Of a DNA stretch of 64,000 bases, positions 1-64,000 are shown one piece after another. This stretch comes from the human T2T-CHM13v2.0 reference genome, Homo sapiens. Every line of letters begins with the position of its first letter. The first letter of the stretch is position 1. The notes below the pieces were generated by a model, which did not search any database, was not told the origin of the DNA, and saw only the letters and a program-made list of their open reading frames with translations. The position numbers and the translations under genes were made by a program. The stretch is taken from the NCBI RefSeq assembly GCF_009914755.1, contig NC_060927.1; one strand, 5' to 3'.

Positions 1-136
1 TGGGGATCCTGTCAGGAGTTTATACTGACCCGCCATCAATGCTAAGAGGGACCTGAAATATTCCCGCGAGGGAAGTGGCCAGAGCAGATGCAGCGAAAAA
101 AGGGTGCAAGAAACCTCCAGTAGGTGGGGCTAAAGG

Positions 137-290
137 ATAGGCAAGAAATCTCTAACACAAGGTATTGAGCCTTAACAAGCTCCCCAAGGAAGAATAGGCA
201 AGAAATCACTGATACAAAGGATTGAGCCTTAACAAGCCCCCAGAGAAGAATAGGCAAGAAGTCTTTAGTACAAGGGATTCAGCCTAACTA
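137..290 (+). repeat. Three ~56-57 bp diverged tandem repeats in the proviral leader
   Basis: ATAGGCAAGAA..TC...ACAA.G.ATT.AGCCT.A recurs at ~137, ~194 and ~250. Confidence 0.85.
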
Positions 291-299
291 GGACCCAAC

Positions 300-665
300 A
301 TGGGAAATACGCCAAGCAAGACAAGAAGTAAAAAGGATAAAAACAGCAACAAAGATAGTCCCCCCAATCTCTTGTTAAAAGACCTAGCCCCCTAGGTCTC
401 ATGTTAAAATATTGGAAAGATAATAAAAGGTTAGAAAAGCCAGTTCCCATGCCTAAAGACCATCACATGGGATCCCCTACACTGTCTTCCCCTGCTCAGT
501 GACCCCAACCCTTTCCTCTCAGGCAGCTGTTGCCATCCTAGATCCTGCTTCATATCCTTCCCCTACTCATGTTACTCCTCCTCCTTACAATTCTCACTCT
601 TGGGAATCAACACCCTATGAACCTATTCCCTCCCAGCCTAAGTATCCCTCCTTAAAGGGACTCCA
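300..665 (+). pseudogene. ERV gag 5' remnant (matrix/late-domain region), disrupted
   Basis: ATG GGA AAT (MGN myristoylation-type start) at 300; SPLGLMLKYWKDN; WDPL; VTPPPYN late motif; ends at PKYPSLKGL. Confidence 0.8.
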
Positions 666-1227
666 TGCACCTAAGTCGCCAGGCAGCTTTTGTAGGGTGG
701 GCAGCATCAAGGATCTGCCACACTGTGTCACTGGCATCGTCCGGGCCCTGGTGTGCCTCCACAGTAGGCAGAGCCCACGCTCCTGCCCCCTTGCTGGTCC
801 AGGGTTCAGGCACCATGTAAAGGGTGGCTCTGCAAAACATGCAGACCAGGCCACGGGCCAAACCCCGAACAGGCTACATTATGGGACATCTGCCTTACTT
901 CTGCTGGGGCCAAGTGGTGCAGGGATTTGGCTGCGGCTCCAAGCAGCTGGGCATCCCTGCAGCTAATTTTCCTGAGTAAGTGGTAGATAACCTTCCAGCT
1001 GATATATCCACCGGCATTTATTGTAGTTGGGCCAGTGCTGGAAGTAGAGATGTCCATAAGATGGTGGTGAGCACAGGATGGAACCCATACTACAAGAATA
1101 CAAAGAAGCCCATGGAAACACATATCATGCATACCTTCAAAAAAGACTTCTATAAGGAAATCCTCAATGTGATCATTGTTGGCTACCCCAGACCAGAAAA
1201 GAACTTTGATTCTTTAGAGTCACTTAT
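666..1227 (+). pseudogene. RFK (pseudogene copy): Processed (intronless) riboflavin kinase (RFK) retrocopy: GC-rich 5'UTR plus codons 1-116, 3'-truncated, premature stop at 977-979
   Basis: From ATG 881: [51 protein letters not shown]...GWNPYYKNTKKPMETHIMHTF...RPEKNFDSLESLI, colinear with human RFK ([45 protein letters not shown]...). The 5' boundary is approximate. Confidence 0.93.
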
Positions 1228-3012
1228 ATTAAAATATACCACTGGAAAAGTATTACATGTGTATGAGTATGAGGCTACTCTGTTAAAACAAGAGGATGAT
1301 TTAACCACTGATAATTTGCTTAACCCAGGAGGTTTCTTAACAAGAGTTCTAAATCTAAAAAGAAAGCACACATGTTTAGATTTAATTGATTACCATACAA
1401 AGGTCCGGCCAAAGTTAGGAGAAACTCACTTCAGGACTGGGCGACAGTTCTTTATAGATGGCTCCTCCCAAGTGATTGAAGGAAAAAGACACAATGGGTA
1501 TTCAGTAATTGATGGAGACGCTCTTAAAGAAATAGAGTCAAGAAAATAGCCCAATAATTGGTCTGCCCAAACTTGTGAATTGTTTGCACTCAGCCAAGCC
1601 TTAAAGTACTTGCAGAACCAGGAGGAACCATCTATACCAATTCTAAGTACACCTTTGGGGTGGCTCATACATTTGGAAAGATTTTAGGCTGAACGAGGTC
1701 TTATTAACAGTAAGGTCAAAACCTTGTTCACAAGGAATTAATCACCCGAGCACTGAATAACCTTCAGTTGCCAGAGAAAATCGCTATTGTCTATGTCCCC
1801 AGACACCAAAAAAGCCTGTCTTTTAAGAGTCAGGAAAATAACCTAACAGATCAGATAAGCCAAACAGGCTGCCATTTCTTCTGAAATGCCTGTTCTCCAC
1901 TTAACTCCTTACCTTCCTCCTCCTACTGTGATCTCTGTTTTCTCTTCCACTGAGAAAGAAAAGCTAGTAAGAACAGGCACTAAAGAGAGCTCAGAATAAA
2001 AATAGATATTGACAGACCAAGTCTTGTCCAACCTGCATCAAAGGACTCATTAAGGACCCCAGGCCATGTGTGATGCAGTCTTCATGGAACTTATACCCTA
2101 GCCAAAACGGGTTATAGATAGTTGCTTTATATGTAAATATATGAAAACTGATAAACAAACTATAAAAGAGATTATCCCTTGGGGAAAGGAGTCCAGGCTT
2201 AAGACCATTCCAAAGTACCCAAATTAATCAGAGATGCCTCTAACGGGTTGTCTAAAATACTTATTAATGACAATAGATCACCTCACTCACTGGGTCAAAT
2301 GCAACAGCCAATAATATAGTTAAGGCATTAATTAAAAATATAGTGCTCAAGTTCAGGCTAATAAAAAATATTGACTCAGACAATGGAACCCATTTCACAG
2401 CTCATATCATTAAAAAGCTATCCCAAGCCCTAAACATTAAATGAAAATATCATACTCCTTGGCACCCACCGTCATTAAGGAAGGTTAAAAAGACAAATCA
2501 GAGCTTAAAGAACCATCTAACCAAATTAGTTATAAAGACTCAGTTGCCATGGACCAAATGTCTTCCAATTGCCCTGATGAAAATCCAAACTGCTCCTCAA
2601 AAAGATACAGGCCTTTCCCTTTATGAGATGGCTCTACAGACTGCCTTATTTACACTCCACTGCTGACATTCCTACATTTAAAACAAAAGACCAATTCCTC
2701 AAGAATTATATACTTGGTCTCTCCTTTACTTTCTCTTTTTCTTAAAACCAAAGGTCTCTTAGCACAGGCGCTAACCCTGGAGCTCTCAGTCCATTAATAA
2801 CAGCCTGGGGATCACGTCCTCATCAAGGAGGAAAAACTTGAGCTGGCCTGGGAAGGACCTTACCTGCGGCTTCTAACCACTAAAACCGCAGTCCAGACAG
2901 CAAAAAAAGGATGGACCCATCACACCCGAGTCAAGAAAACACCACCACCTCCAGAGTCATGGGCCATTATCCAAAGAAAAAAACCTCTCAAACTAAAGCT
3001 ACAAAAAGTTTA
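1228..3012 (+). pseudogene. ERV pol 3' remnant: tether, RNase H and integrase, with many stops and frameshifts; protease and RT absent
   Basis: LKY..EATLL..DDL..LNPGGFL; FFIDGSSQVIEGKRHNGYSV; SAQTCELFALSQAL; HHCC remnant (LHQRTH, DSCFIC); IDSDNGTHF; WEGPY; GWTHHTRVKK. Confidence 0.9.
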
Positions 3013-4912
3013 ACTCTCTTTCATCTTTCCATCTATTCTATTACTTTCTTCTTTTCTCATTCTATTGATGACCACCTTGTTATCAATGTAACTAGGTCAG
3101 ATTCACCCCAAATCAATACCTTTGATGCTTGTCTTGTTACACCTTGTGAGGACGAACAATGACAAAGACAAATCTCTACTTTAGAAAAATACCTCTGCCC
3201 CTCCAGAAAAGCCACTGACCCTGCATCTTGCTCATGGCAGGGGTACCAAGACACCCCAAATTGAGAGATATGTTCCCAATGGGCAGATATCATCTGGACT
3301 ACCAGAGATCCGGGCTGGACCTCCCCAGATGGCTGTACCAACCTAAAATCTTACCTCCACTTTTACCAAAGGAACCACCCCCTCTAATTGTCCATCTCAC
3401 CATTGTAACCCAGTAACTATTTCCATTAATACTCCTACCTCCACCAACCCTACACCCCCTTCAGAGCACTTTTACGGCTTAAGAGTAAAGACCAATGGAT
3501 ACAACCCTATATGCTTCTTTAAAATGCGTTTTATTAACCTCCCTCCTCCTTCTCCATCTAAACCTTCTACCCTGCCCTACAACAATGCTGAAGTAAACAT
3601 TGTAGAAGCAGATGATCTAAGGCAAACTCTAGCAATTAAAATAGGATATCAAGATACAAATGTCTGGTTGAAATGCATCAAAAATTCTGTCCGCACATTA
3701 AACAAAAGCAATTGTTATGCTTGTGTGCATGGCCGGCCAGAGGCCCAGATTGTCCCCTTTCCACTCGAATGGTGCTCCAGTCAACCGGGCATGGGCTGCA
3801 TGGTAACTCTCTTCCAGGATTCTACAGCTAGGAGTAATAAATCATGCCAAGCTCTCTCCCTGCTCTATCCCAAAGTCCAACACCCTGTGGGTCAGCCCCC
3901 AAGGGCCATCCAGCTTCCATCTCTCAATGTCAATTTCACCTTGTGTCTCTCACGGAATGGGAAAAACTTGGCGTTCCTGGGAAGCTTAATGGAACACAGT
4001 GAGCTTAGGCCCTTCCAAGAGCTTACCCATCAGTCTGCCCTTAGCCATCCTTGAGCAGGTATATGATGGTATTGTGGTGGACCCTTACTGGGCACTCCAC
4101 CAAGTAACTGGAGCAGCACTTGCTCTCTTGTCCAGTTGGCTATCCCTTTCACCCTGGCATTTCATCAAGCAGAGAAAAAAAAAAAATCACAACACTGAAA
4201 AGTAAGAGAAGCCCCTTATGGGTCTTTTGACTCTTAAGTTTATTTAGACGCAATTGGAATCTCACAGGGAGTACCTGATAAATTCAAAGCCCAAGACCAA
4301 ATAGCTGCAGGATTTGAATCATTGCCTCCATGGGTAAGTATCAACAAAAATGTAGATTGGATAGATTACATCTATTATAATCAGCAGCGATTTATTAATT
4401 ACACCAGAGATGCTGTCAAAGGAATAGCTGACCAATTAGGTCCTACTAGCAAGAATGGCTTGGAAAAACAGAATGGCCCTAGACATGATATTAGCTGAAA
4501 AAGGTGGAGTTTGTATTATAATGAAAACTCAATATTGTACCTTCATCCCAAACAATACTGCCCCCAATGAGAGCATAGTGAAGGTCTTGCAAGGGATTAC
4601 AGCTTTATCCAATGAATTAACTAGAATCAACAACTCTTTTTCAAGATGGCTAAAAAGGTGGTTCAATAAATGAAAAGAAATCGTGGCCTCAATTCTTACT
4701 TTGCTTGCAGTTGTAATACTTGTACTCATTCTTATTGGGTGCTGTGTCATACCATGCATTGTAGGTTAGTGCAAACGCTTATAAAAACAGCACTTACTAA
4801 AATCTCCCTTAGCTCTCCTCCACCTTATGCAAGTAAGCTTTTCCTTTTAAAGGATCAAGTCGGACAGCAAAGCCCAGACATGTTAAAAAGGTTTAAAGAG
4901 AAAAGATTATAA
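3013..4912 (+). pseudogene. ERV env remnant (SU+TM), near full length but disrupted
   Basis: Hydrophobic signal-like LFHLSIYSITFFFS; CYAC motif; immunosuppressive domain NRMALDMILAEKGGVC, CX6(C)C region, TM helix and cytoplasmic tail to TAA 4912. Confidence 0.88.
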
Positions 4913-4930
4913 AAATTAAAAGCAGGGAAC

Positions 4931-5447
4931 TGTAAGATATAATGAATTTCTCTTCAAAGGTTCAGCCTGTTAACTTCCTTGTTCTTTGTTCTCAAACTCA
5001 ACTTTCTTGTCCTCCATGCCTCCTTGCCTCTAGTTACTGTAAACAACCTTCCCATCAGCTCTAATCAATAACTCACATCTGTTCCCTTGGTTACCCACTC
5101 TGCACCCATTCCACCTTTTTGAAACCACACGTCCACCCTTCGAAACCACACATCCCACCACTGTAACTCACCTTCCCCTTCCCTCTTCCTTATTTAAAAA
5201 AAAAAATTCACAAGTAGCCAATCAAGTCAGCTTAAATTGTGCGGTTCAACCCCAGCCCACAGGGGAGTGACACTGAGGTAGGGACTACACATCAGAAATA
5301 AAAACCCCTTCTCTCCTTTGTTCCCTGTGCTCTCGCCATTGCTCCATCCACGAGACACGCCCTTCTGCAAAAATAAACTGCCTTGCTAAGAAAACTTTTG
5401 CCTGAGTGCTGGTTTCACTTTGCAGCACCAAGCATTTACTTCCAACA
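4931..5447 (+). mobile_element. 3' LTR, LTR10 family
   Basis: Preceded by purine tract AAAAGCAGGGAAC; begins TGTAAGA and ends TCCAACA; two AATAAA; followed directly by L1 sequence. Confidence 0.85.
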
Positions 5448-6200
5448 TGTCTACACAAAAAAGTGAACACAAATGTTTACAGTAGTTTTACTCATATTTG
5501 CCCAAAAGTAGAGGCAACCAAGATGTCTTTCAATAGGTAAGCAGCTAAAAAAATTGTGGTATATCCATACAATGAGGTATTATTCAGGGACAAAAAGAAA
5601 TTAGGTATCCAGCCAGAAAAAGACATAAAGGAATGTTAAATATATTGCTAAGTGAAAGAACCACGTCTAAAAAGGCTACATACTGTATGATTCCAACTAT
5701 AGGACATTCTGAAAAAGACAAAACTATAGAGATAGTAAAAAGTTCAGTGGTGGCCAGGGGATGGGAGGAGGTGGATGGGAGGAGGGGATGGGAGGAGGGG
5801 GATGAGAAGGTGGCTAAATAGGTGGATGTTGGGATTCTGGAGGCAGTAAAACTATTCTGCATGACACTGTAATCGTGGATACATGACATTATGCATTTGT
5901 CAATACCCACAGAACTATACAATAAAAAGTGTGGGCCCTAATGGAAATTATAAAAGGTAAATTATATACTTCAGTTAATAATTTAGTATCAATATTAGTT
6001 CATCAATTGTAACAAATGTACCACAGCATTGCAAGATGTTAGTAACCGGGAAAAATGTACCACACCAATGCAAGATGTTAATAACAGGGGAAATGGGGAA
6101 ATATGGGTGGGGGTAAGGGATTATATAGGCTCACTCTACTTTCTGTTCACTTATTATGTAAACCTAAAACTGCTTTAAAGAACAGTCTCTTTTCTTAAAA
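5448..6200 (+). mobile_element. Old L1M (L1MB/MC-like) 3' end, into which the ERV inserted
   Basis: Typical L1M 3' motifs (CAACCAAGATGTC, TATGATTCCAACTAT, TGTAACAAATGTACCAC, AAACCTAAAACTGCT). Confidence 0.8.
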
Positions 6201-6291
6201 AGTAAGAAAGAAAAAGGCATGACAGCACAATGGTTCTAAGCCACTAGAGTATGTATCACTTGGAAAGTTTATTCATTATTAAAATTTTAAT

Positions 6292-6601
<310 letters not shown>

Positions 6602-8089
6602 TAAACTTTTAATTTTAGACTAGACCATCACATTACTTCTTTGCACTCCAGTTTCCTCAAATGTAAAATGAGAGAGCTAAATTTGACAGACAGGAACATG
6701 AATCAGAATACTAGAGTCACTTTCAGCTCAAAATTTATTTTCTTTTCTACATGAACCTAAGTTTGAACTAAAACAAATTCTAAAGCACAGACTCCTTTAT
6801 TTATCTTAAACCTTTTCACGATAGGCAAACAGAATTTTCATTATTTTCAATGTAAGGTGATAACCAAACTGTCTTATAAGTAAATTAATGATAAGTAATG
6901 TATTTCCTATCACAATTTTCTCTCCACAAGATCAAGAGCATTTAGTCTTTTGCAACTGTTTGAAGTATTCAAAAAGATCATCAAGAGTGTAAGTTAAGAA
7001 TCTGAGATAACTATAAGGAATCAGATACTCTCAAGAAGGCAATCCAGATAGATAGGCTACCAGTATCTCTCACTGGTAGCAACTTTCTCATATTCCCTAA
7101 CATTCACGTAACCAAAGACGAACACACACTAAACCCAATGCCAGGAGAAGTCAATTTCCTTGTCTTAAAAGTAGTGTAAGTCTCACACTAAATATCAAAA
7201 GCCTCATCCTAGAAAACTAAGATTTATGATCTATCCTCAAGCAACTAGTACATAAAATAGCATCTGTGTGCTATAGAATATGGTACATAACAAATAAGTG
7301 TTTTCCAATTAATTTATTCAACAAATAGTTGTGTAACATTTACTATATGTCAAGCACTATGCTGAGCAATGGAACAGAATGATGAGCAAAACCAAGTTTA
7401 AACTCCATTAGGGAAGACAAACTAATATATGTCAAGTGGTAATAAATACAATATTTTAAAAACAAAGCAACATAACTGGTAGGGTATTTGTTGACTGGGA
7501 AAGGACACATGAAAGCCTTCTGGAATAATGATGAAGATGTTCTGTACTTAACTTGATCTGGGTGTTGTATTCACTGAGCAGTACACTTAGGCTTTATGCA
7601 ATCTGCTGTATATGTTCTACCTCCAAGTGTTTTTTAAGCCTGTTAAAAGCAACACCTAGAATATCAATGCTGTCCAGCTCTAATGATGATTTCCTCTTGA
7701 TTACCACAATTGTTAATACACTTCCAAATATATGAACTACGTATCTTCACAGTTCTTCACAGAACTATGTAAATACAATTACAATGTCTAGAACCGTTAA
7801 AGCCAATCATTTAGTAAGCATCAACTGGCTACAGATAAGGTAAAAGAAAACCAAACTCTTACCTCAACTTATAGGAAAAGATAAAAACAGAATGATGCTA
7901 AAAAGGAGTCCTACAACTACTCATAATAAATATAGAATGTGATATAAGTGCCTTTTAAAAATAAACCTACCTTTAACCATTTAGTATTTCCTCATTTCCT
8001 CCTCTGTTCCAAAACTCCAGAGTTTCTCTTAGAGGGGAACAAAAGGAATGCAAGAACTGTGCATTCAAATTGTTCCAAGACTCATACAA

Positions 8090-8345
8090 AGTCTAGCATA
8101 GTCACTAAGAGCATAAACTCTGGAGCCAGACAGCCTGGGTTAAATACTGGCTCTGCCACTTACTAACTGTATTACTTTAGCCAAGTTTATTTATTTCAGT
8201 TCCCTGTGCCTCAGGCTCCTCATCTGTTAAGCAGGGATAATAGAATCTTATCTCATTGGGTTGTTATGAAGACTAAATGAGTTAATTTATGTACTGTGCT
8301 TAGAACAGTAGTTGGCACATAAAAAATGCACTAGATAGGTGTTTA
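8090..8345 (+). mobile_element. MIR
   Basis: CTCTGGAGCCAGACAGCCTGGGTT..GGCTCTGCCACTTACT core. Confidence 0.85.
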
Positions 8346-9454
8346 TTACTGCTGCTACTGCTGCTACTAGGAGTCCTACCAGAATTGGCACCTAGGTACC
8401 ACAAACAGGCAAATTAATCCAGTTAAGAAAAGGTATGGATCCTAACAGCTAATGTCATTGGTAACACTCCATTTCTGCTCCCATTTATACCCAGAATAAC
8501 AGTACTTTTAGTATGACTCTGCCCTATGTTAATACATCAACTTAGCACATTCCATCTAAATTGTCACTTATATTTGCACTACATAAAACAGATCATATGA
8601 TGCCTAACCAATGACACAAAACATTCAATGAAAGTCAATCAAATTCCCAAGTACAGAAAAGGGAAAAAATCCCTATACATGTCAAGGGAAAAGTTAGTAG
8701 CTAAGGCAAATCTAGTTCCTTTTTAATGGGTTTTGCTAGACAGTCTCAATTTGATGAATGTCCAACCCTCCAAAATGAATCTGTCTCTTCACTTTATCTA
8801 CATGACAATTCAAATCAACAATTTAATCAGTATCTGTACCTACTATGAATCTAGCATGTCCCTAGATACAATCAGAGAATGTAAAAATTGTATGAGACAT
8901 AATCCTTGCTCTGACTGACTAGTTAGGAAGAGTCTAACACAAAAGCAATCCATTTATTCAGTCAACAGACACTTCTTGAGGGAATATTCAGTGAATGTGG
9001 CTCCAGGCCTGGCCTGGGTGGTTTTAAAATTTACAAAGGAAATACGGTCAAATGGATAAAAGCTGCACAATGTTAAATACAACAAAAGCGGTAGAGGGTA
9101 TGAAGGAAGCAAGAAAAAGAAAAATCTGGAATGTCAGAAGACTTCCTGGGAAGGTAGCATCTGTATTAGATGTTGAGAGACAGGTAAGTTGACGAGAAAG
9201 AGAAGAGAGAACATTTAAGGCAGAGGTAAAAGCATATACTAGAGACAAATCCACATGCCTTCTGAACAGAAGACAAACCCAGAAAGGTAGCCAAAGATCT
9301 TACACCATGATAAAGGACTTAAGCTTTATTCTGTAACAAATGAGTAGTAAATAAAAGATTCATATGGGGGGATATATGATCAGACTTCTGAATGTTTACC
9401 TGGGGTAGGACAGAAGAATAGACAAGGCTGGAGACAGAAAATAAGTAACAGCCC

Positions 9455-10132
9455 AAGGGTAGGCAAACCTTTTCTGTAAAAGGCCCGACAGTAAACATTT
9501 CGGGCTTTGCAAGCCATACAGTCTCGGTCACAACTACAAAATTCTGCCTTCGTAGCATAAAAATAGCAATAGACAATTAATACATAAACTAATGAGCAAG
9601 GCAGCTGCTTTAATCCATTTTGTAGTGCTATGACAGAATACATGAGACTGGGTAATTTATAAAGAAAAGGTTTATTCACCTCACAGTTCTACAGGCTAGG
9701 AAATTTAAAGGGCATGGCCCTGGCTTCTGGTGAGGACTTTCATGCTACATCACAAAATGACAAAGAAGCTCAAAGGGGAAGTGGTCAGATGTGAAGACAA
9801 AAAATCTGGCGGCATCCTGGCTTTATAACAATCCATTATCTCAGAATTAACCCATTCCCATGAGAACTAATCTAGTACCACCAGAGCAAGAACTCACTCA
9901 CTGCTACAAAAAGGTACAAAGCCATTCATGAGGGATCCACCCCCCATGAAACAAAACATCTCCCACCAGGCCTCATCTCTTAACACTGCCACATTGATGA
10001 TCGAAACAAGTTTTAATGCTGAAAAACAAACCATATCTAAACCACAGAAGTTGCATTCTAATAAAACTTGATTTACAAAGACAGACGGCTAGCCGTATTT
10101 GGCTTTATGGGCTATAGTTTGCAAACCTCTGG
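9455..10132. mobile_element. MER58A hAT MITE split by a MaLR LTR
   Basis: GGGTAGGCAAACCTTTTCTGTAAAAGGCC start and TAGTTTGCAAACCTCTG end. Confidence 0.8.
9606..10047 (-). mobile_element. MaLR solo LTR (MST/MLT1A-like)
   Basis: GAGACTGGGTAATTTATAAAGAAAAGGTTTATT...CAAACCATATCTAAACCACAG. Confidence 0.8.
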
Positions 10133-11175
10133 TCTAGGCAGAGTGATAAGGTCCTAAACTAAAGTGAAGGCTCTAGTAAATGAAGAGGAATAGGTTCCAA
10201 AGATATTTAGGGGGTAGACTTGAAGAATGACTACTGGTGGAGAACTAGGTGTAAGGAGGAAACAACTTTGGTTCCTGGGAAGGAAGCCAGGGGCGTCTAT
10301 GGATAATGGTGCCATTTACCAAGATAGAGAGGAAGAAGAAGAATATAGAGGTTTCATTCTGTTTAGGGGAGGAGAGAAGGTCAGGAGAGAAAATGAGTTC
10401 AGTTTTAACATGTTCAGTTTAAAGTAGCTGTGGAACATGTAGGTGGTAATTCCTGCAGGTCTAGGATTCTGAAAAGATCTGGGTTAGAGGACTAGATCTG
10501 GTCAAAGCAGTAGAATTAATATCTAGTTTTTCATAAACCAGATCACTAGGGTAGAAGGAAGGTAGGCAGAGTATGAACAAATGGCTGAGGTCAAAATATA
10601 AACACTTAAACGGGGTAGGTGGCTGGAGAGGTAGAGAAGTGCTCTGCAGGCAAGACTGAGGAAACAATCTGAGAGGCAGAAAAGCAGTTTGAGTGAAGTG
10701 TTATGGGTCACTGTAGCTAAATTAAACTACAGGATACAATCATTTTGAGAAGAAATCAGTGGGCCAAACACCAGGTCTAGTAGGGTCTAGGACACTCCAG
10801 ATGCTGTCTATCAATTTCTTTTTTTTTTTTTTTAATGATGGAGAAAAAAATCAGTGGGCAAGCAAGAGAACAGGACGTTGGGACATAAAACTGAATAGGC
10901 TGGTTTACAAAAAAACAGATATTGAAAGAAAGTCAGAAAATTTTAATCAGATGAAAATAGGCAACAGGACAGTTTTCTTAACTAGAATGGGACATAGCTC
11001 AACTATTTAATTAGGTAACATAATCTGTACTATGTAGGGAAGCTGTAACACTGAAGGAAATAAAGATAAAATAGCTGTTAAAGATATAGCACAGCCACTC
11101 AGTAGACTGGATTTACTTTATCATGAATAAAGGTTTTTTAAAAGTACACAATTAATTATAAAAAGCACTATACTG

Positions 11176-11472
<297 letters not shown>

Positions 11473-12744
11473 AGATATGAGTAATTTGGTATGACTGCAG
11501 ATATGAAGAGACTTGCAAATAGGAAGTATTTTGAAAAAAGCAATGAAACCTTTAATAATTTGTTAAATCATTCCTGAATTTAACAACAAGGTCTTTTTAC
11601 TAAACCAGCTATCAACAAAAGTAAAAACTGTTTTTGTGGCATTTAAAACCAGTGAAAATTCCTGTGTGGGTTTAGCAGCATTAAACTTTAAACACCATTA
11701 ACACATCCTGAGAAATTCACAGAAGGAAAGAGTTCACTATTTTTAAACATACTAAATGTGCCTCTTCTTTATAAACGGGATCTGTGGGTGTTAGAGAAGT
11801 TCAATAAAGAGGGCTACCCCAGAAAACAGGATTTTCCATCCATTGATGTTTTACTATATAAAAAAGGTGCAAATTTTCAACAGGGCTCTAAAATGTTTAA
11901 AAGAATAGTACAATTTATTTGACAGAAGGAAGAAAATGACTAAATTGATGGTTGTCAAATGTCTTAGATAATTTCATTCTCTGTCTTTTAAGAGCACAAG
12001 TCTCATAAAAAGGTGAAAATAGGCTTTCTCAGACCAGGCACAAACCCTAACTTCCTGCCCTCCAAGTACTGCCATGGGTTAAATTACAGGTTACCGAGTA
12101 GTTCTGATACTAAGGCTGAAAGATTCATGAGCCTCACCAGGTTATGTTAATTTCCTGTCCTAAAATAGCTAGTCCACAGTAACCCCCAACGCACCCCAAG
12201 TAAAATATCCCATATGGTAATTCTAGGTTATTTTTTACCTCTCATTTTTAAACACATTAACCTTCCCTAAACCACTGTTAACAATCCATGGACCTACCTC
12301 AGAAAAATAAATCTACTTGTTTACATATGCTGCAAATTCTCATTACACTCTCAGACACATAAAATTTGCAATATGACTCTAGTTGACTCTATTCCCTTTT
12401 CAAATATAGTAACATCTTTCTAATCAAGAAGACTTCCAAAAACATCAAGCTTAGAAAATCAAAATCCTGGAGGCAGGGAGAAAATAATTATTAACAGCTG
12501 TTTACTGAGTAAGTACCTAGTTTGTACCAAGCTATGTTTTTCATGCATTACATCATTTAACCTCAATAGCCGTGTGAGATAGGTACTATTATTATCACCA
12601 ACTTAAAGATGAAGAAAGCTCTTAGGTAAGTCATTTGTTCAAGGTCAGAGTTCGTAAGTGTTAGAGCTGGGATTCTAAAGCAGTCTAACTACAGAGCTCT
12701 ACTATAGAGCTCTACATTCTAAGTAAAACAGCAGTAGAAAACTA

Positions 12745-13065
<321 letters not shown>

Positions 13066-13318
13066 TTACAGATGTAATCCCCAGACCTTCCTTACAATCT
13101 AATGATTAAAATCAGTAATTTCATTCAAAGAACAATTCTAACAATTTGGTAATGTGGATTTCCCATTCACAGTTACTTAGCACATTTGTAGTAATAGGGA
13201 CTACTATTGCTAGGACCAACCACATCAATGAGTTAGTGGGCAAAACACATGTGCACCCACAAGGAAAAGATAAAACTGGCTATTAAAAAGCTACTATATA
13301 ATTACATTAAACGGCCCC

Positions 13319-13674
13319 TGAATGGTTTGGCTGTGTCCCACCCAAATCTCATTTTGAATTGTAGCTGCCAAAATTCCTACGTGTTGTGGGAGGGACCCAC
13401 ATTGTATCATGGGGCACATCTTTCCCATACTGTTCTTATGATAGTGAATAAGTCTTATGAGATCTGATGGTTTTATAAGGGGGAGTTTCCCTGCACAAGC
13501 TCTCTCTTTGCCTGCTGCCATCCATGTAAGCCGTGACTTGCTCCTCCTTGCTATCCACCATGATTGCGAGGCCTTCCAGTCACGTGGAACTGTGAGTCCA
13601 TTAAACCTCTTTCCTGTATGAAGTATCCAGTCTCGCGTATGTCTTTATCAGCAGCATGAAAATGAACTAATACA
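13319..13674 (+). mobile_element. THE1 (MaLR) solo LTR
   Basis: TG.ATGGTTTGGCTGTGTCCCACCCAAATCTC...GAACTAATACA; 5-bp TSD GCCCC/GCCCT. Confidence 0.9.
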
Positions 13675-13899
13675 GCCCTGAACTGTTGTATTTTAGAACA
13701 GGGCTGTTGCTATTAATATATTCTTTGATACCGGCAGTACAATAACTGATATTCATGGTAGCTGAAATATCATAAAGGTATCAAAAAAGATATTCAGCAT
13801 TATCTAAAAAATACCTTAGAACAATTTTTACAAAAAGAGCAAACAAGAAGCATAAAAAACATTTCTCTAGAAAGTTCAAGATGATGGTATTTTATCCTT

Positions 13900-14780
13900 A
13901 GTTCAATCTCTCATTCCCTCCTCTCTCTCCTTCCCTAGAACATTAACACTTTCAAATCCCTGCTTGCTCACTTTTAACCTGTACTCCACCAGCTTCATAG
14001 GCAAACTTTTCAAACGGTAGTCAATACTCACTGTCTTCCACTTCCTCACCTCTATATCCTCCACTTCTCCAGCTTCTACACCCAACTTCCCAGTTTAGTT
14101 GCTTTTTCCAAAGTCATCAATGCCTTCTTATTCCTAAATCTAATAAACACTTTTCAGATTTTATTTGTCCTTTAGGCAGGATTTAACATTTCAGATCCCT
14201 CTCTCCCCTAACCTTTTTTCTTTAAACTGGTCACTTGCCTTCAACACAACCTGACCCTTTTTTCTTTTTTATGTTTTGCTTAATTTATTTCCCTCTGCCT
14301 GTCCCTCAATTATCAGAGGGTCTCTGACCATCTTCTCTTCTCCTACTAAAAATTCTCAAAGGATGATCTTAAGCATTTCCTTCACCTACTTATGCTACAC
14401 TGCTCATCAGCTCATACAAGTCTCCTGATAGCTCTCCAAATGGCTTCCACAAATCTCCACCCTAGGCCCCTCAAACTAACATGCCCACAATTGAACTCAT
14501 CTTGGAAAACAATAACACAGTGTCTTTGAAAGTGTAGCACATGTAATGAGTTTTGTTTTGTTGGAAGTAGGGCTTATTCCACATTTTGATAAACACTGGT
14601 ATCCATCTGGTCTTCCCAGACAAATATCTGGGTGTCTTTCTTGACTCCTCCTTTCTCTCTCCTTTGGACTCAGACACCTAAAGAAATCATCAACTACTAA
14701 AGGAAGATTGTACAACCTTAATCTTTTCAAATCAATTCCCTTTCCTTCATTCCTCCCTCACTTCTTAACGATATCTTGCC
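13900..14780 (-). mobile_element. Degraded L2
   Basis: Pyrimidine-rich L2-like motifs (AAGTCATCAATG, CTCAAACTAACATGCCCA, TTCCTTGACTCCTCC). Confidence 0.6.
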
Positions 14781-15600
14781 TAGGCCCTCCCATAATATTC
14801 TTAATTGTTTGTGGCTATAATAATACTTATCACAGAACATGTGTATTTCTCTACCAACCTGCAAAGTTAGAAAAAAAAATGTGTCTTGTTCTTTTTATCT
14901 AACTGTATTTTGGAACACAGCTGTCAATAAAAGTCTAGTGAGTAAAGGGTCCCAAGAAGCTAAGCAACACATCAAAAAGAATATAATTTATTAACAATGG
15001 TGCAGGAATGTATGTATACTCAACTAGCATTTTTTCAATATTGAAATAACCTCCATAACCTGTGATATACTCCATCACAGTACAGCAATAATAGTATATC
15101 AATATCACTTTTCATATTCAAAGCGACAAAATATTCTTTTTTGGTTTATGTTTCTATGTACATTTTAAATTACTTTCTAAATCAGGGAGGAAACAATATT
15201 TAGAGCAAAATGCCACAATCAGTATGAATGAAAAATCTTTAAGATTTTAGGGCAATTTGTTGTAAAACTGGGAGTTAGAGTGAGGAGGGGAGAACACATC
15301 AAGAAAATAAGGGAATATACCAAAATAGAGATACAACATTAAGGAAAGACTGCAAAGACTACTGTTTTCAATGAACAGTGAGCTTCTCAGTAACAACTGG
15401 GAAAAAGCAGATATGTCTACTGTTTCATCCTAGTCAGTCAATTATTTACATGAAAATGGATCTTTCAACAAAGAATATTAGCCAATTGGAGAGGGTAGGC
15501 AGGAGAGGGGAGAAATTAGAAAATTTCCACTAGAATTTATTCGGAATTTAAATTCAGCCATAAAAACACAAAAGGAAAATATATAAGTGATTATTTACAT

Positions 15601-16946
<1,346 letters not shown>

Positions 16947-18418
16947 TTAATAAGAATTTAGAAAAACAGGTCGCCAGATAAATTCTAGGATTACATGTAA
17001 ATCCTAGTAACGTGACTAGGAACTTCTAGAAGGCAATTCAGCAAAATGGGTCAAAAATCTTTAAAGTATACATACTCTTCAACCAACCAACTCTATCCTA
17101 ATCAGATAAGAACATAGGTAAAGTTCTGCTACGAAAATATTCACCTATGCATTTCATTAACTGCAAAAAGTAAAACTGGAAATAATTAAATGTCTAGCAA
17201 GAAGAGGATACTGAATATATTACAGCATTCCATTGTATATATTAGTTATCATCTGATAATTTTAAATGTTTTGATTCCTGTGGAAAGATAGATATATATT
17301 AAAAGTTCAAAATAAGCAGTTACAATTTTTGTTGACTCATTTTAGTAAAAGATAATATAGCTATGTGCAAAGAACTAGGATGTGCCTAGAAATTTTAGGT
17401 ATGTTCCAAGCATTTTACATGCCTTGTCACATTTAATCTTCAAAACCCTATGACATAGGCTGACATCTCTAAACCTCAGTTCTCTCATTTGCAAAACCGG
17501 AATAAGTAACTTACCCCAAAACCATGAAAACACCAATCATTAACCCATTAAATAGTGGAGCCCAGATTTGACTCCAGCTCTCAGAGAGTCAGAAGCCCAA
17601 ACTGTATTATGTTAAATACCACCTGTACATCAAAGGATTAAAAGGGATCAATCAAAATCTCTCTCTCCCTATCCCAGCTATATTTTCTTCTTTCTCTTTA
17701 TTCTTTTCCACCAATCTTGTATTGCTTGCTACAACAAAAATATTTTATTTATTTAGTAAGGAAAAAGGTACTTTTAAATACTCTGGTTAAAAAGCCAAAG
17801 ATTCAATTTGGGGGGAACAGTTACAGTACAGTATTCAAAGTCAATACATCTTGTTATTTAACATTATCTACAGACAAAGAAAAAAACTATAATAACTTCC
17901 TTTGAGAAGCATCACAAAAAGCTAATGTACTTTTTTATACTGATAATATATTTTATTTAACTACTATGTAAAAATATAATATAAATCATACCATTTCAGT
18001 AATCAATGTAAAACTTATTAATGAATTTTTCCCCTCCAAACTAAGTATTCAAAATCTGTTGTGTATTTTATTCGTACAGCCAGTCTCAATTTGGACTAGC
18101 CAACTTTCAGGGGCTCAACAGCCACATGTCACTAGCGGTAATTAGTTGCTAATTTTGGATGGTGGAGTTATAGAGTCTCCTGAGAGTAAATATACAGAAA
18201 TTCTTACATCTCAAGATGCAGTAATCTTTAGCATGTCTTGCTGTTAATGTACTTTAGTATCAAAAAAAAAAACCTGGTTTGAAATCCACAACTTATAAAG
18301 CTGTAAACTTTAAACAAATTACTTAACTTCTCTAAACTCAATTTTCTTATTTGTAAAATACAGGTAATAATGCTTCTCCCTCAGGATTATTATGAGGACT
18401 GTGTCAAAAGAATAATGT

Positions 18419-18748
<330 letters not shown>

Positions 18749-19698
18749 TCAATAAATGCTAATTCCTTAAAAAAGACATACATACATACATACTGACTCA
18801 ATAGCAAATTGATATTAAATTATGTTCTGATTAAACATATTCTCAGTAATTAATGGCTCATATTCACTTTTAATTTAAATTAAATCAAAACCAAAAATAC
18901 TCAATAAAATAAATTCCCCTGCCTTTTGGGAAACCCCAAACCTCAAAAAGCAGCACTCTGGAACAAACATTTATATCTTCTTCTCTTCGTTACTGCCCTA
19001 TTTGACTTTTGTATCTTCAGGAGTCTAGCAGAATGCCTAGCATATAGTCGGTCTCAAGTGCTGGATGAATAAAAGTGGAAGCCTTGGAACACCTAACACA
19101 CACTGTCTCTAATAATGAATCTCATTATCACTCAAGTCTAAAAGCCTTCACACAAAGCTGTGGTGCTAATTAACATTCAACAACAGTTTTGATTCCAAAA
19201 AAGCAATCCTACAGCAAGTTTCATCCAATTCACTTTTTTACAACTTCCGAATTCCAAAGGAATATACTTACAAACACAAAGTCCCTGGAGGTGAATCTTA
19301 GTGAGAAAGCAAGAGAGCTCTGAAATCTTAGTCCAACTTCCTCACCCAAAAGGCTATGCCAGTTAGGCCAGAATCTCACAGCAAGCTAGGTTTCCCCCAA
19401 CCCCACTCACTTTATTAGCTTCTTTTGACATTCATTTAGCAATACTTAATAAGCACCTACCATGTATCAGGGAACAAAGTTCTGAAATTCCAACCTGCCT
19501 ATAAATTTAACTCTATTACTGGAGCTACAATGAACTAGCCATACTACAAAACAGCTATAGAACCCTAACCTTCTTCTGTAAACACTTAGAATAAATTTCA
19601 CTTTCATCAACCAAATAGAACATCTAATCATTCCACAAATACTGAGTGCCCACTATTCATTTATTCAAAAAAAATTTTACTGAAATCTTGTTATATGC

Positions 19699-19780
19699 CA
19701 GGCATTACCCTGAACTCTGGGAATACACAATGAACTACACAGGCATTACCCTGAACTCTGGGAATACACAATGAACCACA
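19699..19780. repeat. 41-bp tandem duplication (one mismatch) within L2-like sequence
   Basis: CAGGCATTACCCTGAACTCTGGGAATACACAATGAAC(T/C)ACA x2. Confidence 0.95.
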
Positions 19781-20136
19781 CAAAAACAAAACTCCTTGCA
19801 TCAATGGTGCTTATATCTTAAAATCGGAAAGAGGGAGGGGAGAAGAATAGACACAGATAAACAAAATCTATTATACATTACAAGGTGATAAGTGTTAGAA
19901 GGAAAAAATATAGCACAGAAGGGAAATGGAAAGTGCAGGGTCAAGGACAACAGCTGCCGATTTTTTTAAAAAGGTGTAAAAGAAGGCCTAAGAAAAACAT
20001 TTTAACAAGGTCTTAAAGACGATACTACATTAAACTAACACAGGTATTAGACCTAGACAGACCAGATACATTAGCAGCAATCTGGGAACAAATTTCTTCA
20101 ATTCTTGAAAAGGGTAGGAGCAAGACAGAAAGTCTT

Positions 20137-20430
20137 GGCCAGGTACAGTGGCTCACCCCTGTAATCTCAGCACTTAGGGAGCCGAGGCGGGAGAATCACT
20201 GGAGCCCAGGAGGTCAAGAACAACTTGGGCAACATAGGGAGACCCCGTCTCTACAAAAATAAAAAAATTAGCCAGGCATGGTGGCACACACTGGTGGTCT
20301 CAGCTACTTGGAAGGCTGAGGTGGAAGGATTGCTTGGGCCTGGGAGATAAAGAATGCAGTGATCCCTGATCACGCCACTTCACTCCAGCCTGGGTGACAG
20401 AGCGAGACCCTGCTTCAAAAAAACAAAAAA
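20137..20430 (+). mobile_element. AluJ
   Basis: J-type GGGCAACATAGGGAGACC and GGATTGCTTG motifs. Confidence 0.9.
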
Positions 20431-21319
20431 GAGAAAATCTTGGGACAGAAAGACTCAGATGATTTGAAAGAAATCAATTCTTAGGAAGGTTAAACAATAA
20501 ATATGAGTTACTAAGTTTCAACTGGGAAAAAGAAAATACCTGATTGCAACACCATGAAAATGTAGCAAGTCAGTCAGTCAATCTGTCCACCTATTTATTT
20601 ATTTGTTTATTTATGGTAATGCTTCATTGCCAGCAACCACAAATAAACATTTAAAAGATTTTGTCACTTTTCTGTTGTCAGGCTTCAAACTTTAGATGCT
20701 TAACCTTAACTTTCTACTCTTTCCATTTCTGTCATCAAAAAAACACCATCAAATTGGCAGAAATCAAAGGCTGTACAAGGACATTTCAATTCCTATTTTG
20801 TGTGCTGACCAAGCGTTGCTTAGAATTCCATTAGTAACACTTTAAATCTCTATTTTAAAGATGCGTGAGGAATTTACTGTTTATAGGCATCCAGAAATAA
20901 ATTATTTTATAAAATCAGAGGACATTTTAAAAAATAACTTAGGTTTCTTGTTAGATAATACATGTTTACTGTAGAAAAATTCGAAAATAAAGATAGCAAA
21001 ATCTATTTGAATAACGGGATTATAATTTACTAAATATTCTAGAGCATATTCTCACAAATTCTCTAGATTTTGTTGCAGTCAATTTCTGAAAATACACTGC
21101 ACATACTCCTTTGCAATGTGCTATTTTCACTATTATCAATTTATTTCAATGTAAAATGTTCTACATCATCATCATTTGTAATCTTACTGTGTGAATACCA
21201 CAGGAGTGTTAAGAAGATTAAATAAATGTAATGTCTGGCACAAAAGAAACACTGTTTAGACACTATTATTGTTATTAGTTCCAGGATTAAAATTTTCATA
21301 AACAGTCAGGTATATCTAA

Positions 21320-21722
<403 letters not shown>

Positions 21723-23011
21723 ATATATGAATTTATTATCCTTTAGCAACATACCTCCTGAAACCCTTGTCAGCAACTAAGTATTGCATTTCTAATTTTT
21801 AACAATTTGGGGAACACAGAGTATAATTTTATCTTATTTTATTTTTGTTTCTTTAACTATACTAAACACTCTTTTACATGTTGACTGTTTGTATTCCTCT
21901 TCATGTGAATTCATTGCCAAAAATATTTTAAAGTGAACTACTCCAATATTCATAGTCAGAATAATCACATATTAGACTTGTTTAAAGTATGTTACATGTA
22001 CCACCTTTCATTACATGTTTGCTTCAAAAATATACAGCAAGTTATACACTCTCACTCCATCCTAACTCTGAACTTAGTATCTCCCACTAATATTTAAAGA
22101 TAAAACACTAATACCAAAGTCTAAGGGGAAAAAAAGGAGTTCAAATTAAGTCTTAAAATTGCCTAATTATGTAATCCATAGTATCACCATTAATACACTC
22201 ATTTAAAAGAACAGATACTTAAGAATTGACATGAAAACCTATCTATGATATACTGACAAGTGAAAAAAGAACTCAGAACAGTTTGAATGGCGTGATCCAG
22301 TTATAATTTATATAGTAAAACGTAAAACAAATACAGAGAATGGGAAGAATGAGGAGGTAGTCGCTGTCCTAGGTGCTAGGGACCCAGTGATGAACAAGAT
22401 CAGAAGGCTTTTCCCCTACTTTTATGGAACTTACATTCAACTCTGCTGGTAGGCATCTCAACTGTATCTGGATTTACTTTTAGTATTAAACCATAATTGA
22501 TTACAACAATAAAAGTTTTCTCAATTTCTTTCGAAACATAAGTTTGAGCCTACAGAGAAAGTAAAGAGGAATATATACCCTACTTTCTGGACTTTAGAGC
22601 AGATTACAATACTGTAAGATTTAGGAAGCATACAAACATGCAAAAAATATGTATGTAGTATCAATGACACAGAAAAAAAGGCCCAAAATCATTTTGTAAA
22701 ATCTTATTTATATTCAGGACTCTTTTCTCATTAGCCAAACTTAAAAGGTTAACTAATAATGCTATGTTTAAAAAATTAAGTTGCAGAATATTCATGATAT
22801 GATCCCAATTTTTTTAAAAAAGCATTCACAGTGTATAAATGCTGCACATGCCTTTAATAAAAAGTCTTGAACTAACCAGTAGTAACTTCTGGAGATATGA
22901 ATAGAGGAAAAGTGGGCAGATGGGAATCAGAGAACATTTTAAACTTTTTATTATGTGCACTTCTATACTGTTTTGAGTATCCGTGGTAAAATATCTTTAT
23001 GATAAAAATGA

Positions 23012-23700
<689 letters not shown>

Positions 23701-23994
23701 ATTAATGAAAAAGCAATTTAACTGTACCTCCCTAGTATTTATACTAATTGCAAAGAATTATTAAATTGTTTTTCAACAACCATTTTTCACAATAACTTCA
23801 AAAATACTAATATATATGTATAAATATAAATAATAAAGCAATTCATTATTCTCAAAATTTCCAGCATAAGAGAAAAAAAGTATAAAGCTAAGAAAGAGAG
23901 AAAACCTTATAACCCTAAACCCTTAATCTTGAAACAAAATCGGATTTGGAAGTATTGATATGAATCACAGTGTGTTTTCCCATTTAAAAAAATT

Positions 23995-25825
23995 CCAAAA
24001 TTTAGCAAAGTTGCAGAATATAAGATCAACACACAAAAATCAGAATTTTTATACACTAACAATAAACAATCTGAAAAGGATACTAATAAGCAATTCAAGT
24101 TATAGCAGTATCCAAAAAGAAAAATAAAAAAAACTAGGAATAAACTTAACTGAAGATTTACAAAACTTGAAAACTACAAAACATTGCTAAAGAAAATTAA
24201 AGAAAACCTAAACAAATGAAAAGAAATCCTGTGTTCATGGATAGGAAGACATAATACTGTCAAGATGTCAATATCCAAATTGATCTACAAATTCAACTCA
24301 ATCCCTACCAAAATCCCAAAGGCCTTTTCTGCAGAAATGAAAAAGGCAATCCTAAAATATATATGAAATTGTAAGGGACCCTGAATACCTAAAGCAATCT
24401 TGAAAAAGAACGAAGTTGGAGGACTTACTGATTTCAAAATTTGTGACAAAGCTACAGTAATCAAGACAGTGTAGTACTGGCATAAAGACAAACATACAGA
24501 TCAAGGGAATAAGAACTGTGCATCCAAAAATAAACCCATGTATCTATGGTCAACTGATGAGTAATAAGAGTGCCAACACCACACAATGCGGAAAAAAATA
24601 AGCTCTTCAACAAATGGAGTTTGTACAACTAGACCCTTACCTTACTCCATATACTAAAATTAACTCAAAATGGATCAGAGACCTAAATATATGAAATAAG
24701 ACTACAAACCCCTTAGAAGAAAACATATGGGTAAATCATAACCTTAGATTTGACAATGCTCTTTTTAGATATGATGCCAAAAGCATAAGCAAGAAGAGAA
24801 AAAAACAGGAACATTCAACTTCATCTAAATTTAAAACTTTTGTGCATCAAAGGGCACTAAAAAGAGAATGAAAAGAAAACCCACAGAATGGAGAAGTTAT
24901 AATATCTGACAAAGGTGAAGTATCAAGAATATATAAAGAACACTTAAAACTCAACAACAAAAAGACTATCCAGTTTTTAAAAGACAAAGAACTTACATAA
25001 ACATTTCTCCAAAGAAAATACACAAACCACCAACAATGGTGGTTTGCACCTAAAAAGATGCTCTACATCGATAGTCATTAAGGAAATGCAAATCAAAACC
25101 ACCATGAAATACCAGTTCATACCCACCAGGATAGCAATAATCAAAAAATAGAAATAAGGCTTGAAGAAGATGCAGAGAAATGGGAACCCTACTACACTGC
25201 TGGAGGAAATGTGAAATGGTGCAGCCATTATGGAAAACAGTTTGGCAGTCCAGTAAATTAAACATAGAAACACCATATGACCCTGCAATTTCATTATTAG
25301 GTACAGACCTAAAAGAAATGACAGGTGTTCAAACAAAAACTTGTACACAAATGTTCACAGCAACACTATTCACAATAGCCAAAAGCCATAAAAAATGAAA
25401 ATGTCCATCAACTGAATAAACAAAATGTAATATATGCATACAATGGAATATTATTCAGCCATAAACAGGAACGAAGTACTGATACATGCTAAAACAGGGA
25501 TAAACCTTGAAAACATTATTCTAAGTGGAAAAAAGCCAAACACAAAAGGTCACATAAAGTATGATTCCATTTATATCAAATGTCCAGAATAAGCAAATCC
25601 ACAGAGTTGGAAAGCAAATTAATGCCAGGTCTGGGGCAAGGGGGAAATGGGGAGTGACTCCTTAATGAATATAGGGTTTCCTTGCAGGGTAGGGAAAAGC
25701 TCTGGAACTAATTGGTAATAGATGCACAACGTGGTGAAGGTACTTAATGCTAATGATTGTACACTTTAAAATCGTTCAAGTAGTCAATACAACGCTATAT
25801 GTATTTTCACACAATTTTTTAAAAA
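23995..25825 (+). mobile_element. L1M (L1MB-like) ORF2 3' part and 3'UTR, degraded
   Basis: ORF2-like PCSWIGR and 'VQPLWKTVW...PYDPAISLLG' translations. Confidence 0.9.
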
Positions 25826-26376
25826 ATCACACAGACATACAACCACACCCTAGCTCTGTCCACTAAAAGATCCTAAAAACAACCACCAACCCAGAGCAAC
25901 AAACACTCAAACTGTGCTCTCTAAATACTACTCCCCACTAAAAGGAATCAGAACCCCTTAGAGTAATGACTGGTTCTAGATATCTAAGACAGTTGATGTA
26001 CAAGATGAGCCTGGAACATCTTGTCATACTAGAAAACAGGATTACCAAAGACTACTGAGGTTATATGGAAAGATAAAAAGAGCCAACATGACGGGGCTCA
26101 CATTGGCAAAAATGGAACAATTTGACAATTAAAGAGAATAGATTAAAACATCAAATATACTCAAAACTGGGGGTTCATATAAATACGTACTTAAAAAGAA
26201 GAAAACACCTCACTGTTTCTGTCAAATGCTAAAGAATCAAGACTTACCCTGCTTTTTCTTAGGATAATAATAAAATTGAGGTAAAGTTCTTCTTTATAGA
26301 AAAATTCCAGCTACAAATACAAAATGAATGACAGAATATGACCATTGGCTATCTCTAAAGAAATAATGATCTAGAT

Positions 26377-26600
26377 TGGGGTCAGCACACTTTCCATAAA
26401 GGGCCAGATAGTAAATATTTTAGGCTTTGCAGGACACACAGTCTGTCTTAACTACTTAACTCTGCCACTGTATGTGAAAATCAGCTACAGATAATACATA
26501 AAGGAACAAGTGTGGCTACATCCTAATAAAACTTTATTTACAAAATAAGCAGTGGATCGTATTTGGCCTATAAGCTGTAGTTTGCAGAAACCTTGATCTA
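26377..26600. mobile_element. MER58A
   Basis: GGGGTCAGCACACTTTCCATAAAGGGCCAGATAGTAAATATTTTAGGCTTTGC. Confidence 0.8.
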
Positions 26601-26603
26601 GAC

Positions 26604-26810
26604 CAGCGGTGTCTATTCTTTTGGGTTCCTTGGGCGACACTGGAAGAAGTATTATCTTGGGCCACACAAATACATGAATACTAACGATAGCTGATGAAGA
26701 AAAAAAAATTGTAAAAAATCTCATAATGTTTTAAGAAAGTTTACAAATTTGTGTTGGGCCACAATCAAAGCTGTCCTGGGCCACATGTGGCCCGGGAATT
26801 AGACAAGCTT
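26604..26810. mobile_element. MER30-like hAT MITE
   Basis: GGTGTCTATTCTTTTGGGTTCCTTGGGC...AAAGCTGTCCTGGGCCACATG...GACAAGCTT. Confidence 0.75.
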
Positions 26811-26993
26811 TTCTAGACAATGATCATAAATGACTGTTAAAGAGATTAGGTGAAAGACTGATGGGGAACTTTATAATACATAAAGGATCTCTTCAAAAGA
26901 ATAGACGCAGTAATCAACTGTAACATCAAAAAAAAAAAAAAAAGAGAGGTAACTAGGCATCACATGACACCTGATGTTATGCAATAGGAAATA

Positions 26994-27323
26994 CAAATGC
27001 TCCCTGACATAAAATGGAGTACGCCCACTAAATCCACTGTAAACTGGAAATATTGTAAGTTGAAAATGCACTTAATACACCTAACCTACCAAACATCACA
27101 GCTTAGCCTAGCCTACCTTAAACATGATCCAACACTTAATTTAGCCTATAGTTGGGCAAAATCACCTAACACAAAGCCCTGACATAAAACTTTATAACAA
27201 AGTTATTATAAAGAATTTTGCATCAAAATTCAAAGTACAGCTTCTACTGAATGCATATCACTTTTGCAGTATCATAAAATCAAAAAATCATAAGTTGAAC
27301 CATCATGAATTCGGGATCACCTG
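26994..27323. mobile_element. Tigger4/MER46-type Tc1-mariner MITE
   Basis: TAATACACCTAACCTACC..CTTAGCCTAGCCTACCTTAAAC core; TA-flanked ends. Confidence 0.75.
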
Positions 27324-27801
27324 TATTCAGTACCATGCAATAAAGTAATCTGACTAAAAAGTCTAACCAACTATTTGCAGAACATACAAGAAATAAAGGA
27401 GCTTGTTAAATAACCACAGGGATGCAATCAGCAAAACCTTGAATGTGGGAAATTCCAAAGAACAAATGATCTGATTTCCTCAATAAATAAATGGCAAGGA
27501 AGAGCTAAACAAAAAATATTACCAATTGAAAGGAGAGTTAAAAATAGCAACCAAATGCTATGGACCTTGTTTTGAATCTTTAGTAAAAAAACAAACCATG
27601 TTTTTAAGGGAAAAAAAGATACAATCACAGAAATGTGAATACTGACTGGATCTGATGTTACAGAATTCTTTAATTTTTAAAAGGCGGAATCATGGTGCTG
27701 TATTTGTATTTCTTTGTCTTATGCATCCTTCTCTTTTAGAAACAAATAGTATTTTCCAAAAACATCATATGATGTCTGAAATTTGCTTTAAAAATATTTG
27801 G

Positions 27802-28476
<675 letters not shown>

Positions 28477-29623
28477 TTATAGAAATTGATGATGGATATA
28501 CAGTGGTTTATTAAACTAGTCTATCTAGTATTATATAATTGAAAACTTCTTAATAATTTAAAAGTGACATAAAAATAAAAACCCCAAAATGGAAAAAAGT
28601 ATTCACTATCTGTTTGGGAGTACCAGGTTCCCTAAAAAGTTTAATAAAAATTACTCCATTCTGCTGAAATCCAAATTCAGAACCCACAGACACCTAAGGG
28701 TAACAAGAAAGGAAGGAAAGGGAAAGGAAAACAAGTGGTGGAAAAGAAAAAAGAAGAAACCTGTCATTCATTCTTCCCTTCCCTTGCCCTGGGTAATGAC
28801 AAAGTAGTGAGGGGCTGTCTGCTGCTCCTCTAAAAATGTCCTGACAGGGACGAAGAGTATTTTACTTTATGAGAAAAGGTTTCCCATGAAAATCACTCTA
28901 CCTCAAGCTGTAAATATTATCTGATATTCTTAGAGGTCCCAATGATCTTGGCTATTTCAAAGTAGGAAATAAAAAGGAAGGAAGAGAAAATTTTTCAGAG
29001 TAGGGGAAAGGTTTCTCTCCCCAACTTCCTCAAAATTGAGAAGAATAAAAACTAAAGAAAAAACTAAAACATACAGTATTCTGCTTAACTCAATTCACAG
29101 TTAATAGCCTTCACGGTACTGAATGGTCCCAAATAGTTATTCAAATTTTTGAAGAGTATCTTGGACCATTTAAGTTAATTCTACTGAATACAGCTGTGGA
29201 CAACCCAGTTGGGGGTGTGGGGGACAATCTTCATTCACATCTCACCATAATGTGGTATGTCCATCATATTTGAACATTTTATTAAAACTCAATACCTAAC
29301 GGTCAATACAAACCAGACTGCCAGTGCATACAGACTAGCCTGAAAACAGTTTTTGGAAAAAAAAAAAAAATGCAGTCTAAAAATATTAACTATACAAACA
29401 TCACATCTATTGAAAATACACATTTCACATTAAACACAAACAAAACTTTAAAGGTACCTACTAGGCCAACATTTCCTGATTACGAATACTCACTTAAAAA
29501 CTTCCAGATCCCTAGTGACAACTGCAACTTTCTTAATGCCCTATAAAATATATTTAAGATGGAATTTCTATTACTTTAAAAATGCATCTGGTGATGATTT
29601 TTCCTTAAATAAATATAGGGGAA

Positions 29624-30007
<384 letters not shown>

Positions 30008-31058
30008 CTAAGCCTTATTATTGTTATTACTGCTAATAATAACAGCAGCTAAGATTACTATGTGCCAGACACTGTACTAAGCATCTTACATGCATAATTA
30101 CCTGCTTCACAATCACTCAGAAAGGTAGTTACTATCACCACTTCCAAATAAGGACAATGAAGCTATAAAAAGTTAATATCTTACCTAAGCTGTACTATAC
30201 CTGATCAGAGATGAGGCTAAAATGGTCCTACAATGTCAGAAAAAAAAAAAAATGTATGGAATACCTAAAGATGGTATCAAATCTCACTCAAAAAGCACTT
30301 TACAGTCGTGTCTGAAATCTTTCACTATAGAAACACACAGAGTTCATCTATTAATATACAAAGCAAATGATGTGGAACCTGTGTTGAATAGTCAACTTAT
30401 TATCCTTTTCTTCTTCCCTAAGTAGGGCAGCTTAGTCTTTTCCTTGTATATATTGCCAAATTGCTGTTCCTAAGGAGTAAAGTCTAATAGACAGCAGTTC
30501 ATTATAACCACACAGTGCCAACGTAGTTCAAAAGGGCAAAAACTTAGGAATCGGCAAGATTAGGGATCCATTCCGAGTTCTGCCTCATTATTAGTTTTGT
30601 GTCCTTTACCCACCAGCAGGGACTCAGACTCCTTGTCTGCAAAATGGAGATACCACTTAGACCCAGTGGAGCAAATCCTCATTAAATGTTTGTTTCCTCC
30701 CCTTCTCAAATAAAAACAAGGGCTAAATACACCTAATGCAGAGCTTCCAAAGTCTGATCCAAAGAATGGCAGTCCTTTGAGGGATGCTATAAGCAGCATT
30801 TCCTAAACTTTGGCCACAGACTATTTATTACAGCACAACATCGTTTAGAGTAACTACTGTGGGAGACACTGGCCAAAGGACTTTCACATCGATTAAATAA
30901 AAAAACAACAACTTTACTTCAGATTCTGTGATCACTCTTTTAGCTCCTCAGTGCTCATTTTTATCTACTATCTAGTTCCCATCTTAATTCCATATAGTTG
31001 AGCTAGGAAATAAGTACCTCTGGTTATATGAGTATCCTATATATTAAACGCTATATAT

Positions 31059-31548
31059 CAGGGGTTTCTGTGGCCTGTTAGGAACCAGACCGCACAGCAG
31101 GAGGTGAGCAGCAGGCAAGGGAGCAAGGCTTCATCCGTATTTACAGCAGCTCCTCATTGCTCACATTACCACCTGAGCTCTGCCGCCTGTAAGATCAGCA
31201 GCAGCATCAGATTCTCATAGGAGCGTGAACTCTATTGTAAAGCACACATGCGAGGGATCTAGGTGCACATTCCTTATGAGAATCTACTGCCTGATAATCT
31301 ATCACTGTCTCCCCAGCACCCCCAGATGGGACTGTCTAGTCACAGGAAAACAAGCTCAGGGCTCCTACTGATTCTACACTATGATGAGTTGTATAACTAT
31401 TTCATTATACATTACAATGTAATAATAATAAAGTGCACATTAAATGTAATGCACTTGAATCATGCTAAAACCATCCACGCTCGTCCATGGAAAAATTGTC
31501 TTCCACAAAAGCAGTCCTGGTGCCAAGAAGGTTTGGGACCACTGCCAC
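31059..31548. mobile_element. MER1A hAT MITE
   Basis: GGCCTGTTAGGAACCAGACCGCACAGCAGGAGGTGAGC...GGTTTGGGACCACTG. Confidence 0.85.
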
Positions 31549-31950
31549 CACATTAAGAACCCAGATATACTCTTTTAAGTGGGGTCTAAAAAATCCAACT
31601 ATTAATACATGAAACACAGGGCTTATTGCAAAGTTAACAGAAAACTGTATTTTTCCATTAGTCTTCCAGTTACAGAATAGAAAGGAAAGGGAGAGAAAAG
31701 TTCACATATCAGGTTTACTTACTGAATATTAAGTCAATGATTAAAAATGAAATGTCAGCCTGGCCCTCACCTGCAGACAATAGGCATGGCAGAGGATGAG
31801 AGTCAATTATACTATATCTAAATTTTGTATCATCACAGGATTTCACTGTAAACTGACACTTAAAACACTCATCAACTAAGAAAAGTTCGATTCAGAGGCA
31901 CAGAAAATTTTCTCCAACTCATGAAAATGATAAATCAACCTTTTCTATTA

Positions 31951-32301
<351 letters not shown>

Positions 32302-32796
32302 CTATAAAAATAACTTCTTAAAAAGAAAAACATGACAATCAACTATGTATTACAATTTGGTCTCTATATTTAAGATTCAAAGTTTTCAATTTCTGGCTTA
32401 TTTTTCAACATTCATCATTTATTAAATGACAACTAAGTACAAAGGATTTTCCAGTGCAAGAATAATATAAAACAACAACAAAAATTATTGAGACCAATAA
32501 CCATGGGAAATAATAAGGACAGAGGCAGGTGAAGTGTTAACACTTCTGTTCTTGCCTTGGATCAAACTATGATATGTTAACTGAACGCAAAATTGGTGCC
32601 TTCAAGTTACCAGAGGTAGCAAGGCTCCATTTCTGTACATTCGCATACTCTTAGGACAGTAAAGTAGTTAAGAATAAGAGCTCTAGACTAAATTACCTGG
32701 GTTGGAATCCAGGCTCTGCCACCTGCTGGCTATGAAACCTTGGCAAGAGTTACTTAACTTCTCTAAGATTCAGTTTCATCTGTTAAAGTGATCCTG

Positions 32797-33093
32797 ACTG
32801 AGCTCTGTGGCTCACATCTATAATCCCTGCACTCTGAGAGGACAAGGCAGAAGAATTGCTTAAGCCCAGCCTGGACAACATAGGGAGACCTCATCTCTAC
32901 AAAAAAAATTAAAAAAAAAAAAAAAAAAAAAAAGCCTGGCATGGTGGTGCGGGCCTGTAGTCCTAGCTAATTGAAAGGCTGATGCAAGAGTATCACCTGA
33001 GCCCAGGAGGTAGGCTGCAGTGAGCCACAACCACACCACAGCACTTCAGCCTGGGCAAGAGAGCAAGACCCCATCTCAAAGAAGAAAAGAAAA
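32797..33093 (+). mobile_element. AluJ next to a MIR (~32650-32790)
   Basis: J-type motifs and an expanded middle A-tract. Confidence 0.88.
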
Positions 33094-33713
33094 GGATAGG
33101 AGCTCAGGCTCAAAACTGATTTTGCAATATGGATTTCAACTACACTTCTTACCCATCTCTCACAGCCACTGTTTTATAGCTAGCCAGATCAGTTTTAAAA
33201 GCAAGGTATTTGCTCTTAAAATTTTTATTTTAAAATAAAATAAACTGTACTTATATATGACTGACAATTACTTTCTCCTCCATAAGTAACACTACAAAAA
33301 GTAGAAGTTCCTAAGCCGTACCCTAAAAAACCTTAATTCTTCCAATTTCGGGCAATTATCTTATTCCCTCTCCAAATTATAAAGGCCATACAGTGGAGCA
33401 ATTAAGAGAACAGGTTCGAAGTATGGCTATGCATCTTGCTGGCTGTGTAAGGCTCTGTAAGCGTCAGTTTCCTCATTTATAAATTCAATTTGCCTTAGAA
33501 GACTGTGATGAAAATTAAATAAGATACAAACAAGTTGCTTAAAATAGAGAATAGACAACCCATGGAGAAAAACAATAAAACAAAGAGTTGGTTTTTTAAA
33601 AAAATAAAATCAACAAACCCTTAGACTACACAAAAAGAGAGGAGTCCAAAATACACAAAATGAGAAATGAAAGTGGAGACATTACAATAGAAGCCTCAGA
33701 AATAAAAACAGTT

Positions 33714-34305
<592 letters not shown>

Positions 34306-36224
34306 GCTGAGAAACTGTTACGAACAATTACATGCCAACAAATGTGATAACTTAGAAGAAAAGAATACCTAAAAAAGTACAACCTGCCAAGGTTGAATCA
34401 GAAAAAAAATAGAAAACCTAAATAGACCCATAACAAACAAAAAGATTGAACCAGTGGTAATTAAAATCCTCCCAAAAAAGAAAAGGTCAGGACCAGACAG
34501 CTTCACAGCTTAATTCTACCAAACTTTTTAAGAATACCAATACTACTTAAACTCTTCCAAATAATAGAGCTGTAACACATTTGATAAGGCCAGCATCACC
34601 TTGATACCTAAGCTAGACAAAAACATTACAAGAAAATAAAACTACAGGCCAGTATCTCTGATGAACACTGATGATACAAAAATCCTCAATAAAGTATTAG
34701 CAAGTCAAATTCAACATATCAAAAAATTACACATCATGATCAAGTGGGATTTATATGGGCATCCAAAGCTGGTTTAACATACACAAATGAATCAATGTGA
34801 TATATTAAGAGACTGAAAGAAAAATGACACAATCATATCAACTGACAGAAAAAGCATTCAACAAAGTTAAACTTTCTTGATAAAAACTCTTTAACAGTTT
34901 AAATATAGAAGGCAAGTTCCTCAGTATAATAAGGCCATCTATGAAAAACCCACAGCTAACTACATAATCAATGGCGAGAAACTGAGAACTTTTCCTCTAA
35001 GACCTGATACAAGGCAAAGATGCCCACTCTGACCACTTCTATTCAACAGAATACTAGAAGTGCTGGAAGAGCTTGTCTAAATCAAGAGTATTTAGACAAG
35101 AAAAAGGAAAAAAAAAGTTAACCAAATCAGAAAATTATCTCTATTTGCAGATGGCATGATCCCATATATAGAAAACTCCAAAGACCACATGAAAAACTGT
35201 TAGATTGAATAAATTAATTTAGTAAAGTTGTAGGATATAAAATCAACATAAAAAATTCATGGCATTTCCATACACAAATAATGACCAAGCTGAAAAAGAA
35301 ATTAAGAAAACAGCCCCATTTGTGTTAGTATCAACAAACAAAATACTTAGGAATAAATTTAACCAAAAAGTTGAAAGACCTGTACACTGAAAACTAAAAC
35401 TACTGATGAAAGAAAATGAAGAGGACACAAATAAATGGAAAGAATTCCATGCTCATGGATCAAAAGAATATTGTTAAAATTATCATACTACCCAAAGCAA
35501 CAAAACAGATTCAACGCAATTCCTATCAAAATCCCAATGGCATTCTTCACAAGAGTAGAAAAAGCAATCCTAAAATTCACATGGAACCACCAGACTCTGA
35601 ACAGCCAAGGCAATTCTGAGGAAAAAAAAAAGTTGGGGGCTTCACGCTTCCTGAGTTAAAATTAAATTACAAAGCAACTATAATCAAAATAGTTTAGTAC
35701 TGCCATAAAAACAGACACACAGACCAGTGCAACAGAATAGAGAGCCCAGCAACAAATCCAAACATAGACCGTCAACTATGTTTCAACAAAGGCACCAAGA
35801 CAACACAATTCTTCAATAAATGGTGTTGGGAAAAATGGATTTCCACATGCAAAATAATGAAACTGAATCCTCATCTTACACCAGACACAAAAACCAACTC
35901 AAAATGGATAAAAACCTAAACATAAGACTTGAAGCCACAAAATTCCTAGAAGAAAACATAGGGAGAAATCTCCTTGACATTGGTCTTGGCAATGACTTTT
36001 TCCATGACACCAAAACACAGGAAACAAATGTAAAAATAGATGAGACTACATCAAACTAAAAAGCTTCTGCACAGCAAAGGAAACAACAAAATAAAAAGAC
36101 AACCTACAGACTGGGAAAACATTTTGGCAAACCATATATCTGATAAGGGGTTAATATTCAAGATTTATAAAAACATCATACAACTCAACAGCAAGAAAAC
36201 ATATAACTCTATTTAAAAATGGGC

Positions 36225-36569
<345 letters not shown>

Positions 36570-38236
36570 CTAAAAAACGGCCAACAGGTATATGAAAAGG
36601 TGCTCAACATCACTTATCATCAGAGAAATGGAAATCAAAACCATGATGAGATACCACCTCACCCCTGTTAGGATATCTATTATCAAAAAAATAAAAATAA
36701 AAAATAAGAGATTAAGTGTTGGTAGAGGTGTAGAGAAAAGAGAACCTCTGTACACTGTTGGTGAGAATGCAGATTAGTGCAGCCACTCTGGAAACAGTAT
36801 GGAGGTTTCTAAAGAAACTAAAAATAGAACTATCATATGACCCAGTAATTATTCTTTGGGTATATACAAAATATTATGAAATCATCACTTCGTAAAGATA
36901 TCTGCATTCCCACGTTCACTACAGCATTATTCACAACAGCCAACATATGGAAACAACCCTAGGCGTCCATCAATGGACGAATGGTTAAACTTCAGTGTGT
37001 GTATATATATATGTGTGTGTGTACACACACATATGGATGGACCTGAAGGACATTAACTGAAATAAACTATACACAGAAAAAAATATATATCATGATCTCA
37101 ATTATATGTGAAATCTTTTTTCAAAAAAAGGTCAAATATACAGAGATAGAGAGTAAACTGGTTAGCAGAGGTTGAGCAGGGGAGGAAATGGGGAGATGTA
37201 GGTCAAAGTATAGGAAGTAGCAAATACCTGGGATAAACATGTCAAAAGATCTAATGTACAACATGAAGACTATAGTTAATAATAGTGTATTGTATCTAGG
37301 CTTTTGTTAAGAGTTGAGTAGATTACAGTTGCTCTTGGTAGGGGCGAGGGAGAGGGGGTGGGTAACTATGTGAGATGGAGATGTTAATTTCTTTTACTAC
37401 AGTAGCCATTTTATTATAATATGTATCATATTAACATCATGTTGTATATCTTAAATATACATAGTAACATTTATTTTAAATTAATTGCTTACTATTGTAC
37501 AATGACATGGTAAGTACTCAAAAAATTTTCTTCCTTTACTTCAAGTCTGGAGGGCCTGGGATCAACATCTGGAACCTATTCCCTACTAACTGTAAGGCCC
37601 CGGAATAAATCAATTAAAAAAATATATTTTTTTTAACCTCAGATTCTTCACTCATTAAATGGGGCAAATATTGTCACAGAGCATTATGAAAGTTAAATGG
37701 AATGAGAGTGCTTGGCACACAATAAACATTCAAAGAGTAGCTGAATCTGAATTCTAAAATTCCGGCCATCATTAACAGCATCCAGAGAAACTCAAAATCT
37801 ATCATGACCACAAACTTTTTTCTAATTAGCTTCTTCCCCCACCCCAACTCCTATGGTCCACAGCAGCATTTCTCACCTCTTTCCTAGACTTTAGAAAGTC
37901 TAGGCTTTCTCAGCTATATGTAAGAAATTAACACAAAAAAAGATGTGTTTTTAATTAGATATAATGTGAAATGCATTTTAGAACAATTTCCTACTCCTAA
38001 ATAAATACTGAAAGCCAACAAGCTATACAACTTATATTGATACCATAGCCCACACAGTGCCGGAAGACAATCTCCTGTCTCTGGGTCTTCTTTTCTAACG
38101 ACCCAGGAATTGGCCCACCTGCTCCCATTTTGGAAGTCATGACAAATACGACAAACACACCCTTTGTTTCTAACTAAGTTCTCCTTCTCCAATGTAGAGC
38201 AGAAATATCAGAAATATCATACTAGAACTTCTCCTC

Positions 38237-39380
<1,144 letters not shown>

Positions 39381-39694
39381 TAAACATATTTTTTAAAGGC
39401 CTCAGAGTCTCTCAGTAAAAGTTATTCCTGATGTTCAACTGAATTTAAATAGAATTATACCTTGTTCTTTAGTAAATCCTCTTGGTTCAAGAAGGGCATA
39501 ACAAGTATTTGCTACTTACAGAGAAAGTAAATTTCTTCCATGTCTAAGAATTGTACCCTATACCAGCCAAACATCTCACAATGCACACATTTAATCACAG
39601 AAGGAAATACCATGCTGATATGTGGAAAGCAATTTATTTTTCAAAACCAAATACAGAAAGTCATATTCGACCACTATTTAAGAATTTGTATTAT

Positions 39695-39980
39695 GGCCAG
39701 GTGAGGTGGCACACACCTGCAATCCCAGCACTTTGAGAGACCAAGGTGGCTGGACTGAGCTCAGGAATTCGAGACCAGCCTGGGTAATATAGCAAAATCT
39801 CGTCTCTACAAAAAATACAAAAATGAGCCAGGCATGGTAGCGCACTCCTGTGGACCCAACTAATGTGGATGCTGAGGTGGGAGGATTGCTTGAGCCCAGG
39901 AGGTTGAGGCTGCAGTGAGCCAAGATCACACCACTGTACTACAATCTGATAAACAGAGCAAGATTCTGTCTCCAAAAAAG
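39695..39980 (+). mobile_element. AluJ followed by GAAG-rich low complexity
   Basis: GGAGGATTGCTTGAGCCCAGGAGGTTGAGGCTGCAG. Confidence 0.9.
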
Positions 39981-40230
39981 GTGGGAGGAGGGGGAGGGAA
40001 GAAGGAAGACGAAGGAAGAAGGAAGAAGGTAGAAGGAAGAAGGAGAAGACGACGACACTCTTTCCTCTAATTAAAAAAAAAAGAAGTTGTATTATTTAGC
40101 AATAGAAACCCTATTGTTTATTAATATTTCTCACCCTCTCTGGGAAAGCTCTAGAACTGACATACTAACATATCAAACAAACAAACATCATCTTAAAGAC
40201 CCAAAAAGAGGTCTTGTAAAAATTAGTTTC

Positions 40231-40530
40231 GGCCAGGTGCAGTGGCTCATGCCTGTAATCCCAGCACCTTGGGAGGCCAAAGCATCCAGATCATTTGAGG
40301 ACAGGAGTTTGAGACCAGCCTGGCCAGCATTATGAAACCCTGCTTCTACTAAAAATACAAAAATTAGCCAGGCGTGGTGGTGGATACCTATAATCCCAGC
40401 TACTCGGGAGGCTGAAGCATGAGAATTGCTTGAACCTGGGAGGCAGAGATTGCAGTGAGCCAAATCACGCCACTGCACTCCATCCTGGGCAATACAGCAA
40501 GACTCAGTCTCAAAAAAAAAAAGAAAAAAA
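40231..40530 (+). mobile_element. AluS
   Basis: Full dimer. Confidence 0.95.
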
Positions 40531-40954
40531 ATTACAGTTTCACAACTCCCCCACAATACAATTACATACCTAAGTACATCCATGATGAAAAGACTTCTCA
40601 TATTTAAATACTGTCTGTTTACTTTATTCTTTTGCAGAGTAAGCTACTTGGTGAAAGGAAAGAAATTGAACTGTCAGGTTTCACTGTTATAAATCTCTCT
40701 TCAGTCCTTACCCACTCCAAATAAAATAATGTAAGGGGATACCGTAGTAGCGTCATATGCTCAATGTTTCAAAGGTACTGTGCTTACCAACCAGTGCAAC
40801 CTAGCACCCAAGTCCTTTCTTTCAGTCATCCATCCAAAGATTTCAGAGCCACTCAGTGCTAAGCACACAGTGCAACAGAAGTGTCTGTATACTCTATGTC
40901 TCTTTCCTTTCCCTACTATCATTCCTTCACATTTAAGAAAAAAAAAAAAAACAG

Positions 40955-41254
<300 letters not shown>

Positions 41255-42063
41255 TTAACTTAATTTCTTACATCAAAACTTAAATGTTCCTAGAAACATC
41301 AGCAATAGCTTGGTGACCTGTAAACTATCATACCACTAGACACCATATCACATGACAAACTGCCTTCAACTAGAATATGTACTAAGTGACCCAATACAAA
41401 AAGGACTGTGCTCCACACTGCAGAAAATACAAAGATGCATAAAATATTTTTATGTCATGTTGGAACTTATGATCTCCTACGGAGAAACAAGACACATTAA
41501 CAAGAATACAAGGAAGAACATTAGAAGGGTCACAGAGAGTGCTGAAGGAGTTATATGAAAGTGAATTTCATGCCTTGAGATAAGCATGAATGACTAAAGA
41601 GGTGGCATTTGAGACTGAAAGCCAGCTAAGGTCTTTGAAACAGCAAGGGGAAATAATATATGACAAAGAATATTTGCATCGAAAAAATTCCACGGAGGCC
41701 AAGGCAATCATGGTAAGGACAACACCTAATTATCTTAACAGCAAAAATTTAAATACCTATTTTAACAGTTTTACTAAAATAAGGGTGGAAAGAATCACTA
41801 CCCACCCTACAGCAAGCCCCCTTCTGAAAAACGTAACAATTTTCAACCTCTTTTAAATCTCAAAATAAGCTGAAAACATGATTAAAAACAAAGGCATAAA
41901 TCAATGAAGTGTTTTTAAACCACACACACCTTTTCTATTACTTAAAAATAACAAAAATAATATAATTCCTGGACAAAATTCTAAGCCTGCACTGTCCAAT
42001 ACAATAACCACTAGCAACATGTAGCTAATGAACCCTTGAAATGTGGCTAGCCCAAATTAGTAT

Positions 42064-42067
<4 letters not shown>

Positions 42068-42096
<29 letters not shown>

Positions 42097-42374
42097 GAGA
42101 AAGAGTCTTGCTGTGTCACCCAGGCTGGAGTGCAGTGGCACAATCTCGGCTCACTGCAACCTCTGCCTCCCAGGTTCAAGCAATTCTCTGCCTCAGCCTC
42201 CCAAGTAGCTGGGATTATAGGCGTCTGCCACCACGCCCAGCTAATTTTCGTATTTTTAGTAGAGACGGGGTTTCACCATCTTGGCCAGGTTGGTCTTGAA
42301 CTCCTGACCTCGTGATCCACCCGCCTCGGTCTCCCAATGTGCTGGGATTACAGGCATGAGCCACCGCGCCCGGC
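42068..42374 (-). mobile_element. AluS inserted in a MER3/MER33-like MITE (~41987-42640)
   Basis: 20-bp TSD CCCAAATTAGTATGTTCTTT. Confidence 0.93.
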
Positions 42375-43259
42375 CCCCAAATTAGTATGTTCTTTAAGTG
42401 TAAAACACTCACTAGGTTATAAAGATTTACTACCCAAAAAAAGAATGTAAAATATCTCAATAATTTTTATATTGATTACATCTTGATATATTATTAGTTT
42501 AGATACACTAGGTTAAATAAAATATATTACTAGAATTAATTTCACTTGTGTCTATTTTTCAAAGTGGTTCATAGAAAATTAAAATTACATATATAATTCA
42601 CCTTTTTGGCTTATATAATATTTCTTCTGAATAGCTCTAGTCTAAACAATTACTTAATATTAATATTTTTCAGATTTTTGTACTTGCCTTATGTTTGCAT
42701 GGTAATCACTTAATAAAATGATACAAAGTAACCTTCCAACATCTATTTCTCAGTATCTAGATACTGCAAGGGTGAGGGTATCTGCCCAAAAAGTATATAG
42801 CTTCTTAACTGCCCTTTTGGAACAAATATGGAAAAAAACAATGAACAACTTTTCCAGGTATATTTATCAAACAGTTATCAGATAAGAACTATTCAACTAA
42901 CAAACAAATCATGGGATTTCCATACAATGAAATGTTATTTAGAGATATGGGATCCAGGAAACTGGAGAGCCAACCCTGAAGAGCAGCGAAAGAAGTCAGA
43001 GGATGACAGCTGTACAACGGGGCCTGGAGAACAACTAGATCAGATCCCAGCAGTTGGACGAGGGCTCCAGGAAAAAGGACACTCCAGGAAAAGAAAGGGG
43101 CAGGAGGCAGGTAGAAATCCAGAGAATGTCTGATAAATTGGTACATTTGGGGGGAAGAATTGAGATTATAATTATTACAAACAGTATTTAAAAAAAAAGA
43201 AAGAAAATGGCAACAATAAAGTCTAAAAAGATTAAAAGCAAAGGAAAAAATGTGACTGT

Positions 43260-43820
43260 CACTTTGAAACAGCTTAATAGCTCCTTAACACTTTAAACAG
43301 AGAGTTACCATATCACCCAGCCATTCCACTACTTAGGTATATACCCCAAAAGATCTGAAAACATATGTCCACACAAAAACTTGCACACAAATGTTCACAG
43401 CAGCATATTCATACTAGTCAAAAAGCAGAAACAACCCAAATGTCCATCAACTAATAAACAAATCGCAGGATTTCCATACAATGAAATGTTATTCAGCAAT
43501 AAAAAGGAATGAAGTACTAATACATGCTATAACATGGGAGAAAGAAAACAGTCATAAATGGCCATGTATTACATAAATCCATTTATATGAAATGTCCAGA
43601 ACAGGCAAATCTATAAAGACAGAGAGTAAATTAGTGGTTGCCTAGAGCTGTGGGGAAGGGGAACATAGGGAATGGCTGCTAATGGGTATAAGCTTTATCT
43701 CTGAAATGATAAAAGTGCTCTAAAATTAGATGGTTGGGATGGTTACACAAGTCTATGAACACCTGAGTAATGAAAAAATGAATGTTACGGTATGTGAATT
43801 ATATCTCAATAAAGCTATTC
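43260..43820 (+). mobile_element. L1MB/ME 3' end
   Basis: TATGTCCACACAAAAACTTGCACACAAATGTTCACAGCAGC...TATCTCAATAAAGCT. Confidence 0.85.
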
Positions 43821-45229
43821 TCATAAGGAAATGTGATCACTGTATACTACTTGTTTCTACATAGAATACTGTTCCATGTCTACATACTGAGAATAATTTG
43901 AATAATAATTTAAATAAATAATAGTTTTTAAATAGTGGCATAATTATATCAGTATGAAAGCAAAAGGGAGATGGGCATGACAATAAATGATGTCTACCAC
44001 AATAAGACAAAAAAATTAATTTTAAGAAATAGATAAAAAGCATATAATTAAAAATATGACAAAAACTACTAGAGGAAACAGCTGTCATAGCCAATGTTGC
44101 TTCTAAGAAGTAGGACTGGAGGACAGAAGATTACTTTCCATCATAAGCCCTTCTGCACTATTTGATTTCTTTAAATCATATATTCCTTTATAAAAGTAAT
44201 TTTTATTCAACAACTAAGGGGTGCTTGATTTAGGAGCAGAATGAAACCGTACGCTCTTAAAGAAGTAAAAGGCACAGGCTTCATTGACACTGACGCACTC
44301 TGCGCCTCTGATCTCTCAAGAGAACAGGTTTTCTCATCTAAGATGTTAGAAAAATAGAAAGTTAAAAAATTATCCTGTCTTTTTATTATGAAATAAACAT
44401 CTATTTTAAATGTGCTATTAATTGTTCATTGGTTAAGACTATTAACATTTTACCTCTAATTGCCACGAGAGGAGCTCTGTCATCTTTGCACTTATTCTCC
44501 AACTAACTTATATTTAGAGAAATAAGTATTTACTAATTTAATAGGTTAAAAAATAGCAATTTTCTAGAGTTACTGATTTAAATTTGTTTTAATTCTAACA
44601 CTTCTGCTAAAGCTATTGTTAATTTATGTATGTATACACAAAATGCAAGTCTACTATAGAAATCATTAATCCGTAAAGATTCAGAATACCTATGAAAGGA
44701 CACATAAGAAATTGTAATGCCAGTGGTCTCCAGGAAAGAGAACTGGTTGTTGCAGAGCAGGAGAGAAGACTTCACTGAATATCTTTAAAATTTTGAACCA
44801 TGTGAGTAAATTACATTTTTTAAAATTTAAAGCAAAATAGGTAAATAAAACATGCAATTATCTGGCACACCGCACTCAATAATTACTGCCGTTATTACCA
44901 TATATTATGAGAATATGATATACAGTACGTTGCTCTTCTATATACATGTAATTATATCTTATTATTAAAACTCTACCAACTCAAAGCTTCCCCCTTTCCT
45001 TCATAATTTAAGTAATGTATAGAATGTGAAAACCCTGAATTCCACTAGGGCAAATGTCCCTGCAAATACTATCAGTCTGATGTCAGACATAATTCCAGTA
45101 CCTCCAACTCTTCAGGTGCTCACACCACATACTCAAAATCTAGCATTAGAAATTCAATTGACTCAACTCAATAACTTCAACACAGGTCATGAAGAAAGTG
45201 TTAATCAATTAAAAATATTAACTGATTTT

Positions 45230-45501
45230 GCTGTACTTTGCGAGGCTGAGGCCAGCAGATTGCCTGAGGTCAGGAGTTCAGGACTAGTCTGGCCAACATG
45301 GTGAAACCCCATCTCTACTACAAATACAAAAAAATTAGCGGGGAATGGTGGCATATGCCTGTAATCCCAGCTACTCAGGAGGCTGAGGCAGGGGAATTCC
45401 TTGAACCAGGCCTCGAGGTGGCGGTTGCAGTGAGCCAAGATTGTGCCACTGCACCCCAGCCTGGGCGACACAGTGACATTCCGTCTTGAGAAAAAAAAAA
45501 A
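45230..45501 (+). mobile_element. 5'-truncated AluS
   Basis: Alu body with A-tail. Confidence 0.9.
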
Positions 45502-46197
45502 AGTATTAACTAATTTTATAAAATAACAGGAAGCAGACAGTGTTGCATTTAAATAAGATACCTTTCCTTGGAAAAAAACCTAAATCACCCAACCTTTCTA
45601 GTTATATTAGCCAATTAAGCCCCTAAGAATTTCTCAGACCTCCAAAAGAAAAACTACTTTGCCACTATCACCCTTTTTCTTCAGCCTAACAATTAAGATA
45701 CCCAGCTTTTCAATTCTCATAGGCCATAAATGTATCTAGAAAAGTTCCTCTCTACATAGCTATTCATAATTCATAAGAAAGCTTAAATGACTCCATGCAG
45801 TGCCTTCTAAGCAGTCCACAAACAAAAGGTACAAGCCAGCCAAAATCCAAGCAGCAATTCCATATATACTAAGGAGGAAAAAAAAAAAAACAGAAATAGT
45901 AAGACAACAAATCTTAAATCAGATAAAACTCTGCTGCTGAGTTAATAAATGTAGATGGACAATGGAAGAAAGAGTTGGAAACAATACCCTGGGCTAGCAC
46001 ACTAAAGACTTTAGTACCTTTATCCATACTGCTGAAATCCAACTAGAAGATGGTGAATCAGACAGAGGTGACCCAGTTCTCTTCATCACTTCAGTGATCA
46101 ACAAATTACAGATATTTTATGTAGTTTATGCAGAAGCCCAGGTTTCCACAAGAGATTTTTCTGCCTCCTGCCTCTTTAAAAGAGAATTAATATTCTC

Positions 46198-46498
46198 AGA
46201 TGGGTGCAGTGGCTCATGACTGTAATCCCAGCACTGTGGGAGGCTGAGGCAGGATTGCTTGATTCCAGGAGTTCAAGACCAGCCTGGGCAAGATGGCGAA
46301 ACCCCCTCTCTATAAAAACTACAAAAACTAGCCAGGCATGTTGGCGCATGCCTATAGTCCCAGTTACTCCAGAGGTTGAGGTTAAAAGATCACCCGAGCC
46401 CAGGAGGCAGAGGCTGCAGTGAGCCAAGACTGTGCCACTGCACTCCAGGCTAGGCATAGGCAACACAGCGAGACCCTGTCTCCAAAAAAAAAAAAAAA
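46198..46498 (+). mobile_element. AluJ
   Basis: J-type motifs. Confidence 0.9.
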
Positions 46499-46932
46499 TT
46501 TCTCTGGGTGAACATTTTCAACAATTATCAGAATGATTTACCCTGGAACTATATGAACCTACATACCCTACATACACTAAGTAATCCCAATATGCTTGTT
46601 TCCCCTAATCATCCATTCTTTTCAGTAGCATAATGCTTAATCAGTACCTATCCATTCCCCTGATCTGTGATTTCAAAAAAACCCAGACAACTCAATGAAT
46701 TACAACTATATGTTAAATAATAACAAGGAACCGTTAATAAAAGCCTGAAAACTAACCTATGAGCAAAGTTTACACTCCATTTGTCTGCAGATATTAGCTG
46801 CTCAGGAGCACTTCTGGTTTACTGTCAATTACCAGCCAATTCCAATAAGGTGAGATTCCAAATAACACAATTCCACATTGATGCATAGCTGTTATTCTTC
46901 AGGAAAACTAAATTAGAAACACAATTTAGTTC

Positions 46933-47263
<331 letters not shown>

Positions 47264-47544
47264 TCAAGAAATTAACCTTAGACCATGTTATTAAGGGAAC
47301 ACGTTAAGGACTTGGCTTTGTGCTGTTGTTAACCATGGTACTCTGGAAATAAAAAGTTGGTTTGACAAAACTAGTTTCAAGACAAATACATCATTACTTC
47401 AAGTGATCAAACCAAACATGCTAAGAAAACTATTCAATACAAAAAATATAAGATTTAATCACTTATAAAATTGGAACCTGCACATTGTTTGGAAGTTGAC
47501 CTCTCTTCCCAAAATATAAGCAAAAATGGTAAGGGGGATTATAA

Positions 47545-47872
<328 letters not shown>

Positions 47873-50109
47873 GAACTAAATTGTGTTTCTAAATCTTATA
47901 CCACATCAAATGCATTACAGACACAAGTATATTGGAATAATTTACTAAAAATGTCCATTATGTACTGAGTATTAGCTCATTTAAAAAAATAGAAAACTCA
48001 ATAACGTAAAATGGAATATTCCTTTTTTATATAAATTTAAAGGCAGAAAATCTCAGGGAAAACAAACTTCTTTAACTCTACTCAGTTTTTCCTTGCTGTT
48101 CTATTCACATAGGTTTTTATATAAATATACATTTATACATTACACTCAACAAATTTCAAAAGCAATTTGATTTGTATAACCAAGGATGATTTGTATAACT
48201 CAAGATAAAATGCCAAGAGTGCAACCTCCGCTTTAATGAAAATGCTCTTCTTCTGAACAATGAAAATGCTTTTATTCTTGAAATCGGGGAAAACTCCCCT
48301 TCCACCACCACCACCCCACACACACACACAAAAAATCAGCTAGAAAATGATAAACATTCCAACAAATTAATTTACTTATGGTGATTATGTTCTTAGAAGA
48401 ACAATATCCGGGGAACCCGGTTGGTCCTGTTAGTACCAACACACACTCTTGTCTCACCCACACAAGCGTTCTGCCCCTCCATTCTCCATTATAGGGTGGA
48501 GCATCACAAGAAGCACCACAATCTCACATCCTGTCTGTCATCTCCAACCCTGTCTCAACTTCATGGGTCTTATTTAAAAGTATGGAACTGTGACAATAGG
48601 GTCAACATATGCATGTTTCACAGCCTTCTCTATGCATAAAGTGCACACACAAATAGAGCTCTCCCACTCTTTAGACTCTGCTGCTGGAATAAAATCTCTG
48701 ACTTTCCCAGCCTTGCTGTTTCTCCAAAATATTATCTCACACCTGCAACTCAATTCTAATATAAGGGCTACACAGTAAAGCGTGCAAGTACTGATTTTCA
48801 GCTGAACTTTGCCAGTGAAATGAGAAGATGTCACCTCATTTTCTAAATGCAGTTCCCAATCAGCCATAAGGTGATTTGTGAATCACTGGGTTCCCTTGAA
48901 GTTTTTCCTTTTGCCTGTGACTTACTGTCACTTCACAATTAGCATTCTACAGGTGCATGCAACAAGAAAGCATGCAATTCTTAAATATCTTAAACGTTTT
49001 AACAACTCTGGGGAAGTCGGGTTGGGAAATGACTGAAAATAAAGTTCTGGTTTTCAGTCTCACACATGAACTCTTTTCCACATTAACACAGGATTATCAA
49101 GAAATGGACTAAACTCTAATAACCTAATTTTTAGATGTCATAAAGAGATTAAACTTCCCAGGGGAATACGGAAACTCTAAGTTGCTACCTACTCTTTGGC
49201 TTTAATCACCATACGACGTAATACTGCAGAATAATATGCAGCTACTATTATTCTCTCTTTGCTAATAGAAATTTTGATCTAAAAAAGTTTTATATGAGGA
49301 AACAACTTAAGTGATACAGACTTATTTTCATATTTCTAAATCTTATATTTAAGTATTAAACCTAAACAACTAGCTAAATTTTCTCCAATTGTATATACCA
49401 AAAGGATTACTAATATTTTAACCAAAAGTGCCACAAACAGTCCCTTACTTTCCCTATGGAGTAAAATATCATGTGATTCTAAAGAAAAACTTTATAAACA
49501 TTTATTTAATTACATGTAAACTTGGAAGTGAACAAAAATGAAACATTGGTTTCACTATAGCAAGTAAAAAGTAGTATTTCAAATATACTGATTTAAATTT
49601 GGGATTAATGCCTAAACTCAACAAAAAGGGCAAAAAATACTTGTTATAAAATCAACTTTTAATTTCTTCTGGAGTCTTCACAAAGTGAAGGCTCTCAATA
49701 CTTTATTCTTAGATAAATTTTGCATTTAAAATAATAGTAATAATCATTATTTATAAAAAACAAGTTTTAAGCATATATCAAAGATTAATGGCTACATATC
49801 TAAAATGTTACAGTCACAGTTTAGTCCCAAAAGTATTTTCATTGATCTGAAATAAGCCATCATGAAACTATTATAACCAGGTTTCAAGTGTGAGGCTTTT
49901 GAAGCTGTATATAAAAAAAAAAAAAATTAGGACTTTGATGAGAAGCATTTAAATAAAAGCCCTTAGTTTACTGCTCCCGAATATAAATCCAACATCTTTA
50001 GGTGTAGAAAAATTAGAAACTGTGCAATTAATAGACTAGGAAGTCAAATATCATTGCCAGTAACTAACTGCTGTCTGAATTTCAAGGGAACTTATTGTAT
50101 ATTAAATTT

Positions 50110-50970
50110 TAAGAAAGTGAACTCACCTACCCTCTCACCTCAGCACTTTCTCAATTTTCCCATTACAATTAACAATATAACTTAGCAGTCAAGTCTTCCA
50201 GGCCAGTAACATCAGAATTTATTTTTAACTCTTGACTCCTTCACAAATATTCCACTTCAGTCCAGTATGAAGTTCTGCCAGTTCTTCATTCACACTGTCT
50301 CTCAAACCTGTTCCTTTCACCCCACTTTCACATTTTACTTTATTCCCTCATGATTCACAACATACCCTACTAGCTCCCTAAAAAGGCTCTAGCATCTCTC
50401 TACTATAATTCACTAATTCAACTGCAAAAATCATCTTACGTCTTATTCAGCAACCAACAATAAATCCAGATCTCTTCTGAATCTCAATCAAACTTGTACA
50501 GAACCCCTCTGCCCTCCATCAGCTAACTTTCTCTTATTTCTCAAATTCCATCTGTTCTTATGTTCTTATTTAGGCCCCTTTAATTCAGATTTGTCAACTT
50601 GATTATTGTCTCTCATGCAAAACTCACCATCATTGTTCCTTGGTACACTCCTTCCACCTAGACCTTTCATGCTTTTCTACCAGTTCAAGTTACCACCTCC
50701 TTTAACATCAGTCCTAATACACCTTGTCCGCAGGAAGTCTTTCCTCTCCCAACCATCAGTCTCACCCCTTTACTCTTTGCCACTCTGAACAAATGATTCA
50801 ATTTGTATTTTACAATCTTGCAGTCATCACGCTATTGTTTTAATTTTTTTTTCCCCATAGCCTCCCTCTACAACTAAAGGATAAGCTTTTGAGAGCAAGG
50901 ACTACAATTTCTTATGTCTGTTTTCAACAGGGGTTCCTTAGAATGCTAGCATCCTAACAAATGCTTAAAG
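50110..50970 (-). mobile_element. Degraded L2
   Basis: CTTGACTCCT..., GATAAGCTTTTGAGAGCAAGGACT, ACAAATGCTTA 3'-end motifs. Confidence 0.6.
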
Positions 50971-52825
50971 ACTCCCCTTTCTTTTAAATGCTTTTAAAGT
51001 CAAAGCTGTCAAAAACACATAATTAACACTAAACTCCAACTTTTAAAATTCTAAATTGACCTATATGGTAATCGGAATTAAACATTTTCATCTATATATT
51101 TTACAAGAGTTACTCCATCCTTAGTTAGTATCTGTATTACCAAGAATTCAAGAGTCATTTTCAAAGAAAATCCTGAAAAGAAAATGAAAAGTCCCAAAAT
51201 GTAGCATTATAATCTAGCATTACAGATCTCTGAAATAAAGCTAATAAATCAATTAGCTGAAATAGACTGACTGATTTTCAAACTATATTACCAAGATGTA
51301 AAACATACAAACACTCCAGTACCACAAGAGGCTCTTAAGTAGCTATTATAAGATTTGTATCATCATAGCTGAAAATTACCCCGGAATTTTAAAATATTTT
51401 TCAAATCACTCCATGAAGTGCTTAGAAAGCACGACCCTTCCCTGAAAGATGCATAATCAGCTTTCCTCTTTACCTACCCGGGCATTCTCTACTTGCAAGC
51501 CACAAGAAAAAAAAAAAATTAACTTTCAAAAATTATCTCCCATTCAGCTATTACCTAGACTACCCTGTTTCAGGCTAGTTCCCAAAGCCAACATGAATTG
51601 AAATCTTGAGTTCAACTAAAAGTGATCATTTTATGTTGCCTAAGAATATAATCAATTTCACATAACATCATGTTTTGCGTGTGTGTGGGTTCTTAAAATC
51701 TCAGTTCTTTAGTTCTCTCAGTTCTTCTAGGCAACAAATTAATTTGTCTTTGCCCTCATGATGCCCCTCTTTCCCACAATAAGGAAACAATATAGATATT
51801 TTTGTTAAATTCTGCAAGTATGTTTAAACAAGCTATCATTAAATACCACATGAACTTCTCCATAAATAGAGATACACTGGAACATTAGATACTTAGTATA
51901 TATTAAACACTTCAAGAGCATACTTTTCAGCACAAACCCAGGACAAGAGTAGTCTATCCACAACCCTGAACACAGCCCAAATATCCCTATTATTTCTAGG
52001 ACCATAGCCATCTGCAAAAGCCAAAATGGAAAGGACTAAATCCACATTCTTCTAACTAAATCCACAGTTATCTAAATATGATGGAAACTAACGCTAGAGT
52101 GTTTTAAATCGTCCTTTTTAAGGAACCCGCCAGAACATTTAACAGGTAATGAATGCAGTAGCACTCCAAAATTGAACTTAAATGTAATGAGCCAGTGACA
52201 ACATTTAACTTAGTATTTGGCACTATGACAAAACAAATCTCAATCAAAACTTGGACCTATTAATACTTCCAAGTTAACTTTTGATTAAACATAAATTATA
52301 CGGTGGCAGGTTGGTAATGTCAAAACAGGAAGGTTAAGAGATAACACATCAAACCACTTATCCAATTGAACACAAATGCATACAGAGATGTTACTGCTGC
52401 TAGGTATTTATTGGCTCCCACTAGTCCCTTCTAAAGAGAGAAATCAATGGCAGCCTCCAAATGTGAATGGTTACTGAGGAAGTTCATCCACAGATTAAGA
52501 ACAAATATTATGTGTAGTCATACAAACAAGAAAAAAATGTTGGGAGGGTGGGACATTTAACGTCTCTATTAAGTATATCAAACTATGATAACCCCTGAGA
52601 CCTAAAATATTCTCTCATTCCAAATTCCAAAAATTCTGCAAATGTGCATAATGGTTTAGTAATCAAATCTTGTCCTTCTCTTTATTCTAAAGGATGGGCA
52701 AGTAAACACTGTCATCACTACTTTAACGTGGAAACACTCGAGCACTTGATGAAACTGACTACCAACAGCAAGAAAAGTACAAGAAAGCAGTTTGAAATCG
52801 AATCATCCAAATAAATATCATATTA

Positions 52826-54130
<1,305 letters not shown>

Positions 54131-56302
54131 AGGAGCGCTGTCTGCGCAGCCGCCTTGCACTTCCCCACTCCTCCTCCCCCCTCCTACTCGTCCTCCACCT
54201 CCTTCCTCCCCCACCCAGCCTTACACCGCCCAGCGCCCCGCCGCCCGCGTAACAGGCGTCTGGGAATCGCCGGCCGAGCCCCACGCTCGCCCGCTTCGGC
54301 TGGGAGCCGAAGCCCGAACGGAGCCAATCACGGACGTCGTTTGTTTGCGGCTCCTCCCGGAAAAAGCCGATCAGCCTGAGAAACCAATTAGAAAGTGACG
54401 CTGGGAAGCCACGCCCAAAGAGCGGAAAATGCCGAAGGTAGCCGAACGGAAAGGGTGAATTCGCCTTGTTCGGTGGCTGGCTGGAGGAGACATTCGACAA
54501 TGGCAACAGTGGCCAATCAGAGTCGCCGGCCCTTACGAAGAGGCTTGAAGAGTTGAGGACGGTGAAACCCAGAGACGCTGGTGAAACTGCACGGCTGGGC
54601 GCCGCCGCCGCTTTGTGATTGGCTGGAAAACTCCGCTGGGAGCGTACCTCCTTCGGTGATTGGTGAAGAGAAGGGGGCTTCCGAGGACAGTCTGGCCAGT
54701 CAGGACTTCCCCTCCCTCTCCAAGGTGGGGAGAAGAAAGCGAAGGGAGGGCGTCTATAAAGCGCTGTCTCATTGGCCTGAAGCTTAGGCGCTGGAGTTGG
54801 GGCAAAAGGGAGAGGGAGGGAGCCCGAAACTCGCGGCGGCGGCCAATCGGCTCTCACTGCCGTCCAATCGCAAGACCTAGCTGCAGTGTGATTGGCCTTC
54901 GGCCCCGGTCCCAGGAGCGGGGAGATGCCTGACTCGGGTCGTGGCTGACGACCCGACGGTTCGCCTGCGGCCGCCTCCAACAACGGTGGAAACCGCACAC
55001 AGGGACCGCGGGCCCTCGGTGCAGCAAATCGGAAAGTGCTGCGGTCGGCGGCCCTGGGCTCTGAGCGCTCAAGCGAGCAGAGGGGTGGAGGGGCTCTCCC
55101 CACCCACAGGAGGCTCTCGGCGGGGCGCAGCCAATTCTGCGCGCCCAAGGCTCCCCTCTGCCGTGGATCGCGTGTGCCGAGTGTTGGCCTCTTCCCCGAA
55201 AGGGCCAGACGGACCAAGGGGGCCTTCCCAGCCGGCTGCAAGCTCTCAGACGCTAAAATGGGAACAAAGCTTCCAGAAAGGCAGCGCCTTTGGGCGGCCG
55301 CGCCCCGCCCAGCCGCGGGGGCCATTGATACAGAGGCTTGCTGCGCTTGGTGTGCGCGGCCCGGCCGGGCCTCTGGAAACGCCCATGAGAAATGAGCTCA
55401 TGCTGGATGCGCGCGCTCCTTGGGCGCAACTGCCCAGCGCAAAACGGGCCCCGAAAGCAGGTGAGGGGAAATGCCGTCAGGCCGGATATCCTGAAGCCTC
55501 CGAGGAAATGGGGGGGTCAGAGGAGCCCGTGGTAGCTTTGGATCTTTTGGAACTAGGGTGATCTATAAAAGTGCAGCTTGAGAAGATTTCATACATAAGA
55601 CCAGCGTCCATTGTTCTACCATAGAACCAGTTCCTTTGGTCTGCTTTAGAACAGTGAGGTATGGCTACGTCAAGATAACAGAGAAAGTAGAACAGACAGT
55701 TGCCATCCTGATTGTAATCCAGTGGTGCCTGTAATTTCTACCTGCAGAGTCATCTCTTTCTGTTAAGATGCTGTCTCCAGAAAGCACATGTTAAAGGACC
55801 TATATTTGATCAGATTACCTGGCTCTTGCTTTGAAACACTGATGAAGGACTTGGGACAGAACAAAGTAAGCTTTGATGGAAGACAGGAAAGGTCTAGATA
55901 GTGTTTGCAGATTCAAATGGCTACAGAGGCCAGACAAGTAAAGCAAATGAGTGAGACTGGCCTTGTGTAAGACAATGGGGAATGATAGGGAAAATGGCAA
56001 ATTGGAATATCCATGCCATAACTAAAAGGAACAGCTGCTCAACTCTAGCAGATTGTTGCCCTCAGGAATGTGGGTCCAGTGTTCTCAGATGTTCAATTTT
56101 TTTCCTCCCAAAAGAAACCCCAAAATTGGATTTTTGTGTGAAATCTCTGCATTTTTAAATGTTGGTAACCAAATTTTCAAACCCTGCAGGCCAACCTAAA
56201 AACATCCCTTGGCCAATGAGGCATTGGAAAAAGTGTTAATAATTGTTAGGGGCCCGATAGCAGTAGGAGGGTGAAAACAAAATGGTTTGGGACCTTAAAT
56301 AA

Positions 56303-56617
<315 letters not shown>

Positions 56618-56698
56618 GTTGAAATTTATCTTTAAAATAGTGCACCTTTAATCCTTTTTTTATTTCTGTGTGTATCTTATAATGTGCATATCATGTTA

Positions 56699-57029
<331 letters not shown>

Positions 57030-57519
57030 TTATGAACCACTAGTTTAGACAAAGAATAGTTGTACAGTTGTACAGATGGATAAGGAAGGAAAGAACATTC
57101 CAGGCAAAGAGAAAAGGTTATGCAATGGCTGAAATGTTTAACAAGGTATTTGGAGACCTTGAGATAGTTTGAAATTATGTAATGTCTAAGATGTGGGCCA
57201 AGAGAAAATAAAGGAAAATATCACAGGATAATAGAGGAGTAAAGTAAACTATGCTGTATTAACTCCATATTAGGCAGCCAGTAAAAATAAATACAACCAC
57301 CAAAAGTAACTCAGAAATATGTTTAGGAAACAATACTAATTGAAAAATATAGAACTTCAGGTTGTATATCTACCATATTTCCAATCTGTAAAATATAAGT
57401 ACATTTGGATCAAGATTGGAAAGGAAGACAAATTAGAATAACTCGTCAATAACATATTTAAATATAAATGAAAATATTTAAATGTCTTTGCTTAGTATTT
57501 TTATAATAAATTTCTATTT

Positions 57520-57678
57520 TTTTACTTTTATTTATCTTTTAATCTCACTGTTATCCAGGATGGAGTGCAGTAGCACAGTCATAGCTCACTATGGCCTTGA
57601 ACTTCTGGGCTCAAGCAGTCCTCCCACCTCAGCCTCCTAAGTAGCTGGGATTACAGGTGTAAGCCACTGTACCCCACC
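57520..57678 (-). mobile_element. Alu monomer (FLAM-like)
   Basis: Single arm with T-rich tail. Confidence 0.8.
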
Positions 57679-58049
57679 TCTGTGTTTGATTTTAAGGGGA
57701 ATTGGCCCAAAAAATAACATTTATATTATTTCTTCACTATGATTCACATGTCCCTCAGAAGCCTCTAATTACAATGGAATTCTTAAAAAAAATTCACATT
57801 TCTCAGCAAAGCTTTCCAACGAAAATTTTTATGATAATCCTTTGTCATATAAGTTAAAATAGTAAAACTAGACAATAGTGAGTAAGTATTATATTTGAGA
57901 CACCTGCTAGGCATCTGATATAAGGTGGATGAGAGGATCAGTGTCCTTTGGGAGTTTACCCTCTAGGGAAGCAACTACATGAAAAGTTAAATAAATTATA
58001 AAAATCACATTTTGAATTGATAAAAGTTATGAGACAGAACATAATTTGG

Positions 58050-58325
58050 TTTTTATTTATTTTTTTGAGACAGGGTCTCACTTTGTCCTCCAGGCTGGAG
58101 TGCTGCGGCCTCAACCTCCCAGGTTCAAGGGATCCTGCTGCCTCAGCCCCCCAAGTAGCTAGGACTACAAGGGTGCACCACCACACCCAGCTAATTTTTG
58201 TATTTTTTGTATAAATGGGGTTTCGCCATGTTGCCCAGACTGGTCTCAAACTCCTGGGCTCAAAATCTGCGTGCCATGGCTTCTCAAAACGCTAGGATTA
58301 CTGGCGTGAGTCACCATGCCTGGCC
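58050..58325 (-). mobile_element. AluJ with deletion
   Basis: CTCCTGGGCTCAA J-type motif. Confidence 0.88.
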
Positions 58326-59064
58326 TATAATTTGTTAATATGGTTGTTACTACAAAGTTTAAAATAAATTGCCCATGCATTCCTATTTATAATAGGTGAG
58401 TGGAGGACACTTCAATCTAAAGTGATCTTAAAGGAGGAGTAGTAGGATTTGAAGATGAAGAAAGAAGAGGGGAGGTAAATTACTTTCCATCACTTCAATT
58501 TCAACCCATCAGATAAAACCTCTCTTTAGTAAACCTGCATGTGGGTGGAGCTGTAACAGCAATTAAGGACAGTGTGACTCTGTTCTTCTGACTTTGGGAA
58601 AACCAGTTTGGCTGGAACAAAAAGCTGATAGAGAAGACTAATGGAAGATAAGGTTGAAAAGGTAGGTTTGAGGGAGCTTTGTTACAGGAAAAAAAAAAAA
58701 AAAAAACTGGGCTTTGTCCTGTAGACAGTGGAGAGGTACTTTAGCAGATGTAAGACATTACCATTATAGGAAAGCCTCTGAAGTAACATACACTGTGGTT
58801 TTTCCTGTTGCTGAAAATATGCCCAGAGTAACAAGATGTGGCATAGTTGGTTATGTGTCTTATAACCAGTGAGGTGTGCCCAAATGGGAAATTAATGAAT
58901 GACTACCCAAAAAGAAGAGGGAGAGTGTTTGAAACACTGTCACTGTGAAATAGACTGGTTGTATGAAAAGTTGCATATCAAGCCTTTGGCAAATTATATA
59001 AATACTCTGATTTTGACATCTTAAAGGAGTATACTATAGAAAATAAAAGAAAAACACTTGAATC

Positions 59065-59919
<855 letters not shown>

Positions 59920-60735
59920 AATCCTTTTAGTTTTTCATGCTTGTCACATGTTTACTTCTAAGGGTATAATCATGTGGTTTACTATATTATTACCGATTAG
60001 ATTATTTTGAACTACTTCAATTTTATTTATTTTACCTCATTTCCATTCACATTTTTTGAAAAGAGCTTTTTTATACAAGAGTGTAAATATTTTCACATTG
60101 AATAAATGAATTGAAAACAGTATGTGTTGATTGAATACTTGAAGTATACTTCTTTACAGCAAATTCTAGGAATTCAGCTTTGTTTTATGTGCATTAAAAT
60201 GTAATAAATATAGGCCTGAGAAATTCTCAGAACAAATATTTTAGGCCCTCAGTAGCTGTAAATCGGGAACGGTCAGATTTCCTTCACATGGAAATGGGAC
60301 TCACATCTCTCAGAATGGAACAGAAGTCTTTTGGTCTTTAATCTATGTCATGTTGATGGGAAATGTGAAAGCTACAAGAAAATTGGTATTTGGTTTCTTG
60401 GATATTGAATATCCTTGGCCAGGGGTGCAGGGAAGTGAAAAAAAAGTAAGACCTCCTATGGATCATCCAAAAAGGAATTTCAGAATGCAGAGAGGACTGG
60501 TCTCCCTTAATCAGGCCAAAACTTTATTTGAATTGTATCAGGATGCTTCATTCCTGTGCCCTGTAGGATGGAATCTTGAAAGAAAATGGGAAGGAATGTA
60601 CAAAGCCTCAAGGAATGTGTTTCTCTGTAACATCTAGATCAGACAGTAGTATGAAGTGCCAGATATGAAACCAGAAAGGATCCTTATGAGAGTTTATAGC
60701 TCAGTTTTAAGATGTTTTACTATCTCTGCTGTCTT

Positions 60736-61463
60736 ATTTTTTTATTTTTATTTTTAGAGATGGGGTCTCGCTCTGCTGCCCAGGCTGGAGTGCAGTGGTG
60801 TGATCATAGCTCACTGCAACCTCAAACTCCTGGGCTCAGGTCAACCCTCCTGCCTCAGCCATGCCCTGCCACTGCCCCCTTCCCCCGCAGTAGCTGGGGC
60901 TACAAGTGCATGCCACCACACCCAGCTATTTTAATTACTTTGTAGAGACAGGGTCTTGCCATGTTGTCCAGGCTGGTGCTGTTGTTCTTTATTTTTACAA
61001 TGTATATTGTGTATGCACTAGTAGTGTTCAGTACTTGAAGATAAAAGTAGTAATTTAGGAAAAATAACCATTATTCCCCTAACTAAATCTTGCTACTCTT
61101 AGGACCAGTTAGGAGTCTTAGGAAAATATCAACTCTGATTGTTTTTTCTTTTCTGTTTGTTTGTTTTTATTGTTGTTGTTATTGTTTAGATAATTTGTTG
61201 CTCTGTCACCCAGGCTGGAGTGCAGATGTGTGATCATGGCTCACTGCAGCCTACCTCCAGGGATAAAGCAATCCTCCCGCCTTAGCCTCCCAAGTAGCTG
61301 GGACTTACAGGCACACAACTGACCTAGCTAATTTTTTTATTTTTGTAAAGGCAGAGGTCTTCCTACGTTGTCCAGACTGGTCTTGAACTCCTGGCCTCAA
61401 GCAATCCTCCCACCTTGGCCCCCAGAGTGCTGGGATTACAGGTGTGAGCCACTATACCCAGTC
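60736..61463 (-). mobile_element. Two AluJ elements (60736-60977 partial; 61141-61463)
   Basis: GTGATCATAGCTCACTGCA and GGCCTCAAGCAATCCTCCC J-type motifs. Confidence 0.85.
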
Positions 61464-63579
61464 TGGTTTTTTTTCTTTTTTTTTTTTTTTTTTTTTTTTT
61501 TGAGGACTCAACATGTCCGAGACAGTTGAGTACACTTCTACTTTCTCTAACCACTTCTTGACAATTTGAATACAGTTTTCATTTTTAGTCTTCTTATCAA
61601 AAGTGTTCCAATTGTACTTTTTATCCTTAAGGACTTTAAATATGATTATATAGAATTTCATAAATTTTGCTGGCCTGTGTTGGACAACACATGAAAAGAC
61701 ACGAATATCCTAATTCCACCAGGAAGTGCTTGTTGTCTACTGTGTGCCCAGGTCTGTGCCACATATGGTGGGAAACATTTGCTTGCAACAAATTGAGAAA
61801 ACTGCTGTATATGCTTTAAAACCTAACTGGTTTATTCAACTGCATTTTAAAAATATTTCCAAGGCCAAAGGCTCTTGGACCCTTTTAGAATTAAAAACAA
61901 ATATCTTACACAGCCATATCAGCTGGAACTCTGAGGAAGCAAACTATCCTATGGAGGTTAAGCTTTTAATCTGGCATGAGAGGAGTTAAAGTGAAGTACT
62001 TCTAAGCACCAGAGAAACCATCTAGTGGGAAAAAAAGAATTCATCAACAGGGAGTTGCCAAATGAGGACACGCACATGCTTTGCCTTCATTATCTAACTT
62101 TCTTCCAGTATAAATAGAATTACATGGAGGTGTAAGGCATTTCTCTTGATCTCAGTCAATGCTGTGCACATCGTGGGAACTCAGTAAATGTTGGCAAAAT
62201 GAGTAGTGTGATTGTAATTGAAAAAGCGAAACAATTATAACCATCAAAATTACAACTTTATAAAATATCTGCATATGGACAAGCACTCTGAGAAAATACT
62301 CCCCCCAAAAAAGTTGTTTTATTAATTTTTTAGTTTTCTGAATTTTTTCTTACATTAATTTTTTTCCTATTATCGGTTCTACAATATAATTTGAGTATCA
62401 AAATTTCTTAATTAGATGCATTCAAATAGAATCACAGCTTGGGGCAAGTCTCCGTTCACCACCAGGCTTCAAACATGTCATGGCATATCTGGCAAATTGG
62501 TAGTTTCAGGCTGCCAAGAGGTGATTTACATAAGGGTTTTGGTGGAAAGACTGCCAAGAAGTGTGGATGACAGAGAGGTGGGGGTTGGCCAGACTGCTTT
62601 TCAGTCAATTTGCACAGCTACAGTGCACCAGCCAGTGTTCCAGTTGGTCAGTGCCCATGCCATGCCAGCTGTTAATCCTTGGATTGAGGGAATGACACCT
62701 TACCTATCTTGAAGATTCATATTCCAATACAGCCTCGTGGAGTCCACTAGGAAAGTACCAAGAGCAGAAATAGGAGTGCACTAAAATCATTACTACATCA
62801 CACAACATAATCAAAAGATGAGGGGTTACAGCTTGTTGCCACTTGTGCAGAAAATGATGGCACGATTTTGCAGTATTGGAGATTCCAGGAAACAAGCATT
62901 TTGATTCTTTGAGGGCCACAACGGAGGTCATGAAGATGTCCAGCAGCACATGGTAATGACCTGGCTTAATGGGGCTGGCTCACTGATGAGTACTAGAAGT
63001 GTTCAAGAAAACTCAGCAGCAGATATCCACGTGGCCGCAGATATGCCTTATTCTTGAGCCCATGTAAAACACTGTGTAGGGGCTCTTAGAAATTATGGGC
63101 AGAGGATTTTGCAAGGAGCTGAAGTTCGGCATCAGCAAGCAAAGACAGGAGCCAATGAAATACGGATTGCGAAACTATTCCTAATTAGTTCATTATTAAT
63201 GTAATCAGATAGCTCATATAGAGTTAATGTAATCAATAGCTCATATAGAATATGAGAATGGGAGGTCCATCTGCTGTTTCCTCACTTGGTGGTCCCCATT
63301 TCCGCAAGGTTCTTATTTGTGTTACCATTTCACGAAAATGAAAGTATTGGTAGTTTTTAAAAACAGTTCAGGGCTTTTTTTTTTTTAACAACACAACCCA
63401 TATATGCAAGTCAAATACAATTCTTCATCTGGTGCTCAACCAAAGAAAGAGTGATACATTCCAATACTGGAGGAAAAACTGGCCTGACTAAATTTATTGA
63501 TATTTAAGGTCTTGTAAAGGGTAATTTTGAAAGTATGTAATTTCCACTTAAAATGCTATTTTAAGAACCTGAACCTTGC

Positions 63580-63937
63580 TGTAGTAGTTCCTTTTCATGC
63601 TGCTAATAACGATATACTCGAGACTGGGTAATTTGTAAAGGAAAAAGGTTTAATGGACTCACAGTTCCACATGGCTGGGGAGGCCTCACAATCACTGTGG
63701 AGGGCAAAGGAAGAGGACATCTTACATGGCTGCAGGCAAGAGGGCATGTGCAAGGGAACTCCTCTTTATAAAACCATCACATCTCATGAGACTTATTCAC
63801 TATCACAAGAACAGCATGGGAAAAACCTGCCCCCATGATTCAATTACCTCCCCCCAGGTCCCTCCCACTACATGTGGGAATTCTGGGAGCTACAATTCGA
63901 GTTGAGATGTGGGTGGGGACACGGCCAAACCATATCA
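63580..63937 (-). mobile_element. THE1 (MaLR) solo LTR
   Basis: TTTAATGGACTCACAGTTCCACATGGCTGGGGAGGCCTCACAATC...GGGGACACGGCCAAACCATATCA. Confidence 0.92.
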
Positions 63938-64000
63938 GCAAGTGATTTGGATGGGGACACAGCCAAACTTGCATCAAGTGAGGTTTGGCTGTGTCCCCAC

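What the first reader, a model, noticed from the sequence alone, without database searches (positions are those of the whole stretch)
300..1549. Host riboflavin kinase mRNA apparently captured inside a HERV-I genome (v-onc-style transduction)
Seen in sequence: gag runs to PKYPSLKGL (~665). It is followed by ~215 bp of GC-rich leader and an intronless RFK CDS (codons 1-116), which switches at ~1227 directly into pol tether/RNase H. Capsid, nucleocapsid, protease and RT (about 3 kb in an intact class I ERV) are missing exactly where RFK sits. Established: L1-made processed pseudogenes normally keep the 3' end and poly-A, carry a TSD and are 5'-truncated. This copy is the reverse: 5'UTR kept, 3' end lost, no poly-A or TSD, same sense as the virus, and replacing viral sequence. 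Inference: two RT template switches between co-packaged viral and RFK RNA, as in acutely transforming retroviruses or the ERV-transduced FAM8A1 copies. The chimera then entered the primate germline with helper functions. I do not know whether this case has been described.
Basis: partly seen in the sequence, partly recalled or inferred. Interest (0 to 1): 0.85.

Follow-up and report, generated by a model that had tools for sequence, protein, structure and literature searches.

The report
Riboflavin kinase gene captured by retrovirus
An ancient primate retrovirus swapped about 3 kb of its own core genes for part of the host riboflavin kinase messenger RNA, and this hybrid then copied itself to at least nine places in the human genome, which is a rare kind of event for human endogenous retroviruses.

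Summary
Window 1-5447, plus a 5' LTR 439-934 bp upstream of the window, is a defective class-I provirus of HERV-IP/HERV-I type. About 605 nt of spliced RFK mRNA (window 666-1271) replace the 2.7-3.2 kb of gag-pro-RT found in canonical relatives.

One correction. The switch at 1227/1228 is not RFK-to-pol. It is an internal ~350-nt deletion inside RFK exon 4, and 1228-1271 is a piece of the RFK 3'UTR. Pol homology starts at 1266, across a 7-nt microhomology (AAGTATG).

The RFK part starts 8-9 nt from the mRNA 5' end, as marked by two full-length ordinary processed pseudogenes.

Eight other proviruses (chr4, 7, 3 twice, 6, 19, 12, 11) carry the same junctions. Six of the eight proviruses with both LTR ends in view have perfect, different 4-bp target-site duplications. 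The chimera therefore replicated as a unit.

LTR divergence is 0.16 for this copy, the oldest and longest form, and 0.10-0.14 for the others.

Best explanation: reverse-transcriptase template switching onto co-packaged RFK mRNA, followed by spread with helper proteins. No paper found names it. I rate it a new member of a known kind.

The parts
1..299 (+). Proviral leader downstream of the PBS. The 5' LTR and the PBS lie upstream of the window, at about -934 to -439 and just after. Holds a 57-bp tandem repeat at 133-285.
   Evidence: Homology to the leaders of the other chimeric copies and of canonical relatives. 5' LTR found in L009 at 9066-9561. Tandem repeat.
300..665 (+). 5' part of gag: ATG at 300, matrix with a 265-bp internal deletion at 430/431, and a proline-rich PPPY region. 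Broken by stops. Ends at the 5' junction.
   Evidence: 35 of 38 canonical hits end at window 663-666. The 265-bp deletion relative to canonical L024 is shared with the chr4 copy only.
666..880 (+). RFK 5'UTR. Starts 8-9 nt downstream of the mRNA 5' end inferred from two processed pseudogenes. Its CpGs are heavily decayed.
881..1227 (+). RFK coding sequence, codons 1-116: exons 1-3 plus the first 10 nt of exon 4, with no introns. Stop at codon 33 (977-979).
1228..1271 (+). 44-nt piece of the RFK 3'UTR. About 350 nt of exon 4 are missing between 1227 and 1228, with no GT-AG ends.
   Evidence: The stretch is exonic in pseudogenes L020, L021 and L023.
1265..1271 (+). 3' junction microhomology. AAGTATG is present in both the RFK 3'UTR and canonical pol. 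This copy reads GAGTATG; the other chimeric copies keep A at the first position.
1266..3013 (+). 3' part of pol: the tether/RNase H region, then integrase core and C-terminal domain. Many stops and frame breaks.
   Evidence: 29 of 39 canonical hits start at window 1266 and none earlier. Pfam rve at 2277-2444 (20.2 bits) and MLVIN_C at 2801-3013 (27 bits), both below the curated cut-offs. RNase H placed by homology to the canonical ORF with PF00075, which also scores below its cut-off.
3014..4930 (+). env region (broken), followed by the polypurine tract just before the LTR.
   Evidence: TLV_coat at 4440-4673 (21 bits, just below cut-off). DNA homology at 78-80% to the env of the other copies. 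PPT seen.
4931..5447 (+). 3' LTR (TG...CA).
   Evidence: K2P distance to the 5' LTR is 0.163.
5448..5451 (+). Target-site duplication TGTC. The same four bases precede the 5' LTR upstream of the window.

Best explanation
A HERV-IP/HERV-I-type gammaretrovirus-like virus packaged a mature RFK mRNA together with its own genomic RNA.

During minus-strand DNA synthesis, reverse transcriptase left the viral template in the pol tether just upstream of RNase H. It landed in the RFK 3'UTR at a 7-nt match (AAGTATG). It then copied the mRNA towards its 5' end. On the way, or in a later replication cycle, it skipped about 350 nt of exon 4. Close to the cap end it returned to the viral RNA in gag.

The product kept both LTRs, the PBS, the leader and 5' gag (the presumed packaging region), RNase H-integrase, env and the PPT. 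It lost capsid, nucleocapsid, protease and RT.

It was then transcribed, packaged and reverse-transcribed with proteins supplied by intact relatives. It integrated at least nine times in the germline, roughly 20-40 million years ago.

The window copy is the oldest of those dated and the longest form. A derivative with a further 135-nt RFK deletion and a deletion of about 1 kb in integrase made seven of the copies.

Shown: the anatomy, the shared junctions, independent integrations, and microhomology at the 3' junction. Inferred: co-packaging, the order of the jumps, and helper dependence. RFK was most likely a passive passenger: its ATG is out of frame with gag in this copy.
For: 1. Spliced RFK exons 1-4 lie in viral sense between gag and pol.
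2. Canonical gag homology stops at window 663-666 (35 of 38 hits). Canonical pol homology starts at 1266 (29 of 39 hits, none earlier). These breakpoints are 2.7-3.2 kb apart in 6 canonical loci. The interval holds RVP and RVT_1 in the one locus scanned.
3. 3' junction: the RFK 3'UTR and pol share AAGTATG at the crossover.
4. 5' junction: RFK starts at parent position 544-545. Two ordinary processed pseudogenes (chr22, chr1) both start at 536.
5. Eight other proviruses share the junctions. A second genome search, using a subfamily-B query, returned the same loci and no new ones.
6. Target-site duplications: TGTC, TCTC, ATTT, ACAA, CATA and GATC are perfect in 6 of 8 proviruses. One matches 3 of 4 bases and one is unclear. 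All flanks differ.
7. LTR K2P is 0.163 for the window copy and 0.096-0.143 for six other copies.
8. The seven subfamily-B copies form a 100/100 clade in pol. One origin of all chimeras is compatible with the tree (86/87).
9. 17 RFK columns carry a base shared by all or all but one viral copy and different from the parent and both pseudogenes.
Against: - The 5' junction has at most 1-2 nt of exact overlap. There is an imperfect 7-of-10 similarity between the mRNA's first bases and gag, which I read by eye. The microhomology argument therefore rests on the 3' junction alone.
- The mRNA 5' end is inferred from two pseudogene ends, not from annotation or CAGE data.
- No other primate genome could be searched, so ages rest on LTR divergence alone.
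- The exon-4 deletion has no clear microhomology, and its timing is unknown.
- In the env tree the chimeras are not one group (2 changes needed) and resolution is poor.
- Copy counts are lower bounds by the tool's own statement.
- The chrX fragment keeps neither junction.
Confidence: 0.85

Rival explanations
1. Classical oncogene-style capture. A provirus integrated upstream of RFK. A read-through or deletion-fused gag-RFK transcript was spliced and packaged, and only the 3' junction arose by RT recombination with a helper genome.
For: It gives the same final anatomy: spliced insert, same sense, no poly-A, and a microhomology-mediated 3' junction. The weak overlap at the 5' junction fits a DNA-level or illegitimate join.
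Against: The RFK part begins 8-9 nt from the 5' end of two independent full-length processed pseudogenes. A read-through or deletion join has no reason to fall there. It would normally include promoter or upstream DNA, or start at a splice acceptor. The junction is not at an exon border.
Confidence: 0.08
2. An ordinary L1-made RFK processed pseudogene landed inside a HERV-IP provirus. Later deletions removed its poly-A, its duplication and 3 kb of viral genes. The rearranged provirus was then transcribed and amplified in trans.
For: RFK does make L1-type pseudogenes. Four loci without viral flanks within 5 kb were found, on chr22, chr1 (twice) and chr3.
Against: It needs two deletions that end exactly in register with the gag and pol breakpoints. 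One of them must fall at a 7-nt RFK/pol microhomology. No trace of poly-A, duplication or intervening viral sequence survives in any of the 9 copies. The insert is full-length at its 5' end and truncated at its 3' end, the reverse of the L1 pattern.
Confidence: 0.04
3. One chimera arose once and was spread by DNA-level duplication or gene conversion between proviruses, not by retrotransposition.
For: None specific. Pericentromeric HERV-IP copies are duplicated in this genome: near-identical hit patterns appear on chr13, 14, 15, 18, 21 and 22 for canonical copies.
Against: Each chimeric provirus has its own flanks and its own 4-bp duplication directly at the LTR ends. Pairwise identity is 76-80% in the RFK part.
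Confidence: 0.01

Closest known systems
FAM8A1 retrocopies inside HERV-K14 (Jamain et al. 2001, known to me only as cited in Tan et al. 2016, PMC5131818; passages and the Supplemental Table 8 passage seen)
   Same: A host mRNA sits inside a human ERV in place of viral sequence. It is flanked by a discontinuous LTR element, has no L1 hallmarks, and shows microsimilarity at the fusion points. More than one genomic copy exists: two FAM8A1 loci are listed.
   Different: A different virus class (class II HERV-K14 against class I HERV-IP-like) and a different gene. Here at least 9 proviral copies fall into two structural subfamilies. The insert runs from the mRNA 5' end and carries an extra internal deletion. 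RFK is not in that paper's main text or in the one supplement file that could be searched. File 1 of its supplements could not be searched.
LTR-mediated retroposition by double template switch (Tan et al. 2016 model; also yeast Ty1 and the maize Bs1 element, as cited in that paper's passages)
   Same: The mechanism proposed here is that model: a switch from the retroelement RNA to a co-packaged mRNA and back, then further rounds of retroposition as a pseudo-element.
   Different: That survey looked for recently originated retrocopies. For human it listed only FAM8A1 (two loci) and one MER4-flanked copy of ENSG00000176788. The RFK family is older, with LTR divergence of 10-16%, and is not listed there.
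Acutely transforming retroviruses carrying v-onc genes (recalled textbook knowledge)
   Same: A replication-defective genome in which host cDNA replaces viral genes. It depends on a helper, and the 3' join arises by RT recombination.
   Different: RFK is a metabolic enzyme, not a growth regulator. Only codons 1-116 of 155 are present (155 counted from the parent-gene exon-4 translation). The RFK ATG is out of frame with gag in this copy (read). There is no evidence that it was ever expressed. The 5' join near the cap site points to mRNA co-packaging rather than read-through.
Non-autonomous deleted ERV lineages amplified in trans, such as deleted HERV-H forms or mouse ETn/MusD (recalled)
   Same: A defective internal region amplified to several copies with helper proteins. 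The more deleted form (subfamily B) is the more numerous.
   Different: Those lineages carry deletions or unrelated non-coding inserts, not an identifiable host mRNA.

Membership tests
LTR-element-mediated (retrovirally transduced) retrocopy | Intronless host mRNA sequence inside an LTR element, in the element's sense | tested here: met
   Exons 1-4 are joined without introns. Exon borders were placed by GT/AG and by identity to the parent gene. Orientation.
LTR-element-mediated (retrovirally transduced) retrocopy | The flanking element is discontinuous: viral sequence is replaced, not merely interrupted | tested here: met
   The gag breakpoint (665) and the pol breakpoint (1266) are 2.7-3.2 kb apart in 6 canonical loci.
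LTR-element-mediated (retrovirally transduced) retrocopy | No L1 hallmarks around the insert (poly-A tail, flanking duplication) | tested here: met
   The insert ends in a 3'UTR piece fused to pol. No A-run or direct repeat is present at either junction.
LTR-element-mediated (retrovirally transduced) retrocopy | Microsimilarity at both fusion points | tested here: inconclusive
   3' junction: 7 nt are shared. 5' junction: only 1-2 nt of exact overlap, plus an imperfect similarity that I read by eye.
LTR-element-mediated (retrovirally transduced) retrocopy | Whole chimera bounded by two LTRs and an integrase-type duplication; the same chimera at several sites | tested here: met
   TGTC flanks this copy. 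6 of 8 proviruses have perfect and different 4-bp duplications. Junctions are shared.
L1-type processed pseudogene | 3' end of the mRNA with poly-A retained, 5' truncation common, 7-20 bp duplication around the retrocopy | tested here: not met
   The 5' end is kept. The last ~1.6 kb of the 3'UTR and the poly-A are absent. The flanks are gag and pol in register with canonical copies.
HERV-IP / HERV-I group of class I ERVs | DNA homology of gag, pol, env and LTR to the genomic family; gammaretrovirus-type pol and env domains; 4-bp duplication | tested here: met
   39 scored pol hits at 77-84% identity from 459 candidates. 38 hits to the distal gag block. rve, MLVIN_C and TLV_coat matches all score below their curated cut-offs. 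4-bp duplications.
HERV-IP / HERV-I group of class I ERVs | Assignment to a named Repbase/Dfam entry (HERVIP10F, FH or B3; LTR10 subtype) and PBS type | not testable with these tools
   No repeat library is on hand. The PBS after the 5' LTR in the subfamily-B copies reads tgggggctcgtccgggat. I recall this as the tRNA-Pro PBS of MLV; it was not tested.
Acutely transforming (v-onc) retrovirus | Captured gene expressed, usually as a Gag fusion, and giving a growth effect | tested here: not met
   In this copy the gag frame and the RFK ATG differ by +1 (coordinates). RFK is truncated at codon 116. Expression and any growth effect cannot be tested here.

The most novel reading that the evidence does not exclude
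The RFK insert was not a mere passenger. The RFK frame runs on into the pol (RNase H-integrase) frame in this copy, and the 135-nt deletion of the prolific subfamily B keeps that frame. dN/dS against the parent gene is 0.25 (17 non-synonymous and 16 synonymous changes). So a truncated RFK-Pol product, or the CpG-island 5'UTR acting as an internal promoter, may have helped this defective genome to spread. Separately, because the unedited template is known, the insert is a calibrated record of the virus's mutational spectrum. Changes on the shared (internal) branches are G-to-A 26 against C-to-T 8, an APOBEC3-like strand asymmetry in a retrovirus tens of millions of years old.
Probability: 0.08. 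Interest if true: 0.8.

Novelty: new member of a known kind. Interest (0 to 1): 0.6.

Why it matters
Capture of host genes is a defining property of retroviruses, yet it is hardly documented among human endogenous retroviruses. The 2016 survey I read lists only FAM8A1 (two loci) and one other locus.

Here a captured host mRNA defines a whole small family of at least 9 proviruses in two structural subfamilies. All three discontinuities are resolved to the base, and the integrations are independent. This is direct fossil evidence for three things in the primate germline:
- co-packaging of a cellular mRNA;
- microhomology-guided template switching;
- trans-complemented spread of a defective genome.

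There are two practical consequences:
- Loci catalogued as RFK pseudogenes, RFKP3 among them, are of two different origins. The ERV-borne ones should not be counted as L1 retrocopies.
- The insert gives a known starting sequence against which the ancient virus's replication errors and editing can be read.

Tried and rejected
- Alternative splicing as the cause of the 1227/1228 break. I first thought 1227 was the exon 3/4 border. Exon 3 in fact ends at window 1217. The break lies 10 nt into exon 4, and the missing stretch has no GT-AG ends. Rejected.
- The 44 nt at 1228-1271 as viral sequence. Rejected, because canonical pol does not match before 1266 and the RFK gene does.
- Segmental duplication. 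Rejected on flanks and duplications.
- Literature. Searches for riboflavin kinase or RFK with endogenous retrovirus, HERV or pseudogene terms, for RFKP1-4, for FLJ11149 with retrovir, and for HERVIP10 with transduction found no paper on this. The 8 papers and the one were judged from the listing only. Vargiu et al. 2016 (PMC4724089, passages only) has no occurrence of 'kinase' or 'transduc'.
- dN/dS of 0.25 is not taken as evidence of selection. The counts are small, synonymous CpG decay is expected, and the parent branch is under constraint.
- Pfam found no capsid domain in the degraded canonical ORFs. The loss of capsid and nucleocapsid is inferred from position only.
- The chrX locus could not be placed. 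It has a partial LTR, then 1.7 kb of unmatched sequence, then RFK 737-1020 only.
- The chr4 copy's 3' LTR was not in the 10 kb fetched.
Full report
**What is in the window**

Window 1-5447 is most of a class-I provirus on the + strand. By the hub's gene table it lies in intron 1 of GSK3B, antisense to that gene.

The 5' LTR lies just upstream of the window, at L009 9066-9561, which is about -934 to -439 in window terms. The 3' LTR is at 4931-5447. Both are flanked by TGTC.

The order is: leader (1-299, with a 57-bp tandem repeat at 133-285), gag ATG at 300, the RFK insert, 3' pol, env, LTR.

Pfam sees Flavokinase at 821-976 and 980-1549 (E 1.9e-4 and 3.9e-18). It also sees weak rve, MLVIN_C and TLV_coat matches further on, all below their curated cut-offs.

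**The RFK part**

phmmer against PDB aligns window 980-1231 to human riboflavin kinase residues 33-116 (E 5.6e-44).

The parent gene was found on contig C9 and fetched as L010. Against it the window matches as follows:

| Window | Parent gene | Identity |
|---|---|---|
| 667-957 | exon 1, including 214 nt upstream of the ATG | 76% |
| 961-1118 | exon 2 | 90.5% |
| 1114-1217 | exon 3 | 92% |
| 1228-1271 | a 44-nt stretch 1.4 kb downstream of exon 3 | 91% |

I placed the exon borders by GT/AG and by identity. Codons 1-116 (window 881-1227) are then 314 of 348 nt identical to the spliced parent. Sixteen of 116 residues differ, and codon 33 is a stop.

The low identity of the 5'UTR is CpG decay: only 5 of the parent's 30 CpGs survive.

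**Correction of the 3' boundary**

Exon 3 ends at window 1217. Positions 1218-1227 are the first 10 nt of exon 4.

The 44 nt at 1228-1271 lie about 360 nt into exon 4, in the 3'UTR. That stretch is contiguous exon sequence in three ordinary RFK processed pseudogenes, L020, L021 and L023 (parent 7398-7927).

So 1227/1228 is an internal RFK deletion of about 350 nt. It has no GT-AG ends and no clear microhomology. It is not the switch into pol.

Canonical genomic relatives match pol only from window 1266. Of the 39 non-self hits, 29 start exactly there and none starts earlier.

At the crossover the RFK 3'UTR and canonical pol both read AAGTATG. The other chimeric copies keep that A, whereas this copy has G at 1265.

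**The 5' boundary**

Thirty-five of 38 canonical hits covering the distal gag block end at window 663-666, and none goes further.

RFK homology begins at parent position 544-545.

Two ordinary processed pseudogenes, on chr22 (L019) and chr1 (L020), both begin at parent 536 with unrelated sequence upstream. The viral insert therefore starts 8-9 nt from what is most simply read as the mRNA 5' end.

Exact overlap at this junction is only 1-2 nt. I also see an imperfect similarity between the first nine mRNA bases and the last gag bases. That is my reading, not a statistic.

**What was lost**

In six canonical loci the two breakpoints are about 2.7-3.2 kb apart.

In L024 that interval holds ORF fragments with a retroviral protease (PF00077) and RT (PF00078). 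RNase H (PF00075, below its cut-off) begins after the pol breakpoint.

No capsid domain was detected in those degraded ORFs, so the loss of capsid and nucleocapsid is inferred from position.

**The chimera is a family**

A genome search with window 600-1300 scored all 25 of its candidates. Besides the parent gene it found two kinds of locus.

- Four loci with no viral sequence within 5 kb, on chr22, chr1 (twice) and chr3:114.75 Mb. I did not check these for poly-A or duplications.
- Loci where the RFK stretch sits inside the same kind of provirus: chr4:143.92 Mb, chr7:23.79, chr3:161.40, chr6:86.18, chr3:48.30, chr19:12.01, chr12:126.62 and chr11:5.87 Mb, plus a fragment on chrX:87.41 Mb.

A second search, with the chr19 copy as query, returned the same set and no new locus. 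The tool states that such counts are lower bounds.

An alignment of the junction region shows:

- the same gag/RFK junction in all eight proviruses (in chr4 a 97-bp gag deletion ends just before it);
- the same exon-4 deletion junction in seven (chr4 has a larger deletion, window 1054-1231);
- the same 3'UTR/pol junction in all eight.

In addition, 17 RFK columns carry a base that all or all but one viral copy share. That base differs from the parent and from both pseudogenes.

**Independent integrations**

Eight proviruses have both LTR ends in the fetched DNA.

| Copy | 4-bp duplication |
|---|---|
| window | TGTC |
| chr7 | TCTC |
| chr12 | ATTT (reading the last LTR base as mutated) |
| chr11 | ACAA |
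| chr6 | CATA |
| chr3:161 Mb | GATC |
| chr3:48 Mb | 3 of 4 match (AGAT/AGAC) |
| chr19 | unclear (GATT/GAGA) |

All flanks differ.

**Structure and age of the family**

The window and chr4 copies share a 265-bp matrix deletion and keep integrase. I call these subfamily A.

The other seven copies keep that matrix stretch but lack 135 nt of RFK (window 1057-1191) and about 985 bp of integrase (window 1884-2868). I call these subfamily B.

In a pol tree the seven B copies form a 100/100 clade on a long stem. The window copy sits next to the canonical elements, and one origin for all chimeras is compatible with the tree (86/87). The chr4 copy was dropped from that tree because its hit was too short.

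The env tree is poorly resolved. It does not unite the chimeras, and it places chr4 with the chr7 copy (94/92). That may reflect recombination between the subfamilies.

K2P distance between the 5' and 3' LTRs is 0.163 for the window copy and 0.096-0.143 for six B copies. At commonly used neutral rates, which I recall rather than compute, that is very roughly 20-40 million years. It is in line with the 10-19% and 30-40 million years that Vargiu et al. give for HERVIP (PMC4724089, passage).

The window copy thus has the greatest LTR divergence of the seven copies measured and carries the longest RFK insert.

**Mechanism**

The facts fit reverse-transcriptase template switching onto a co-packaged mature mRNA:

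- the insert is spliced;
- it is in viral sense;
- it has no poly-A;
- its 3' join lies at a 7-nt match;
- its 5' join lies next to the mRNA's 5' end, where a polymerase copying the mRNA runs out of template.

This is the model set out for LTR elements by Tan et al. 2016 (PMC5131818, passages).

The classical read-through model gives no reason for a join at the cap-proximal end. The model of an L1 insertion followed by deletions needs two precisely placed deletions and leaves no trace in any copy. I give these 0.08 and 0.04.

The chimera kept its LTRs, PBS, leader, 5' gag and PPT but had no protease or RT. Its spread must therefore have used proteins from intact relatives. This is inferred, not shown.

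In this copy the RFK ATG is +1 relative to the gag frame, while the RFK frame continues into the pol frame. I take RFK to be a passenger.

**Side observations on mutation pattern**

I used the parent gene, with at least one pseudogene agreeing with it, as the ancestral state.

| Branch type | G-to-A | C-to-T | Total changes |
|---|---|---|---|
| Shared within the viral lineage (internal) | 26 | 8 | 44 |
| Private to single viral copies | 23 | 27 | not totalled separately |

The Fisher test gives p = 0.007. Outside CpG the internal counts are 18 against 5.

This plus-strand G-to-A excess on the branches that include the replication cycles is what APOBEC3-type editing of minus-strand DNA, or an RT bias, would leave. 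Vargiu et al. note A-richness of HERVIP and raise APOBEC.

Caveats: the numbers are small, parallel CpG decay is possible, and the result depends on the alignment.

dN/dS of the window's RFK against the parent is 0.25 (17 non-synonymous, 16 synonymous). I do not read this as selection.

**Is it known?**

No paper in the searchable library links RFK with an endogenous retrovirus. The hits were judged by listing only.

For human, Tan et al. list two FAM8A1 loci in HERVK14 and one MER4-flanked copy of ENSG00000176788, and RFK is not among them. One of that paper's supplement files could not be searched.

RefSeq annotates 881-1228 simply as RFKP3 (hub table).

I could not consult Repbase, Dfam or subscription journals. 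The family may therefore be catalogued as a HERVIP10 subtype without the capture having been remarked on.

I file it as a new member of a known kind, retroviral or LTR-mediated gene capture. It is notable for its copy number and for how cleanly the junctions can be read.

**Not done**

- No primate orthologues were examined, because none are held.
- No repeat-library naming was possible.
- No expression data were examined.
- Poly-A and duplications of the four ordinary pseudogenes were not checked.
- The founder's reading frames were not inferred (see the referred step).

Noticed in passing
window 667-1271 and the homologous stretches of L011-L018: Changes shared within the viral lineage are strongly G-to-A on the plus strand (26 G-to-A against 8 C-to-T). 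Private changes of single copies are balanced (23 against 27; Fisher p = 0.007). This is an APOBEC3-like or RT-bias signature, readable because the host template is known.
   Followed up: partly
window 881-1227: dN/dS of the captured RFK codons against the parent gene is 0.25 (17 non-synonymous, 16 synonymous). That is lower than a simple neutral pseudogene expectation. CpG-driven synonymous change and constraint on the parent branch may explain it.
   Followed up: partly
window 133-285: A 57-bp tandem repeat, 2.7 copies at 83% match, in the proviral leader between the PBS and gag. Its role, for example in packaging or as an enhancer, is unknown.
   Followed up: no
L018 (chr4:143.92 Mb): This copy shares the subfamily-A 265-bp matrix deletion with the window copy. 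In the env tree, however, it groups with the subfamily-B chr7 copy (94/92), which suggests recombination between subfamilies. Its 3' LTR was not within the 10 kb fetched.
   Followed up: partly
L014 5226-5532 (chr3:48.30 Mb) and L012 (chr3:161.40 Mb): Later insertions inside the RFK insert of other copies. L014 has an Alu with a 12-bp duplication of window-equivalent 1214-1225. L012 has an AT-rich insertion of about 150 bp exactly at the exon-4 deletion junction.
   Followed up: no
L022 (chrX:87.41 Mb): A partial LTR that is 83% identical to the window's LTR, the closest of all copies. It is followed by 1.7 kb of unmatched sequence and then only RFK positions 737-1020. Neither junction is kept, and its origin is unresolved.
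   Followed up: partly
canonical HERV-IP hits on C13, C14, C15, C18, C21, C22: Near-identical hit coordinates and scores recur on several acrocentric or pericentromeric contigs. This suggests one canonical provirus carried along in segmental duplications.
   Followed up: no
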